IMG/VR virus record: IMGVR_UViG_3300037042_004723
Coordinates: 133,280-197,279 of that record
Reading direction: 5' to 3' (one strand)
From: a virus
Length of the DNA: 64,000 nucleotides
Shown here: piece after piece, positions 1-64,000 of the stretch
Numbering within the stretch: the stretch's first letter is position 1
How the letters are laid out: each line of letters starts with the position of its first letter
Notes under the pieces: model-generated
Told to the model about the DNA's origin: nothing
What the model saw: only the letters and a program-made list of their open reading frames with translations
Databases searched by the model: none
Made by a program: the position numbers and the translations under genes

Positions 1-2
1 CC

Positions 3-185
3 TATCACGCTACGTTGTTTGATGCCGCCGGAGAAATGGGCAACGGGTACAGCAGCTCTCGCCTTGTGGATGTTGCTGATGTTAGGTCTGCGGAGAAGTA
101 TCTAGGCAAGTCGTCCGACTTGGTCAATGCATTGCCGGAGCAGGACATTTATGCCCCCGACGAGCCAAGCATCAACGCTTCGTAG
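3..185 (+). CDS. 3' end of an upstream gene (partial)
   Basis: Frame 3 is open from the window edge to TAG at 183-185 (YHATLFDAAGEMG...EPSINAS*); no function recognisable. Confidence 0.3.
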   Translation, partial: YHATLFDAAGEMGNGYSSSRLVDVADVRSAEKYLGKSSDLVNALPEQDIYAPDEPSINAS

Positions 186-1488
186 TGTATTCGGGGCCCT
201 TTCCCAAAATCCGCCAGGCCTGTCAGCGCGACTAAACGACAAGCCTTCCATAGACGATACAACACCAGCTCTCGACGAGCTTCCGGCAACCCCTGTTCTT
301 CATGAGAAGACCGGGGTTGTCTTGTTGCCGGCCGCCAGGATCGATGGCTCGGTTACCGATTCGTCATGGAGCATCGGTGAGCCAGCCCTCTGGACTTGGC
401 TACGCACGGCTCCAATTGAGCATCTTGAGGAGCGAGTACAGGATGGACTAGGTGGGTCGTTTTGGGTTCGATGTCGGAACCAAGAAGGAGAGCTGCGAAG
501 TGCTGTTCTTCGTTTTGATACCGTTGGATTTGATACGATTTATGAGGCATGGGGCCAGGAATATGGCCTTTCCGTCGAGAACCATGACGTCCTAAGACGC
601 GAGCAGGCTGCTTACGAGATTGCCAAGGGGATCGGATGCGAAGATCTGCTGCCTCCGATAGCCATCAGAGAGGCGAATCTTGTTCCTTTGATTTCCGATG
701 CAGTCAGGGACAAGGTTGCCGCCGAGCTTGGTATCGATCAGATACTCGTGGACGAGACGTTTGGCGTCATTGCCGCACTGCAGGCGACTCCGTTAAACGC
801 CCGCAATTTTGTCGAGTACTGGGCGACCCTGGGGCCAGATGCCACCAACAGGTGGGCGAGGTCGTCAAGCGCACTCAGGCACGGCCTTTATCGAATGATT
901 GCTTTGGACTTTGTGCTCGGAACTGGAAATCGATCGCTGGCCGACTTTCTCTTCAATGAGGCTTCCGGGTCGGTGGTTGCCTATGGATTTGGTGTAACCC
1001 TGCCAAGTCCGACTGCTACAGCGGATGGATATCTTGCCCATAGAGCGCGCGGATGGGGCAGGCGACTCGCTGGTCCACTCGAAGAGCCAGCCCCTGGTTC
1101 CCCACCGTTTGGATCTGACACGTCATTCCTGATTCATGGATTTGGCGATCGTGAGCGGGCCGAATGCTTGATGACGTTCAAGCAGATGTCCAAGGCTGCC
1201 GACGAGACGATCGTAGGACTTTTGTGTCGAATCATGATCGAGGTCGGCGTTCCGGTTGAACACGTTGCGGGCTTTGTCGCTAGGCTTTCCTTCCTTCAGG
1301 AAGATCCAGAGTCGGTTATCAGTAACCAATTCGACTTCGTCAGAAGCATCCTGGTTCCGATGCGGCGTGGTTACGGATTTGAGGCTGGGCGCAACGCCAA
1401 GATGGTCGAAACCGTCAATCAGATCATGACGACGGCATCCGGCCAGGAGTACGACTTCGCTTCTGCGATGCAGGCCCAGCAGGGATAG
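127..1488 (+). CDS. PI3/PI4-kinase/HipA-like fold protein, probably a pseudokinase
   Basis: Motifs in kinase order: DGLGGSFWV (Gly loop), REQAAYEIAKGIG, LDFVLGTGNRSLADFL, VVAYGFGVTLP; catalytic residues appear substituted; true start may be ATG 151. Confidence 0.6.
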   Translation: MHCRSRTFMPPTSQASTLRSVFGALSQNPPGLSARLNDKPSIDDTTPALDELPATPVLHEKTGVVLLPAARIDGSVTDSSWSIGEPALWTWLRTAPIEHLEERVQDGLGGSFWVRCRNQEGELRSAVLRFDTVGFDTIYEAWGQEYGLSVENHDVLRREQAAYEIAKGIGCEDLLPPIAIREANLVPLISDAVRDKVAAELGIDQILVDETFGVIAALQATPLNARNFVEYWATLGPDATNRWARSSSALRHGLYRMIALDFVLGTGNRSLADFLFNEASGSVVAYGFGVTLPSPTATADGYLAHRARGWGRRLAGPLEEPAPGSPPFGSDTSFLIHGFGDRERAECLMTFKQMSKAADETIVGLLCRIMIEVGVPVEHVAGFVARLSFLQEDPESVISNQFDFVRSILVPMRRGYGFEAGRNAKMVETVNQIMTTASGQEYDFASAMQAQQG

Positions 1489-1506
1489 CTGCGCAAACAC
1501 TTGCGC
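1484..1506. promoter_or_regulatory. Palindromic element GATAGCTGCGCAAACACTTGCGC (copy 1)
   Basis: GCGCAA-N4-TTGCGC inverted repeat just after a stop codon; 21/23 identical to 36634-36656. Confidence 0.5.
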
Positions 1507-1616
1507 TGGTGTCTATTGCAACATCATCTGCAATTGAGCTGGATTGCGTTTTTAGCTAAGATCTTGGTAGGTTCTGTGACCATCAATGATGTGGTCAGGT
1601 AAACTTTTACCAAGGT

Positions 1617-2387
1617 ATGGTGATGTCCAACAACGGCACTCGTAGACCGTCTATTCGACCAGTAAGCCGTGAGCCGAAGAAGGCTGCGTCCGCGCTTCAG
1701 GATTGCCGGTGCTTTGAGGAAGTTGAGCGCAGGACCAGGATGGGATGGCCATCCTCGGATCTGGCCAAATTTATCCAAGAAGATAGCCAGGAGCTAGTTC
1801 ACCTGAGCCAGTCATACGTCAGGAAGATGGTGGACGACTTCAGGAAGACCATCCCACCAGCCGAGCTGTTGCTGACGACGCAGAACACGACCGTAGCGAT
1901 GCATTCGGCCCAGAAGGTTGCGAACGGCATGGAGGAGCTGGCTAAGCTTAGCGAGCTGTATGACCTCCAGATGGATCGCATCAAGATCGACGTTGAGAAC
2001 GAGAAGAAGATCAATAAGCTCTTCCAGACGACGGGCCGAGAGATCTTCTATGCGATGAAGATTCTCAAGCAGACGTCAGACCTGAAGATGGATCTGGGTC
2101 TGGCCAAGCGGCAACTTGGAGAGGTGTCCGTGTCCGGGCAGGCGGCTGTTCAGATTGGTGATCGATACACTGATGGGGTCGGCAGGGTGATGGCTGATCC
2201 GGACAGTCGGCGGAAGGTGCTTGGCATGGTGGAGACGCTCATGTCTCTAGGTGCCAAGGCCAACCTAGACGCCACCGAGATTGTCAGAAGCGCAACCACG
2301 TTTGTGGCCGATGACGTCATTGACATCGAACCTTCAGCATCCGCTGAGTTGCCAAATGATGAGCAGCCAGAGGGCGCAGAAGAGTAG
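1617..2387 (+). CDS. Putative terminase small subunit
   Basis: Directly upstream of TerL; N-terminal HTH-like helices then a coiled oligomerisation-like region; assignment mainly positional. Confidence 0.5.
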   Translation: MVMSNNGTRRPSIRPVSREPKKAASALQDCRCFEEVERRTRMGWPSSDLAKFIQEDSQELVHLSQSYVRKMVDDFRKTIPPAELLLTTQNTTVAMHSAQKVANGMEELAKLSELYDLQMDRIKIDVENEKKINKLFQTTGREIFYAMKILKQTSDLKMDLGLAKRQLGEVSVSGQAAVQIGDRYTDGVGRVMADPDSRRKVLGMVETLMSLGAKANLDATEIVRSATTFVADDVIDIEPSASAELPNDEQPEGAEE

Positions 2388-2389
2388 TC

Positions 2390-5300
2390 ATGGCCATCAG
2401 GGATCTTGGTGGGAGAGTTCGCAGCGAGCAGACGAAGGACGAGGTGCTTCGTCTGCTGAGGACTGAATTTGCGAACCTGAGCGACGAAGAAAAGCAGGCG
2501 GTGATGCTCTGCCTGAAGGAGCTTGATGACCCGGCGTTCAACGACATGGAGGCCAATGGGGAGGTCGCCCCTACGAGGATCTACGATGTCTTGACCGAGG
2601 CTGAATATATTCGCAAGCCAGTCGACATCGAGACGTTCGTCAGAGATCCATATTATCTCGGGAAGACCTGCGATGTTCTCTATCCGAAGCTTCTCGACGA
2701 TATGAAGGAGCTGTTTGGCGGTCACTACCGAGAGACCATCCTGAGCGGTAGCATCGGTTGGGGGAAGTGCCTGGATTCATTGACAGAACTATATAACACG
2801 AAGACCGGGAGGCGAGAGCTTATTTCCGACGTATCGGACCTTGGCGTCGCCTCGATGGTCGACGGGGGCGGAATAGAGCCCAGGGATGCGTCCTGCTTCA
2901 AGTCGGGCAGGAAGCGGTGCGTCAGGGTTGCGCTGGCCGACGGGAAGTCGATCGTTGCCAGCAACGACCACAGAATCTTCACTGCGCGAGGGTGGGTGGG
3001 GGCGTCTAAGCTTGGCTGTGACGACTTGGTCGCCACTCCAAGGAAGCTGCCAGATCCGGACTCAACAACCGACGTTGCCGATTCCGTTGTGAAGCTGGTG
3101 GCGTACCTGTTGGCCGACGGAGGGTGTACCGGGCCGACGACGTTCACCAACGCCTGCGAGGATGTACTTGTTGAGTTCTGTGAGCTTGTCAACGAGCTTG
3201 GCGACAGCTCTCAGTATGACAAGTGGCACCGGCACATAGAGACTGGTGTTGCCATCGTCGATGATGGCAACAGCGGGATGGCCCTGACACTGAGGGCTAG
3301 TGGGGTCAGGCACCTGGTTACAAGGTACGGGTGTGACAAGAAGTCGATCGACAAGCGTATTCCTGCCGAGTTCTATGGGTTGCCAAGGAACCAGGTTGCT
3401 CTCTTTTTGAACCGATTCTGGGCGTGCGACGGGTCGTTTTCCGTGGCATCGCCCAGGAAGGTTGAGATTGGGCTGGGATCCGAGGGGCTCGTAGATGACT
3501 TGATGTTCTTGTTGCTTCGCCTTGGGATTCAGTCGCGCAAGTACTACAAGAAAAAATCTTGCACTTACAAGGGAGAGAAGAAGTGGTTCGACTCGTGGTG
3601 CCTTACGGTAACGGACAGGGATGGCATCATTAGCTTTCTGGACGCCGTTGGACCAGTGGTTGGCAAGGTCGATAAGTGCATGGCGCTGCGTGCGGCGTGC
3701 GAGGCCGTCAAGTCGAATCCGAACTGCGATGTTGTTCCGGTTGGCAATGCGGAGCTGCTTGAGATAAGGTCTGAGCTTGGCTCTCGTGGCGGAGGGCTTT
3801 CCGCTAGGTTTGGATGTCCAGAGGGGCAGCTGTTCTCTCGCCAGCGATTTGAGAAGCTTTGTTCTGAGTATGAGTACGTCGGCAAGTATTCGTGGCTGGC
3901 CGGGTCGGATATCTACTGGTCGAAGATCAAGGAGGTCGTCGATGTTGGAGACCGCGATGTCTACGACCTGACGGTCCCAGGTACCGAGAATTTTGTTGCG
4001 AACAACATAGTGGTTCACAACAGTTTCTTTGCGTCCATCGCAGCCTGTCGGATCATCTACGAGCTGTCGTGCATGCGAGATCCGCACAAGAGCTTCGGCA
4101 TCGGTAAGGGCACCGACATCACGATGGTCGTTCTTTCTGTCAAGGAAGACCTAGCGATCAAGGTCGCCTTCGAAAACATCGCAAATAAGATCAAGGAAAG
4201 CGATTATTTCAAGGAGAACTTCCCCTTCAAGCCGATGAAGAAGGAGATCATCTTCCCCAGTAAGATCCAGATCGCAGCTCGTGCCTCAACGGATAGCGCA
4301 GCACTCGGTCTCAACGTCTTCGCGGCTTGGATTGACGAGTCCAACTTCATGCAGCCCATGAAGAAGAAGGGCGGGATCGAAAGTCGCGTCGGGAACATGG
4401 ATCGAGCCCAGTTCCTCTACGACCAGCTTATTCGTCGTATGAAGTCTCGCTTCCAGCGCCACGGCAAGTTGCCAGGCATGATGATCGTGGTGTCGTCGAA
4501 GCAGACGCGCGATGACTTCACGGCCAAGCGGATCAAGGACTCCAAGGACGACCCAACCGTCTTCGTTCGCGACTATGCAACCTGGCACGTGAAGCCGGAT
4601 GGGATTTACTCCAAGGAGACGTTTTATGTCCTCGTGGGAAACGACTTGGTCCCGTCTAAGGTCCTCACACCTGAGGAGATCGACGTCACCAGGGATAAGC
4701 TACAGGACGGGATGCTCATCATTGATGTCCCTATCGACTTCAAGAACGATTTCACGAGCAATATCGAAGACTCCATTCGAGACATTGCCGGCGTCGAGAC
4801 GGTTTCGGTGTCGCCGTTTATCCAGCAGCGAGATCTGATCATCCCGTGCATCGACGTTAATCGTCAGCATCCGTTTACCGTTGAGGAGTGGGTCCCCACC
4901 GAGCACGGAAAGTTCGTGTGGTCGAGGCTGGCCAGACAGGTGGAAGTCCGCGACGGCGCTTCGATTAGTCGAGAATGGCAGCCGTTGTTTCACCAGGGCG
5001 CCGCCAGGCATATTCACATCGATCCATCGCTCAACTCCGATGCGACCGGGTTCGCTGTTGGCTGTGTCACTGGGTACAAGACGGTCGTTCGCCGTGACGA
5101 GGAGACGCGCGAGCAGTACACAGAGCGAGCCCCTGAGATCTGGGTAGACTTCATGCTTCGCATCAAGCCTCCCATTGGGGGCGAGATTGATCACGGTCTT
5201 GTTCGGTCGCTCGTCTATCAGATGCAGGCTAAGGGGTTTTCGATCAGCCTAATCACGATGGACCAGTTCAATTGCCTAGTTGCCGGTACGATGGTGCCTA

Positions 5301-6781
5301 CGGCACGCGGGATACTGCCGATCGAGCAGGTCGTTGTCGGGGACATCGTTCAGTCGCGCATCGGTCCTCGTCCGGTCGAGAACACCTGGAACTACGGGGA
5401 GAGGGAGACGATCAAGATCGTCACTCAGGATGGCGATGTTCTTGAGGGGACGCCGAATCACAGGATTGAGATCCAGGTTGGGTGGACCAAGGAGCACCAG
5501 AACGAGTACGGGTGGACGAGGGACCCTGTCTGGGAGTGGAAAACGCTGTCCGAGCTGTCGGTGGGCGATGTGGTCCACATGGCCGATCAGCCGGTCTCCC
5601 TTGACCCGCCGGACGTAGAGCTGAGCGGGTGCAAGGAAGACTTCGGGTGGACGAGTCCGCGTGGCCTGATCGGCAACTGGACGCTGCCGTCAAAGATGAC
5701 GCCTGAATTGGCCGAGTTCCTTGGCCTGCTGTGGGGCGACGGCGACGTCTCTGACAAGCTGATCAGGCTGACGTTCCACGTGGACGACACGGAGGACGTC
5801 CAAGCGAAGTTCATTGGCCTTTTCGGTGAATGCCCAGCTGTCGAGGTTAGTCGTCTGACGGACAAATGCGCGTCCGTTCGTTTTGGATCCACGTGGGTGT
5901 GCCGATGGATGGCGCACAACGGCCTGGTCAAGCCGACGATCCCTGATGCCGTCATGCGTTCAAGCAAGGCAGTCAAGTCGGCGTTCCTAAGGGGACTTTT
6001 CTCTGCCGACGGCGCGGTCAGCAAGATTGACGGAGAGATCTCTCTGGGAACGTCGGTGAGATGCCTCGCTGAGCAGGTGCGGCTAATTCTCCGCGCCGAC
6101 TTTGGGATTGAGAGCTGCCTGGTGACCACGGAGAAGAAGTACAAGAGCCAGCAGGCGATGCCAGGGTGGCACGGTGGGCTTCACTACGTAGTGTCCGTTC
6201 GTGGCCCCAGGAGGCGGTTCCAGGAGAGAGTCGGGTTCTGCTATCGGGGCAAGTCAGAGATGCTGGCGAGACATGTCGAGGTGAATGGGCGCCGCAAGTT
6301 CTCGAAGATTGTCGACATCGAGCATGGGTTCGGAGAGGTGTTCGACATTCAGGTTGCAGACGACCCGTCGTACATCGCGAATGGGTTCGTTTCGCACAAT
6401 TCGGCAAGCTCTCTGCAGACATTTGCCACTAAGGGAATTACGGCCGAGCGCCTGTCCGTAGATAAGCCGATGGATGCGTACGATATCCTTAAGACAGCTA
6501 TCTACGAGAACAGGCTCAGCTTCTACGGATACAATCCGTTGCTTGAAGAGTTGCGGTGGATCCAGAAAGACAACATCCGCAACAAGGTGGACCACCCACA
6601 GGGCAAATCCAAGGATCTCGCGGACGCCCTGGCTGGTATCGTCTTCTCGTTGACGACGATGTATCACGGCCCCCCGATGGGGGTGTACAAGGGGATATCG
6701 CAGTTCAATGACCCGGTAGCCGAGGAACAGCGAGAGATCGTAGAAGAGGACTTCCCCCTGCTACCTTTTCTGCAAGGATGA
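2390..6781 (+). CDS. terL: Terminase large subunit with two inteins (spliced product 669 aa)
   Basis: Walker A SGSIGWGK|S, Walker B AAWIDESNF, coupling motif IVVSS, nuclease HIHIDPS and KDLADALAG; two C...HN|S inteins. Confidence 0.95.
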   Translation: MAIRDLGGRVRSEQTKDEVLRLLRTEFANLSDEEKQAVMLCLKELDDPAFNDMEANGEVAPTRIYDVLTEAEYIRKPVDIETFVRDPYYLGKTCDVLYPKLLDDMKELFGGHYRETILSGSIGWGKCLDSLTELYNTKTGRRELISDVSDLGVASMVDGGGIEPRDASCFKSGRKRCVRVALADGKSIVASNDHRIFTARGWVGASKLGCDDLVATPRKLPDPDSTTDVADSVVKLVAYLLADGGCTGPTTFTNACEDVLVEFCELVNELGDSSQYDKWHRHIETGVAIVDDGNSGMALTLRASGVRHLVTRYGCDKKSIDKRIPAEFYGLPRNQVALFLNRFWACDGSFSVASPRKVEIGLGSEGLVDDLMFLLLRLGIQSRKYYKKKSCTYKGEKKWFDSWCLTVTDRDGIISFLDAVGPVVGKVDKCMALRAACEAVKSNPNCDVVPVGNAELLEIRSELGSRGGGLSARFGCPEGQLFSRQRFEKLCSEYEYVGKYSWLAGSDIYWSKIKEVVDVGDRDVYDLTVPGTENFVANNIVVHNSFFASIAACRIIYELSCMRDPHKSFGIGKGTDITMVVLSVKEDLAIKVAFENIANKIKESDYFKENFPFKPMKKEIIFPSKIQIAARASTDSAALGLNVFAAWIDESNFMQPMKKKGGIESRVGNMDRAQFLYDQLIRRMKSRFQRHGKLPGMMIVVSSKQTRDDFTAKRIKDSKDDPTVFVRDYATWHVKPDGIYSKETFYVLVGNDLVPSKVLTPEEIDVTRDKLQDGMLIIDVPIDFKNDFTSNIEDSIRDIAGVETVSVSPFIQQRDLIIPCIDVNRQHPFTVEEWVPTEHGKFVWSRLARQVEVRDGASISREWQPLFHQGAARHIHIDPSLNSDATGFAVGCVTGYKTVVRRDEETREQYTERAPEIWVDFMLRIKPPIGGEIDHGLVRSLVYQMQAKGFSISLITMDQFNCLVAGTMVPTARGILPIEQVVVGDIVQSRIGPRPVENTWNYGERETIKIVTQDGDVLEGTPNHRIEIQVGWTKEHQNEYGWTRDPVWEWKTLSELSVGDVVHMADQPVSLDPPDVELSGCKEDFGWTSPRGLIGNWTLPSKMTPELAEFLGLLWGDGDVSDKLIRLTFHVDDTEDVQAKFIGLFGECPAVEVSRLTDKCASVRFGSTWVCRWMAHNGLVKPTIPDAVMRSSKAVKSAFLRGLFSADGAVSKIDGEISLGTSVRCLAEQVRLILRADFGIESCLVTTEKKYKSQQAMPGWHGGLHYVVSVRGPRRRFQERVGFCYRGKSEMLARHVEVNGRRKFSKIVDIEHGFGEVFDIQVADDPSYIANGFVSHNSASSLQTFATKGITAERLSVDKPMDAYDILKTAIYENRLSFYGYNPLLEELRWIQKDNIRNKVDHPQGKSKDLADALAGIVFSLTTMYHGPPMGVYKGISQFNDPVAEEQREIVEEDFPLLPFLQG
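2768..4021 (+). mobile_element. Intein 1 of TerL (418 aa, LAGLIDADG), inserted in the Walker A P-loop
   Basis: Begins CLDSLTELY, ends NFVANNIVVHN before Ser; LAGLIDADG helices LVAYLLADG and FLNRFWACDG. Confidence 0.95.
5273..6400 (+). mobile_element. Intein 2 of TerL (376 aa, LAGLIDADG), in the nuclease domain
   Basis: Begins CLVAGTMVPTARG, ends YIANGFVSHN before Ser; helices FLGLLWGDG and FLRGLFSADG. Confidence 0.95.
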
Positions 6782-7425
6782 TCATGACGGAACGAAAAAA
6801 GCACAGGAAACGCAAGAAGCGAGAGCGTGCTTTGTCAGTATTTCCAGTGCTTTACCCGTCGAGTATGGGTACTCCGTTCGGCTACCGCCCTGGATCTGCG
6901 AACGATTCAGGTGGAACGCCTCCGGCGCCTCCTCCAGGCGACGGCGGGGCGGGCGGCGGTGGAGGTGAGTCTGTATTTATTCGGCCGACCAGAGCCAGGG
7001 TTCTGCATGAGATGAGACGTGCCTTTGGGCTTATTGAGTATTTCAATGATGCGCCCAACGTCGCTATGGGCGGGTTCTCCATGCCCAGCTTCGCGGCGGC
7101 TTCAATGCGTGCCGGCGGTCCAGTAATCGGTGGTCCTGGTTTCGAGTACAACGGCGATGGCGAGGGCGGGAAGTACGACTTCAAGAAGTCTCCCGGGCTT
7201 GGGTTTCGTACCGAGATAGCTTGGAGGATTTGGGAAAAGGCGATGGAAGTCGTTAGTCAAGACAAGACGCTTCCCAAGCACTCGGTTTTGCTTAGGGCGA
7301 TGGCCAAGGCTGGCGTACATCGAGGCCAGATGGATCCGGCTGAGTTCCGCCTGCTTGAGATGGGTATCGAGTGGTACCTGAGCGCCGCTGGTGCTCTGGC
7401 GGCTGGCAGGAATGTATTTTACTAG
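6778..7425 (+). CDS. Hypothetical protein with basic N-terminus and Pro/Gly linker
   Basis: ORF overlaps the TerL stop (ATGA); coding-like sequence; no family recognised. Confidence 0.6.
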   Translation: MIMTERKKHRKRKKRERALSVFPVLYPSSMGTPFGYRPGSANDSGGTPPAPPPGDGGAGGGGGESVFIRPTRARVLHEMRRAFGLIEYFNDAPNVAMGGFSMPSFAAASMRAGGPVIGGPGFEYNGDGEGGKYDFKKSPGLGFRTEIAWRIWEKAMEVVSQDKTLPKHSVLLRAMAKAGVHRGQMDPAEFRLLEMGIEWYLSAAGALAAGRNVFY

Positions 7426-7429
7426 ATAG

Positions 7430-7711
7430 ATGAGTAAAATGAACAGGATACGGCCAGAGCCCAAGAATGATATCTCCCACGCCTTGGGAGACGCCCCGGA
7501 GGAGGAGTACACGTTCCTTCTGGTTCCCGTAGCTGTGTATTCGTTGGTATCTCAACTGGCCAGAAAAGAAGGATGTTCTGTCGGGGAGGTGTTCCAGAGA
7601 TCTCTTTTGCAGTATCTTCAGGCCGCTGAGTCGTCCGGCGGTAGGCCGGCAGAGCAGAGACAAGACAGGCCTGAGCCTGATATCGCCGTTCGAAGGAAAA
7701 GGAGTCCATGA
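7430..7711 (+). CDS. Ribbon-helix-helix (CopG/MetJ-like) DNA-binding protein
   Basis: FLLVPVAVYSLVSQLARKEGCSVGEVFQRSLLQYL fits the strand-helix-turn-helix RHH pattern. Confidence 0.55.
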   Translation: MSKMNRIRPEPKNDISHALGDAPEEEYTFLLVPVAVYSLVSQLARKEGCSVGEVFQRSLLQYLQAAESSGGRPAEQRQDRPEPDIAVRRKRSP

Positions 7712-8151
7712 TGTGGCAGACGGTTTTAGAGAATCTTATCCCGACGATCTTTGTGATCATCACCCCGGTGATCACCCTGTTCGTCAGCATGTTGCTGCGT
7801 CGTCTGGCCAAGAAGTGGCACCTGGAGGGCGCGCTTAAGTATGATGAGAAGGTCGACGAGCTGATCCTCAAGGGCATCAAGGCCGTCGAGCAGAAGAGCT
7901 TGTCTGCCGTCAGGAAGGGCGGGGAAATGACTCCCGGCCAGAAGAAGCTCGACGAGGCGATGAAGTTCGTTAACGCGCAGCTGATGGCGATGAAGCTTCC
8001 CGAGAAGGCGGCCTCCGAACTGTCGATGCTCATTGAGTCGAAGCTGTTCGATGGAGCCAAGGGCAAGGAGATTGCCGGAGCCGTGGCAGCGAAGCCAGAT
8101 GAAGCGGTTAAGGCGGAGATCGCTGCCGCAACCACCACCCCAGCGGCCTAA
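7708..8151 (+). CDS. Holin-like protein (LL-H type)
   Basis: Single N-terminal TM segment followed by KGIKAVEQ...GQKKLDEAMKFV, the LL-H holin pattern. Confidence 0.6.
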   Translation: MMWQTVLENLIPTIFVIITPVITLFVSMLLRRLAKKWHLEGALKYDEKVDELILKGIKAVEQKSLSAVRKGGEMTPGQKKLDEAMKFVNAQLMAMKLPEKAASELSMLIESKLFDGAKGKEIAGAVAAKPDEAVKAEIAAATTTPAA

Positions 8152-8165
8152 GGTAGGATTACAAC

Positions 8166-8495
8166 ATGGGCGTTCTAGCTCCAGCATTTCCGGCGCCGAA
8201 TCCGTCGAATATCAAGTCGATCCGGTTCTACGAGACCGGAGTGGCGACCGCGAACTTCACGGATAGCAAGTGGCCGTTCGAGCGGGTAGATCCTGCTGAT
8301 CCTGCGGTACCGGAGCAGGGGTGGTCATATTCGATTGAGGTAAGGGCGGTCGGCGGCGACCTTCAGATCTCGTTTGACGGCACCAATGTTCACGGGTTCG
8401 TTCTTGCTGGGACGACCAAGCAGTACGAAAAGCGTCACGAAGGCGGGATTTCAGTTCGTGGAATTGGCGTGACGTATCATGTCGAGGCTTGGTAG
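8166..8495 (+). CDS. Hypothetical beta-rich protein
   Basis: Clean ORF after the holin-like gene; no family recognised. Confidence 0.6.
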   Translation: MGVLAPAFPAPNPSNIKSIRFYETGVATANFTDSKWPFERVDPADPAVPEQGWSYSIEVRAVGGDLQISFDGTNVHGFVLAGTTKQYEKRHEGGISVRGIGVTYHVEAW

Positions 8496-8529
8496 TTAGG
8501 TTTCAGCCCCTTGTGATAGGCTGCCCGTC

Positions 8530-8835
8530 ATGATCGACGAGAGCAGCCCATCGATGGCCGCAGACCGTGTTTCGCCCAGTGTTGGCGATGACATGGAATG
8601 CGGCCTTGCTGTTTCTGCTGCCGGGGATGAAGCGGAAACGCAGAAACCCCATAGATCTCGCATGGAAGAAGATCTAGTGCGGAACGCTTTGTCTTTCATG
8701 AAAAGCACTGAGACCAAGTGGTGTGATGCTCGTGGCCAGAGCGGCCCGAGCCCAGCCGACTTTGGCGAGCACGATCCAATTCCGGTCGATGCGATTTGCG
8801 CATCGGTCGTGGTTTCTACCAACAAGGAGAGCTAG
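8530..8835 (+). CDS. Hypothetical protein
   Basis: ORF fills the gap; no motif. Confidence 0.35.
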   Translation: MIDESSPSMAADRVSPSVGDDMECGLAVSAAGDEAETQKPHRSRMEEDLVRNALSFMKSTETKWCDARGQSGPSPADFGEHDPIPVDAICASVVVSTNKES

Positions 8836-8945
8836 ATATGGCATTGCAAATAGTCCCCCGCAGGAGGATGCTCCGCCCCGTTCGTCACTGTAAAGCCGGC
8901 TGCTTACTTTAGCCGGGCCTTGCGCGGGACCCGGCATCAGTTGAT

Positions 8946-9242
8946 ATGACTATACTAATTTGCTTTATCCTTTCTTGCTATGGAGTTACGAACATCGTAA
9001 CTAGCGGAAAGATCTTCCAATGGCTCAGGGACCTGCTTCGGCCGGTCCCTGGCCTTGGGTATTGGATCTCCTGTCCAATGTGCATGGGGGTTCCGGTTGG
9101 AGTTGGATGGTTCCTCCTCGGGCTCCAGCCGGAAATGCAGGCATCGTTCTGGGTGACAGCGGCTGCCTGCGGAATGATCTCAAGCGGATCTTGCTGGATT
9201 ATCCGAGTGGTCCTTAATCATTTTGGAGAGGACGCACTCTGA
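8946..9242 (+). CDS. Small membrane protein, DUF1360-like
   Basis: Hydrophobic segments around a WISCPMCMGV (CPxC) motif. Confidence 0.5.
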   Translation: MTILICFILSCYGVTNIVTSGKIFQWLRDLLRPVPGLGYWISCPMCMGVPVGVGWFLLGLQPEMQASFWVTAAACGMISSGSCWIIRVVLNHFGEDAL

Positions 9243-9271
9243 TGTTGATCACGCGGAAGGTATCGTAAGTC

Positions 9272-12200
9272 ATGGGATTTTGGGGACAAGTCGGAGACCG
9301 CGTTCGCGGTTTATTGCGTTTCGATAAAGAGCAGGTAGTCCTTAATCTTGCCAAGGGCGGGTCTGCCTCTGGCTATCCGCAGACTGGGTTTGATCTCCTC
9401 CAGTCGTACGGCCAGGACGTCCTCAGCGACTACCTCAAGCTCGAACATGACCTGATGGCCAGGTTCGTTGACTACGAGGAGATGGACGACTATCCGGAGC
9501 TGGCGTGCCTAGACGGGGACACTCTCGTTTTCACACTGGAATACGGGTGGGAGGCGATCCGTAGCCTCGCCGCGAGAGGTGGAGACTTTCACGTTCTCGC
9601 CTATGACCGTGAGAGCAAGTCCCTGGTTCCGGCGATGGCGCGGAACGCTCGTGCCACGGGTGCGGCTGGGCACAGCAAGCAGATGGTCAGAGTTGTCATG
9701 GACAACGGGCAGGCAATCGTTTGCACGGCTGATCATATGTTCTTCTCCAAGGAGGAGAACTGGATTCAGGCTTCTGGCTTGCGGGCCGGGCAGAGGCTAA
9801 TGCCGGGGGTTCTTCGGTCAAGGAGCCTGAACGGTGACTCGGATGGCTCCTACTGGGAGGTTCACCAGCCGAATAGCGACTCGGTTATCAGAACTTCCGA
9901 TGGGAAGCGCTGGACGTGGGTTCATCGCCTGGTGGGAGAGATGATGCTGGGAGCCGGGCGCGGAGATATCGTCCATCACAAGGATGAGAATTCCCTTAAC
10001 AACGCCCCAGACAATCTGAGCGTGGAAACATACAGCAGCCATGCTGGCGTCCATATCGCCAGGATCAACAATTCATCATATCTGCCTGAATGGAATGACG
10101 AGCGCAAGAGAGCTAAGTCATTGGCGATGCTTGGCAATTCGCATAGAATTGGCAAGCGCGACAGCGCGGAGACTCGCGCTAAAAAGTCGGCGGCTCGTGC
10201 AGGTCGGCCGCTCACGGATGATCATCGCCGAAAAATTGGCGACGCTCACCGGGTTAGCTTTACTCGTGAGCAAGTGGAGTCGGCCTACAGGAGTGGCGGG
10301 TCTGTCGCCGAGGCGGCGAGGATTCTGGGCGTGTCGTGGGGTACGGCTCGCCGGAACCTTGATCGCTATGACCTAATTGTTGACGATGGGAATCACCGCG
10401 TAGTTCGCGTTGAGTTCCTCGATGATCGTCCCGAGATTTTCGATCTTGAGGTTCCTGGCTATCACAACTTTGTCTGCAATGGCGTTGTTGTTCATAATTC
10501 AGCCATCGATATTTATGCCGACGACGCGACGCAAACGGAGTCGCTTCAGAACAAGGTCGTTTGGATCGATAGTCCAGACAAGACCGTTCAGATGATTCTG
10601 GAAGATCTTCTCTGGAAGAGACTTCGCATCGACGAGGAGGTCTGGGAGATCACCCGGACCCTGGTCAAGTACGGCAACGACTACGAGGAGCTTCTCGTAA
10701 CCGGTGACGGTCTGGTTGGCCTCAATTTCCTGCCTCCTCCCACGATGCGTCGAATCGAAGGCCGGCGTGGGGAGTTGTTTGGATTCGTCCAGGACTACAA
10801 GGGGCGCTTCGGATACAGCCCTGAGGAGTTCAAGCAGCTATTGACCCAGCGTGCGGCTGGTGGGAATAGCCCGCAGAACAAGTATGCCGCCCTTGAGGAT
10901 TGGGAGGTCTCCCACTTCAGGCTGAGGTCGAAGCATCGTCGGTCGATCTATGGGTACTCGGTCCTTGAGCCAGCTCGTTGGATCTGGAAGCGCCTTATGC
11001 TTCTTGAGGATGCAGCGATGGTCTATCGACTGCAGCGCGCTCCGCAGCGGTACGCCTTCTATATTGACGTTGGCGATATGCCGCCGAAGGAAGCGATGGG
11101 CTTCCTTCATAAGATGCGTCAGCAGTACAAGAAGACTAAGTTTTACAATCCGCAGTGCCTGACCGGCGAAACCTGCGTGACGTTGCTGGATGGCACCGAC
11201 AAGAGCATGTCGGAGCTTGTTCGCGACTACGCTGACAAGACGTTCGACGTGTTCTCCTACGATTTGGAGACCGGTCGCGTGGTGCCGGGCAAGGCCAGAA
11301 ACCCTCGCCTGACCCATGAGCAGGCGCCGATCTGGCGGGTGGTGTTGGATAACGGTTCCGTCGTGCGCTGCACGGGGAATCACCCGTTCCTGATGAGGGA
11401 CGGTGAGTACAAGGCTGCCAATACGCTCGCGTCCGGCGATTCCCTGATGCCGCTGTACATGTCACGCGGGTCGAAGGGCACGCATGGCTACTGGATGTAT
11501 CAGGAGCCTGGAACCGGCCAGCGCAAGCATGTCCATCGGATGGTCGCGGAGGCTGTATGGCCAGATATGGCTGCGGCGAATATGCAGGTTCATCACGTTG
11601 ATCACAACAAGGCCAATAACGCCCCCGGGAACCTGCAGTGGCTGACCGCGTCCGAGCATGCGCTGCATCATCCTGAGCGCCATCAGGCCGCGCGAGCTGC
11701 CTACGTCAAGCGCGTCAAGAATGATGAGGCGTTCAGGCGCGAAATCGCAGGGCGAATCTCCAACTGGCGCAAGACAAAGCCTGACGAGGCGTTCGCGGCG
11801 ACGTCGAGCCACAGCAAGCAGATCATGGCCGACCGGGTGGCTTCGGCCAAGCCGGCTCACGATGCCATGATGGTCATCATCGAGGGCGAGGTCGTTAGAG
11901 ATCCGCTCGTGGTTATCGAGGAACTCGCCGACCGGCTCAACGCGAACGATGAGTTCGCTAAGCTCTACGCTGACCTTCCAACCACAAAGAATTCGACAAT
12001 CACAGGCGGATGCCTGCACGCATTCTTGCGTCGTCATGGTTTTGACGGCTTCAAGGACTTCAAGAACAAGAAGACCAATCAGGCTCGGTGGAGAAATCGC
12101 ACATACGGCAAGGAGGTCACCGAAGGCACGGAGGCGCACAACCATAAGGTCGTTAGCGTTTCATTCGAAGGATACGAGGACGTCTATAATATGGACGTCG

Positions 12201-14410
12201 AAAAGTATCATAATTTTGCCCTTACAAATGGCGTATTCGTCCATAATACCGGCAAGTTAGATCTCAAGTACAACCCGCTCTCGCAGGACGAGGATTTCTT
12301 CGTTCCCGTGCGCAAGGGTGTCCAGGCGACCAAGATTGACGTCGTGGGCTCGCCATCATGGCAGCACATGGAGGACATCGAATACTTCAAGCTGAAGCTC
12401 TACGCGGCGATCAAAGTTCCCAAGGTCTACCTCGGGTCTGAGGCACCGCGAGCCAAGGGCGTGCTGTGCTTGACTGGCGACACGCAGGTACCGCTGCTTG
12501 ATGGTCGGCAGATTGCGCTCAAAGATCTTGCCGCAGAGCACGGCGCCGACGGCACCTTCTACGTTTACTCCTGTGACAAGGATGGCAACGTTGTGCCCGG
12601 TGAGGCCGTTGGCTGCCAGATGACCAGGCCCGACGCTGAAGTCTGGGAGGTCGAACTGGACGATGGCTCTAAGGTTCGCGGGACGGCAGACCATCCGTTC
12701 TTGATGCGTGATGGGACTTATTGTGAACTTGGGTCCCTCAAGCCAGGCGATTCCCTGATGCCGCTCTACCGCAAGGAGGCAAGTGGCACGGGGCGCGGCG
12801 AGAAGCTGGCCGGATACGAGATGGTCCAGCATCCGTCTACTGGCAACTGGGAGTACACACATCAGGCGGTCAGCCGGGATGCGTGGGGTGATGCCTGGTA
12901 CATGCTCGATGGCAAGCAGGCCGTCTGTCACCATGCCTCATTCGACAAGAGGAATAACGATCCTCGCTCCTTGGTGCGCCTGACCAAGGAAGATCACATC
13001 CTCCTGCACGCAGATCACGCAGAAAAGACCCTGCAGCGTCCAGATGTTGTTGAGGCCAGACGCAAAGGGGTCAAGGCATGGACCGACACCGAGAGGTGTA
13101 AGGACATCGCCAGGGGTAACCTGGCTGCCGTGAAGGCAGATCCGGACTCCGCCTGGTGGGCCTGGCAGCAGTCTGACGAGCATCGCGCCGCCAAGTCATC
13201 ACAGATGACAGTCCAGTGGAGCGACGACTCGTCTCTGATGCGAAGCTCTCATCAGACGGATGAGTTCAGAGAGACGATGAGCGCGGCTGCGTCCAACAAC
13301 TGGGACGATCCAGACTATCGGTCGCAGCGCGAAGGAGCCAATAACTCCAGATGGAGAGGCGACGTCAACCTTCAGCACCTGATTAACATCGCTGATAGTT
13401 ATCGGTGCCGTAATCGGGACGAGCTGATCAAGTGGTCGAAGTGCTCGTGGTCGCTGATTGCCAGGATCTTTCGCGATAACGAGACCTCGTACGCCGAATT
13501 CGCTGCCAAATATATGGTCGGCGGATACAGGCTGTGCGCGAAGGGCGTTGGGCCGGTCATGACTCCGGACATCTTGACCAACAACTTGCCTGCACCCGTT
13601 AATCACTCGGTTGTCGCAGTTCGATTTGTTGGCCGCGAGGATTGCTACGACATCACGGTCAAGCAGCATCACAACTTCGCCGTGGCGGCCGGTGGCGTAA
13701 GCGGTGTTTTTGTTCATAATTCGCAGGAAGACGTACGTTTTGCCAGAACCGTCCTGCGTATCCAGCGTGAAGTGAGGAACGGCATCAAGAAGATGTGCCG
13801 CGTCCACTTGGCTGCTCTCGGCATCAATCCGAGCCAGGTCGACTTCGAGGTCTACATGACGACCCCGAGTTCGATCTTCGAATTGGCTCAGCTAGAGGTC
13901 AGAAATGCGAAGGCGGACTTTGCTGGCCGCATGAGCCAGTTTGTTTCCTTGCACTGGATTCTCCAGAAGGTATTTGGACTTAGCGAGGAAGAGATCGAGT
14001 ACATCATCAAGGAGCGCCATCAGGAGCAACTTGCTGATGCCGAGGTTCAGTCGAAGGCCATGGGCCTCACCGTGGACGTGCAGAATACGGCCGCCCTGAA
14101 GCAGCAGGCTGCGACGACCAGTCTCCAGCAGCAGATGGCAACGGCTCAGCCGAACACGCAGGCATCCGAGGACCTGCGCAAGCACATGCGCGCCTCAGGC
14201 AGCCTGTCTCATATGTGGCCACAAATGAGACAAAACCTTGGCTATCGCCCGATATCCGAACAAGAGCTATTCCACGGCAATCGTGAGCACGAGAAACTTG
14301 TTGGGGACAATCTGGAGAAGATCCTGGAGTCCAATACGTCTTTAGCCAGGAGACTCGCTGAGTTGGGTCAATTGGTTAACGAATTGAAGATGAGCATGCC
14401 TGGTCGCTAG
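9272..14410 (+). CDS. Portal protein (T4 gp20-like) with three inteins (spliced product 599 aa)
   Basis: Exteins rejoin as DYPELA|SAIDIYADDA, RYAFYIDVGDMP...KFYNPQ|TGKLDLKYNPLSQDEDFFVPVR and YFKLKLYAAIKVP...GVL|SQEDVRFAR, matching gp20 motifs. Confidence 0.93.
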   Translation: MGFWGQVGDRVRGLLRFDKEQVVLNLAKGGSASGYPQTGFDLLQSYGQDVLSDYLKLEHDLMARFVDYEEMDDYPELACLDGDTLVFTLEYGWEAIRSLAARGGDFHVLAYDRESKSLVPAMARNARATGAAGHSKQMVRVVMDNGQAIVCTADHMFFSKEENWIQASGLRAGQRLMPGVLRSRSLNGDSDGSYWEVHQPNSDSVIRTSDGKRWTWVHRLVGEMMLGAGRGDIVHHKDENSLNNAPDNLSVETYSSHAGVHIARINNSSYLPEWNDERKRAKSLAMLGNSHRIGKRDSAETRAKKSAARAGRPLTDDHRRKIGDAHRVSFTREQVESAYRSGGSVAEAARILGVSWGTARRNLDRYDLIVDDGNHRVVRVEFLDDRPEIFDLEVPGYHNFVCNGVVVHNSAIDIYADDATQTESLQNKVVWIDSPDKTVQMILEDLLWKRLRIDEEVWEITRTLVKYGNDYEELLVTGDGLVGLNFLPPPTMRRIEGRRGELFGFVQDYKGRFGYSPEEFKQLLTQRAAGGNSPQNKYAALEDWEVSHFRLRSKHRRSIYGYSVLEPARWIWKRLMLLEDAAMVYRLQRAPQRYAFYIDVGDMPPKEAMGFLHKMRQQYKKTKFYNPQCLTGETCVTLLDGTDKSMSELVRDYADKTFDVFSYDLETGRVVPGKARNPRLTHEQAPIWRVVLDNGSVVRCTGNHPFLMRDGEYKAANTLASGDSLMPLYMSRGSKGTHGYWMYQEPGTGQRKHVHRMVAEAVWPDMAAANMQVHHVDHNKANNAPGNLQWLTASEHALHHPERHQAARAAYVKRVKNDEAFRREIAGRISNWRKTKPDEAFAATSSHSKQIMADRVASAKPAHDAMMVIIEGEVVRDPLVVIEELADRLNANDEFAKLYADLPTTKNSTITGGCLHAFLRRHGFDGFKDFKNKKTNQARWRNRTYGKEVTEGTEAHNHKVVSVSFEGYEDVYNMDVEKYHNFALTNGVFVHNTGKLDLKYNPLSQDEDFFVPVRKGVQATKIDVVGSPSWQHMEDIEYFKLKLYAAIKVPKVYLGSEAPRAKGVLCLTGDTQVPLLDGRQIALKDLAAEHGADGTFYVYSCDKDGNVVPGEAVGCQMTRPDAEVWEVELDDGSKVRGTADHPFLMRDGTYCELGSLKPGDSLMPLYRKEASGTGRGEKLAGYEMVQHPSTGNWEYTHQAVSRDAWGDAWYMLDGKQAVCHHASFDKRNNDPRSLVRLTKEDHILLHADHAEKTLQRPDVVEARRKGVKAWTDTERCKDIARGNLAAVKADPDSAWWAWQQSDEHRAAKSSQMTVQWSDDSSLMRSSHQTDEFRETMSAAASNNWDDPDYRSQREGANNSRWRGDVNLQHLINIADSYRCRNRDELIKWSKCSWSLIARIFRDNETSYAEFAAKYMVGGYRLCAKGVGPVMTPDILTNNLPAPVNHSVVAVRFVGREDCYDITVKQHHNFAVAAGGVSGVFVHNSQEDVRFARTVLRIQREVRNGIKKMCRVHLAALGINPSQVDFEVYMTTPSSIFELAQLEVRNAKADFAGRMSQFVSLHWILQKVFGLSEEEIEYIIKERHQEQLADAEVQSKAMGLTVDVQNTAALKQQAATTSLQQQMATAQPNTQASEDLRKHMRASGSLSHMWPQMRQNLGYRPISEQELFHGNREHEKLVGDNLEKILESNTSLARRLAELGQLVNELKMSMPGR
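9506..10498 (+). mobile_element. Portal intein 1 (331 aa, HNH + NUMOD3-like + HTH)
   Basis: CLDGDTLVF...NGVVVHN|S; WVHRLV...VHHKDENSLNNAPDNL; C-terminal SVAEAARILGVS HTH. Confidence 0.92.
11156..12247 (+). mobile_element. Portal intein 2 (364 aa, HNH)
   Basis: CLTGETCV...NGVFVHN|T; HVHRMVAE...VHHVDHNKANNAPGNL. Confidence 0.92.
12467..13720 (+). mobile_element. Portal intein 3 (418 aa, HNH-like)
   Basis: CLTGDTQVP...SGVFVHN|S; YTHQAV...CHHASFDKRNNDPRSL. Confidence 0.92.
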
Positions 14411-14491
14411 ATTCATTTTCTAAATGGATCTAGCCATGCTTGACACACGCAATCATTTGCAGCAGGATCCCTCACACAAAGGTCTGAACTG

Positions 14492-15451
14492 GTGGCAAAT
14501 AATCAAACATCGACTGCGAGGATTGTTTCTCTCGATGCGATTAAGACCCTCGTTGAGGGCTCTCATGAGCATCTTGGCTTCGTTTTAGACGAGGCCCTGC
14601 TTGATGGCAGAGATATCTTTACCGCTGGCCGGTCTGTCGACGTGACCAGGATGGCCACGTTCAGCGATTATATGGTTGTCGGGACGTCTGATGGCCAGTA
14701 CTTCAATGTGAAGTTCGAGCACTCCGATGGAGGAGTTGTACTCCTCGCTCCGACGAAGGTTGCTGTGCCAGTCGTTACCTCGTCGAACGCGACCAAGTCC
14801 GTAAAGGATTTTACTCTTAGCGCCGTTGACGCGCTGATGTCTGAGGGATCCCCGGGTGTGGTTGGTCGGATTTTGGCCCTGGCAGATCTCCAGGAGCAGC
14901 GTCAGGTGTGGGGGGCCAGGGACTATCCTGCGGAGGCGGTTGCGGCCGTTTCCGATGGAAGGCCATGGCGTCAGGCGCTCGCTGCTCAGTGGGGCGAGAT
15001 CAGCAGACAGGTAGTCGATAAGCTTGAATCGATCAGGGGCGTTGCCCTTGAGGCGAAGTACAAGCCGATGTATGAGTCTGACGATATCCCAGAGGAGAAG
15101 TTCGAGACTTATCGGCCTCTCGCTGAGGCAGATCTCAACGTCCTCGCTGGACGACTCCAGTCCATCCACGAGGCTGTCGAGTCAGTCTATCTTCCGTTCA
15201 GGGACTCCCTAAGTAAGAGCGACCTGGATGAGTCGGAAGAGGACGTCCTGTCCCACTTCTGTTTCTTCTCCGAGGACCTGATTGCGGATCTCAGCGAGAT
15301 CAGGTCGTTGGTGGCGGACACTCTCGAAAACGAGCAGTGTGTTATGTGCCTTGGACAGGTCTACGACACGATCGCTGAGTCGCTTACGGATTGCGAGATC
15401 GCCGGTAGCTTTGTCCAGCGTATGGCTGGCGCACTAGACGATGCGGCGTAG
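14492..15451 (+). CDS. Hypothetical head-assembly protein (prohead-core position)
   Basis: GTG start; lies between portal and protease where T4 has its core proteins; acidic, helical. Confidence 0.55.
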   Translation: MANNQTSTARIVSLDAIKTLVEGSHEHLGFVLDEALLDGRDIFTAGRSVDVTRMATFSDYMVVGTSDGQYFNVKFEHSDGGVVLLAPTKVAVPVVTSSNATKSVKDFTLSAVDALMSEGSPGVVGRILALADLQEQRQVWGARDYPAEAVAAVSDGRPWRQALAAQWGEISRQVVDKLESIRGVALEAKYKPMYESDDIPEEKFETYRPLAEADLNVLAGRLQSIHEAVESVYLPFRDSLSKSDLDESEEDVLSHFCFFSEDLIADLSEIRSLVADTLENEQCVMCLGQVYDTIAESLTDCEIAGSFVQRMAGALDDAA

Positions 15452-15484
15452 GCCAGGAACCTCGACGACCACAGGAGAAGCAAG

Positions 15485-16507
15485 ATGATTCACAACAGGT
15501 ATCCAGTCCAGCTTACGACCCTCGAAGAGGATTTCCGCGCTATCGGCCTGCTCCCCCAGCGTGAGCTGTCGGAGTCCGACGATTCGGCGGTGCCGCGCGA
15601 TATTCCCTCCCCGGCCCCGGAGACGAATACCGGCAGCGACATGCAGGCGATGCCCGCCCGGCACAAGTACGCCAAGCAGCCGAAGCCAAAGATGGCCCCG
15701 GACGATACCAACGATCATGACGATCCGTTGGAGGCTGGCGCAACTCAGCGCAGGAAGGGCTCCGGCTCGTACAGGACAGTCTCCGGTGGCAAGGAAGCCA
15801 GCCTTGGTCGCATGGAGTCCGCTGAGCCCAAGGGCTATCAGCTACTCAAGAATAAGATCATGAAGGGCGCCAAGGACAACGGCAGGGAGCCGTCTATCGC
15901 CAGAGGCCTTGCCCCCGTCAACAAGCACGCCGGAATGATCAAGAAGGAGTCGGCCAACATCAGCCGCGCTTCTGAGCTTGTGAATGAGGTCGAGGCGCTC
16001 ATCAACGGCTCGCAGGTCAGCGAGGACTATAACAACCTCGCCCACGGGTTCTCGCTCATTGGCGAGAACTGTGCGCTGCTTGCCGATCGCCTGGTCGATC
16101 TCGCCGAGCACTACAACGTGGATCGTGCAATTTCGGCCATGGAGTCTCTCTACAACAACGCCATCGAGGCGGCTCAGATTGTCGAGATGAAGGCCAAGAA
16201 GAAGGACAAGGACGACGATTCGGACGACGATGACGATGATGATTCGGACGCCGACGAGGCGCTTGAGTCCATCAAGGAAGCCTTCCGTCTCATGACCCTT
16301 CAGCTGATGGATGCGGTTGAGGCGTACGACGCCACCATCACCAAGGACGACGATTCGGACGACGACGACGACGACGACGATGACGACGATGATGACGATG
16401 ATGACGACGATGATGACGACGATGACGATGACGATGACGAGGGTGGCATTGCTGCTCGGATGGCTAAGCTGAGGGCAGGTAAGGGCAAGGGCCCTTTCGG
16501 CAAGTAG
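15485..16507 (+). CDS. Prohead-core/scaffold-like protein with poly-Asp tracts (340 aa; possible 415-aa frameshift form ending at 16731)
   Basis: RBS AGGAG upstream; charged low-complexity protein; position just before the protease. Confidence 0.6.
   Translation: MIHNRYPVQLTTLEEDFRAIGLLPQRELSESDDSAVPRDIPSPAPETNTGSDMQAMPARHKYAKQPKPKMAPDDTNDHDDPLEAGATQRRKGSGSYRTVSGGKEASLGRMESAEPKGYQLLKNKIMKGAKDNGREPSIARGLAPVNKHAGMIKKESANISRASELVNEVEALINGSQVSEDYNNLAHGFSLIGENCALLADRLVDLAEHYNVDRAISAMESLYNNAIEAAQIVEMKAKKKDKDDDSDDDDDDDSDADEALESIKEAFRLMTLQLMDAVEAYDATITKDDDSDDDDDDDDDDDDDDDDDDDDDDDDDDDEGGIAARMAKLRAGKGKGPFGK
16346..16438 (+). repeat. (GAC/GAT)n microsatellite encoding DDDS plus 27 consecutive Asp
   Basis: Directly visible; a shorter acidic tract sharing AAGGACGACGATTCGGACGACGA lies at about 16208-16255. 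Confidence 0.95.
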
Positions 16508-16580
16508 GGCTCCAGACCGAGGAGCCCAGGGCTAGGCGAACGGCCTACGCATCGGGACGCAAGGAATTGGCATTCGGTCT
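16492..16580 (+). other. Candidate -1 ribosomal frameshift element (slippery heptamer + pseudoknot)
   Basis: C CCT TTC in frame; stem GGGCTCC/GGAGCCC (16507-13/16521-27); loop AGACCGA complementary to TCGGTCT (16574-80); -1 frame open to TAA 16729-31. Confidence 0.7.
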
Positions 16581-16730
16581 AGAGCCACGTGACGGCCCAA
16601 TGGGCAAATCAACAAGGAGTCCAAAGCGGAGAAAAAGCAGTTCAGATCTATCGCTTTGTTACGATGTGAGTTTCAAGTCGCCCGTAATTAAAAGATCTGA
16701 ATTCAGTTTCCCATTTTGGTCAAAAGGCTA

Positions 16731-18329
16731 ATGTCCAACGAAAAACAACTACTTGTTGACACGTTTTCCTTCAGGGCTACCGTCCTGGAGGAAAGCAAGT
16801 CAGGTCCCGGCGAGTACATCGCCAAGGGCGAGTTTGCTCGTTCGGATAGACCAACCGAGAACAAGCGACTATATCCAGCGACCCTCTGGGAGCGCGAGAT
16901 CGGACGCCTGTCTAAGCAGATGAAGGAAATGAAGGTCTACGGCGAGCTGGATCATCCGATGGATGGTCGGACGCAGCTCAAGCGCGTATCCCACATTATT
17001 TCCGACCTCCACATGGAGGGCAACATTGTCGTCGGTACGGCTCGCATCCTCAACACGACTGAGGGCAGAAACCTCAAGGCAATCATTGAGGCAGGCGGAG
17101 CAGTTGGTGTTTCGTCTCGTGGATTTGGTACTACCAAGCCAAACCTTCAGGGAGAAGAGGTTGTTCAGCCGGATTATCGGTTGATGACTTTCGATTTTGT
17201 CGCTGAGCCAGCGCAGCAGAGCGCCTATCCGAAAATTAGCATCGAGAGCACTAATGCTCATCGAAAGATGGAGGCAGCAATGGATGAGAGTATGACATTT
17301 AATGAGTTCAAGAGGACTCATCCTGAGCTGGCCGAGCACTTTGCTGACGACGCTCAGCGTGAGTACGAGAAGCGTGGCGCTGAGATTTGGGCCAAGAAGA
17401 TTCTTGGCACCAAAACTGAGGTCGCCACGAATCTCCGTGCCGAGTTCGCCGAGAAGCTTGAGGCGGCCGTCGCTGAGGCCAAGAAGGAGATGGAGAAGTC
17501 CGTCACCGAGCGCCTCATGAATGACCCCTCGGTTGCCCTTGCCAAGAAGGCGATGAGCGAGCTGAAGGACGTCCTTCGTCCGTTCGTTATTCCTTCCGAC
17601 GTGGAGTCGGTCGTCAGGTCAAAGGAAGAGGTCATCGGCCAGCTTGAGAACAAGCTGGCGGAGAAGGATCTCGAAATTGCTAACCTGATCAGCGAGAATG
17701 ACAAGCTTGCGAAGATCGCCAAGGAAGCTGGCTACAGGTATCACCTGGAGCAGCGCCTGAACGATATCGGTAACGCGGACGAGATCCGCTCTCTGGTTGG
17801 TGATGTGAAGCGGTACAGGACCCTAAGGGATATGGACAAGCAGATCGTTCAGATCGCTGAGTCCATCGCCCTCAGAGATACTGAGGAGTCGAGGCGCGAT
17901 GAGCGCGTCGCTCAACTTGAGGAAGAGGTTGCCACGCAGAAGCTGATCGCCGAGAAGGCGCTTGAGGCTAGCAAGCACCTCGCTGCCCAGGTCTACCTGG
18001 AGCAGCGCCTCGCAAATCACCCCAATCAGGAGTACGCGCGTACTCTCACTGAGTCTCGTCAGCCCGCGACCAAGGAACAGGTCGATGCGCTGATGGCGAA
18101 GTCACTGCCCCGGGTATCCGTTACTGAGGATATCGAAGCAGCTCGGGCCCGCGTTCGTCAGTTGACGAACAGCGGTACTCGTGAGTATCTGCAGGAGCAG
18201 GAAGAGGGCAAGGGATCTATGGGTGGTAACCATGATGGTGCCACTCGCGATTACAACGGGCTCGGAGCGAATCTCAACGAGATCCGTGCCCTATCGGGGC
18301 TGCCAGGCAAGGGCACTCAGAGCAACTAA
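16731..18329 (+). CDS. Prohead protease (T4 gp21-like) fused to a coiled-coil scaffold domain
   Basis: NKRLYP, YGELDHP, VSHII, VGVSSRGFG, FDFVAEPA motifs; long C-terminal helical region; ATG 16731 preferred over TTG 16716. Confidence 0.92.
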   Translation: MSNEKQLLVDTFSFRATVLEESKSGPGEYIAKGEFARSDRPTENKRLYPATLWEREIGRLSKQMKEMKVYGELDHPMDGRTQLKRVSHIISDLHMEGNIVVGTARILNTTEGRNLKAIIEAGGAVGVSSRGFGTTKPNLQGEEVVQPDYRLMTFDFVAEPAQQSAYPKISIESTNAHRKMEAAMDESMTFNEFKRTHPELAEHFADDAQREYEKRGAEIWAKKILGTKTEVATNLRAEFAEKLEAAVAEAKKEMEKSVTERLMNDPSVALAKKAMSELKDVLRPFVIPSDVESVVRSKEEVIGQLENKLAEKDLEIANLISENDKLAKIAKEAGYRYHLEQRLNDIGNADEIRSLVGDVKRYRTLRDMDKQIVQIAESIALRDTEESRRDERVAQLEEEVATQKLIAEKALEASKHLAAQVYLEQRLANHPNQEYARTLTESRQPATKEQVDALMAKSLPRVSVTEDIEAARARVRQLTNSGTREYLQEQEEGKGSMGGNHDGATRDYNGLGANLNEIRALSGLPGKGTQSN

Positions 18330-18347
18330 AGGCACGGAGGAGATTTT

Positions 18348-19829
18348 ATGGAAGCGAGACAGCTAATGTTGACTGAGTCCAAGCGGTCCATCGCCGACAA
18401 GGGGTTTATCCAATCCCTTATCGGTAAGTGGGGCGAGCTGCTTGAGGGGATCGAAAATCCCTACACTCGTGGTGTCACTGCGATGCTCATGGAAAATGAG
18501 TCGCAGTGGCTTCAGAACCTGGAAGAGGAGACCAAGACGATCAACGTCGGTTCCTTTACCAAGTTCATCTTTCCGGTTCTCCGGAGGGTGTTCCCGAACC
18601 TGATTGCCAACGAGATTGTGTCGGTTCAGCCGATGACAGCCCCGATTGGCGCAGTTTTCTTCTTCGACTACAAGTACGGGTCCAACAAGGGCTCGACTCA
18701 GGCTGGCGCGGTGTTCCCGCGCGACTTCGACAGGGACTACTCTTCGGAGTTCGTCCGTGACGAGCAGCTTGCGGTTGGTGACGGCGCCTCCTTTGGCGGT
18801 GTTGGTGCGGCGCTTGCGGCGGTCATGTCGTGGACCCCGGTTCGCCCGTTGAACGCAGCCCTGGGCTTCTCGGTCCAGATCATCGAAGTCAATGCGGCCA
18901 CTGGCACGGTCATTCAGACCGGTACGGACAACGGCACTGGTGGCTTCACCGGCGCGGTTACCGCTGGCGCCATCAACTACGGCTCGGGCGCGGTTACCGC
19001 GTTTAAGTTCACGGTTGCTCCGCTGATCACCAGCAAGATCGTCGCTCGTTACTTCTATGACGGCGAGCTGAACACCAAGATTCCCCAGGTCAACCTGGAC
19101 ATCACCAAGCAGCCCATCGAAGCGATTCCGCGTCGCCTCAAGGCTCTTTGGTCGTCTGAGGCGGCCGAGGATCTCCGTGCATTCCACGGCCTCGATGCGG
19201 AGACCGAGCTGGTTTCCGGTATCGCTCAGGAGATCGCTCTTGAGATCGACCGTGAGATCATCAACGACCTGTTCGTGACCTCGGCGTCGGGTCGTACTGA
19301 CACCTTCTCGCTTACGCCGCCCGCCGGCATCAGCGAGATCGACCACCTTCGGTCGATGATCACGAAGATCAGCTCGATCTCGAACTTCATCCACAAGGAC
19401 ACTCTCCGGGCTCCGGCGAACTTCCTTGTGACGTCGCCCGAGATCTCGGCTCGTCTGTCGCAGCTGACCACGCACGGCGACTTCCGGCCCCTTTGGGTGT
19501 CGGGTGGCGCGAGCCCGTACGGCCCGGCTGATATGCCGCGCCCGCTGACTCAGCATGGCCAGTTCGGTATCTACAAGGTCGGCACCCTGATGAACAAGTG
19601 GGTCGTCTATGAGGATCCCTTCTTCGACAGCGACAAGATGCTCATCGGCCTCAAGGGCGCGAGCTTCCTGGATGCCGGCTACGTGTGGGCGCCGTACATC
19701 CCGCTGCAGGTCACCCCGACGTTCCTCGATCCGGCTGACTTCTCGTTCCGTAAGGGCCTGAGGACCCGCTACGGAAAGAAGGTCCTTAGATCCGAATATT
19801 ACGGTAGGATCACCTTCACTGGCCTGTAA
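18348..19829 (+). CDS. Major capsid protein (T4 gp23-like) with an inserted beta-domain
   Basis: LRRVFPNLIANEIVSVQPMTAPIGAVF, RRLKALWSSEAAEDL, LEIDREII, YVWAPYIPL, GLRTRYG; strong RBS. Confidence 0.96.
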   Translation: MEARQLMLTESKRSIADKGFIQSLIGKWGELLEGIENPYTRGVTAMLMENESQWLQNLEEETKTINVGSFTKFIFPVLRRVFPNLIANEIVSVQPMTAPIGAVFFFDYKYGSNKGSTQAGAVFPRDFDRDYSSEFVRDEQLAVGDGASFGGVGAALAAVMSWTPVRPLNAALGFSVQIIEVNAATGTVIQTGTDNGTGGFTGAVTAGAINYGSGAVTAFKFTVAPLITSKIVARYFYDGELNTKIPQVNLDITKQPIEAIPRRLKALWSSEAAEDLRAFHGLDAETELVSGIAQEIALEIDREIINDLFVTSASGRTDTFSLTPPAGISEIDHLRSMITKISSISNFIHKDTLRAPANFLVTSPEISARLSQLTTHGDFRPLWVSGGASPYGPADMPRPLTQHGQFGIYKVGTLMNKWVVYEDPFFDSDKMLIGLKGASFLDAGYVWAPYIPLQVTPTFLDPADFSFRKGLRTRYGKKVLRSEYYGRITFTGL

Positions 19830-19854
19830 TAGGTCAATAAAGTGAAGTAGATAC

Positions 19855-19888
19855 GAGGCTCCGAGCGAAAGCTCGGAGCCTCTTTTTT
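19855..19888 (+). terminator. Rho-independent terminator after the capsid gene
   Basis: Perfect 12-bp stem GAGGCTCCGAGC-GAAA-GCTCGGAGCCTC followed by T6. Confidence 0.92.
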
Positions 19889-19927
19889 ATCTTGATTGTC
19901 TAGATCTATAGTAAGATACTATGGCTC

Positions 19928-20788
19928 ATGACCAAGGATGTTAAGTTTGATCTTCTGGATGGATGGTCACAGGAGAAGGCTTGGTGGTTGGGAGCTACTT
20001 ACGGTGACGGCAATATCTATGGACGAAGCGACAAAGGGGCATACCGGGTTTCCATTGTTTGCAATCTCAGCACAGTTCAGCAATGGACGGCCCTGATCTG
20101 CCCAGACGCCGGTATTGAGCAGAGGACGCCAAATGCCTGGGAGGGTTATATCTACTCAAAGCGCCTGGTTGAGTGGTTTGCTGCCCGTGATCTGGTAGGC
20201 AAGAAATCGCATCGACTGGTGTGGCCAGAAGATCTTCCGGCTCAGTTCTATCCAGACTTCTTGCGTGGCCTTTGGGACACAGACGGAAGCGTCAAGATCG
20301 AGAAGCGGCGCCTTAAGCAAGGCAACGACACTCTGCGAGCCATGTTTTGCGCTCAGAACGAGAGCTTCGCGCAGCGAGTTCAGGATGAGGTTGTTGCTGG
20401 GTCGAAGGTCCAGCCTGGGAAGTTGATTCGTCAGGAGAAGATCTTGTCCGGCAAGTCCCATAGCTGGAGCACCTTCAAGCATACCGGCGCCCCAGCCGTC
20501 CTGGTCTGCGACTACCTCTACGGCGATGCGCCGGCTCACATCCGTGGCGAGAGCCGGTATCAGGTCTATCGGGACTACGTTGATTCGCGTCCAGAAGGCT
20601 CATGCCGATGTGGTGGCGAGGCCTGGACTGAGGCAATGTGTCGCACCTGTTGGTGGACCAAGCGTCGGGTCGACACTCCTAAGAAGATTTGCCAATGCGG
20701 GCGCGATGTTGTCGCTAAGGGCATGTGCCTGAACTGCTATAAGCGAGCGGCGCGCAAGCATGATAGTGTCATCACGTCTGGTTCTTGA
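19928..20788 (+). CDS. Free-standing LAGLIDADG homing endonuclease with Cys-rich tail
   Basis: WWLGATYGDG and FLRGLWDTDG helices; C-terminal CxC...CxxC repeats. Confidence 0.85.
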   Translation: MTKDVKFDLLDGWSQEKAWWLGATYGDGNIYGRSDKGAYRVSIVCNLSTVQQWTALICPDAGIEQRTPNAWEGYIYSKRLVEWFAARDLVGKKSHRLVWPEDLPAQFYPDFLRGLWDTDGSVKIEKRRLKQGNDTLRAMFCAQNESFAQRVQDEVVAGSKVQPGKLIRQEKILSGKSHSWSTFKHTGAPAVLVCDYLYGDAPAHIRGESRYQVYRDYVDSRPEGSCRCGGEAWTEAMCRTCWWTKRRVDTPKKICQCGRDVVAKGMCLNCYKRAARKHDSVITSGS

Positions 20789-20852
20789 TACCAAGGATAT
20801 GCTGAACGCTTTCCTTTGGATAATTTGCAATGTCAAACAGTTACCCAAGGAG

Positions 20853-21128
20853 ATGATGATGTCCGCTTCCCCTGATGCGCTTGCTGAGATTCAGATGTTT
20901 GGCCTGGACGACAGCGAGCACGTGGGTCCGAGTGCCCCAGCTAAGCGAAACGGCATCAATAGTGAGCAGGATGACATCGAAAACGACCGTCGGGCGATTC
21001 TTGAGATCTCCAGGATGGCTGATCGAATGAGTTCTCTGCTACAAGAGACTCGCAACATAAATGTGGAGACAGACGAACGTCTTCGCAGACTTGAAGCGGA
21101 TCTCAGTCTAATCGCCTCGGAGAAATGA
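20853..21128 (+). CDS. Hypothetical coiled-coil protein
   Basis: AAGGAG RBS before ATG 20853. Confidence 0.55.
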   Translation: MMMSASPDALAEIQMFGLDDSEHVGPSAPAKRNGINSEQDDIENDRRAILEISRMADRMSSLLQETRNINVETDERLRRLEADLSLIASEK

Positions 21129-21460
21129 TCATGGCTAAGTATCAGAAGGTAGAGAACTGCGGTCCCGTCCCGTATCCAGATCAGTCTGGCAAGCTTCTCG
21201 TTGCAGGGGAGACTGCCGAGGGCGACGAGTGGGAGCCTCTGGTTGCTCTTGGATTCGTAGTCAAGGTTGCCGAGGTCGCTGCGGCGCCGGTCAAGGTTGC
21301 TCCACCCAAGGAGGAACCGAAGGCTGCTATCCTCAAAGAAGAGCCTGAGGGGGTAATCGATGTCGTGCCGACTAATGACGGAACCACAGCTGAAGGCGTG
21401 GCAGAGAAGGCTGAGCCGGCATTCAATAGGGAACGCGGATCAGGCAGAAAAAACAAGTAA
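21125..21460 (+). CDS. Hypothetical protein
   Basis: ATGA overlap with the previous gene; low-complexity C-terminus. Confidence 0.6.
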   Translation: MIMAKYQKVENCGPVPYPDQSGKLLVAGETAEGDEWEPLVALGFVVKVAEVAAAPVKVAPPKEEPKAAILKEEPEGVIDVVPTNDGTTAEGVAEKAEPAFNRERGSGRKNK

Positions 21461-21511
21461 GATCATCGGGTCAGGCCGACGATCTTACGTTGATGCCTGC
21501 AATGATCATCG

Positions 21512-22474
21512 TTGACACCGACGGATTGTCCGAGGTCGAGCGGCATCGTGGCGCAGCCTAAAGCAAGAGAACAATGGGCCCCTGACTGCGGGCGCTCTCC
21601 TGACATCGCTCTTCGCGATTGCAGCGAGTGTCTCAAGGCTCGCCCATCGTCTGAATTCAAGCGCAAAAGTGCCAAGTGTCGAGATTGTCGTAATGCGTAT
21701 AAGCGAAAGCATTACAAAAAACACGCTGCCAAGCACAGCGATCAGGTTAAGCAGTACAGAAAAGACAACCCAGACAAGGTTCAGTCTGTTCGCATTGCAT
21801 ACAAGGAAGCCAAAAACAGGCTAGCTCGCGAGAAATACAGAAAGACCACCGAGCTTCTCAATGGCATAAAGAGTTCTCCATGCGCAGACTGCGGAGGTGA
21901 GTTCCCTCCGGAATGCATGGACTTTGATCACGTTAATGGGATCAAGATCGACTGCGTGGGCAGCCTAAAGCTCAATCCCGGCAAGATGTTAGAGGAGATA
22001 TCTAAAACCGAGCTTGTATGTGCATGCTGCCATAGGATTCGAACCAAAAGCAGGCGGCCGGAGAAGCCTTTGCTGGCTGTTGCTCAATCTGATTCGAAGC
22101 CGCAAGATCCTGATGACGATGACAAAAGTAAGGCCTGGTTTCGGGATTACTACATACGGAACAAGGATCGGCTGCTCAAGCTCGGCAGAGATCGCCGGAT
22201 GGCGAACAAAGCTTTTATAGATGAAAAAAAGGCGTCGCCTTGTGCCGATTGCGGCAAGACGTTCCCTCCCGTGTGCATGGATTTTGATCACGTTAGAGGA
22301 GAAAAGATTAATGATATAAGTCAGATGACGTCCAATAGAATCGATCTAATCAGAGAAGAGATCGATAAAACGGAAGTTGTCTGCGCCTGCTGTCACAGGA
22401 CAAGGACATCCAAAAGAGGCTACAACGCCGTAGGCTTACAGGAAGTGGTGGCCAGTGCCGAAGTTAATGAATGA
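21512..22474 (+). CDS. HNH endonuclease with two tandem HNH modules
   Basis: Twice CADCG...CMDFDHV.G.K...EI.K.E.VCACCHR.RT. Confidence 0.85.
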   Translation: MTPTDCPRSSGIVAQPKAREQWAPDCGRSPDIALRDCSECLKARPSSEFKRKSAKCRDCRNAYKRKHYKKHAAKHSDQVKQYRKDNPDKVQSVRIAYKEAKNRLAREKYRKTTELLNGIKSSPCADCGGEFPPECMDFDHVNGIKIDCVGSLKLNPGKMLEEISKTELVCACCHRIRTKSRRPEKPLLAVAQSDSKPQDPDDDDKSKAWFRDYYIRNKDRLLKLGRDRRMANKAFIDEKKASPCADCGKTFPPVCMDFDHVRGEKINDISQMTSNRIDLIREEIDKTEVVCACCHRTRTSKRGYNAVGLQEVVASAEVNE

Positions 22475-23186
22475 AAGCGAGCTTCGTCATTGGATCCTCC
22501 GAAGATTGGGGAGTCCAGTGACGAAGGTCTGTCTGGACGCACTGCAACTAGACGACGCCGTTGAAGAGGCGATTCGCTGGTTCGCAGCGAAGAAGGGCGT
22601 AGACAAGGACGTCACCATTGACTTGTTTGCCGGGCAGGTGGAGTACCGCATGCCCGACGATTGCGACATGGTCTTGGATGTCGCGTTCCAGGTGAGTCCG
22701 CTTGATATCTCTCTGATTTTTGCGCCTTACAACGTCGCGCAAGACTCAAAGGTACCGTACAGCGCCTTTACGGCTGGAGCTTCAGGTGGGCTCTATAGTT
22801 CGCTTTTGCAGTCTCTGCAGTACGTGGAGATGGCCAAGAGGATGATCAATGCCGAGAGGAACTGGATCTATTTTCAACACAAGAACATTCTCCTGCTGTT
22901 GCCTGATCCAAAGGGCGGCGGCAAGGTGTTCATCGAGTACAAGAGCTGCGAGAGCACGCTGGAGCAGCTCCCTGAGAGAGATCACCAGCTGGTTCGTCGC
23001 TATGCCTTGGCGTGGGCCAAGCAGGACCTTGGGATGATCTACTCGAAGTACAGCACCTGGCCGACTGCACAGGGCAACGTGTCGCTCAACGGCGATCAGC
23101 TCATGTCTCAGGCGAAGGCCGAGATGGACAAGCTGGAGGATGAGATCTACGAGAGCGCCAAGCCGATGGCGTTCTTTACCCAGTGA
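22455..23186 (+). CDS. Neck protein (T4 gp13-like)
   Basis: ELRHWILRRLGSPVTKVCLDALQLDDAVEEAIRWF; C-terminal GNVSLNGDQL. Confidence 0.85.
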   Translation: MPKLMNESELRHWILRRLGSPVTKVCLDALQLDDAVEEAIRWFAAKKGVDKDVTIDLFAGQVEYRMPDDCDMVLDVAFQVSPLDISLIFAPYNVAQDSKVPYSAFTAGASGGLYSSLLQSLQYVEMAKRMINAERNWIYFQHKNILLLLPDPKGGGKVFIEYKSCESTLEQLPERDHQLVRRYALAWAKQDLGMIYSKYSTWPTAQGNVSLNGDQLMSQAKAEMDKLEDEIYESAKPMAFFTQ

Positions 23187-23234
23187 TTCCCATGCTTGTA
23201 GCATTTCGCATAGTTGTGATATCAAGGCTTTCCC

Positions 23235-23753
23235 ATGGGTAAGGTCCTTGACGGCAGCGAGCTTGCGCTGTTTGACTGTATCAATCAGGACATGATTGAG
23301 CTGACGGGCGAGGAGATCAACTATTACTCCTACGATCAGTCAAGCATCCAGAACCGGTCGAGGGTAGATCCTCTCTACGGAGAGACGACCAGCCGAGTCT
23401 TTGGTAACGGCGCCGGCACCGGTGCCGCCAGGATTATGGCCCTGGTCAAATACCCAGAGTACGACCCAATGTCCGAGGAGTCGGGATTCTCTCGTGAATG
23501 GGACGCTACCGTCACGATCAGTCGATCAATCCTCGACGAGAAACATCTCCCATATCCCAGCGAGGCAGACGTCATTGAGATGTGGCGAACGCCGTATCAT
23601 GACGCTTGGTCGATGGGTAAGGGGCTTTACTTTGATGTTCTCAAATCGAAGCCGGATGGCTACCTGAATGATTCGCCATCATTTACGCAGTTTATACTTA
23701 CGGTCAAGAGAAGGTCTCAGTTCGGCGCCGAGCGGAGAATCACCCAGCCGTAG
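23235..23753 (+). CDS. Neck/head-completion protein (T4 gp14-like)
   Basis: INQDMIELTGEEINYY...DPLYGE...PSEADVI; follows the gp13-like gene. Confidence 0.7.
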   Translation: MGKVLDGSELALFDCINQDMIELTGEEINYYSYDQSSIQNRSRVDPLYGETTSRVFGNGAGTGAARIMALVKYPEYDPMSEESGFSREWDATVTISRSILDEKHLPYPSEADVIEMWRTPYHDAWSMGKGLYFDVLKSKPDGYLNDSPSFTQFILTVKRRSQFGAERRITQP

Positions 23754-23769
23754 TCTTCAGGAGATTATT

Positions 23770-26214
23770 ATGCCCGGACATCACACGAAAAAAGAGAAGC
23801 GCCAAGCCCGACATATCGTTGCTGGCTATGAGAGGCGTGGCGCTCCCAAGAAGAAGGCCACGAGCATTGCCTGGGCAACGGTAACCAAGCAACAGAACGA
23901 GTCTTGGATGTTCAATGGAGCCGGGCAGCCGGTGTTCATGGGCAACCAGGGCAACGTGAGCCAGTTCAACCCAGGCGGGTCGGTGTCTCCTGGTCAGAGC
24001 TACATTCCTGACGAGGTTGCCAAGATGCTCGTCAAGGAAAGCGGCCTCCGCAAGATGGATACGGTCTCCAAGAGGGTCATCGAGGGGTACCTGGAGTCCA
24101 TGCGGCTATCCAAGGGGCTGGCGGTCGATGTGGCCAAGGTGCTGCGTGACGTCTACGGGATCACGCCGACGTTCGACGAGTCGACGCTCTATGCTCGGTC
24201 CGGGGCGCTCATCGAGGAGCTGACCGGCGTGGTCAGCGAGAGCTTCCCGATGCCGTTCGCTGTCGACGACGAGCCCAAGCAGCTAACGGAGGCGGATGTC
24301 TTCGCGCTCGCTATCCAGAGCGAGTTCATGAAGTCGACCGACGAGAACTACGATCTGGTTCTCGGTCATCTGGCTGCGATGTCCCCACGGGACCTCCGCG
24401 ACGTAGCGAATTTCTATGAATGGGTCGGGCCCGAGGTTTTCGATTACATCGAGTCGATTGCCGTCAGTGGTCCAGATGGGGCTGCCGAGTACATTGTTGA
24501 GGGATTGTGCTGGCCTCATCGCGTTCAGTTCATGCCTGAGCACATCCAGGCATTGTTCGATGCGGAGATGGTTGAGGACAATGCTGAGGCCATTCGCAAT
24601 AAGGCGATAGCCACGATGCATGGCATTACGCCTGAGAAGCATGATGCCTTTAAGGTGAAGGCTGCTCCAAGTCCGGAGCATAAGGCGTTTGGGGCGAAGG
24701 TTAAGGCTGATTGGGCCAAGGGCGATCAGCAGGCCAAGCAGAAGGCCGGTAGGGCCGATAAGGAGCTTGGCAAGGACCTTCGCGGCGCCCAGAAAAGGGC
24801 GAAGGCGGCGGCAGATGCACCGACAGCAAATGTGCGGAGGCGGATGGCAGACCGCTGGCAAGATAAGACAGCGCCGGACAAGCTGACGCCACATCAGAAG
24901 ATCGCGGCGCTTAGGAAATCACGCGGAGACAGCGAAAAGGCCGCCGAGAGTCCTAGCCGCACGGCCGCCGAGAGTCCTAGCCGCATGAAGCGGGCCGGCG
25001 GCAAGGCCGTTGAGCTGATGAAGAAGGTTGGTGGCGGTCTCGTTACGACTGCCGCGCACGTCGCTCATCATGCCATGGACATCGCTGGCGCAGGAGCTTT
25101 TGGCTTCAAGAAGGGATACAACCGTTTCAACAAGGATGTTGATGCGAAGGTTGCCAATATCCACGCCCATGGATCAACCAAAGATCCGGAGCCTGGGTCC
25201 GAGGGCTATGCCGAGAAGCAAAGGCAGGCTAAGGCCAGGGAAGCCTCCGCCGGAGAGCGCAAGCCTGGACTGATCAGTCGAGCCCTTAGTCACGTCGGGA
25301 AATTTATCTCGAACAGATACAAGGAAGCTCAGCAAAGGATCAAAGATTCCACGCCAGGCCATCAGGCGTCCAAGGCTAACGCAGGTGAGCCTGCCCCCAT
25401 CAAGGGACCCGATGATCCGCCTGCGAAGCAGCGGGTCGCCAATTCTGGGGTTGGCGCCAGCGAGTCGGTGCTCAGGAGCGGTTCACTTCTGAATGAGGTG
25501 GAGGCCGCTTTCATGGGGGTTCAGCCGGAAGAAGATCCGGAAGACCCTGAGCTAACTCCAGCCGACGTCGTCAATGAACTCGATGCCACGACCATCGTCG
25601 ATATGGCTGCACTTGAGGCCATTGGCGAGATGGACTGGAACGGCGTCGCCGGGATCGCCGGATTCATGATGCTCGAACCGGAGAGGTTCCTGGGGCTTAT
25701 CCAGTCCTTCAAGGAGAGCACCAGCGCATTCAGGGCCGAGTGGAGCGGCCTCGTGGAGAGTGGCAGCAAGCCGAGATGGATGAACGTCGGTTCCTTTGTT
25801 GCGCTGGCCAACCTATCCGTGGATGAGGGCGTCATTCCGCGACTGGTGTATTGGGCTGCCAGGACGCTTCAGGGCGCCGACGAGAGAGTCTCGTCTTACG
25901 TGTCCGAGGCATACCCGGAGCTTGGGAAGACGGTCTACGGACCGGCAGGAGACCCCAAAGAGGGTCCTCGGATGGCCAAGTCGTTCATGACGCCTCATCC
26001 GGCCGGGACGATGAAGCCAACGGATGGCGATTGCACGACCAGAATGTTCTCTGACCCGGATGATCGGGAAAAGGAGCGCAAGTCTAAGCTGGCTGACGTC
26101 ATGACCGCCCTGGATGGCATGCGTAAGCAGGCTGCTGCTGCCGGAGTCCCGCCCGAGGGCATGTTTCTGAATCTGTATACATCCCTTCATACACAGAAGA
26201 TCAGATACAGCTGA
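23770..26214 (+). CDS. Large hypothetical protein, candidate internal head protein
   Basis: ATG 23770 with RBS AGGAG; basic ChaB-like N-terminal motif (RQARHI...IAWATVTKQ); alternating acidic and basic blocks. Confidence 0.6.
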   Translation: MPGHHTKKEKRQARHIVAGYERRGAPKKKATSIAWATVTKQQNESWMFNGAGQPVFMGNQGNVSQFNPGGSVSPGQSYIPDEVAKMLVKESGLRKMDTVSKRVIEGYLESMRLSKGLAVDVAKVLRDVYGITPTFDESTLYARSGALIEELTGVVSESFPMPFAVDDEPKQLTEADVFALAIQSEFMKSTDENYDLVLGHLAAMSPRDLRDVANFYEWVGPEVFDYIESIAVSGPDGAAEYIVEGLCWPHRVQFMPEHIQALFDAEMVEDNAEAIRNKAIATMHGITPEKHDAFKVKAAPSPEHKAFGAKVKADWAKGDQQAKQKAGRADKELGKDLRGAQKRAKAAADAPTANVRRRMADRWQDKTAPDKLTPHQKIAALRKSRGDSEKAAESPSRTAAESPSRMKRAGGKAVELMKKVGGGLVTTAAHVAHHAMDIAGAGAFGFKKGYNRFNKDVDAKVANIHAHGSTKDPEPGSEGYAEKQRQAKAREASAGERKPGLISRALSHVGKFISNRYKEAQQRIKDSTPGHQASKANAGEPAPIKGPDDPPAKQRVANSGVGASESVLRSGSLLNEVEAAFMGVQPEEDPEDPELTPADVVNELDATTIVDMAALEAIGEMDWNGVAGIAGFMMLEPERFLGLIQSFKESTSAFRAEWSGLVESGSKPRWMNVGSFVALANLSVDEGVIPRLVYWAARTLQGADERVSSYVSEAYPELGKTVYGPAGDPKEGPRMAKSFMTPHPAGTMKPTDGDCTTRMFSDPDDREKERKSKLADVMTALDGMRKQAAAAGVPPEGMFLNLYTSLHTQKIRYS
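24939..24985 (+). repeat. 24-nt tandem duplication (AAESPSR x2)
   Basis: GGCCGCCGAGAGTCCTAGCCGCA at 24939 and 24963. Confidence 0.9.
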
Positions 26215-26411
26215 TGCCCTACGCAGATCCTGAAAAACAAAAAGCGCACAACAAGGCGTATCAGGAAATAAATCGTAAGAAAATCAGCGATCACAAAGTC
26301 GGCTTAATTCGTGGACTTCTGTGTGACAAGTGCAATCTAGGGCTTGGCATGTTCATGGATGATTCAAATTCTATTCATCGGGCTTTGTTGTATATAAGAG
26401 AGCACAGCTAA
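26214..26411 (+). pseudogene. Internally deleted Endonuclease VII-like (HNH) remnant
   Basis: Retains DH..GLIRGLLCDKCNLGLGMFMDD...RALLY but lacks the first CxxC; AT-rich relative to its flanks. Confidence 0.65.
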
Positions 26412-26842
26412 TGCCGATGGATGCAGTCAAGATAGCTGCCGCTGTGTCTGGCGGGCTCTCGATCGTTTGCGCCACTTGTGAAAAGTACTGGGAGGCCAGG
26501 GACAGGAATGTTCCTGACGATCTGTGCTTGGCCGTTGACGGCTGTGGATCGCCGATAGCTGGCGATGTGTTTCACGAATATCGTGGGCCCATGACGCAGT
26601 TCGATAGCTTTTGCTTCGTCTGCGGAAACAGGGCGACGCACGCGGTCAGGGTAGATGGCAATGTTCGTGTGATTGGCGTTTGCGCTGGGCACATGGAGTT
26701 GGTCAAGACGTTGAAGCCGGAGGGCAAGCGTGCTCCCAATGTTGTTGTCATTTCGAAAGATGGCGAGAAACGGATTTCCGAAGATGACGCACCCGAGAAG
26801 CGCACCCCACTGATTAAATTCAGGGGGTCCTCCAGTGGGTAA
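26411..26842 (+). CDS. Cys-rich (putative Zn-binding) hypothetical protein
   Basis: CATC, C...CG, CFVC and C..H motifs. Confidence 0.6.
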   Translation: MPMDAVKIAAAVSGGLSIVCATCEKYWEARDRNVPDDLCLAVDGCGSPIAGDVFHEYRGPMTQFDSFCFVCGNRATHAVRVDGNVRVIGVCAGHMELVKTLKPEGKRAPNVVVISKDGEKRISEDDAPEKRTPLIKFRGSSSG

Positions 26843-27677
26843 GTTCGATCGGTTCATCGACATCCAGCAGTCGCCTGCCACCAGGAACAATTGGCGGTTG
26901 GCGATCGATGAGCTGAAGGAGCGCGGCGAGGCGCTTCCTCGGATGATTTCTTATGCGATTGCCAAGGAAGCCTTCGAGGCTCTCTTGCGCGAGATCCCAT
27001 CAAGAAATGACTACAAAGAGCTAAGGAATTCGCTGAGGTTGGTCGAGGTCGGTGGCCCCAAAAAGGGCAAGGAATCGGCCTTTGCGATTCATATCCCGAC
27101 CAAGGGTCGAAAGATCAATAAGCTCGATGTGAGCAAGACGATCATTACCATTCACGCCAAGCGTGGCATGACCGCGCCAGCTGGCGATGTCCTTCTTTTA
27201 GAGACGGAGGGGCCGTGGACTGCAGACACGATTCCTTTCTGGCCGGAAAACAGCGAAGCGGTCGTTACGCAACGTAAAGTTACCAAGAGTGAAACCGACA
27301 AGCTTGCCAAGGAACAGAAGAAGAAGATTCCTAAGCTGCTGCGTCAGTTCAAGGAATTTGGACGAAATATAAAGCCGTACAAGCCTGGATCCCCTGGGCG
27401 GCTGAAGCGGAATGCTAAGGCGATTCCGGACTTGGCAATGCAGGCGCTGAGCCTTGAGTTCGGCGGCAGCGGGGTAAGGTCAAAGCCCGTTTTTCGCAAG
27501 GTTTTTAGATCAATCAGCAAGTCCATCGCTGGATTGCCGGACAGGTTTTCCGAGATTGCCGATGCGATGTCTGAGCCAAATTCAAAGAAGTACAAGAACT
27601 GGCCCAAGCGGATAGATCGGATCTCATCCGGCGAGGCTGGTAAGTTCATTGGGTTCCAGAGGAGGCTCGGTTTCTAA
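26835..27677 (+). CDS. Putative tail-completion protein (HK97 gp10-like)
   Basis: LSLEFGGSGVRSKPVFRK resembles the LEFGT...ARPF motif; located next to the tail terminator. Confidence 0.4.
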   Translation: MGKFDRFIDIQQSPATRNNWRLAIDELKERGEALPRMISYAIAKEAFEALLREIPSRNDYKELRNSLRLVEVGGPKKGKESAFAIHIPTKGRKINKLDVSKTIITIHAKRGMTAPAGDVLLLETEGPWTADTIPFWPENSEAVVTQRKVTKSETDKLAKEQKKKIPKLLRQFKEFGRNIKPYKPGSPGRLKRNAKAIPDLAMQALSLEFGGSGVRSKPVFRKVFRSISKSIAGLPDRFSEIADAMSEPNSKKYKNWPKRIDRISSGEAGKFIGFQRRLGF

Positions 27678-28429
27678 TGGCTCAAAACACCCAAGACGGA
27701 CTCGATGGGAAGCTGCTGTCTCGCTACAACGAGCGAAACGGAGATGTCTGGCTAACTGATTTTGACCGAGGGATGCTGACGTCGCTTGGCGCCGCCGTTA
27801 ATGCGGTAGGAGATATGTACGTTATCAACGTTCCGGGAGTCTCTGCTCCTCCGCCATCTGGTGGGGTCAATTTCGAGGGTATTCCGGTTTATTTTGCGTT
27901 CCCCGACGAGGCCATTGACCCGAAGATCCTCCCATCGTTCGTTATTCGCAGGGATGACATCACTCCGGCCATGAGCCGATGGCACCTAGGCGCGCAGCAG
28001 TACAACGTTCCAGCTGCGGGCGCCCACGCCGTCACCCTCACCAACCCGAGGACTGGCGATGTGATGGCTACTGGGTTTGATGCCTACGAGGACAAGGCTC
28101 AGGCAGTCCCGTTCGACATTCTCTACACGATTCAGATTCGTGCAAAGTATCGCAACAATCTCAAGGTGGAGGCGATGCAGATGCTTCGCTTTGCCATGAA
28201 GCGGTTCCCTCCGTATTCGACCGTCTATGTAAGGGATAGCTTGGGCGATCTGCGAAGCTATACGGCCTTCATGGAGAGTCCTTCGGCGCTGGATACGAAA
28301 CCGGATGTGGCTGGCCGGGAAACAAACTTTAATCTCTCGATCCGAGTCGAGGCTGAGCTTGACCTGAACGATCCAGTGGTTCACCGGGCGATGACTAGCC
28401 TTCCGATCATTGGATACAGTGTTCCGTAG
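27677..28429 (+). CDS. Tail terminator/sheath stabiliser (T4 gp15-like)
   Basis: LPSFVI...VPFDILYTIQIRAKY...AMQML pattern; upstream of the sheath. Confidence 0.65.
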   Translation: MAQNTQDGLDGKLLSRYNERNGDVWLTDFDRGMLTSLGAAVNAVGDMYVINVPGVSAPPPSGGVNFEGIPVYFAFPDEAIDPKILPSFVIRRDDITPAMSRWHLGAQQYNVPAAGAHAVTLTNPRTGDVMATGFDAYEDKAQAVPFDILYTIQIRAKYRNNLKVEAMQMLRFAMKRFPPYSTVYVRDSLGDLRSYTAFMESPSALDTKPDVAGRETNFNLSIRVEAELDLNDPVVHRAMTSLPIIGYSVP

Positions 28430-28450
28430 TAATTTGAAGGGTATGCAAAG

Positions 28451-28909
28451 ATGCCGTGGCTTTATAATGCGACCAGAGATGTGCATCCAGTAGAGCTTGC
28501 TGATGGCACTGCGTACGGGTTCCTTCCGCGCAAGAAGGTCTTCGTGGCGCTCTCCAACATGAGCGCGGCTGTATGGCGTCTGATCCAAGTTGGGAAGCTG
28601 GCCAACCAGGGCGGAGATCCAGTCGTCGTTGCGCCTATCACGCTGCCCCAGGCGCCTGCTCCGGATGTCGTGATTGGGCAAGTTCATCCTGAGAAGTTAG
28701 ATACTTCCAGCAGTCATCATCAGTCGGATGGTAGGGTCGCGGTCGACTCATCAAGTGCTCTTGACGGTAAAAAAGAATCGAAAGCCGTTAAAAAGCAGGA
28801 CGATGATCTAGAAAAAGCACCTTCCGGTGGTCCGGAAGTGATTTCGCAGAGCAACGACACCAGCAAAAAGACCGAAAAACGAAGTGGAAGCTCTCGCAAG
28901 AGAACGTAA
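28451..28909 (+). CDS. Hypothetical protein
   Basis: Clean ORF; disordered C-terminus. Confidence 0.55.
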   Translation: MPWLYNATRDVHPVELADGTAYGFLPRKKVFVALSNMSAAVWRLIQVGKLANQGGDPVVVAPITLPQAPAPDVVIGQVHPEKLDTSSSHHQSDGRVAVDSSSALDGKKESKAVKKQDDDLEKAPSGGPEVISQSNDTSKKTEKRSGSSRKRT

Positions 28910-28955
28910 GCATCGTTCGCAGTCTGACTTCGGATAAAGGTAAGGGAGAACAAAG

Positions 28956-31781
28956 ATGGCCGAATATCTATCGCCAGGAATCTTTATCGAGGAAGTCAAC
29001 ACCGGCGGCCAGCAGGTGGACTCCATCGGCACGTCGACCATGTCTACGGTCGGATGGTTGGAAAGAGGCCCCGTCGATACGGCTATTGTCGTTACGAGCA
29101 TCGACGACTTCCAGCGGAAGTTCGGCGAGTACACCAACGCCTCGCGCGTGCCCATTACGGTGCAGGCGTTCTTTGCCAACGGCGGCTCGCGTGCCTACGT
29201 GGTTCGTGTCGTCCCGACCGATTCGGCGACCGGTGAGTCGTGCGTGACCGATCAGATCCTGGCCTCTCCCCTGGCTCCGGTCGGCACTGGTGGAGCTACT
29301 ACCTCTACGGCCACGCTGGCCAACATTCCGGTCCAGAAGCTATCGGCTGTGGTCAGCTGGCGTAATAACCCAGCAGGCACCATCGTCGCCGAGAACCCGG
29401 TGTTTGCTCCGGCCGAAAGCGAAGCCGCTGTTGGCCCCTCGCTGGCAACACTGCTGAATACGCCGCTAATCAGCGCGCCGCTAACGCTGAACTGGATGGA
29501 GGCGATCCAGGCGATTGGTACGCTGACCTTCGGTGGTATTCCGCTCAATACTGAGACGGTTACGATCGGCGCGAAGACCTACACGTTCCAGACGGTCCTG
29601 ACGAATGTTGACGGAAACGTCCTCATCGGTGTGTCGGCTGCGGCCTCGATCAGCAACCTGTTCGCTGCTATCACCCTGGGTGCAGGCGCCGGTGTGTCCT
29701 ACGCGGCGGCTACCACGGCGCATCCGACGGCCTCGGCCTCTACGCCGATCGGCGCCACGATGGTCGCGTATGCGCTGGTTGGCGGCCTTGCGGGCAACGC
29801 AATTGTCTCCACGAGCACCGTTACGCTTGGAACCTGGGGTGCCGCGACCCTGCTTGGCGGCACCGCTGCTGCAGCCAAGACGACCACGCTGACCAGTCCG
29901 ACTACTGTCGTTGGCGGTAATGCGGCCCGCATCTCGGCTGCATCGATCAATCTGCTGACCGGTGCGCTGAGCATCACGTTCGCTGCCAGGATCATTGGTA
30001 CCGACAACGGTCCGGTGGCCAACTCGATCACCGTCGATTACGACGCTGGCGGCGCCCTCCAGACTGTTACGGACAACGGTGCCGGTCTGTTCGCTCTTAC
30101 TACGGGCACCGGAACCGTCGTTGCTGGAACAATCGACTACGTAACTGGGGCCGTCTCGGTTTCGTGGAGCGCAGCCGGTACAGATCAGCCGTACCTCGGC
30201 AATATTACCGCCGTCGATTACAAGCACTGCCAGTGGGAGCTTGATGCTTCCGATCAGGGTGCCTGGGCTGGTCGGCTGAAGATGAGGGTGTCGGGTAATG
30301 CCAGCTTCTTCACCTATGGCACGCAGGCAACCGTTGGGGCTGGTGAGTACTCGAAGTTCAATGTGACGGTTCTCCTGCAGAACACGATCACCGGCGAGTA
30401 CGAGGTCAAGGAGACCTACGAAGAGGTCGTGTTCAACGACGTTGACGACGCGCTGTATTTTGCCGACGTTCTCAACGACAACTCCGATTTCATCGACGTC
30501 ACGGACTCGGGAACCCTCGATGTTCCGGCGACGTTCAAGGGGATCGACCGTAACCAGGTGATGGGGACCGGCAACGGCACCCAGACGCTGTTTACGGGCG
30601 TGCTGGCGAACTTTCCGATCGTCAAGACGTCGACCGTGATCACCTATACCCCGGTGGCTACCGGCCTTCGTACTCTCGTTGCGGACGTGAATGGCAACAT
30701 CACCGGCACCGGCTTGGATACCACCAAGACCAACAGCGTGAACTACACCACGGGTGCGTTCACGCTGAACTTTTTGACGACGCCGAACTGCCCGGCCAAT
30801 GCCGCGACGATTGATGCGCTGTATATTTCGATGCCGGCGACGAGCTTTGTGGACTACGTGTTCACGGGTGGCTCGGACGGCACGCTGACCGGTGTCACCT
30901 TCGACCGTGGCCAGTTCACGAGCCCGGTTCTGACGGCGTCCAAGCGTGGCATGTACGCGCTCAGCCGCATTGACGAGGTTATGCAGCTGGTCATCCCGGA
31001 TTTCGCAGGCGACGCGACGGTCGCTGGCGACCAGCTTGACTATGCGGAGAGCCGGATGGACGTCTTCGTCATCCTGACCACTCCGCGAAACTTCGACTCT
31101 CAGGCGGCTGCGGACTATCGCTCGGTCACCTTCAACCGGAAGTCTAAGTTCGCGGCGATGTACTGGCCGTGGATCAAGGTTACCGATCCACTCAACTCGC
31201 TGAAGACTCTAACAATTCCTGGTCTCGGCTGGGTGGCGGGCGTCTACGCTCGGACCGATCAGACCAGAAACGTTGGCAAGGCTCCAGGCGGTACGATCGA
31301 TGGTGCCATGCGCTTCCTGACGGGCCTTGAGACGAATCCGGACAAGGGCGACCGCGACCTGGTCTACCCGCTGCGGATTAACCCGTTCATCAACACTACG
31401 CAGACCGGTCTTGCGGTCTGGGGTGTTCGGACGCTGTCGCCGACCAACGACGTGCTCCGGTACGTCAACGCGGTTCGCCTGTTCCAGTTCGTGGAGAAGT
31501 CAATCTTCAACTCGACGTTCGGGTTTGTCTTCGAGTCGATCACGGCAAACCTGTATGGCCAGATCAAGAACGCCTGCGACGGGTTCCTGCTTGGTCTCTA
31601 CTCGACCGGCCACTTTGCTGGAAACAACCCTACGCAGGCGTTCTTTGTCGTCTGCGACGAGACGAACAATCCTCCGGAGGTTGCGAACGCCGGACAGGTG
31701 GTTGTGGATATCGGAATCGCTCCTAATCGCCCTGGTGAATTTATTAGGTTCAGGTTCAGCCAAAAAACCCTGACGGCGTAG
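28956..31781 (+). CDS. Contractile tail sheath protein (941 aa) with several inserted domains
   Basis: YLSPGIFIEEV, AFFANGGSRAYVVRV, AAMYWPWIKV, RINP...WGVRT, RYVNAVRLF, GIAPNRPGEFI. Confidence 0.95.
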   Translation: MAEYLSPGIFIEEVNTGGQQVDSIGTSTMSTVGWLERGPVDTAIVVTSIDDFQRKFGEYTNASRVPITVQAFFANGGSRAYVVRVVPTDSATGESCVTDQILASPLAPVGTGGATTSTATLANIPVQKLSAVVSWRNNPAGTIVAENPVFAPAESEAAVGPSLATLLNTPLISAPLTLNWMEAIQAIGTLTFGGIPLNTETVTIGAKTYTFQTVLTNVDGNVLIGVSAAASISNLFAAITLGAGAGVSYAAATTAHPTASASTPIGATMVAYALVGGLAGNAIVSTSTVTLGTWGAATLLGGTAAAAKTTTLTSPTTVVGGNAARISAASINLLTGALSITFAARIIGTDNGPVANSITVDYDAGGALQTVTDNGAGLFALTTGTGTVVAGTIDYVTGAVSVSWSAAGTDQPYLGNITAVDYKHCQWELDASDQGAWAGRLKMRVSGNASFFTYGTQATVGAGEYSKFNVTVLLQNTITGEYEVKETYEEVVFNDVDDALYFADVLNDNSDFIDVTDSGTLDVPATFKGIDRNQVMGTGNGTQTLFTGVLANFPIVKTSTVITYTPVATGLRTLVADVNGNITGTGLDTTKTNSVNYTTGAFTLNFLTTPNCPANAATIDALYISMPATSFVDYVFTGGSDGTLTGVTFDRGQFTSPVLTASKRGMYALSRIDEVMQLVIPDFAGDATVAGDQLDYAESRMDVFVILTTPRNFDSQAAADYRSVTFNRKSKFAAMYWPWIKVTDPLNSLKTLTIPGLGWVAGVYARTDQTRNVGKAPGGTIDGAMRFLTGLETNPDKGDRDLVYPLRINPFINTTQTGLAVWGVRTLSPTNDVLRYVNAVRLFQFVEKSIFNSTFGFVFESITANLYGQIKNACDGFLLGLYSTGHFAGNNPTQAFFVVCDETNNPPEVANAGQVVVDIGIAPNRPGEFIRFRFSQKTLTA

Positions 31782-31828
31782 TTCGCGTCCCATCAATCAT
31801 CAAAATCAGGTAACTCGGAGGCAGGAAC

Positions 31829-32311
31829 ATGTCGGTATCAGTCGTTATTACGAATCTTACGGCCAGCCCGGTCAACATCAGCGAGATGTACACCAAGCTT
31901 GGCGCGGCCGGGTCGGCTACGGAGGCTGTTACGATCTCGCGCTCCGTCGCAGAGCTGGACTCGATGAACGAGACCAAGGCGCTGCTGGATGCAGGGACCA
32001 TCAGCGTTGTCGCGACTCAGTCGGCCAACAACGAAGATATCCTCAGCCTGGCCCTGGAGCAGCACGGCGTCAGCACGCCTATGAGCGTTGCCGCCGCCGC
32101 TGAGGTGCTGCTGCCTGTTGTGTTCGCTAAGCCCTTCCCGGTTAGCGTTGTGCCCGTCGTGAATCTCACCGTTAACAAGAGCCTTGGGCTTTTGTCTCGC
32201 AGCACGGTGTACGCCCAGTCCATCACGAATGCTGGATTCACCATTGCTCTTGACGTGACGGTGTCAGAGGCCGCCTCTACGGTTGCGGTTAACTGGAAAG
32301 CCACTTACTAA
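31829..32311 (+). CDS. Hypothetical virion protein with C-terminal H-type-lectin-like domain
   Basis: VVFAKPF...PVVNLT...SITNAGFTI...VNWKA pattern. Confidence 0.45.
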   Translation: MSVSVVITNLTASPVNISEMYTKLGAAGSATEAVTISRSVAELDSMNETKALLDAGTISVVATQSANNEDILSLALEQHGVSTPMSVAAAAEVLLPVVFAKPFPVSVVPVVNLTVNKSLGLLSRSTVYAQSITNAGFTIALDVTVSEAASTVAVNWKATY

Positions 32312-32368
32312 CCGGCATCTATATCTTCAGCGTGATATAGTAGATCCGTAACCGAATAAGAGGCGATC

Positions 32369-32908
32369 ATGGCCAGCAGAGCAAAAGTAAGCGACTATCT
32401 TCACAACTTCCGGTTTCATGTCATCGTCACTGGATTCGGTCCGTTTTCCGACGCGAAGCTTATACCTGGCAACAGTGAAGTAAGCGCTGGATTCAATGCA
32501 TGCTCAGTTCCCGAGGCAACTCAGCCGGCGGTTGAGTATCGCGAAGGTCATTATATTTATACGAGGAAGTACAGCGGACTTCCGTCCATTAGCGATATTG
32601 CGCTGTCGCGTGGAGTTGCCAAAAACGATGGCACGTTCTGGCAGTGGATGAAGTCGGTCATTGAAGGCAACGAGGAGTATCGCGCCGACTTGCGGATCTT
32701 TCATTACCATCGTGACTCAAAGCCGCAGACGACTTCTCCGCCGAGCGCGGAGATGCCGACCAATGAAATTGGATCCATCGAGTACAAGTGCCATCAGGCC
32801 TTCCCGATCAGGCATAAGGTGTCGTCAGATCTGGACGCTACCGGCAGCGAAGTTTCGATCCAGGAACTGGATTTGGCTATCGAGTACTTCGAAGTCAAAC
32901 AGAATTAG
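32369..32908 (+). CDS. Tail tube protein (T4 gp19 family)
   Basis: FRFHV...GFNACS...VEYREG...RKYSG...IALSRGV...FWQW...LDA. Confidence 0.85.
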   Translation: MASRAKVSDYLHNFRFHVIVTGFGPFSDAKLIPGNSEVSAGFNACSVPEATQPAVEYREGHYIYTRKYSGLPSISDIALSRGVAKNDGTFWQWMKSVIEGNEEYRADLRIFHYHRDSKPQTTSPPSAEMPTNEIGSIEYKCHQAFPIRHKVSSDLDATGSEVSIQELDLAIEYFEVKQN

Positions 32909-32940
32909 CAATTCTCTCGATAACTTGGTAAGTTAGCCTC

Positions 32941-33672
32941 GTGTCGAGGACTAGACTTGCCGACTTTCTACAGAGCCACCTGTTTTGGGCGTTCGATGCG
33001 TCCAGCGCAGGTGTTCCTGTTTTTAACCCTCTCTTTGGGTTTTCCAAGATCTCAGCGCCTGAGATTAGCGCTGAGCTTGAGACGTTCAAGGATGGGACGT
33101 TCGTCTATAACCGGTCGGTCGTTAAAGGTGGGTCGGTTTCTCCGGTCGTATTTGAACGAGCGGCCTCGATGTTCGATGTCGACTTCTACGACTGGATCAT
33201 GTTCACGTTGCACGGGAACAAGGATTTCGAAGACGGCGGGACGCTCGGTAAGATTGGATCTGAAATATCCAACTTTCTAGGTGGCACACCTCCTAGTCCT
33301 CGTCGGAATCTGTTGATTGTTCAGTTCTCAAGCCTCAATCTTGCCGCGTTAGCCCCTACTGATGAAGGCTCATCAGGGCTTAGAATCACTGGATCGGTTG
33401 CACTTGGCGCCCTTGCAGGAATAGCGGCCGGTGCCTCCAATAAGGCAGTTTTCGGTGGAGCGGCATTCGGAGCAGGAGCAGCGTTAGCTGGTGTTGGCCC
33501 ATTTGCATTTGCCATGAGGCTGCCAGCTCGCGCCTGGATGCTGCACAACTGCCTTCCGGTTCGCTACAAGAGTGCGTCTGATTTTGACGCGAGTTCGCCG
33601 AACATCTCGCTCCAGGAGCTTGAGGTACAGCCGGAGTATATTGAGGAATTTTCTTTAGGACAAAAACCTTAA
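32941..33672 (+). CDS. Second gp19-family protein (tube initiator-like)
   Basis: FLQSHLFW...GFSKIS...VVFERAA...FYDW...CLPVRYK..SDFDA; contains a Gly/Ala-rich insert. Confidence 0.75.
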   Translation: MSRTRLADFLQSHLFWAFDASSAGVPVFNPLFGFSKISAPEISAELETFKDGTFVYNRSVVKGGSVSPVVFERAASMFDVDFYDWIMFTLHGNKDFEDGGTLGKIGSEISNFLGGTPPSPRRNLLIVQFSSLNLAALAPTDEGSSGLRITGSVALGALAGIAAGASNKAVFGGAAFGAGAALAGVGPFAFAMRLPARAWMLHNCLPVRYKSASDFDASSPNISLQELEVQPEYIEEFSLGQKP

Positions 33673-33674
33673 CA

Positions 33675-34625
33675 ATGTCGGGTGCTTACACAAGCAAGCA
33701 GCGGTTGTACCCGTGTTCGATTAGCCATCGGAAATTGATTCAGGACACTAAGGAAAACGGGTCATGCGCTGATTGCGGTGGCTCCCATGAGCACTACTGC
33801 ATGGATTTTGATCACGTTCGAGGCGAGAAGCGTTTTTCGATTTCTAAAATGGTTGGCAGGAAGCGCTTGGATGTGCTGAAGGAGATCGAGAAGTGCGACG
33901 TAGTCTGCGTTCTTTGCCATCGGACCAGGACGCATAACCGCAAGTCTCATCCCGCTCCGGCTACCGAGAAGCAGGCGAAGCGAAGCCAGAAGAGGTTTGA
34001 GATCAAGAAGACTATCGAGATCCTCAAGGCGGCCCCCTGTCTCGATTGCAGTAAGACGTTCCATCCGTGGCAGATGGACTTCGACCATCGTCCCGGCACT
34101 GAGAAGGTTGGCAGCATCGCTTTCCTTCTGGGGTCCATGAACAAGGACAAGGTCTTGGCTGAGATAGCCAAGTGCGACCTCGTTTGCGCTCTTTGTCATC
34201 GCCACCGCACGCATGTGCGTGGCGAGTACAGCAAAAGCACCAGGCCGGTGGCTAAGTCTGATGGCCGTGAGGCTTGGCGGGTCAATTACTCGATCCGCGA
34301 GCAGGACAAGGACGTTGCGGTTCAGATGTATCTTGCTGGGAAGACGGCCAAGGATGTGGCCAAGTTCTGTGGAGTGACTGATCCTGTCGTCAGGAAGCTC
34401 CTGGACGACCGTGGCATTCAACGAAGAGGGCGAGATCATGGCCCGCAGAAGCTTCTGCCAGAACAGCAGAAACAGGCCATCTCACTCTACGCCGACGGCC
34501 TGGCCGCTCGGGTCATTGGGGAACGGTTTGGGGTATCTGAAGACGTCGTTCGTCTTTGTCTGAAGAGGCATGGGGTTGAGCGCAGGCGCCGCAGCGATCT
34601 CGTGTACAATCGCAAGGCTGCGTAG
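33675..34625 (+). CDS. HNH endonuclease with two HNH modules and C-terminal HTH repeats
   Basis: CADCGG...CMDFDHVRGEK...CDVVCVLCHR and CLDC...MDFDHRPG...CDLVCALCHR; paralogue of 21512-22474. Confidence 0.85.
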   Translation: MSGAYTSKQRLYPCSISHRKLIQDTKENGSCADCGGSHEHYCMDFDHVRGEKRFSISKMVGRKRLDVLKEIEKCDVVCVLCHRTRTHNRKSHPAPATEKQAKRSQKRFEIKKTIEILKAAPCLDCSKTFHPWQMDFDHRPGTEKVGSIAFLLGSMNKDKVLAEIAKCDLVCALCHRHRTHVRGEYSKSTRPVAKSDGREAWRVNYSIREQDKDVAVQMYLAGKTAKDVAKFCGVTDPVVRKLLDDRGIQRRGRDHGPQKLLPEQQKQAISLYADGLAARVIGERFGVSEDVVRLCLKRHGVERRRRSDLVYNRKAA

Positions 34626-34633
34626 GAGCGACC

Positions 34634-34852
34634 ATGTCCAGGAACAACGATGAGATGCTTCAAATTCCTCTCAGTGACAACGAGAGCCTGGATATCATTC
34701 GCTTGGAGGACATGACCGTGCTGGTGGTGATCTCAGAGCGACGTGGGGTCCAGCGTCGGACGGTTGCTAAGATCGACGCTCAGTCCGCCATCAAAGTTGC
34801 TAAATTCATGGTCGGAATTCGTGGAGGAAAAGATGACTCCCAAGACTCCTGA
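34634..34852 (+). CDS. Small hypothetical protein
   Basis: RBS AGGAG; short ORF. Confidence 0.5.
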   Translation: MSRNNDEMLQIPLSDNESLDIIRLEDMTVLVVISERRGVQRRTVAKIDAQSAIKVAKFMVGIRGGKDDSQDS

Positions 34853-35069
34853 GAGTGATGAGTGGAGCACGGCGGACATCGCTGCCATGCTGACCGGGCG
34901 AGACGAGCGACAGGCTGCTGAGCCAAGCTATCAGGTTCAGCCGGTTGAACTTAGCTCTGGGTTCCATCCGGAAGAAGACTCTTATGTCATTGATCCCGAC
35001 TACTTGGAAATTCTCGGGATCGACGACCCGGCCGATTTGATCCGCCGGAAGGATTCAATCTCAAGATAA
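34833..35069 (+). CDS. Small acidic hypothetical protein
   Basis: GGAGG RBS before ATG 34833. Confidence 0.45.
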   Translation: MTPKTPESDEWSTADIAAMLTGRDERQAAEPSYQVQPVELSSGFHPEEDSYVIDPDYLEILGIDDPADLIRRKDSISR

Positions 35070-35081
35070 TCATAGCTGGGG

Positions 35082-35138
35082 TTGACGGGCGTAGCTTTGT
35101 AGAGGTATGAATGGTGCGTCGCCAGATCTAGATCTGGC
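35082..35138 (+). promoter_or_regulatory. Sigma70-like promoter with downstream 18-bp palindrome
   Basis: TTGACG (35082-87), 18-nt spacer, TATGAA (35106-11); perfect palindrome GCCAGATCTAGATCTGGC at 35121-35138. Confidence 0.5.
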
Positions 35139-35151
35139 TTGAGGCACCTAA

Positions 35152-35715
35152 GTGGACGATCGAAAGCCAAGCTCATCCCCTGAGACAGCAAGCCTTCTGG
35201 CCTGGAAGGCCACAGTGCTTGCCAGGGACTCCAGTCAGTGCGTGAACTGCGGTGGCGAAGACAAGGTGGCCGCCTGCTTTGTTATCCCTGTCGAGGTTGG
35301 TGGCAATCTCCGGGTTGGCAACGGCGTCACGGTATGCCGAGAGTGCAGGATCGCTGCAGAGAGCAGCCGGGTCCTCCCTCAGCGCATCGACAACAAGACG
35401 CCAATCAACTTCCTGATCAGCAGCGGCCTCCATAAGGTCGTCAATCAGTACGTCCATAATGGGTCGAAGTTCGGCAGTGTGTCGGCGCTGATGAGGTCGA
35501 TGATCTCGTCGTACATCACGCAGCCAGAGCTGTACGAAGACCTTCAGAGCTGGCAGGACGCCGGGTCCGACGTGAAGATAAACGGCTGGACGAATGGGGT
35601 CCAATATACTTTGTTTAAGCAAATGTGCAGACACAAAGGACTGAGTTATACGGATGCCCTTAAGGGGCTGCTGTTAGTTGCAGTCGATGGCTATGAGCCA
35701 GCAGACAACCACTAG
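35152..35715 (+). CDS. Degenerate HNH domain fused to two RHH-like domains (putative regulator)
   Basis: VLARDSSQCVNCGG...AACFVIP...NGVTVCRECR (His residues lost); TPINFLISSGLH...SVSALMRSMI and VKINGW...QYTLFKQMC...SYTDALKGLL. Confidence 0.55.
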   Translation: MDDRKPSSSPETASLLAWKATVLARDSSQCVNCGGEDKVAACFVIPVEVGGNLRVGNGVTVCRECRIAAESSRVLPQRIDNKTPINFLISSGLHKVVNQYVHNGSKFGSVSALMRSMISSYITQPELYEDLQSWQDAGSDVKINGWTNGVQYTLFKQMCRHKGLSYTDALKGLLLVAVDGYEPADNH

Positions 35716-35718
35716 GGG

Positions 35719-36501
35719 ATGAAAATGGATCCGCAGATTGAAATTCCGAAGTCATCAGTCGATGCGTTCGAGCTACCGTGTGGCCACGTAGACGCAGAGG
35801 GCAACGTTCACACGTTGATCACGGTCAGGGAAATGACCGGCGAGGATGAAGAGACGCTGGCTGCGCGCAACATGCCGACGACCAAGAAGATCAACAGGAT
35901 CTTGACCCGTTGTACGGAGTCGATTGGCCCGTTCTCGGGGCAGCAGCTGAGCTTTATCATTCCCGATCTAACACAGGGCGACCGTATCTTCTTGCTGATG
36001 GCGATTCGTCGCGCTTCTCTGGGTGACGAGATGCCGTTTCAGACGACGTGTCCTTCGTGCAAGGAGGAGGCGCGGTTCATCATTGACCTCAAGGATCTTG
36101 AGACCAAGAAGATGCTGAACCCCGCGCTGCGGACCTACGATCTCGTGCTGCCGAAGTCGAAGCACAAGGTCCGCATGAAGGTGCTCACGGGGCGCGGCGA
36201 AGAGGCCATCTCGAAGGCGGCTGCCAAGGGGCAGGATGTCATCTCGACGGCTATCTTTGCTCGCATTGAGTCGTTCGACGACAAGCCGGTGACGATCAAG
36301 GACCTGAAGGACCTGCCCCTGGCCGATCGAAACTTCCTGCGCGGCGCATGGGAGGGTAACGAGGGCGGGGTGGATACCGAGATTCAGGTGGACTGCCCCA
36401 GCTGCGGTACCGCCTACGATACGGAGTTGGATATCTCTCAGCAGGGTTTTTTCAACCCCTCGGCAACATTGATCAACTGGAAGAAGAAATATTCTTTCTG
36501 A
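35719..36501 (+). CDS. Tail assembly chaperone (T4 gp26-like); -1 frameshift form predicted to end at 36638
   Basis: VREMTGEDEE, DRIFLLMAIRRASLG, CPSC x2; slippery G GGT TTT at 36444-50; lies between the tube and tape measure genes. Confidence 0.8.
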   Translation: MKMDPQIEIPKSSVDAFELPCGHVDAEGNVHTLITVREMTGEDEETLAARNMPTTKKINRILTRCTESIGPFSGQQLSFIIPDLTQGDRIFLLMAIRRASLGDEMPFQTTCPSCKEEARFIIDLKDLETKKMLNPALRTYDLVLPKSKHKVRMKVLTGRGEEAISKAAAKGQDVISTAIFARIESFDDKPVTIKDLKDLPLADRNFLRGAWEGNEGGVDTEIQVDCPSCGTAYDTELDISQQGFFNPSATLINWKKKYSF

Positions 36502-36636
36502 TGGAATGCTGGCGGGGGCTCTCCTACGAGTCGATCATGCGGATGCCCTCATCCCTGAGGGTTAGGATGATTCTCAAGAAGTCAGATCTGGAAAAAGAGA
36601 GACAGCGTAGAGAAGAGAGAGCCAACAGAAGAAGAT

Positions 36637-36694
36637 AGCCGCGCAAGCACTTGCGCGGCTAAACGGGGCGCCGAGGACATCTCGACGCCCCGTT
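36637..36694 (+). promoter_or_regulatory. Two adjacent hairpins, the first being copy 2 of the GCGCAA-N4-TTGCGC element
   Basis: AGCCGCGCAAG/CTTGCGCGGCT (36637-60); AACGGGGCG..CGAG-GACAT-CTCG..CGCCCCGTT (36662-94). Confidence 0.55.
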
Positions 36695-36738
36695 GGCTTA
36701 TGTGGGCGGTGGTGCAAAGTCTGATATTTTTGTAGAGT

Positions 36739-37782
36739 ATGGCGATGATGATGGCTGCAAGTAACCTGACCGAAGATCTTCGGCGATCGTACTGGCAGGA
36801 TGGCCATACGATTGCCGAAATCGCGCGTCAGCATGGCAAGCATCCGGACACGATGTACGACTGGTTCGTGAAGCTTGGCATCCCTAGGAAGAACCAGAAA
36901 GAGGCCTCAGCAAGCAAGTCGAGGGCTGTTACTCCCGCCGAAGTCCAGGAGATGATCTGCCTCTATGAGGATGGGAAGTCGTCCAATGACATCGGGAAGC
37001 AGCTGGGACGCGATGGCAGGCTGGTGAGGACGCATCTGAAGGCCGCTGGAGTGCTGCGCAAGCGAGTCGATGCTATGAGGCTGGCGGTCAGGCACGGAAA
37101 GATTCGTCAGCGTTCGCTGAACGAGGCCTTTTTTGATGTACTGACGCCAGAAAGCGCATGGGTCCTTGGGTTGATTTACGGCGATGGGCACGTCGCTAAC
37201 AACTCCAAGATCGGCCAGTATCAAGTCACTCTTGCTGGAGCTAAAGGTGTTTGTGCGCAAGTACAGGCACTGTTGGGCCTGGACAAAGAAGCACGCCAGG
37301 CCAAGGAATCCAGGCCTGTAAAAAGCAATGGTAAATTGCTGAACTGTTGGATTCTCCAGTGGTCGTCTCGCGTAATGGTTAAGAAGCTTGGGGAGCATGG
37401 GCTGAAGGGCGGTAGCAAAGCGCGGACGATGATTTTCCCGTCCATTCCCAAGGAGCTGTTGTCACATTTTGTGCGTGGCTTGTGGGATTCGGATGGCGCC
37501 TGGAACAGGCGCGGTAACAGTGTTCGATCTGACTATGCCTGTTCCAGTTTGGCGTTTATCTCGATTCTGAAGAAGATCGTAGACGAAAAGACAGCAGACA
37601 CTTCTCGGTTCTGTACGCATCAAGTTGAGTTGTGCGGAAAGATCTTCATTGGTCATCGAATAGAGTTGCGAACAAAAGCAACGAGCCTGCTCAGGAGCTG
37701 GGTCTACAATGACAGCTCCCCGGATATTCGTTGCGAGCGAAAATTCGGTATCTCTAATGGTTTCGGTGACTTATTTCTTTAA
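36739..37782 (+). CDS. Free-standing LAGLIDADG homing endonuclease with N-terminal HTH repeats
   Basis: WVLGLIYGDG and FVRGLWDSDG; TIAEIARQHG and SSNDIGKQLG HTHs. Confidence 0.87.
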   Translation: MAMMMAASNLTEDLRRSYWQDGHTIAEIARQHGKHPDTMYDWFVKLGIPRKNQKEASASKSRAVTPAEVQEMICLYEDGKSSNDIGKQLGRDGRLVRTHLKAAGVLRKRVDAMRLAVRHGKIRQRSLNEAFFDVLTPESAWVLGLIYGDGHVANNSKIGQYQVTLAGAKGVCAQVQALLGLDKEARQAKESRPVKSNGKLLNCWILQWSSRVMVKKLGEHGLKGGSKARTMIFPSIPKELLSHFVRGLWDSDGAWNRRGNSVRSDYACSSLAFISILKKIVDEKTADTSRFCTHQVELCGKIFIGHRIELRTKATSLLRSWVYNDSSPDIRCERKFGISNGFGDLFL

Positions 37783-40700
37783 ACTTCCTCGGCCTTGGTT
37801 TTTCGCTTGGCGCGCAAGACAAGGGTCTGAGCACTGCCCTCAAGCAGACGTCGAGCGGCCTCGCGGACATCTCCAAGTCGATCGTTGGGATCGGGCTCGA
37901 CTCGGCCAAGATGGTCTTCAAGACGCCCGACTTCGGCGCAGCGGCCGGTCACGTGAACCAGCTCGCTGGCGACGTCAAGCTGACCACGACCAGCCTGGAA
38001 GCTATGGGCGTTGCCTCATCGAAGGTGACAAGCGCTCAGCTATCTGGCTTGAACTTGACCAGCGCGGAATACAAGCGAGCGCAGAGCCAGATTGCCGGTC
38101 TCTCGGTCAAGTTGAATCTTGGCTCGGAGGCGCTGACGAAGTCATTCGTGGCAGCTCATCAGGCAGGCGTTGAATTCAGTGAGATGGGATTTTCTGGACT
38201 TGAAGAGTTTCAGCGAGTCATGGAGGTAACCGGGACCGATTCTGCAAAGTTCGCTGCGTCCATGGGCAAGATGAAGCTCAAGATGGCGAAGGATCCGGCC
38301 CTGTTCAAGAGGATGACCGGCGAGATCTTCGCGATGGGCAAGGCGAACAACATCGGTCGCGAAGCTCTGGCCGGCATGGCAGGCACCATCGATATTCTCG
38401 ATGCCAACATGACCAAATTGCCTGACACGTGGGACGAGAACGGCGTGTCGATGGGCCAGTTCCTCAAGGGAACCACGGCGGTGGCGGCGGCCTTCACGGC
38501 GGTGGGCCTGACCGGCGATGAAGCGATGAAGGCTTCGCAGGGCTTGACCGAGACGCTGGTTGGAAACAATACGGGCCTTGCGGCGATGTATTCCGGTCTT
38601 GCGGACGACTTCCCAGAGGCGTCCAAGTTCATGACCGAGCAGCTTGGAAATCATGATGAGGCGTTCAAGCTACTAGCCAAGAGTCCTGATGAGTTCATGC
38701 TGAAGATGGGCAAGGTGGTCGAGACGATTGCGACCATGAAGCCGCCCAAGGCAAATTCGTTGGATCGGTACAGGCTTGGATTTGAAAAGACCTTCGGCCC
38801 TGCTTCTCTGAAGATGATGGAAAAGGGCGGGTTCGCTAAAATGGCCCCGATTCTTGAGAAGGCGCAAGATCCAATGGACGCCCAGGGCGTCGCGATCAAG
38901 AATCTGTCCAAGAAGTATCAGGACGGTAGGACCTACGCTGACAGATTCGCCCTGGCCCAAGACAACATTCAGACTCAGCTGAAAAAAGTCCATAGGGTCA
39001 TGAGCGACGGCACGTATCTGGCCGCATACAACAAGCAGTCGAAGGACTTTCTCAAGACAGTTAATCATCTTGCCGACAAGGGTGGCGCGCTTGGCAAGCT
39101 GACGACCTCGATGATCGAGATCAAGAACCGTGGCTTCGGCGGGTTCCTTGCCTCACGCAGCAGCTTTGGCTTTGCGCTGAGCGAGGCCATTGGCCTGATT
39201 CAGCCGATGCTGCAGTACTTGCCGATGCTCAGGACGGCGTTTGGAGCGCTGCTGAGCCCCATTGGCGCCGTTGCCGCTGCGATCGGCGTGTTGGCCGACC
39301 TTGGCAGGGGCAAGGACAGCTTCATCAAGCCGTTCATCGATAACATCTCTAAGCAGGCTCCTGTCTTCTTCCAGAAGGTAAAGGAAGTCTTCTCCAAGGT
39401 GTTCTCGGCGGTGTTCGACGTTATTCAGTCAATCGACTGGGGCAAGGTTGGTCAATCAATTAGGGATGGGCTGACGTGGGCGTTCAACGGTATCTCTAAG
39501 GTATTTAACATGATCGACTGGGGGAAGGTCGGAGACTTCCTCGGCGATGCTCTTGGTAAAGTCGTTAATTTCGCCTTTACGATGGCGTTCGCGGCCGTCG
39601 ACCTTCTCGGCAAGTTTCTGGATTTTTTTATGGGGCTAGACTGGGGCAAGATCGGGAACAAGCTCGGACAGGTGATGACGGGCCTGGTCGCGTTGTCTGC
39701 CGATATTATCGTCACGGTCATCAAGAGGATCCCAGAACTGGTCGTTGCCTTCGTGAAGCTCGGGGTCGGAATTCTCAGTGGCATCGAGGATGCCCTGAAG
39801 AATGCATTCCCGAAATGGGCTGGCGAAATCGGAGCGTTCTTTACTGTACTCAAGGCGGTCGCCATCCCGATTCTGGTTGCGTTGGCATTTCACTTCGGAG
39901 TCGTTGCAGCCAAGGCGGTTTATTCTGCGATGACTACAGCTGCGGCATGGGTTAAGGCATCGTATATCGAGGTGAAGGCATCGATGGCCACGATGAAGGC
40001 CCATGCACTTGCAGGCGCCTCAGCGGTTAAAAGTGCAGCCTTTACAGTCAAGGGCTGGTTATCTTCCGCAGCCACAGCTGTGGCCAGCGGAGCGACGCAG
40101 GTTGGTCAGTATCTCGCTCTCAAGGCCGCCGCCCTGGCTCATGGTGTAGCCTCCGTGGCCATCTGGGCGAGGACGAGTGCCGCTGCTGTGGCGTCTCGAA
40201 TTGTCCAGATGACTCAGTATGCAGCCCTGAGACTAGCTCAAATGGCCCAGAATGACTTGTTGATCGGCCCTGTCGTTAGATGGGCTAAGCAGGCCATAGC
40301 TGCCATAGCTGCTGGGACTACTATTGTTGGTCAATATATTGCCATGAAGGCTGCTGCATTGGCCGAGAAACTGGCTGTAGTGGGTAGCTGGCTGGCCAAG
40401 GGCGCAGCATTAGCTGGTTATTTGGTGTCCATGTTGGCTGCTGGGGCTGCGATAATTGGTCAATATTTGGGCATGGGAGTGGCGGCGGCTGCCTCTGCCG
40501 TAGCTTCGGCTGCCTCATTTGCCGTGATGATCGCCGGGTACGTGGCGGCTGGTCTTGCTGCAGCCGTTGGCGCTGCAGCTGTTGTTGGTGGGTGGCTCGC
40601 AATGGCAGCGGCGGCCGTTGCCAATGCAGCCGTCGTGGCCGCTGCATGGTTGGTCGCGTTCTTCCCGATAACCGCGATCTTGCTGGCAATCGCAGGGCTC

Positions 40701-42671
40701 GCGTTGGTGATTTATAAATTTGGAGACAAGATCAAGGCATTCTTTAGCGGCCTGTGGAATGGCATCAAGGATGTCGCAAAGGCTGTTTGGGACAAGATTA
40801 TTTCGATTATCACGTCTCCGATTGCGGCCGTGAAGGCAGCCTGGGGAGCTGTTAAGGGGTTCTTTGGTGGGCTCTGGGATGGCGTCAAAGGCGCTGCTGG
40901 CTCTGCCTGGGGTTGGATCAAGGGCAAGGTAACTGGCCTATGGGGTGAAACTAAAAAAGAAGTTTCAAGCATAAGCATTGTTGACGTTGTTCAAAAACAG
41001 CTCGATGAAGTTAAGCAAAAAGCAGCTCAAATACAAAAAGAGGTTGCCAGCAATGCTAAATCTACCATTCAAGAAACAAAGGACGCCTCAAACGGATTAG
41101 GCGGCATTGTGTCTACTGCGATGGACGTGGCAGGGCGTGCGGCTTCATTGGCAAATAAGAAAGTTTCCGGATACATAGGAAGTTTTATTGAAAAGACAGA
41201 TGGTCACTTAAAAAAGGCCAACACCTTAGCATTTCCGAAATTAGGCGGGACTGAACTGCTTGATCAAATCCAAGCCTACAAGGATTCCGGTAAGGTTATT
41301 GGTCAGCTCAATGACCAGTGGGATGAATTTGAAGCCAAAAGAAAGAAATTGGCGATAGATCCAAAGGCATCCGATGAGCAGCGAGGCAAGGCCAAGGAAG
41401 CTGTTGAGGCGATCGAGCAGGAGAGGGATCGGGCGATTGCCGCGCAGAAAGCAATCGCCGATCAGTACCAAAGTACTCATGACGTAAAGCTTGATCTTGT
41501 CCTTTCTGAGGCAAGATTTGGACTGGAAAAAATAGCTCAGCTTAAGACTGAGACTTACGGCATGGATAAGGTAACGAGAGATATTTTAAGAAAAAAAATT
41601 GATCGCGAAGGCAAGGCTTGGGCAGAGGAGCGATTGGAGATTGCACAGGCAAGGCAGGAGGCAGAAACCGACGCAGAGAGGGACAATATTCGGAAAAAGG
41701 CTGGCGCCCTGGATAAAAAGATCCTAGAGGATGAGAAAAGGCTGCGAGCTGAAATAGTTGCCATAAAAGAAAAAGGGGCAAAGATTTCACAGGTAGATAG
41801 AGCAGCAGCCAGGGATCAGGTTTCCAATGCCAAGGATGTCTTCAAGCAGACTTCAAAAATAAGCGCTGACCGGGCAGCAAAGGAGTCTGCCAATGCTGCC
41901 ATTGCACAGTCCGAATTCAAAGTGAGCGGAGAGAGAGCGGTTGAATTGGCGAGTCAGCTCGCTTCGATTAAGCCAGGTGCTTTCAAGAGCAGAATCGTAG
42001 AGGTCAAGAGAGAGCTGGGAGGCTTCCTTGAGGCGATGGATAAGGCATCTCAGACACTGATCAAAAATACGAACGCGAATGTAAATAAGTTTTTCGCGGA
42101 CTCCAAGAAGGGCTGGGTCGATCAGGAGGACCTAATCAAGACCTTCACGGACAAGGCTGTGGTCCACACCGAGAAGTACTGGACCAAGGTCATCGACGAG
42201 GCGACCAAGGCGACGGGGTCGTTCACTACGCTGTTCGGTACTATTCAGTCCAACCTGGCCTCGATGGCCCAGTCGGTCAACGTCATGGATCTGCTGGCAT
42301 CTCCTAGCCAGATATCGCAGTGGGCAGCGTCCGTGGTGTCTGCTCTTGGTTATGCATTCAAGAACGGCGGCGCCGTTGATGCGCTAATCACGACGTCTTA
42401 CCAGAAGGCGCTGGAGGCGAACGCCACGTTGCAGGCGCAGTCCGGCTCGGCGACGCCCGACACGTCGGACATGGCGTCGCCTGCCTTGCCTGCCACCTCG
42501 GCGCAGGGAGCGCTTCTCAATACGATCAACAAGCCGACATGGGCTGGCCCCGATGGGGATATCCCCAAGGAGCTTAAGGCGATGAACAAGCAGCTCAAGG
42601 AGGCAGTTGAGCAGCTTCATGTTATTGCCCGGACCAAGCCGAAGTCAGGTGGAACTCTGAGCGATAAGTAA
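37773..42671 (+). CDS. Tape measure protein (about 1630 aa; start apparently ATT 37773, first ATG 37911)
   Basis: Long helical Ala/Gly-rich protein with Trp/Phe periodic repeats; frame open from 37770 giving SLNFLGLGFSLGAQDKG. Confidence 0.85.
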   Translation: MSLNFLGLGFSLGAQDKGLSTALKQTSSGLADISKSIVGIGLDSAKMVFKTPDFGAAAGHVNQLAGDVKLTTTSLEAMGVASSKVTSAQLSGLNLTSAEYKRAQSQIAGLSVKLNLGSEALTKSFVAAHQAGVEFSEMGFSGLEEFQRVMEVTGTDSAKFAASMGKMKLKMAKDPALFKRMTGEIFAMGKANNIGREALAGMAGTIDILDANMTKLPDTWDENGVSMGQFLKGTTAVAAAFTAVGLTGDEAMKASQGLTETLVGNNTGLAAMYSGLADDFPEASKFMTEQLGNHDEAFKLLAKSPDEFMLKMGKVVETIATMKPPKANSLDRYRLGFEKTFGPASLKMMEKGGFAKMAPILEKAQDPMDAQGVAIKNLSKKYQDGRTYADRFALAQDNIQTQLKKVHRVMSDGTYLAAYNKQSKDFLKTVNHLADKGGALGKLTTSMIEIKNRGFGGFLASRSSFGFALSEAIGLIQPMLQYLPMLRTAFGALLSPIGAVAAAIGVLADLGRGKDSFIKPFIDNISKQAPVFFQKVKEVFSKVFSAVFDVIQSIDWGKVGQSIRDGLTWAFNGISKVFNMIDWGKVGDFLGDALGKVVNFAFTMAFAAVDLLGKFLDFFMGLDWGKIGNKLGQVMTGLVALSADIIVTVIKRIPELVVAFVKLGVGILSGIEDALKNAFPKWAGEIGAFFTVLKAVAIPILVALAFHFGVVAAKAVYSAMTTAAAWVKASYIEVKASMATMKAHALAGASAVKSAAFTVKGWLSSAATAVASGATQVGQYLALKAAALAHGVASVAIWARTSAAAVASRIVQMTQYAALRLAQMAQNDLLIGPVVRWAKQAIAAIAAGTTIVGQYIAMKAAALAEKLAVVGSWLAKGAALAGYLVSMLAAGAAIIGQYLGMGVAAAASAVASAASFAVMIAGYVAAGLAAAVGAAAVVGGWLAMAAAAVANAAVVAAAWLVAFFPITAILLAIAGLALVIYKFGDKIKAFFSGLWNGIKDVAKAVWDKIISIITSPIAAVKAAWGAVKGFFGGLWDGVKGAAGSAWGWIKGKVTGLWGETKKEVSSISIVDVVQKQLDEVKQKAAQIQKEVASNAKSTIQETKDASNGLGGIVSTAMDVAGRAASLANKKVSGYIGSFIEKTDGHLKKANTLAFPKLGGTELLDQIQAYKDSGKVIGQLNDQWDEFEAKRKKLAIDPKASDEQRGKAKEAVEAIEQERDRAIAAQKAIADQYQSTHDVKLDLVLSEARFGLEKIAQLKTETYGMDKVTRDILRKKIDREGKAWAEERLEIAQARQEAETDAERDNIRKKAGALDKKILEDEKRLRAEIVAIKEKGAKISQVDRAAARDQVSNAKDVFKQTSKISADRAAKESANAAIAQSEFKVSGERAVELASQLASIKPGAFKSRIVEVKRELGGFLEAMDKASQTLIKNTNANVNKFFADSKKGWVDQEDLIKTFTDKAVVHTEKYWTKVIDEATKATGSFTTLFGTIQSNLASMAQSVNVMDLLASPSQISQWAASVVSALGYAFKNGGAVDALITTSYQKALEANATLQAQSGSATPDTSDMASPALPATSAQGALLNTINKPTWAGPDGDIPKELKAMNKQLKEAVEQLHVIARTKPKSGGTLSDK

Positions 42672-42694
42672 TAAGCCATAAGAATTAGTGATCC

Positions 42695-43015
42695 ATGTCA
42701 ATTAATGTAAAAAGCGCTTCTCGTCTCGCATTTGCGAGGCTGCTGGTCGTTGACGGTGTGGAGTTCTGGGACACCATGGTGATGCCTGATTCCATCCCTA
42801 GGCCGGACGATATCCAATATATTGTCCGGGCTGGCGATCGGATCGATCTCTTGGCTGATGCCTTTTACCAAGACCCTGCGATGTGGTGGGTCTTGGCGTG
42901 GGCCAACAACCTGGAGATTCTCCCGACGGACCTGAAGGAGAACATGCAGATTCGAGTGCCCTCCAGGGATTTTGTTGTCAACGAGATGCTCCGCAATGCG
43001 ACCCGGAGGGCCTGA
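42695..43015 (+). CDS. LysM/gp53-like baseplate protein
   Basis: YIVRAGDRIDLLADAFYQDPAMWWVLAWANNL...QIRVP. Confidence 0.85.
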   Translation: MSINVKSASRLAFARLLVVDGVEFWDTMVMPDSIPRPDDIQYIVRAGDRIDLLADAFYQDPAMWWVLAWANNLEILPTDLKENMQIRVPSRDFVVNEMLRNATRRA

Positions 43016-44577
43016 TGGCGATCGATTTCTTTGGCGTCAAGCTCGAAGGCAGGATCTACCAGTTCGCCAAGGGCGACGCAGTGAAGAAGACTGCAGATGC
43101 CCGCAAGGTCATCGACCTGTGGCTCGCCCCTCAGACATCTGCGAACGTCGTTGATCTTGGCGTGCTGGCCTTCGTGTCCGAGATCAATGTTAAGTACAAG
43201 CTGGGCGAGAACGCCGAGATCAGCCTCGTGCTGACGCCTCCATTCGAGGAGGGGCTCGTATTTTTGCAGTCTGACATCATTCGCTTCGGCACCGGACGCC
43301 TTGAGGTGTTGCTGTCGTACTCCACGGGAAGCATCACAGGCGGCGGCGCTACGTCTAATTATGCTCTTCCGTTTTCCGGGTTTCTCCAAAAGCCGGACGT
43401 GAGCATCGGGAGCGATATCGTCATCACGCTTCACGCCCTGGGCGTTGGGTATCAGTTAAACATCGTCGGCAACGAAGGATCGGAGAAGGACTTCGAGTCT
43501 ACTGATTCGTATGCCGAAGCCGTGAGAAAGACGCTCAAGAAATACACGCAAAAGGGCGCCGGTGAGGGGCTTAAGATTGATAACCTATACAAGTACATTG
43601 ATGGGGATGATGAAGAGCGCAAGAAGAAGGACCCGTTTTTTAACGTCCCACAGGCTCCAACGGTTACCAATACCCAAACCAAAACCAAGTCAAATCCAAA
43701 GACCAAGAGTAAGTTTCCGGATGTCGCAACCGTTCCGGGGGTCGTGATCAAGGGGCCTCGCAATGATTGGTGGTTCGTCAAGGAGACGGTTACTAACTTT
43801 GGATATGACCTGTTCATTAAGGGTGATGAGATCTTCATCTGCAGTAAGACCAAATGGATGGAGCAGGCTATTAACGGTGAGAACCAGGGGAGAAAGCAGT
43901 TCCTTTTGAGAGGGGTCGTTGACCCGACCAGGAACATGTTTCCAATTCTCAGCTTCCAGTCCCCCACAACGGCCGTCTGGCTACAGCCTGGAATTGGCAA
44001 GCTGGTAGCTCGCGATGTTGATGTGAACAAGCAGGATGATGCAGGGGTTAGCCATACTGCAGAAGACTCCACCGTAGGTATTACTCGTGCAAAGCGCGGG
44101 ATGGATCCGTCGAAGTATCAAACGGCGGACGGCTCCCCGGCAGCCGTCGGGATTGGTCCGGGAGATCCGGCCGATCCGGAAGTCCAGAAAAAGATCGAAG
44201 CTCACTGGACGGACATGAACATGGATGCCGGCATCCAGGGCGTTTTTACGACGCTTGGCATCCCTGGATTGATACCCGGGGAGTCGGTTGACGTATCTGG
44301 ATTCGAGCCGGTTGCATTCGCTCCAGGGGCCGTCACTGCTGAAGGGTTTGATCCAATCTTCAATGGCGTCTATGGAGTGATTGAGGTCAATCACAAGATT
44401 GGCGTAGGTGGCTGGGAGACTTCGTTTCTTGGATGTATGGGGTTCTTCCCTGAGAACCTCACGAACATCCGAGATAAGTCGAAGGCGAGCGTGCCTACTC
44501 CCAGCAAGGGGACGCTTGAGTCTCGCTCCCTTGGATCCCGAAGTGTGATTCCATCCTTCGATGATGGAGATTTCTGA
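43015..44577 (+). CDS. Baseplate hub protein (gp27/late control D-like)
   Basis: TGATG-coupled start; GIPGLIPGESV...NGVYGVIEVNHKIG..GWETSF. Confidence 0.75.
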   Translation: MAIDFFGVKLEGRIYQFAKGDAVKKTADARKVIDLWLAPQTSANVVDLGVLAFVSEINVKYKLGENAEISLVLTPPFEEGLVFLQSDIIRFGTGRLEVLLSYSTGSITGGGATSNYALPFSGFLQKPDVSIGSDIVITLHALGVGYQLNIVGNEGSEKDFESTDSYAEAVRKTLKKYTQKGAGEGLKIDNLYKYIDGDDEERKKKDPFFNVPQAPTVTNTQTKTKSNPKTKSKFPDVATVPGVVIKGPRNDWWFVKETVTNFGYDLFIKGDEIFICSKTKWMEQAINGENQGRKQFLLRGVVDPTRNMFPILSFQSPTTAVWLQPGIGKLVARDVDVNKQDDAGVSHTAEDSTVGITRAKRGMDPSKYQTADGSPAAVGIGPGDPADPEVQKKIEAHWTDMNMDAGIQGVFTTLGIPGLIPGESVDVSGFEPVAFAPGAVTAEGFDPIFNGVYGVIEVNHKIGVGGWETSFLGCMGFFPENLTNIRDKSKASVPTPSKGTLESRSLGSRSVIPSFDDGDF

Positions 44578-45233
44578 TGCCGTTCTTCGCAAGCAAGTTC
44601 GACGAGTTCATGGATTACCTGGTCCGATTCGGGCTTGAGTACTATCGCCGTTACTATGGTCCCTACCGCGCCAAGGTAATCAACAATAAGGACCCCGAAG
44701 GTCTTGGAAGGATCATCGTCGAGGTTCCACGTGCCAGGCTATCTGCGCGGAACTCAAAATGGGTTCTGCCGATGATGCATGGCGCCGGGAGGGAGCACGG
44801 TATTTTTTGGCCTCCAGAGGAAAAAGATTACGTTTTCGTGTTCTTTGACAACGGAGATCCAGAGCGACCGATTGGATACATGGGCGGCTGGTATGCGGAG
44901 GATGAGATCCACTCGGAGTTCACTCAGCAGTCAGATGGGGCGCCCAAGAAACGTGGGTTCAGAACGCCAGGCGGACACCTAGTTGTTATGTCTGACGAAA
45001 GTGGCAAGGAGAAGGTGCTGATCCGGCACAAGGACGGAACCATCGTGGAGTGGACGTCGGACAAGAAGGTCAAGGTTGGCAAGGAGGGCGGGTCATTCGA
45101 GCCCATGATGAAGGGCAGCACTGTCAAGAAGTGGCTAGAGAGTCATACGCACGGGCACTCATGGGGGCCGACGGCGCCTCCCATCCAGCCGTTTCCTCCA
45201 AAAGGCCTCAGCGACGACGTCGAGGGTTCATGA
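44577..45233 (+). CDS. Central spike protein (gp5 N-terminal OB fold / gpV-like)
   Basis: YRAKVINNKDPEGLGRI.VEVP...W.LP...PEEKDYVFVFFDNGDPERP; C-terminal HTH metal-binding tip motif. Confidence 0.88.
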   Translation: MPFFASKFDEFMDYLVRFGLEYYRRYYGPYRAKVINNKDPEGLGRIIVEVPRARLSARNSKWVLPMMHGAGREHGIFWPPEEKDYVFVFFDNGDPERPIGYMGGWYAEDEIHSEFTQQSDGAPKKRGFRTPGGHLVVMSDESGKEKVLIRHKDGTIVEWTSDKKVKVGKEGGSFEPMMKGSTVKKWLESHTHGHSWGPTAPPIQPFPPKGLSDDVEGS

Positions 45234-45835
45234 TGGCGGAGGCTAAAAATATTGTATATGGATTGAAAGATCCACGCACTGAAGAGGTCAGGTACATTGG
45301 CAAGTCAGTGCATGGCATACGTAGGGCTAAAGCACATCTGTGTCCCAGTAATTTATCCAAGGTCAACCATAAAAATCACTGGATCAAACAACTGATAGCA
45401 GAGAACCTAACGTATGAGATCGTTATACTTGAAACATGCCTGGATGAAGCTTCGGTGTTGGTAGCGGAAGTAAAATGGATAGCTATCGGTCGGGGCGCGG
45501 GATGGAAGCTAACAAACGCGACCGACGGAGGAGAAGGTTGTTCTGGTCTTGTTGTTAGCGATGAAGGGCGAGCCAAGATGTCGGCGGCCCACGTTGGGAA
45601 AAAATGGACGGCCGAAAGCATAGCCAGACGATCAGCTACTGTTCGCGGCAGGAAATGGAGTTCAGAACGCAGAGCCAAATCAGCAAACATTAAGGTCAGT
45701 GATGAAACCAGAGAAAAATTGCGCATTGCAAATTCTGGTAGGAAGTTGACCGAAGAGCACAAGGAGAAGCTTAGACAGGCGCATCTTGGTAAGACACTGA
45801 GTGTCGAACATAAGAAAAAATTAGCGCCGCCATGA
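45230..45835 (+). CDS. GIY-YIG homing endonuclease with NUMOD3 repeats (frame broken near 45815; continues in -1 frame to 45957)
   Basis: IVYGLKDP...VRYIGKS, NATDGGEG, repeated S.E.R.K.S motifs. Confidence 0.85.
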   Translation: MMAEAKNIVYGLKDPRTEEVRYIGKSVHGIRRAKAHLCPSNLSKVNHKNHWIKQLIAENLTYEIVILETCLDEASVLVAEVKWIAIGRGAGWKLTNATDGGEGCSGLVVSDEGRAKMSAAHVGKKWTAESIARRSATVRGRKWSSERRAKSANIKVSDETREKLRIANSGRKLTEEHKEKLRQAHLGKTLSVEHKKKLAPP

Positions 45836-45956
45836 TGGGGAACAGGTATGGCGTTGGGAACAAAAACCATCTCGGAAAGAAACACGATCCGGCAACGCGA
45901 GAGAAGATAAGTGCGGCGGTCAAGGCCGCGCTTTCCAAACCGGCGGAGGGTTCCTG

Positions 45957-46418
45957 ATGGCGCTCAATATGGGACAGCTGAAGAATCAGATTCAGCGCGT
46001 TTTAGATCAGAAACTCGAAAGCATTCCTCAGATTGCCAGCAGGATAGCGCAGGCCTATCAGGCCTATGCTATGGCTGCACAGGCTCCTCCGGGAGCGCCG
46101 GTAATCCTTAAGGGGTCTGAGAGCCGCCTGTTTGAGACGGCGCTTACCGGCCTCATGCAGGGCCGTCTTCCAGCTCCTCAGGCGGCTCAGGCTCTTGGGA
46201 ATGCCATCGTCGCCTTCTGGTTGGTCCCGCCGGTTCAGACCGGCGCTGGAGGGGTTTGTACGGCCGTCGTCCCCCAGGCGGCGGTTGCGAAGATGATGGC
46301 AACCAAGGTATCAGATTCGTCACAGGCTGCGCTCTCCCTTGCGCAGTCGCTTGATCTGATGACGAGGACAGTGATCGTCACCAATCCTCCGCCTATCGCC
46401 CCAGGCCCATTGTTCTAG
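45957..46418 (+). CDS. Hypothetical baseplate-region protein
   Basis: Position between the spike and gp25-like genes. Confidence 0.6.
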   Translation: MALNMGQLKNQIQRVLDQKLESIPQIASRIAQAYQAYAMAAQAPPGAPVILKGSESRLFETALTGLMQGRLPAPQAAQALGNAIVAFWLVPPVQTGAGGVCTAVVPQAAVAKMMATKVSDSSQAALSLAQSLDLMTRTVIVTNPPPIAPGPLF

Positions 46419-46420
46419 TT

Positions 46421-46804
46421 ATGCCAGACCCAAGAATCAGATCTTTCGCGTTCCCCTTCCGGAAGGGTGATTTGGCGTTTCCTAAGTCGGCCACGGATAC
46501 CGATGCGATCAAGGCGTCCGTGATACAGATCATCACGACGATGCGCGGAGAGCGGGTCATGCGGCCGGACTTTGGGTGCAACGCCTTCTCGTACGTATTC
46601 GAGAACAACAGTGACGAATTCAGATCGATTGCAGAGCGAGAAGTTCGACAGGCGCTTTCCAGGTGGGAGCAGCGCATCCGTGTTGATGGGGTCAATATTT
46701 CGTCTGACAACGACATCGAGCCAGGTCAGATTTTGATCGATATTTCTTACACGATTTTGTCAACCGGCGAGGTTATGACATCTACCGTGGCCGGAGGGGT
46801 CTGA
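46421..46804 (+). CDS. Baseplate wedge protein gp25/gpW-like
   Basis: IKASVIQIITTMRGERVMRPDFG...RQALSRWEQRI. Confidence 0.92.
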   Translation: MPDPRIRSFAFPFRKGDLAFPKSATDTDAIKASVIQIITTMRGERVMRPDFGCNAFSYVFENNSDEFRSIAEREVRQALSRWEQRIRVDGVNISSDNDIEPGQILIDISYTILSTGEVMTSTVAGGV

Positions 46805-48966
46805 TGGCAACGAGCACGCTGACACGAGTACGTTTTGCAGGATACGACTTCGATACGCATGAGGACGAGATCCTTACACGTCTTCAGGTCAAGTTTGCGT
46901 CGGTGTACAATGACTTTGCGGTCTCGTCACTCGGGATCATGCTTGTCGACATCTTTTCGTTCGGTCTCGATACGCTGTCATTTTATCTCGATCGACGCGC
47001 CACCGACAATTTTATGGTCACGTCCAGAACAAGGGCTTCTGCGGCCCGGCTGGCGAGGCAACTTGGGTATCGGCCTGGACCGGCCAGCGCGTCCAGCGTT
47101 GACATGAACGTTTCCCTCAGTTCGGTGTATGCGTTTCCGATCACCGTCCCGGTTGGGTTTCAATTCAGGGGGCCCAACGGGCTGATCTTCGAAGCCCAGG
47201 AGTCCGTGACGTTTTCGCCGGGAGATCTTAGCGTCAAGACGCTTACGGCCGCAGAGGGCGAGACGCTGACGTCTTCGTATTTCTCGAACGCTGAAGCAAA
47301 TCAGACGTTCGATATCGATAGCGTCCCTTCTGGCAAGTTCATCGTGGGCAAGGGGACGGCGGGGCAGTCAAGGACGATTGTCGAAGTCGATGGCGACACA
47401 TGGACCGAGCAGGAGTTCTTGCAGTTCGGTGATACGAATCAATTCGAGATGGGGTACGTCGACGCCCCTCCGACGGTCCGGTTTGGTGATGGTATTGCCG
47501 GCAAGATACCGGATGGCGGAGCCGAGATAAGGGTGACGTATTTTGCGTCAACCGGCGTCAACGGGGCTGCCACGGCTGGCACGATCACCAATACGGTCGC
47601 ACCCCTCGTGGTTAGCTTTCAGCAAATCAACCTGTTCGTCAATAACCCACAGGGAACCAGCGGCGGGGCGGACCCTGAATCTCTTTCCAGCATCAAGGCA
47701 AATGCGCCCGTAGTCTTCAAGAGCCGTGGCGTTAACGTCACGCTGGAGGACTACGAGGCGCGTGCGCAGTCGTTCGTAGATCCGGTCTTCGGCGCTATTG
47801 CCGTAGCCAGGGCTATCAACGTGCGCGGCGCGTCAGACGACGCCTATCTTGCGTCGAGGCTGACGACGATCAATTCTCAGTCGGACAGCTACCTGCCAAC
47901 GGTTAACGCTGCGGTCGCGGATATTTTGGAGGATTTGGTGGTGGTCGATGCGGCCGTAGCTGATGCTCAGACCAACGACACGACATTGCAGGCCAGCATC
48001 GCCACGATCGCCACCGAAGAGGTTAACGCCAGGACGGCGAACGAGTCCAATCGAACGGCAGCTGGCGTCACTCAGGCAAACGCATCTGGCATTGCTACCA
48101 ATCTGGCGCTTCTTAACTCGACGCTTCTCGGTTATGCCGTTGGCGCGACTCAGCTGTCCAACACAGATCTAGTTATACTACAGAATATCATAACCCAGGC
48201 CTCCGCCAAGGATAGCGAGATCAGCGTGCAGGCCTCCACGGTTCTTTCCAATGTCACATCCGTGACCACGGCTCTCGACGCAATCAATACGCAGGCTGAT
48301 TCCGCCGAGACCAGGCGCGCTCTGATTCGTACTGGAGTGGATTCAATAGAGACGCAGAGCGCTGCCGTTGCGACCAGCACGAACGATTTATCAGACGATG
48401 TTGAGGCAGTCGAAAATACGATCACGACACTCACGGGCGAGGTCGAGGTCCACGTCGACTCGTTCTTGTCCAACGAGTGCAAGTCGAACCTGATCGAAGT
48501 TCCTGTGCTGACCCTCGACTCCGAGGGGTTCTACGTCGTGCCAACCAATGGCTTGCAGAAGAGTCTTCAGGCCTATCTTGACAACGCCAAGGAAGTGACC
48601 CAGGTCGTCAAGGTGACAGGCGTTGGCTTGCTCCTGGTCGCGGCCGACATTAGCGTGCTCGTCGGCGTGCTTACTGGCTACAATGAGGCAACGGTTCGCT
48701 CTCAGGTTGAGGCTGCCATTCTCAACGTTCTTCGAGGAAGGGCGTTTGGCAACAAGCTGCGTCTATCTGAGCTGTATGCTCCGACGGCCCCCGAGCCGAA
48801 CAACATCCCCATCGAGGGCGTGGAGTACGTCAATATTGAGATTACGGGGCCGGTAGATCACCTCGATGTCGACGGCGGCTTAATCGCTTCCGAGTATGAG
48901 GTTGTGACCAGGGGGACGATTACGACCACGTCCGAGGTGGTCAGGAAGTCCATCGTCGGGCAGTAG
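46804..48966 (+). CDS. Baseplate wedge protein gp6/gpJ-like with coiled-coil insert
   Basis: ARLARQLGYRP, VRFGDGIAGKIP, GGADPES...NAP, VTLEDYE. Confidence 0.9.
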   Translation: MATSTLTRVRFAGYDFDTHEDEILTRLQVKFASVYNDFAVSSLGIMLVDIFSFGLDTLSFYLDRRATDNFMVTSRTRASAARLARQLGYRPGPASASSVDMNVSLSSVYAFPITVPVGFQFRGPNGLIFEAQESVTFSPGDLSVKTLTAAEGETLTSSYFSNAEANQTFDIDSVPSGKFIVGKGTAGQSRTIVEVDGDTWTEQEFLQFGDTNQFEMGYVDAPPTVRFGDGIAGKIPDGGAEIRVTYFASTGVNGAATAGTITNTVAPLVVSFQQINLFVNNPQGTSGGADPESLSSIKANAPVVFKSRGVNVTLEDYEARAQSFVDPVFGAIAVARAINVRGASDDAYLASRLTTINSQSDSYLPTVNAAVADILEDLVVVDAAVADAQTNDTTLQASIATIATEEVNARTANESNRTAAGVTQANASGIATNLALLNSTLLGYAVGATQLSNTDLVILQNIITQASAKDSEISVQASTVLSNVTSVTTALDAINTQADSAETRRALIRTGVDSIETQSAAVATSTNDLSDDVEAVENTITTLTGEVEVHVDSFLSNECKSNLIEVPVLTLDSEGFYVVPTNGLQKSLQAYLDNAKEVTQVVKVTGVGLLLVAADISVLVGVLTGYNEATVRSQVEAAILNVLRGRAFGNKLRLSELYAPTAPEPNNIPIEGVEYVNIEITGPVDHLDVDGGLIASEYEVVTRGTITTTSEVVRKSIVGQ

Positions 48967-48974
48967 GAGTTGGT

Positions 48975-49394
48975 ATGGCGATATCTGGATCTAGCTCAAA
49001 CATTACGAAGAGTTCTAATTCCGTCGATCTATACCAGGGGGAGTCGAAGGATCTCGACCTTGATATTGTCAAGGAGGTCAAGGACATCAATGGGGTGTTG
49101 GTCGAGGAGCCCGTCGATCTAACTGGCTGCACGATTCACTTCTCGGTTCGCACCAAGACCAAGAGCCCCGACCTGCTCATCGGCAAGACTTCGACGAATG
49201 CCTTGGCCATCGAGGTTTTGGCGCCGTTGACGGGTGGCAAAGCGATCATCCACCTAACGTCTGACGATACCAAGCATATGGATCCGAGCGAGTACGTGTT
49301 CGATGTCTGGGTTACCCTGAGCAGCGGAAAAAATGTCCCTGTGGTAGAAGTGTCGGCGTTCATCGTGAATGCGGCTGTGACTAAGCTTCCGTAA
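48975..49394 (+). CDS. BppU-N-like beta-sandwich virion protein
   Basis: LYQGES...VDLTGCTIHFSV...LTSDDT...YVFDVWV. Confidence 0.55.
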   Translation: MAISGSSSNITKSSNSVDLYQGESKDLDLDIVKEVKDINGVLVEEPVDLTGCTIHFSVRTKTKSPDLLIGKTSTNALAIEVLAPLTGGKAIIHLTSDDTKHMDPSEYVFDVWVTLSSGKNVPVVEVSAFIVNAAVTKLP

Positions 49395-49421
49395 CCACGA
49401 AAGTATTTTCGCAGGTGATCC

Positions 49422-50288
49422 ATGGCCAAGGCTTCCAGAGAATTCTTTGACAAGGTTGCCGAATCCATCGCGGCGGACCATCCATCTTTCAAGATCTACT
49501 ACAAGAACGAGAGCCGGTTGATGAGCCTGTTGGCTCTTCTGGCGTATCCGTTCAATGAGCAGTTTCAGGACGGCTACATCACGACGCTGGGGTCCAAGGT
49601 CTATTTCCCGAGCCGCGCCGATGTTGAGTCGAATTACGACCACGCGGCCGACGTCCTGGCTCACGAGGGTGTTCACATCTTCGATGCCCAGAGGCATGGA
49701 CTGTGGTTTACGATCAGCTACGCACTGAACCAGGCGGCCATACTCCCTCTTCTGGTCCTCTACGCTGTCCTTGGTAGCTGGATTCCGGTTGCCGTCCTGA
49801 CGGGCGGGGTAGCCTTGTCCTATGGCTGCATTGCTATTGCCAGGAAGGCGTTCACTGGGTCGGTTGCCCGTGGGTTGTTCTTCGCGCTGGCCGGGCTCTC
49901 TGGGCTCTCCTATTTGGCCTTGGCCGTCTGGCTGTCAGGGTGGTGGGCGGCGCTGGCCGTTGATGTTTTTCTGCCTCTGTTGCCCGTTTCATCGCTTCTG
50001 AGGGCCAAGTGGGAGTACCGGGGGTACGCGATGGGGGTCGCCATCCAGTTCTGGCGCCATGGGATCGTTCCTGATTCCTTTCTGGCGGGGCGGGTTCAGA
50101 CTTTCACGGGGCCGGACTACTACTTCATGGACGGGGATGCCGCCAGGGTTCTGACCAAGCTGAAGGCGGTTAGGTCCAGTGTCACTGACGGATCTATTCT
50201 GATTGGTGCCGACGCTCGCCCGTATCAGCGAACCCTTGACCTTATGAAGAAGCTTGGTTTGGTGAAGTCTGGAGTAGCCGTTGCCTAA
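49422..50288 (+). CDS. Membrane-embedded HExxH metallopeptidase-like protein
   Basis: LAHEGVH, several TM segments, then WEYRGY supplying a candidate third ligand. Confidence 0.55.
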   Translation: MAKASREFFDKVAESIAADHPSFKIYYKNESRLMSLLALLAYPFNEQFQDGYITTLGSKVYFPSRADVESNYDHAADVLAHEGVHIFDAQRHGLWFTISYALNQAAILPLLVLYAVLGSWIPVAVLTGGVALSYGCIAIARKAFTGSVARGLFFALAGLSGLSYLALAVWLSGWWAALAVDVFLPLLPVSSLLRAKWEYRGYAMGVAIQFWRHGIVPDSFLAGRVQTFTGPDYYFMDGDAARVLTKLKAVRSSVTDGSILIGADARPYQRTLDLMKKLGLVKSGVAVA

Positions 50289-51465
50289 TACAGACAAAAT
50301 GCTCTGGCCAATGCCAGCGAAAGACTCCGACCCGTGGTTTGATAATTTCGAGTCCATGGTCACGGCCATGGATTCTTCTGGCTATGCGGCCAGGGAAGAT
50401 CGCAGCATCATCTTCGGAGGCGGCGGGGACGTCACCTGGGATGCCGGAACCGGCACGCTGACGTGGGTCAGCGACATCGTTTTGTATTCGATGATCGCTG
50501 GGTTCAGGTTGTCGATTCCGGCTGGCAGCATGATCGTGTCAGACACGCAGGTTTTGTATGTGGACGTCACCAGGTCGCCGATTGGCAACGCCACCATTGG
50601 TGTGACGGCGGCTGGCTCGGTCCCTAACACGAACTCAGCCATGGCGTTGGCGGTCCGCGTTGGAAGTACAATCTACTGGCGCTGGGGCTCCAAGATTGAA
50701 ACCGGCGAGACGCTGAATCTATTCGGTGTTCCGGGCTCTGGCGGAGCCTCTGATGTCTACGAGCGAGACGCCACGTTCGGCGTGCCGCTCGGTTCCTCTA
50801 GTGACGAGGCCACCCTTGGTCGGGTGCTTATTGCGGGTACGCTGCTTGGGCTATCTGCTGAGATTACCCTGCCGGTGACCGCCGGGACCGTGACGGTCAA
50901 CGCGAAGGTGAATGGCATCGTCAAGCTGACGGTGGTTTTGTCCACGACAGACCCAACCGTGAAGCAGACGGTGGTGGCGCCAGGCGTTCACCCGCTGATG
51001 GCGGCGGACCAGATATCAATCGAAATTGTTGGCGTTGGCCATTCGAACGCTGGGGTTGTTCCGTCTGGGCTGACGGTTAACGCGGTTATTGGTGCAGGTC
51101 TTCAGCTGCCGATCGCAGGCGTTCCGGATGCGGCCGTTGGCACCAAGGGCGTGACGCAGATCTCGGTGGCGCCGGTATCGGCCACGTCTCCGATTGCCGT
51201 CGGCGATAACGATCCGAGGATTTCGCAGAATCGGCGAATGATCCGGACCATCGTTCAGCCTGCTGACGGTAGCAACTTCAATGTTGTCATTTCCCCGGCG
51301 ATGCCGTCGACGGCCTATATCGTGACGTACTCGCTCGGCACGGTGGCGTCGCACGTGACGCTGAATATTCCTACGGCGGGCAGGACGACGGCTCAGTTCA
51401 ATGTGATCACGAGCGCCGCTCTGCTAAACGGAGAGACCATCTACTTCCACGTGGTGGAGATCTAG
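50281..51465 (+). CDS. Tail fibre/baseplate accessory protein (module A N-terminus)
   Basis: TTG start; MPNTDKMLWP.PAKDSDPWF...GYAAREDR, paralogous to 58575-59438. Confidence 0.65.
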   Translation: MPNTDKMLWPMPAKDSDPWFDNFESMVTAMDSSGYAAREDRSIIFGGGGDVTWDAGTGTLTWVSDIVLYSMIAGFRLSIPAGSMIVSDTQVLYVDVTRSPIGNATIGVTAAGSVPNTNSAMALAVRVGSTIYWRWGSKIETGETLNLFGVPGSGGASDVYERDATFGVPLGSSSDEATLGRVLIAGTLLGLSAEITLPVTAGTVTVNAKVNGIVKLTVVLSTTDPTVKQTVVAPGVHPLMAADQISIEIVGVGHSNAGVVPSGLTVNAVIGAGLQLPIAGVPDAAVGTKGVTQISVAPVSATSPIAVGDNDPRISQNRRMIRTIVQPADGSNFNVVISPAMPSTAYIVTYSLGTVASHVTLNIPTAGRTTAQFNVITSAALLNGETIYFHVVEI

Positions 51466-51466
51466 C

Positions 51467-52915
51467 ATGTCGTCGCCATTCAAGACAGATGCGATCGAAG
51501 TTGTCAGCGGCGGCGCGGCTGATCCGAAAATTGTTGCCGGCACGGCGGATCCTACGCTTGGATTTACTGGTCCCGAGGGATCTGTATACCTTCGTTACGG
51601 CGCAGGTATCGGCAGACTTTATGTCAAGACTGGTCCAACTAACGTTGACTGGGGGCAGGCTACAATTGGCGGCGGTGGCGGCGGCTCGCTTGATACGGCA
51701 TATGATTTTGGCGGCGCTGGCGCTGGTCGAGCGATCACCGCTGACAGCGGTTCCGTTCAGATTGATGCCACGACCAGCAATGGTCAGGCTGCGCTGACGG
51801 TCAACAGAACACCCGGCGGTGCGGCGGCGTCGATCGGCATCGATCTATCAATTGGCGCTAATTTTAATGCATCTGGCGTCGGTCTTCAGATTGCTGATGC
51901 TGGCTCAGGTACCAGCATTAAGGTTAGCAAGTCGAATCCCGGATCTGTCGTCCAGGCGAATCTAAGCAATGCTGGAGCGAAGGCGCTGGAGGTGGTTGTC
52001 ACGGCGGCTCCGACGTCGGTTTCGCCTGTGTCAATTGTTGCGAATACGACGGGCACGACGGCGGACTTGCTGTCGATTTCCAAGATTCCGGGTGGGGCTA
52101 CGGCCGGCAACGCCTTGTCTGTGTCGATGGGCGCTAACACGTCCGGCGCTGGTGTCTATGTGTCGAATGCCGGCAGTGGGGCTGCCATCGAGGTGGCGGC
52201 CGGGTCGATTGATTTCGCCGGCACGACGACCACATCCAGCACCACGCGCGCCCGACTGGTTGGTAAGCAGTGGCGCATGCTTCAGGGCGTCGGTGAAGAA
52301 ACAAATTCTGGAATGTTCGACAATGGAACATTCACCGCAGGCGCCCTGTCAATTGTCGGCAATGGCACAGTCGCAGGCCAGCGCCTGGTTAGGATCTGGG
52401 AGCAGCTTCAGATCGGTGTTGATTCCGGCAGCTCTACCGGCGGCCTCATCATGCAGCAGGGGTCGGCGTTTCCCGTAAGTACTGCGAACTCCGGGAGAAT
52501 TCGCTACAACGAATCGGGTCAGGTATTCGAGATCTCCAGGAACACGGCGGCCTATGAGCGCATGGCTTCGCTGGCCACGGCCCAGACGTATACCAAGAGC
52601 CAGAACGTGGCGCGCGTGGCGCTTGCGGACGGAGCAAATATCGTTACTGATGCCAGCCTTAGCAACGTCTTCAGCGTGACGCTGGCAGGTAATCGCACCC
52701 TCGATAACCCGACAAACCTCGTCGACGGAGGCACGTACTCGTGGATTATTACCCAGGACGGGACCGGCTCGTGGACGCTGGCCTACGGTGCGTTGTTCAA
52801 GTGGCCGGGTGGCACGGTTCCTGTCCTGTCGACGGCCATCGGCGCGGTTGATTTGATTACGGCGATCTACAACGGCACCATTCTGGCGGCGTCGATCAAC
52901 AAGGCGTTCGCGTAG
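51467..52915 (+). CDS. Tail fibre protein
   Basis: Gly/Ser/Thr-rich beta repeats; C-terminal NVFSVTLAGNRTL...TQDGTGSWTL...FKWPGGTVP domain typical of phage fibres. Confidence 0.75.
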   Translation: MSSPFKTDAIEVVSGGAADPKIVAGTADPTLGFTGPEGSVYLRYGAGIGRLYVKTGPTNVDWGQATIGGGGGGSLDTAYDFGGAGAGRAITADSGSVQIDATTSNGQAALTVNRTPGGAAASIGIDLSIGANFNASGVGLQIADAGSGTSIKVSKSNPGSVVQANLSNAGAKALEVVVTAAPTSVSPVSIVANTTGTTADLLSISKIPGGATAGNALSVSMGANTSGAGVYVSNAGSGAAIEVAAGSIDFAGTTTTSSTTRARLVGKQWRMLQGVGEETNSGMFDNGTFTAGALSIVGNGTVAGQRLVRIWEQLQIGVDSGSSTGGLIMQQGSAFPVSTANSGRIRYNESGQVFEISRNTAAYERMASLATAQTYTKSQNVARVALADGANIVTDASLSNVFSVTLAGNRTLDNPTNLVDGGTYSWIITQDGTGSWTLAYGALFKWPGGTVPVLSTAIGAVDLITAIYNGTILAASINKAFA

Positions 52916-52917
52916 TC

Positions 52918-53637
52918 ATGGGATTTACGCTGCCAGTTGCTTTGATTCAGACGGGCCTGGGAGGAGGAGCCGCCGTTCCCGCCGCGTTTCGCTCGTCGTC
53001 ATCGACTACATTGGCTAGCGGGAATAACTCCATGACCGTCACTAAGCCATCCGGCGTGGTGAGCGGCGACCTGCTGTTGTTCATCTTCTACCGGGACAAC
53101 TCGCAGACGATGTCCTCCGTTCCGTCTGGGTGGACGCTGGATCACAACGGCGCAGCTACAATTGATGGCACGTTCAGCAGATACTACGTTAGTCACAAGG
53201 TTGCGGGCGGCGCTGAGCCCGCCGATTATACTTGGAATTTCAGTGGCGGGAGCGGAAATAAGATCGGCGTCATCTTGGCCTATCAGGACGGTCACCCTAC
53301 GCAGATCGATACATCAGCTGTTACGGACCCCGCTGGCACCTCGGCTGCAGCGCAGGTATCGAATGCCATCACGACCGCACAGGACAGCGCGATGGTGGTA
53401 GTCGCCTGGATGATGAATCGGACGGGCACACCGATCGGAAGCATTGCCAGCATCAGCGGCTCGATGGACCAACGGCACTTCTCAGACCTTGGAGCCTCTG
53501 CGGTCGACAAGGGCCTGGCGATTTATGACAAGGTCAAGCCCACCGCTGGGTCTTTCGCGGCCCAGACGTTGACCATGACCAACACCGACGTCAGCTCAAT
53601 CGCTATTGCGGTCGTGATCAGGGCGGCCGGTACATAA
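52918..53637 (+). CDS. Fibre-associated beta-sandwich protein
   Basis: VTKPSGVVSGDLLLF...VPSGWT...GAEPADYTW. Confidence 0.6.
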   Translation: MGFTLPVALIQTGLGGGAAVPAAFRSSSSTTLASGNNSMTVTKPSGVVSGDLLLFIFYRDNSQTMSSVPSGWTLDHNGAATIDGTFSRYYVSHKVAGGAEPADYTWNFSGGSGNKIGVILAYQDGHPTQIDTSAVTDPAGTSAAAQVSNAITTAQDSAMVVVAWMMNRTGTPIGSIASISGSMDQRHFSDLGASAVDKGLAIYDKVKPTAGSFAAQTLTMTNTDVSSIAIAVVIRAAGT

Positions 53638-53639
53638 CC

Positions 53640-55040
53640 GTGTCTATTAATGTTCTTTCATGCATAGCCAATGGCCAGCCTGACGATTTGTTTGGCTGCT
53701 TGGATGGCTACGTCCAGAATGCCGGACGACACGGCCATGCTCCCAGGTTTGTCATTATCGACATGACGCTCGATGCGACGCGCAGGAACGCATCCAGAGA
53801 TGTGGCAGATCGCGTTCACCGCAGCAGGAAGGTTGCCGTCGAGTGCATCACCGGCCGTGAAATAGATCGCTTCCTCGCTAGAGCGTCCAAGTATTCATGG
53901 GTAGACGCCCCGTCCATGACGTATGCGCTGATGGGTGACGGCCGGGTCGATTCAAATTACGGCGCAGCTTGCAATATTTCAGCGTTGCTGGCTGGCGCAT
54001 CGAAATCGCTGGTGGTTAGTGCATCGACCAGGTGTGACGTAGTAGGGGCTCCGGGCGGAGTAAGCCGTCTTTGTCTTAATTCGCGGACCGGTTGCAGGAA
54101 GATTGATCCATTTTCGTCTGATGTGGAAAGGCTGTTGTTTTTCGGTTCCATGGGCGAGGCCGATGCGAAACTTCATCATCTGCGCGACGAGGATGTTCTT
54201 GGCGATGTGGCCAGATTTCTTGGCGGGTGCCAGACAAAATGTGCGGCGACGCTTGGGACAAGTGGTCAGATTGGAACGGGCCATATCGGTGCGGTGTCGC
54301 TTGGGACCTGGGGTGACGTCGGGGTGGAGTCATCCAGGTTCTATCTGTTGTCCAGGCAGGCGCAGGCCATCGCCGAGGACGACGATGTCTACATTGCGAA
54401 CAAGTCCAACAGGGTGACTGCAAGGATCGCCCAAGAGTGGATCACCGAGTCCGTTAATCTTCGTTTGGCAGCCTTCGGTCTGTCCGGTGATTCGGTTCCG
54501 TTTTTGCCGACGGAGAGTGTAAATGGCGGGATGGCCGGGCAGTCGCTGTCCGGCCTTCTGATGGGTTTTAGGTCTCAATCTGTACTGGCTTTGCCATTTG
54601 CAGTGAAGAGTTCTAGCCACGCGGTGCTTCGGCCGGTGACGTCGCTTACTGACCTGATTGCGGTTGCCGTCGACTCGTTCAGGCCTCGCCATAGCCTTGC
54701 CGAGATTGGTGCAGCCCTGGTTGCGAGGTCAGAAGATCGTTCGTTTTTGAGCATGGTTACGAGCACATGGGATCGATATCTATTTGGCTTGGCCAGAGCC
54801 CGTCGCGAGGCTGTTGGCTCCGAGATGATGAGGGGCGATCTGGATGCCGGGTTCAGCATGCCGACGCCAGGAAGGGCGGCCAGCGAGCTTGTCCCGTATG
54901 AGCTAAGGTCTGACGCTGATCCAATGGGTGACATCTTTTTTAGTCAGGTCTCTCAATTCGGTCGACTGCTCACTGCCTGGCCCGGCCTGGTTGTTGCCGT
55001 CTCCGATTTGAGCAATAATGGGATCAGGTTAGGCACATGA
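53640..55040 (+). CDS. Possible degenerate GT-A glycosyltransferase-like protein
   Basis: CLDGYVQNA..HGHAPRFVIID...NYGAACN pattern; no intact DxD motif. Confidence 0.4.
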   Translation: MSINVLSCIANGQPDDLFGCLDGYVQNAGRHGHAPRFVIIDMTLDATRRNASRDVADRVHRSRKVAVECITGREIDRFLARASKYSWVDAPSMTYALMGDGRVDSNYGAACNISALLAGASKSLVVSASTRCDVVGAPGGVSRLCLNSRTGCRKIDPFSSDVERLLFFGSMGEADAKLHHLRDEDVLGDVARFLGGCQTKCAATLGTSGQIGTGHIGAVSLGTWGDVGVESSRFYLLSRQAQAIAEDDDVYIANKSNRVTARIAQEWITESVNLRLAAFGLSGDSVPFLPTESVNGGMAGQSLSGLLMGFRSQSVLALPFAVKSSSHAVLRPVTSLTDLIAVAVDSFRPRHSLAEIGAALVARSEDRSFLSMVTSTWDRYLFGLARARREAVGSEMMRGDLDAGFSMPTPGRAASELVPYELRSDADPMGDIFFSQVSQFGRLLTAWPGLVVAVSDLSNNGIRLGT

Positions 55041-56482
55041 GAACGGCGCACCAAAACGTCCCAACGCCACAGCTTGGCAGGGAGGCAGTCAACAAGGACT
55101 ACGCTGACAGCCTCGGTGGTGCCGTTGGATCTGTTTTCATTTTCCAGCCAAGCGGCACGGCGGTCGACAACGTCTACGTTACGTGGTCGTTGTTGATGGC
55201 CGATCTGACGACTGTAAGCGGCCGACGTTTTTTGGAGTTCGACGATCAGTTCGCGGCGATCGGGCCGAACATTCCAGCTGGCTCCTACGACATGACCGAT
55301 GTCGTGCTCATCGGTAGGCCGGCGATTGGAGCTGCTCCATCGCTTGTGAACATTACGCTGACGAACGCCGTGGAGTTCACAAGCTTCCGCGAAATTCGTC
55401 GTCTCAAGATCGTGGCGGATAATATTCCGACGATCACGGACATGGCGGACGGCGATCACTTCGTCGCAGATGACCACGCGGAGATCAGTGGCAACGGCGC
55501 CAACTTCATGGACCTGACTACGCTGACGTCAGGTCAGACCGTGACGCTGGACGTTCGCAATGGCAGCAAGGTTCTCTTCTCCGGTGATGACACGGTCTAT
55601 ATACCGAATGCCGGATCTATTCTGGTCGTCAATGTAGACGCGATGTCTGTGCTCGTGGATGCGATTTCAGGTGACGGTTCTCCTGGCACCGTGCAGATCA
55701 ACTCAGCGTCGGCGAATGCTTCTGCGAAGCAAGGGAGCATCGCCAGTACTACATACACAGATTTAGCTCGACGGTTCCCAAGAGCGCCATACGCCGGGTC
55801 TGGGAATATTACGTGCGTCCCTGGACATCTGGCTGCTCCGAACAACTTCAGTGGTTCAGTGTTGGCCTTCTTGCCCGTTGCTTCTGCGTATCCGGGCACG
55901 ATGATCGTCGTCAAGAACTACCAGTCTTCTACGAACGCTATTACGATCACGCCAAATGGTGCCGATACGATCGACGGCGCAGCAACCAAGGCAATTAGCA
56001 CCGCGTTTGGCGTAGTTTACTTGGTTTCAGACGGGGTTAGCGACTGGCATATCATTGGCGCAGGTTCCGTTTCTGGATCGATTGTTAGTCATCCAGCTAG
56101 CGGAGCGGCACGATCTACCTATGGAGCAACAACTCCACGAGTGGTCGGGGCTTTTGCATTCAATCCTTCGGACTATACCGTCAATGGGACGCTGCCGACG
56201 CTGGCCTTTAGGGTCTTGGCGGCCAATGGCGTAGCCGCGTTGACCAATTCGGTTCAGCTGTACAACCTAACTGATTCCGCTGTGGTGACGACGCTGAACT
56301 TCACGATCACGTCCACCGTGAAGCAGTCGACGGCGCTGACGATTGGTGGAGGCGCAGGGCAGGTTCCCAACAGTGAGAAGATCTACGAGGTAAGGATCTT
56401 CCTTGGTGCAGATCCAGGTGGCAATCCGCTCAAAACTATTGAGTTGTATTCCGCTCACCTAGTAGCCACCAACGTTCTCTAA
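55037..56482 (+). CDS. Tail fibre-like protein (module B C-terminus)
   Basis: IVVKN...NAITITPNGADTIDG...LVSDG domain; C-terminal AFNPSDY...AANG...LYNLTD shared with 58575-59438. Confidence 0.7.
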   Translation: MRTAHQNVPTPQLGREAVNKDYADSLGGAVGSVFIFQPSGTAVDNVYVTWSLLMADLTTVSGRRFLEFDDQFAAIGPNIPAGSYDMTDVVLIGRPAIGAAPSLVNITLTNAVEFTSFREIRRLKIVADNIPTITDMADGDHFVADDHAEISGNGANFMDLTTLTSGQTVTLDVRNGSKVLFSGDDTVYIPNAGSILVVNVDAMSVLVDAISGDGSPGTVQINSASANASAKQGSIASTTYTDLARRFPRAPYAGSGNITCVPGHLAAPNNFSGSVLAFLPVASAYPGTMIVVKNYQSSTNAITITPNGADTIDGAATKAISTAFGVVYLVSDGVSDWHIIGAGSVSGSIVSHPASGAARSTYGATTPRVVGAFAFNPSDYTVNGTLPTLAFRVLAANGVAALTNSVQLYNLTDSAVVTTLNFTITSTVKQSTALTIGGGAGQVPNSEKIYEVRIFLGADPGGNPLKTIELYSAHLVATNVL

Positions 56483-56499
56483 GAAATCATCGAGGAATC

Positions 56500-57525
56500 A
56501 TGGCAAATCTACCAACCTTCATTAAGTCCTGGAACTTCGCTGGCATTAACATGCGGATTCCATATGTGTCGGTTGCAGATGCTTCCGCTGCGCTCTTGTT
56601 TGGCAACAAGAACTACCTTGTAGCGACGTTGGGGGCTCCGGTGGTGGCTACGTCGAACGGCGCCACTGGGCCGACGACAGCAAGCACTCTCCTGTCGATA
56701 GGTGATCATACCGATCGAATTATCACGGAGGCTAACTGCACCACGCAGGCTGCTGCTGCTGGCAATGCTCAATCATGGTTTTGCGTCACCTATGCTGGCG
56801 TGCAGCTCATGTTCGAGTATCAGGGAGTGGCGGTTGACGTCTTTAGGATCTCGTACTCGCCAGGCAATTTGTTCATATCGCAGGCTACGACAACGTTTGC
56901 GCCGACAGCTACTGACGAGGTGGTAATTGCTACAGGCATTACGATGGTCGGCCCAACGGCTAGCTTGGATCGCGTATATTCAATCCAGGGCACCACAGAT
57001 CGCAGCATTTTGCGTGTGTGGACTTACCGTTCCAATGTTCTTCAATCATCTTATGGATTGGAGAAATTAACCGAGGCCCCTGAGATTGCGGTGGGTACTG
57101 TTTTGGGATGGAATTCAACGGCTGAAACTTCTCTTGCGTATTCTCTAAATCAGGCAGGATCTCAGGCGGGAGCAAGTTCCGGAACTGCGGCTGGCGCGTC
57201 GAATAGCTTTGTTGTTCAACTCGCCGGAGCTAACAGGGTAGCCAGTGGAGGAACAATTTGCTGGTCAGGATCAAGCGGGAACATGCCGCTGATCGGGTCA
57301 ATATCTGGATCTTCTCCGATATGGCCGATCCTCGTCGGCGGGCTTGGCGCATCAAATGTCGGCTGGATAGCCACGAGAATTGATGGCTTCTATCAGTCAT
57401 CAGATTCCTCGACGACGCCACAGGAGGGAATGGTTGCCGATGATGTCGTCGCTGGTACTCGTCTCATCTGGGCCGGTACACTGATGACCCCTTGGTCGCC
57501 GACTGCGGGGCTCATTAGGTCATGA
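56500..57525 (+). CDS. Hypothetical virion structural protein
   Basis: Ser/Thr/Gly/Ala-rich beta protein in the fibre cluster. Confidence 0.6.
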   Translation: MANLPTFIKSWNFAGINMRIPYVSVADASAALLFGNKNYLVATLGAPVVATSNGATGPTTASTLLSIGDHTDRIITEANCTTQAAAAGNAQSWFCVTYAGVQLMFEYQGVAVDVFRISYSPGNLFISQATTTFAPTATDEVVIATGITMVGPTASLDRVYSIQGTTDRSILRVWTYRSNVLQSSYGLEKLTEAPEIAVGTVLGWNSTAETSLAYSLNQAGSQAGASSGTAAGASNSFVVQLAGANRVASGGTICWSGSSGNMPLIGSISGSSPIWPILVGGLGASNVGWIATRIDGFYQSSDSSTTPQEGMVADDVVAGTRLIWAGTLMTPWSPTAGLIRS

Positions 57526-58496
57526 CTGTTGCGTACCGTACGTCGGTTTTTGGTGGCACAGCAGTTGATGACACAAACGCGACGGCTACGATTACGCCAG
57601 TTCTTGGAGATCTACTGGTTGCATTTCAAGTTGAGACTGGAACAGCTCCTTTCCAGTCTGGCGCTCCAGGCGTGTCTGACAATAATCCAGATGGCAAAGG
57701 TGTTGCCATTACTGGTTGGATCAGGAACGTGCAGCGCAGCTGGGATGGTTCCAATGCGTTTATTACGACGTGGATACGCTCGGCATTGGTTGGCAATATT
57801 ACTTCGACGACTGTCACGTTTCCATTCACCGCCTCCAGTACTACATCAAACGAGGTAGTACTGGTTGCCATCTCTGGAATGTCAGTCGCTGGTACGCAGG
57901 CAATCCTCAAGAATGCTAGCAACAACGCTGGAGCTGGCGTTGCTACGGTAACTTTTGCTTCGGCACCGCTCACCGCAAACATGATCATCACTGCTCTTGG
58001 TGATCTAACCAACCCTCCAGGCCTGACTGCCCCGACCAGCTTCACCAACCGGCAAAATGTTGGGAATGCCCAGCCGGCTGGGTTGATTGTGGCCACGGTA
58101 GACAGCGGCGTTACGGCCACTGCAATCACGTGGGGCACAAATCCAGCGACGAACTGGGGTGGCGTCGCCATCGAACTTGATGGGCTTGCCGTTGCAGCGG
58201 TTTATCAAGATCTCGCCCTGCATGGTCTGACCAGAGGAGATATCGGTAGCCCCCCGCTCTACCAGAACGTTACAGGCGGCGTCGCGTCAGGTAACGTGGG
58301 TGCCGTTGGGTCGGGTGTTGGATCTGCCTTCATATCGGTCAGCGGCCTAGCTGTTATTTATCGTATGCGAGCGTTCGACACCACGTTGGCCACTTTTGTG
58401 TACTGGGACGCGCTAGAAATTGATGTTGGCGGTCTTCGGTATACCGGTCCAGGTCCACTGACTAACGTAGTAGTTTCTAATATTCTCCCACGATAG
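57522..58496 (+). CDS. Fibre-associated beta-sandwich protein
   Basis: TITPVLGDLLVAF pattern similar to 52918-53637. Confidence 0.6.
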   Translation: MTVAYRTSVFGGTAVDDTNATATITPVLGDLLVAFQVETGTAPFQSGAPGVSDNNPDGKGVAITGWIRNVQRSWDGSNAFITTWIRSALVGNITSTTVTFPFTASSTTSNEVVLVAISGMSVAGTQAILKNASNNAGAGVATVTFASAPLTANMIITALGDLTNPPGLTAPTSFTNRQNVGNAQPAGLIVATVDSGVTATAITWGTNPATNWGGVAIELDGLAVAAVYQDLALHGLTRGDIGSPPLYQNVTGGVASGNVGAVGSGVGSAFISVSGLAVIYRMRAFDTTLATFVYWDALEIDVGGLRYTGPGPLTNVVVSNILPR

Positions 58497-58504
58497 CGGT
58501 TAAA

Positions 58505-58582
58505 ATGCCCAATACAACCAAGATGATCTGGTCGTATCCGAGCAAGGATGCAGATCTAATTAGGAGTTATTTAGATGCCTAA
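58505..58582 (+). pseudogene. Truncated third copy of the module A start (MPNTTKMIWSYPSKDAD...)
   Basis: Homology to the starts of 50281 and 58575 ends after DAD at about 58555, followed by the RBS of the next gene. Confidence 0.75.
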
Positions 58583-59438
58583 TTCCAGCAAGATGCTTTG
58601 GCCAACACCGGCAAAAGACGCCGATCCCTGGTTTGAGAGCTTCGAGTCGATGGTTACGGCCATGGACTCTGCTGGTTATGCGGCGAGGGAAGACCGGAAC
58701 GTCCTCCTTTCCGAGGGTGGCGATGTTTCATTCGTGGCATCCACCGGGCTCCTGAGCTGGTCCAGCGGGATCGTCTTGCTGTCGCCCATATCGCCATTCA
58801 AGATGACCTTGCCAGCCGGCTCGGTGAATCTTCTTGATGGCCAGCGACTGTACGTGAACGTGACCAGGCCTCCGCTGGGCAATCTCTCGCTGTCCGGTGT
58901 TGTTGCGAATCAGATTCCAAACACGAACGATGCGCTACTCCTCGCCGTTCGAAACGGGACGTTCGTTTACTGGAGAAACGGCGGGAGAATCGAAGATGGC
59001 CAGACGAAGACCCTATTCGATTCTGGTACGTCGGCGTCTCAGATCGATGTCATCAAGCTCTCCACCCGAGAGAGCCATGATTCGGTGACCCCGCTGGTTG
59101 TTGGCGGAGATGCCTTCAATCCAACCGACTATGACAAGCCAGGATTTTCCCGGACGTTGACGTTCAGGGCCGTGGCAGCCAACGGCGATATCGGGATGAC
59201 GACTACGGTGGTGCTGTACAATGTCACCGACAGTGACTTGGTGGCGACCCTGACGTTCACCTCTACGAACCCGGCGAAGGATGAGGTTGTTTTAGTGGAG
59301 GGATCTGGCGCTGGCGAGATAGATCTCCTGGACAAGCTCTACGAGGTGAGAATTGCGCTGACGGTTCCCCCTGGAAGTCCAACGGAGACGGTTGAGCTTT
59401 TGGGCGCTGAAATAGTTGTAGTAAGTACTACACCTTAG
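58575..59438 (+). CDS. Accessory structural protein (module A + module B)
   Basis: N-half like 50281-51465; C-half like the end of 55037-56482. Confidence 0.7.
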   Translation: MPNSSKMLWPTPAKDADPWFESFESMVTAMDSAGYAAREDRNVLLSEGGDVSFVASTGLLSWSSGIVLLSPISPFKMTLPAGSVNLLDGQRLYVNVTRPPLGNLSLSGVVANQIPNTNDALLLAVRNGTFVYWRNGGRIEDGQTKTLFDSGTSASQIDVIKLSTRESHDSVTPLVVGGDAFNPTDYDKPGFSRTLTFRAVAANGDIGMTTTVVLYNVTDSDLVATLTFTSTNPAKDEVVLVEGSGAGEIDLLDKLYEVRIALTVPPGSPTETVELLGAEIVVVSTTP

Positions 59439-59664
59439 CATTTGCATGATATGTCTGCTTAGTTTCGCAACGTTTTCATGGATATAAAATTCTCCGATTT
59501 TACCGGCGCGGTGGAGAAGTTATAGATAACAGCGATCTAAATGCATTGTCCTGCGCTGGAATGGTTTCTCGCCTGGGGATGTCAGAACTTAGTTCGCCGG
59601 TATGGGTATAGTCTTGGTTGTCATGGGTTAACCGTGGCTGAGCTGATTCAAAGGAGAATCCACA

Positions 59665-61260
59665 ATGGCCCGTACATTTATTCGTCAGGATACCCAGATT
59701 CGCAGGTCGGATGTCTACGACGACACCATCGCCCCTACGGTGGCAGCGTACGAAACAAACCCGACTAATATCGAAGAAGATCTGAACAGCATCAGATCTC
59801 AGCTTCAGAACTTTTTGAATCGCAACGGCGCAGGTTTCCCTGGCGGAAACTGGTACGCTGACCTCGCTGCGCCAGTCACGTTTGAAAACGGTACGGCGCG
59901 CGGCATCAACGAGACGAACCAGCAGCTCCATGACCTGGAGCGCAAGCGTGTCCTCGTCACGGTGTCGAGCCTGATCGACGTCACCGTCAGCGCGGGTCAG
60001 AACTTCGAGGTCTTGCTCATCGGCGAGCTACCATCGAACACGACTGCGGCCATCGGTGTGGTCACCACGCGCGGCACGGTTGCTGCGAACAATGCAGGCT
60101 TCGCTGCGTTCTCACTTGCCGAGGTTGCCGGCACCACCGCCATCTCGCCGAAGAACCTCTGCGAGATCGTGGACGGCGCGACACGCGATCCCATCCTGTC
60201 GTCAGGACGCACGATCTACGCCTTGTTCCAGACGGAGTCGAGCACCGACGCCTCGACGATGACGGGCACCACCCCGAACCGCGCACAGCTTTCGTTCGTT
60301 CGCATCAACGCGACGGGTGATGATCTCGAAGCGGTGCCCTTCGCCGACATCGAGAACAAGATCATCAACTACGCCTCGGTGGAGCGTAAGGCGCTCGAAG
60401 ACCTCAACGAGCAGGACTTTCTCCGTGGCGCTGTCATTGACGTCCCGGCGGCCACCGTCATCACCCGCCAGGTGGCGTACGACAACCAGGGCACGACCCC
60501 GGTCGAGCTTGGCACCAACGCCACCCTGGATCTGAACTCGGCGGGTATCGCATGGACTATCCGAGATCTGGTTAACGCTGGCCTATTCAGCATCACTGAA
60601 GGTTCCGGCGGTGGCACAAGCACGATTGCCGTATCTTCGGATACCGACTTCTTTGATGTCAACGCTGTCGACAACGACTTCCTGAACGGCATCAAGGTTG
60701 ATACTGGCGCGGCGGGCACCACGATCAATATCGGCGTCACTGCCAATCAGATCGATGCCGGTGGTGTCCTGTCCATTAAGTCCGGCGGTGGCGCCGATCT
60801 GAGCCTGGTTGGCGCGCTTGAGTTGAATTTCACGGACAGCTATCGCGCTGGTTCGACGTGGTCTCTGGCCGATGGCATCTCGCTCTCGGATGCCTCGTCT
60901 GAATGGTCGACTTTTGAGACCAACTTCGGTGAAGTTTCGCTGCTCAATGCCATCAACCAGGCGTATGCCTCGGCTGGCGTTACCAAGACGTATGCGAACG
61001 TCACATCGGCTGAGAACGCCGATGTTGATATTGGCGGTGTTGCCGGCGGTGTCAACCTGGATGCCCAGCTCCAGGATCTGTCGTTGGGTTCGTTCTTGGT
61101 TGATTACGACGTGTTTTTGAACGGTCAGCTGCTTCGTCCGGGTGCCAACTCCGGTTCGAACTACGACTACTACCCTGGTACGTCGTTGGTCAATGGCCAG
61201 CTCAAGTTCGAGTTCAGAGTCAAGCTCAACGATGTTTTATGCGTGATCGCTCGCTCTTGA
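59665..61260 (+). CDS. Large virion structural/fibre-like protein
   Basis: AAGGAG RBS; highly expressed-type codon usage; Gly/Thr/Asn-rich; ends YDVFLNGQLL...F.F...DVLCVI. Confidence 0.65.
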   Translation: MARTFIRQDTQIRRSDVYDDTIAPTVAAYETNPTNIEEDLNSIRSQLQNFLNRNGAGFPGGNWYADLAAPVTFENGTARGINETNQQLHDLERKRVLVTVSSLIDVTVSAGQNFEVLLIGELPSNTTAAIGVVTTRGTVAANNAGFAAFSLAEVAGTTAISPKNLCEIVDGATRDPILSSGRTIYALFQTESSTDASTMTGTTPNRAQLSFVRINATGDDLEAVPFADIENKIINYASVERKALEDLNEQDFLRGAVIDVPAATVITRQVAYDNQGTTPVELGTNATLDLNSAGIAWTIRDLVNAGLFSITEGSGGGTSTIAVSSDTDFFDVNAVDNDFLNGIKVDTGAAGTTINIGVTANQIDAGGVLSIKSGGGADLSLVGALELNFTDSYRAGSTWSLADGISLSDASSEWSTFETNFGEVSLLNAINQAYASAGVTKTYANVTSAENADVDIGGVAGGVNLDAQLQDLSLGSFLVDYDVFLNGQLLRPGANSGSNYDYYPGTSLVNGQLKFEFRVKLNDVLCVIARS

Positions 61261-61328
61261 GTAACCCACTAGGGTAACGTGCGGGCAACGCCCATCTCAT
61301 TTGGAGGGGGGCGTTTCAGCAAGAGGAG

Positions 61329-61964
61329 ATGGCAGTGAATTTCAAGAGTGAGATAAAGATGGGTATCTTGCACGAGCAGGGCGTGCGTGCCGATGATCAG
61401 CTTGAGAGTGCCCACAGGCGTCAGGCCGCTCATGATGGCGCCAAGCAGGCGCTTCGTTTGATTGCCAAGAATATCTCTGCGTTGGCGTCCATTGCGGACA
61501 GGGACATGGACGAGGGAAAGCTGCCACTGGATGAACCTGTCAAGGTGGCTTCTTATGTGAAGCTGATGATTGATCGATCGGCCAATATGGCTATGTCAGC
61601 GAGTCAGCATCAGGAGAATCTGCAGCTTTCGGTAGGTGGAGAGATTGCCGCCTATCAGGGCATGGTAGATGCCATCAAGAAGGAGATTTTTGCCGAGCAG
61701 TCCAAGGCTCAGGCGTTAGATCATGCCATTGCCGCAGGCCAGGTCGTCATCGAGAGTGACTCGCCGTCGCTGACGGATGATGCTCCGGCCCGGGATAGGC
61801 CGACAGGGGTCAGGCCTGGAGGCGGACTGGCCGCTCAGAGGCGTGCAGAGGAAGCCGCTGAGGCTGCTGCGGCAGCGGCGGTCGTGATGGATGCTGGCGC
61901 CCTGGAGTCGGTGGCGTCTGCTAAGCCGAATGGCAAGCGCGGGGGCAAGAGGAAGACGGACTAA
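61329..61964 (+). CDS. Hypothetical helical/coiled-coil protein
   Basis: GAGGAG RBS; clean ORF. Confidence 0.6.
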   Translation: MAVNFKSEIKMGILHEQGVRADDQLESAHRRQAAHDGAKQALRLIAKNISALASIADRDMDEGKLPLDEPVKVASYVKLMIDRSANMAMSASQHQENLQLSVGGEIAAYQGMVDAIKKEIFAEQSKAQALDHAIAAGQVVIESDSPSLTDDAPARDRPTGVRPGGGLAAQRRAEEAAEAAAAAAVVMDAGALESVASAKPNGKRGGKRKTD

Positions 61965-62431
61965 TGGGGCGCACGCCAGATCCAATTGGAGACAGTCTTG
62001 AGCTTCCCGAGATTGGTCTTGATCCAGTGCTTGTGGGTGAAATTTCCCTTAACGCTGGAGCAATCAAGGCTCGGGATGTTCTTGGTACGTTCAATTTACG
62101 ATCTGGCGGCTCTGGCATCACCGAGGGCCAGCACGAGACGCTGCGCCAGTTGATTCATTTCATCGACGACGGCCCCGGCGCGGGGTTCCTGGCTGGCGCG
62201 GTCAAGATCACCGGCTACAGCGGCGCGCTCGTCACCTCGGAGGTCTGGTACGAGGACGGGACGCTGACGGGGCGCTACGTCGATCTGGCCGTGTCCTACA
62301 GCGGCGCGCTCCCCTCCGTCGAGGTCTGGCGCATCTACGCGACCGATGGCGTGACGATCACCGCCACGCTCACGGACGTGATAGCCTACGCGGGCGCGCT
62401 GGAGATCCAGCGCACGCGCACCTGGATCTGA
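61964..62431 (+). CDS. Hypothetical protein with three Y(S/A)GAL repeats
   Basis: GYSGALVT, SYSGALPS, AYAGALEI; TAATG-coupled start. Confidence 0.6.
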   Translation: MGRTPDPIGDSLELPEIGLDPVLVGEISLNAGAIKARDVLGTFNLRSGGSGITEGQHETLRQLIHFIDDGPGAGFLAGAVKITGYSGALVTSEVWYEDGTLTGRYVDLAVSYSGALPSVEVWRIYATDGVTITATLTDVIAYAGALEIQRTRTWI

Positions 62432-62434
62432 CAC

Positions 62435-62704
62435 ATGAGTCAACGCAACCCCGCCTCGGTCCTGCTCGACCTCAACGGCAACCCCGTCGGGGTCGTGCTC
62501 GACGGCACGGTGTATCGCCTCCAGGTCGAGGCGACCCTGACCAACGCGGCGGGCACCTCGGCGGACATCGAGCAGATGGGTTCGCGCGAGGCGCTCGCCG
62601 TGAGCTACCCTGAACTGCTAAAAGTGATGGAGCGGATCTCGGCGCAGCTTGCGACGATCGAAACGCACATGGCCGTAATCACCGACGAGGATGATCCACT
62701 GTGA
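62435..62704 (+). CDS. Small hypothetical structural protein
   Basis: Clean ORF, overlaps the next start. Confidence 0.55.
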   Translation: MSQRNPASVLLDLNGNPVGVVLDGTVYRLQVEATLTNAAGTSADIEQMGSREALAVSYPELLKVMERISAQLATIETHMAVITDEDDPL

Positions 62705-63297
62705 GCTATCAGAACCTGATCCAAGACGGCACGGGCCGGGGCTACCTCGCGCGCGTTGACGACACCAACCGCCTCGCCGTTCGGGGTGTGACCGAGACGA
62801 CCTACGACAACGTCGGCAAGGCGGGCGCGGCCTTCAACGTCAACACGCAGTTTGTGCCGTTCGTCTCGACGGGCACGACGGAGAGGCCGCTGCTCTACCT
62901 CCGCAACCTGGAGGCTGCGGACATCGAGCTTGTCAACATTTTCATCGCGGTGGGCCTGTCGGCGGGCGTGTTCACGGAGAACCCGCTGTTCCGCGTCTAC
63001 GCCCAGCCCACGGCTGTCGCGGGCGGCGTGGCCGTGACCCCGACGAACCGGCTGATCGGAGATCCCCGGACGTTCGCGCTCACCGTGCAGCGCCAGGACG
63101 CGGGCGTGCCGCTGACGTGGACCCCGGCGGGCACGCCGATCCTCTACCAGACACTGACCCAGAGCAACCGCAGCGTCGGCGCGGTGAACCTGCACCTCCC
63201 GTCGAGCGCGTCGGTGATCATCACCCTCACGACCAACCTGGCCGCGAGCACGGTGTCGGCCTACGCCGGGTTCGCCGGTTTCATCGACGCGGAGTAG
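62701..63297 (+). CDS. Paralogous array member 1
   Basis: N-terminal IQDGTGRGYLARVDDTNRLAV. Confidence 0.7.
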   Translation: MSYQNLIQDGTGRGYLARVDDTNRLAVRGVTETTYDNVGKAGAAFNVNTQFVPFVSTGTTERPLLYLRNLEAADIELVNIFIAVGLSAGVFTENPLFRVYAQPTAVAGGVAVTPTNRLIGDPRTFALTVQRQDAGVPLTWTPAGTPILYQTLTQSNRSVGAVNLHLPSSASVIITLTTNLAASTVSAYAGFAGFIDAE

Positions 63298-63306
63298 GAG
63301 CTAGCC

Positions 63307-63891
63307 ATGGCGAGAATCGACGACGGTACGGGACAGGGATTTGTTGCGGCGGTGGCCTCGACCAACCGGCTGCTGGTCAACGCCGAGAGCGTGCCCGCGA
63401 TTGCCATCGCGAGCGCGACGCGCGCGGACGCCTACACGATCAACACCGATACGGGCGGCGCGACGGGCCTGGTGACGGGCCTCGTCGCGGGCACGCAGTC
63501 GGGTTTGTTGTATGTTCAGAACACGAGCGGGTTTCCGCTGTCGATCGGCGGGTTCTTCGCCTCGACGACGAACGCGGGCGTGTTCCGCCTCTACAAAGAC
63601 ATAACCGGCGGCACGCTCGTGTCAGCGGGCACGGTCGCGCCGCCGCAGCAACTCAACGTCGCGTCGGGTAAGGCGTTCGCCGGTAGCGCACGCCGCGCCA
63701 ACGCCAGCGGGCAGACGGTGACCGGCGGCACCGTCGTGGCGCTCGGCTACGTCACGGCGGGGTTTCAGGAGCTTCAACTTGCGGGCGCGCTGATCCTGGG
63801 CACGAACGACACCGTCGCCCTGACCTTCACGCCGATCGGCGCAAACGCGGACGCGTCCGCGACCGTCGTCTGCGCGTACCTGGCGGGCTGA
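63307..63891 (+). CDS. Paralogous array member 2
   Basis: N-terminal IDDGTGQGFVAAVASTNRLLV. Confidence 0.7.
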   Translation: MARIDDGTGQGFVAAVASTNRLLVNAESVPAIAIASATRADAYTINTDTGGATGLVTGLVAGTQSGLLYVQNTSGFPLSIGGFFASTTNAGVFRLYKDITGGTLVSAGTVAPPQQLNVASGKAFAGSARRANASGQTVTGGTVVALGYVTAGFQELQLAGALILGTNDTVALTFTPIGANADASATVVCAYLAG

Positions 63892-63893
63892 TC

Positions 63894-64000
63894 GTGAGTA
63901 CCAAGGGCCGGATCACCGATGGGCTCGGCACGGGGCGCACCGTCTCGGTGACGCCCGCGAACGCGCTGCTCGTGCAGGTACTGCCCGACACGTCGATCGG
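63894..64000 (+). CDS. Paralogous array member 3 (partial)
   Basis: GTG start; ITDGLGTGRTVSVTPANALLV; runs off the window. Confidence 0.6.
   Translation, partial: MSTKGRITDGLGTGRTVSVTPANALLVQVLPDTSI

Follow-up and report, generated by a model that had tools for sequence, protein, structure and literature searches.

The window, the whole 64,000-nucleotide stretch of DNA that was analysed, carries a head module with the gene order portal, 319-aa ORF, acidic ORF, protease and gp23, which is matched in the relatives. The clade, which is large and uncultured, consists of T4-like phages. The acidic ORF occupies the place between the positions of portal gene 20 and protease gene 21, as is the case for T4 gp67/gp68, and a gap of 223 nt separates its stop codon from the protease start. 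No promoter, terminator or Rfam family was found in this gap; the Rfam search returned only astro_FSE below the threshold (14 bits, gathering score 70, E = 0.57), a match attributable to chance. DNA and protein searches of INPHARED gave no match to the locus, the acidic protein, the tail described below or its stand-alone homologues, and no cultured relative. The features of the locus are the following:

15485..16507, + strand: acidic gene of the head module, read in the 0 frame; 340 aa, pI 4.3, run of 27 Asp; the short product
16492..16498, + strand: candidate slippery heptamer C CCU UUC, in phase (0-frame codons CCT and TTC), invariant in 12 near relatives
16498..16731, + strand: -1 frame extension, 77 codons and TAA, pI 10.5, conserved core R-x-RRTAY-x-SGR (alignments A3 and A5)
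16499..16507, + strand: spacer GGCAAGTA and 0-frame stop TAG (16505-07), nearly invariant
16507..16527, + strand: hairpin and candidate stimulator, 7-bp GC-rich stem and 7-nt loop, 8 nt past the heptamer
16573..16586, + strand: distal complement of the 5' arm and loop of the hairpin (alignment A2, columns 82-89 and 91-95)
16729..16733, + strand: TAATG, in which the stop of the extension overlaps the protease start (the last A of TAA is the first base of the ATG at 16731)
16731..18329, + strand: gp21-like prohead protease, 532 aa, with a long, scaffold-like C-terminal coiled-coil part

The protease is well recognizable by its matches to Pfam Peptidase_S77 (3.6e-18) and phrog_207 (1.7e-48). No Pfam, PHROG or NCBIfam family was meaningfully matched by the acidic protein, and none of its 37 homologues (alignment A1) contains a Pfam domain. 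Its Asp run covers residues 292-318 and thus lies near the end of the short form, as the first-pass annotation had described. The label of a prohead-core gene, which was proposed there, derives from gene order and composition only. The protein resembles T4 gp67, gp68 and gp22 in its position between portal and protease, its acidity and a conserved N-terminal L-E-E motif reminiscent of a gp21 cleavage site; profile comparison detected no homology to these proteins (hhalign probabilities of 0.1-1% against gp67, gp68 and gp22 of Acj61). T4 is not known to have a frameshift of this kind.

The -1 frame is open from position 16483, only 25 nt upstream of the TAG (22 nt in L001, L002 and L027), and closes at the TAA 16729-31 within TAATG, as previously noted; the tail that it adds comprises 77 codons. 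Its divergence was determined pairwise in a nucleotide alignment of 12 near relatives. The values for the three -1-frame codon positions between 16498 and 16728 are 0.237/0.164/0.510, the same pattern as in the acidic gene (0.257/0.180/0.499). No ATG, GTG or TTG is present in this frame between 16483 and 16566 of the window, and the earliest one, at 16567, follows the TAG by 60 nt. Conservation of the peptide sets in at its first codons (1-23), more than 20 codons ahead of any in-frame start, and the extensions of L002, L009 and L011 lack a start codon altogether. Taken together, the comparisons show a coding -1 frame that lacks its own start and whose layout is conserved. The GC content of the tail falls to 38-42%, in keeping with a coding sequence rich in Lys, Ser and Phe.

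The tail peptide is conserved across 82 sequences and belongs to a family of small basic peptides that are always positioned between the acidic gene and the protease. Comparison with Pfam, PHROGs and NCBIfam gave nothing meaningful, and a feature search of the ESM Atlas gave no usable match. Only 15 of 1.84 billion protein representatives were matched by the tail profile, all of them ORFs of 55-79 aa and none an in-frame fusion. An AlphaFold2 model of the tail based on the 82 sequences reached a pLDDT of 59 and a pTM of 0.14. A complex prediction for the tail with the N-terminal domain of the protease returned “no answer” with a score of 0.00, which speaks neither for nor against such a complex.

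The acidic ORF ends with GGC CCT TTC GGC AAG TAG, and reading of its codons confirms that 16492-98 is an X XXY YYZ heptamer in the correct phase. In the 12 near relatives, no change occurs at any of the three wobble positions of the heptamer, two of which precede the part that is read in the -1 frame; the background of invariant sites in the last 220 nt of the acidic gene is two of 73 wobble positions (2.7%). Every near-clade relative with the motif has kept NNC CCT TTN, though the preceding residue varies (G, N, V, S, R). The stretch 16499-16507 is nearly invariant because it is read in both frames. In the large genes of the window, in-phase heptamers with Y = A/T occur at seven of 11,448 codon positions, and the chance expectation for one of them falling into the 25-nt overlap is therefore about 0.5%. 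The comparison indicates that the heptamer is under selection. The class H_HH.U_UU.Y, to which C_CC.U_UU.C belongs, is among the most efficient motif classes in E. coli (PMC4066793). A second in-phase heptamer, G GGC CCT (16489-95), was considered as slip site and rejected, as several near relatives do not possess it (including L001, L002, L027 and L048).

The distribution of the arrangement reaches far beyond the near clade. A single-sequence scan of IMG/VR found nothing, but alignment-based scans were successful and a peptide profile search retrieved 80 further loci. An X XXY YYZ heptamer is present in phase within the last 45 nt of the upstream ORF in 49 of the 76 loci that have such an ORF, compared with five and three in the other two phases, counts that are not phylogenetically independent. 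The 49 heptamers are GGGAAAC (24), CCCTTTC (14), GGGAAAA (5), GGGAAAG (2), CCCTTTG (1) and the A-rich AAAAAAC, AAAAAAA and AAAAAAG (1 each). L011 and L015, for example, have G GGA AAC at the matching site, and L052 has G GGA AAG immediately followed by TAA. About one quarter of the members with the -1 layout are devoid of a canonical heptamer, and several of them show C CCT ACC or ATC. The one-base overlap of stop and start recurs in 31 of 75 relatives and the distance lies within -3 to +4 nt in 48 of 75. Both the heptamer and TAATG, whose conservation the initial proposal suggested checking, are found again in related phages. The tail is in the +1 frame in one distant clade and is encoded by stand-alone ORFs in a few lineages, with an ATGA overlap (L118), a GTGA overlap (L079), a GTG just past the upstream stop (L132, L134) or an ATG of their own (L103, L122, L131). 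The existence of these ORFs implies that the peptide can work unfused. On the basis of the aligned loci, about 80 diverged related phages keep the layout, with a heptamer sequence that differs between lineages.

The RNA elements downstream of the heptamer were all located as the first-pass annotation had listed them, i.e., an 8-nt spacer (16499-16506), a stem of GGGCTCC (16507-13) and GGAGCCC (16521-27) around the loop AGACCGA (16514-20), the exact loop complement TCGGTCT at 16574-80 and a TAGGC/GCCTA pair at 16533-37 and 16543-47. With a dG of -15.1 kcal/mol, the hairpin ranks in the lowest 2-3% when compared with 36-nt segments of the neighbouring sequence; 13 of 200 shuffles fold equally well (z = -1.63), and by itself it is weak evidence. 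Its stem is paired in 81% of the cells in 15 relatives, exhibits no compensatory change and is missing in several relatives, some of them close. RNAalifold gave no consensus structure of note (-3.35 kcal/mol, with the heptamer itself paired). Family-wide, the 36 nt that begin 5 nt past the heptamer fold better than the locus background, with a median percentile of 0.16 and 39% of them in the lowest decile. The 7-bp hairpin is plausible, although its folding exceeds chance only modestly.

The initial proposal attributed slippage to an H-type pseudoknot formed by the loop 16514-20 and the segment 16574-80, with the small hairpin between them; this was not borne out. The 7-nt complement is exact in the window, pairing is possible for 74% of the cells in 15 relatives, and two sequences have a change on both sides at one position. 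This level of pairing and covariation is, however, no different from shuffled controls. The same bases form a nested long-range helix of 13 bp in the minimum-energy fold, which is equally conserved (79.6%), the inner hairpin is paired in just 37% of the cells, and more distant relatives show an unrelated local structure or none. Moreover, all seven loop nucleotides would be paired with zero linker nucleotides on either side, an arrangement incompatible with established pseudoknot geometry. We consider a pseudoknot at this site improbable. The segment 16573-86, a putative element, may represent the partner in the pseudoknot or the 3' arm of the nested helix.

The coding signature of the extension, the invariant wobble positions, the missing start codon and the about 80 relatives with differing heptamers are jointly indicative of a programmed -1 ribosomal frameshift at C CCU UUC, with products of 340 aa and 415 aa (338 + 77), to which we assign a probability of about 0.86. 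The first-pass annotation had predicted these two forms and a basic extension, and the pI of 10.5 for the tail alone agrees with the latter. The main competitor is the expression of the 77-codon frame as a separate small gene, either by reinitiation after the TAG 16505-07 or from a non-canonical start, without any fusion. The stand-alone homologues listed above show that a fusion is not strictly needed, but in the window codons 1-23 are conserved across a stretch without any ATG, GTG or TTG, and a separate gene leaves the invariant wobble bases of the heptamer unexplained, just as it does the phase bias of 49 : 5 : 3 and the swaps for other canonical heptamers. We regard it as a very improbable explanation.

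Long alternative-frame ORFs are common within the window, and it might be argued that an open frame in GC-rich DNA has met a fortuitous heptamer, or that an assembly indel has simulated the arrangement. Against this, the frame carries a coding signature, its relation to the acidic gene is kept in more than 80 independent assemblies, its GC content drops as described, and the gap has neither promoter, terminator nor Rfam family; according to these comparisons, chance or artefact is effectively refuted. Transcriptional slippage was ruled out because a homopolymer run is absent, and readthrough of the TAG because the conserved frame is -1 and not 0.

The programmed frameshift would proceed as follows. 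A fraction of the ribosomes would pause with tRNA-Pro on CCU and tRNA-Phe on UUC (16493-98), and both tRNAs would move back by one base, to CCC and UUU, respectively. Reading in the -1 frame would then bypass the 0-frame TAG and continue for 77 codons to the TAA 16729-31. The predicted output is a major acidic protein of 340 aa and a minor form of 415 aa with a basic tail that is disordered when alone. We infer that slippage occurs, and its rate; the hairpin 16507-27 may assist it, and the tail may anchor a constant fraction of the acidic protein at a prohead partner.

Ribosomes that terminate at TAATG may also supply translation of the protease. The Shine-Dalgarno sequence of the latter is weak (-3.2 kcal/mol versus -7.4 for the acidic gene and -9.5 for the capsid gene), the one hint in favour of the initial proposal that the frameshift rate may set the protease:core ratio. 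A translational coupling of extension and protease is plausible. A more far-reaching scenario, which we regard as tentative and rather unlikely, is that slippage acts as a stoichiometry gate for head maturation, in which TAATG, and with it reinitiation at the weakly initiated protease gene, is accessible to slipped ribosomes alone. If this were true, a single slippage rate would fix the ratio of acidic core, basic-tailed core and protease in a gag-pro-like manner, and lineages would have retuned this ratio by switching among -1 slippage, +1 slippage and a separate ORF with coupling.

Among known systems, the G/GT frameshift of the lambda tail assembly chaperone and its conserved equivalents among tailed phages (Levin 1993; Xu, Hendrix and Duda 2004, cited in PMC5009743) provide a functional parallel. 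The proposed event shares with G/GT a -1 slip on X XXY YYZ near the 3' end of a morphogenesis gene and a minor, C-terminally extended isoform in a fixed ratio. The conservation of the site across very diverged phages with a variable heptamer and an occasional other frame offset is likewise typical of the G/GT family. In contrast, the place of G/GT is between the major tail gene and the tape measure gene, and that of the cassette is in the head module, after the portal and before the protease. The cassette has no sequence relation to G/GT; its tail is a basic peptide of 55-80 aa and a separate gene in some lineages. It would thus work like G/GT without being a member. Frameshifts of the -1 type have also been described for gene 10A/10B of T7/T3 and the major head protein of Lactobacillus phage A2 (cited in PMC5221750 and PMC10885494). 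They too occur near the end of a head gene and yield a longer second form, and the signal of A2 consists of a heptamer and a stem-loop; T7/T3 and A2 extend the major capsid protein, whereas here an acidic non-capsid protein upstream of the protease would be extended family-wide.

The bacterial paradigm of -1 frameshifting is tau/gamma of E. coli dnaX, which combines a heptamer with a stem-loop downstream, a stop close by and possibly a Shine-Dalgarno-like element upstream. The shift in dnaX truncates the product at A AAA AAG, whereas the one proposed here extends it at C CCU UUC. The arrangement is also reminiscent of retroviral gag-pro/gag-pol, where a frameshift ends an abundant structural gene and the protease gene follows immediately downstream, so that slippage could set a low protease-linked stoichiometry. 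Unlike in gag-pro/gag-pol, no fusion to the protease is formed here; the extension terminates at TAATG, and any link to the protease is therefore predicted to operate via termination and reinitiation.

Conserved recoding in phage morphogenesis is textbook knowledge for tail assembly (G/GT), complemented by scattered cases of capsid proteins. The locus described here would represent a second family-wide phage frameshift, placed in the head-core/protease module of T4-like phages and distributed over about 80 diverged metagenomic genomes; no published description of such a frameshift was found. The mechanism is a standard one, its gene context is new. Gene callers either miss the extension or call it as a truncated small ORF, and the annotation thus needs correcting. 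Its heptamers of at least three types, the clade with the +1 frame and the stand-alone forms make the family a natural variant series for the evolution of frameshift sites. For the phages themselves, the extremely acidic core protein would have a minor isoform with a basic tail, which may organise the interior of the prohead or limit the supply of protease.

The window covers the final 64 kb of a 197-kb genome recovered as a single contig, and ORF 15485-16507 lies within the head module of a T4-like phage, where the genes follow the order portal, a 319-aa ORF, the acidic ORF, an apparent gap of 223 nt, a gp21-like protease and a gp23-type capsid gene.

Features of the head module (window positions)
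9272-14410: portal with inteins
14492-15451: the 319-aa ORF
15485-16507: acidic ORF
16731-18329: gp21-like protease with a long C-terminal part (Peptidase_S77, 3.6e-18; phrog_207, 1.7e-48)
18348-19829: gp23-type capsid gene (2e-69)

The portal ORF (1712 aa) carries three large insertions with HNH-like motifs that end in His-Asn and are inteins, and a free-standing LAGLIDADG-type endonuclease ORF (19928-20788; LAGLIDADG_3 in Pfam, 1e-4; phrog_4645, 2.8e-11) is located directly 3' of the major capsid gene. The 319-aa ORF has no family in Pfam, PHROG or NCBIfam; its position is kept in all relatives that reach that far, where it comprises 309-338 aa. The N-terminus of the acidic protein (15485-15530) exhibits an almost invariant L-T-T-L-E-E-D-F block, whose L-E-E resembles a gp21 cleavage site, comparable to the leaders of T4 core proteins.

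The acidic gene ends with the 0-frame codons GGC CCT TTC GGC AAG TAG, which places the heptamer C CCT TTC (16492-98) in phase, and the presence of a TAA in the -1 frame at 16480-82 limits the overlap of both frames to 25 nt. All sequence statements of the first-pass annotation proved correct when the window was re-read, and the stem, its loop, the distal complement, the small hairpin and the TAATG overlap with the protease start each lie where it had placed them. Among the 11,448 codon positions of the window's large genes, 7 carry an in-phase heptamer with A or T as Y. The short product has 340 aa, a pI of 4.3 and a run of 27 Asp; the long product would be 415 aa with a predicted 77-aa tail of pI 10.5. 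We consider a -1 frameshift at C CCT TTC to be real, with a probability of about 0.86.

A search with the acidic protein retrieved 37 metagenomic homologues, none of which contains a Pfam domain, and the DNA of relatives was obtained from IMG/VR and JGI contig scans as well as from the contigs encoding these homologues. All near relatives (46-80% identity) share the gene ending NNC CCT TTN GGN NNN TAG. The residue preceding proline is G, N, V, S or R and its codon ends in C every time; the proline codon is always CCT, which accounts for 18% of the proline codons in the window. Heptamer conservation among relatives, proposed as a check in the first-pass annotation, is borne out by a nucleotide alignment of 12 near relatives, in which none of the three heptamer wobble positions varies, compared with 2 invariant wobble positions out of 73 over the final 220 nt of the acidic gene. 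Dual coding cannot explain this invariance, because two of the three positions are located upstream of the shift. Three lineages harbor other canonical heptamers at the same place, namely G GGA AAC (related loci L011 and L015) and G GGA AAG abutting TAA (L052). Sharma et al. (PMC4066793) rank H_HH.U_UU.Y with the most efficient motifs for -1 shifting in E. coli, which makes C CCU UUC a credible bacterial site. One locus (L051:2440-2530) shows an additional frame break within the acidic gene, about 40 nt 5' of the usual C CCT TTC, which reflects an assembly error or else a second shift.

Every near relative keeps the -1 frame open over 72-80 codons, and the peptide encoded there is recognisably conserved; in the loci checked this frame has no start codon until 60 nt beyond the stop of the acidic gene, and in some of them it lacks one altogether. 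The 12-sequence alignment was built at the nucleotide level and is hence fitted to no frame. Mean pairwise divergence by -1-frame codon position in 16498-16728 is 0.237/0.164/0.510, compared with 0.257/0.180/0.499 in the acidic gene and 0.138/0.089/0.401 in the protease. This pattern is present in each 45-nt block, indicating that the 223-nt "gap" is -1-frame coding sequence that would be translated throughout its length.

When 1.84 billion protein representatives were searched with a profile built from 25 tails, only 15 matched, all of 55-79 aa and none (0/15) an in-frame fusion. The alignment extended by these matches led to 80 further IMG/VR loci. A large upstream ORF is present in 76 of 81 distinct loci; relative to this ORF, 68 loci encode the peptide in the -1 frame. 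Within the final 45 nt of the upstream ORF, 49 of the 76 loci have an in-phase heptamer, compared with 5 and 3 for the other two phases (GGGAAAC 24, CCCTTTC 14, GGGAAAA 5, GGGAAAG 2, and CCCTTTG, AAAAAAC, AAAAAAA and AAAAAAG one each), mostly 0-2 codons from the stop. The protease is the next gene in all 71 loci that extend far enough. Several loci with the -1 layout (L009, L012, L016, L065, L107) lack a canonical heptamer and have C CCT ACC or C CCT ATC within the acidic gene's final 20 nt, where a P-site-only slip on C CCU may operate. A handful of others (L118, L079, L132, L134, L103, L122, L131) have the peptide as a small ORF of its own, which either overlaps the upstream gene through ATGA or GTGA or begins with an ATG or GTG immediately past that gene's stop, at a junction roughly 75 nt ahead of the peptide core. 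Fused and free expression therefore alternate within the family. A distant clade (L014, L043, L055, L056; e.g. L056:3786-3977) encodes a homologous basic peptide in the +1 frame of a gene for an acidic protein of 400-440 aa, with UUU C in the overlap, often as CCC TTT CGN, and no start codon was found near the peptide. This arrangement may reflect a +1 shift that uses the motif in mirror image.

The pseudoknot and the translational coupling to the protease, both part of the original proposal, exceed the evidence. The local hairpin at 16507-27 (dG -15.1 kcal/mol) is more stable than all but 2-3% of the 36-nt windows in the sequence around it, and its z-score against dinucleotide shuffles is only -1.63. 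Its pairs are 81% kept in 15 near relatives, by sequence conservation only; the values are 74% for the proposed loop-to-downstream stem and 37% for the inner hairpin. No measure of covariation in the hairpin and pseudoknot stems exceeded shuffled controls in these 15 relatives. The minimum-energy fold of 16499-16600 (z = -1.88) leaves the pseudoknot unused and forms a nested long-range helix (16508-21 with 16573-86; 79.6% kept, likewise without covariation), and the pseudoknot would require pairing of 7/7 loop bases with zero linkers. The local stem is absent in several relatives (L030, L054, L045, L007/8/32, L052), and L006, L011 and L028 have unrelated stems at its position. Across the 49 heptamer-bearing loci, which are not independent, the 36 nt starting 5 nt past the heptamer are more stably folded than the background of their locus (median percentile 0.16, with 39% falling in the lowest decile). 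We read a downstream hairpin as a frequent, non-obligatory helper and the pseudoknot as unsupported.

The exact TAATG-type overlap, with one base common to tail stop and protease ATG, recurs in 31 of 75 loci, and the stop lies within -3 to +4 nt in 48 of 75. Shine-Dalgarno pairing of the protease is -3.2 kcal/mol in the window versus -7.4 (acidic gene) and -9.5 (capsid gene), and family means are -5.75 versus -7.67 and -8.02 (paired p ~1e-5, phylogeny ignored). The weak protease signal and the stop/start adjacency would fit translational coupling; they fit a low expression need or a constraint from overlapping coding equally well.

For the tail, AlphaFold2 with 82 sequences predicts hardly any secondary structure (pLDDT 59). 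The tail looks like a linear-motif peptide, and conservation is concentrated in two blocks, R-x-RRTAY-x-SGR-x-E and an aromatic-basic one at the C-terminus. Pfam, PHROG, NCBIfam and Atlas contain no match to the tail, which also shows no resemblance to gp67, gp68 or gp22 from a T4-type phage. In 33 of 81 relatives (family alignment A5) the T4 prohead-protease consensus, L/I/V/M-x-E, stands immediately ahead of the conserved core, suggesting that the tail may be removed once assembly is complete; in the window this spot reads Q-T-E (16513-16521).

A literature search on frameshifting in connection with gp67/68, scaffold, prohead or the prohead protease turned up no account of the present case. 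The PRFect paper's list of frameshifted phage genes contains capsid genes; scaffold and prohead genes are absent from it, and the parts of the Atkins 2016 review that were accessible mention neither scaffold, prohead nor head assembly. The probable frameshift represents a textbook mechanism in a new gene context.
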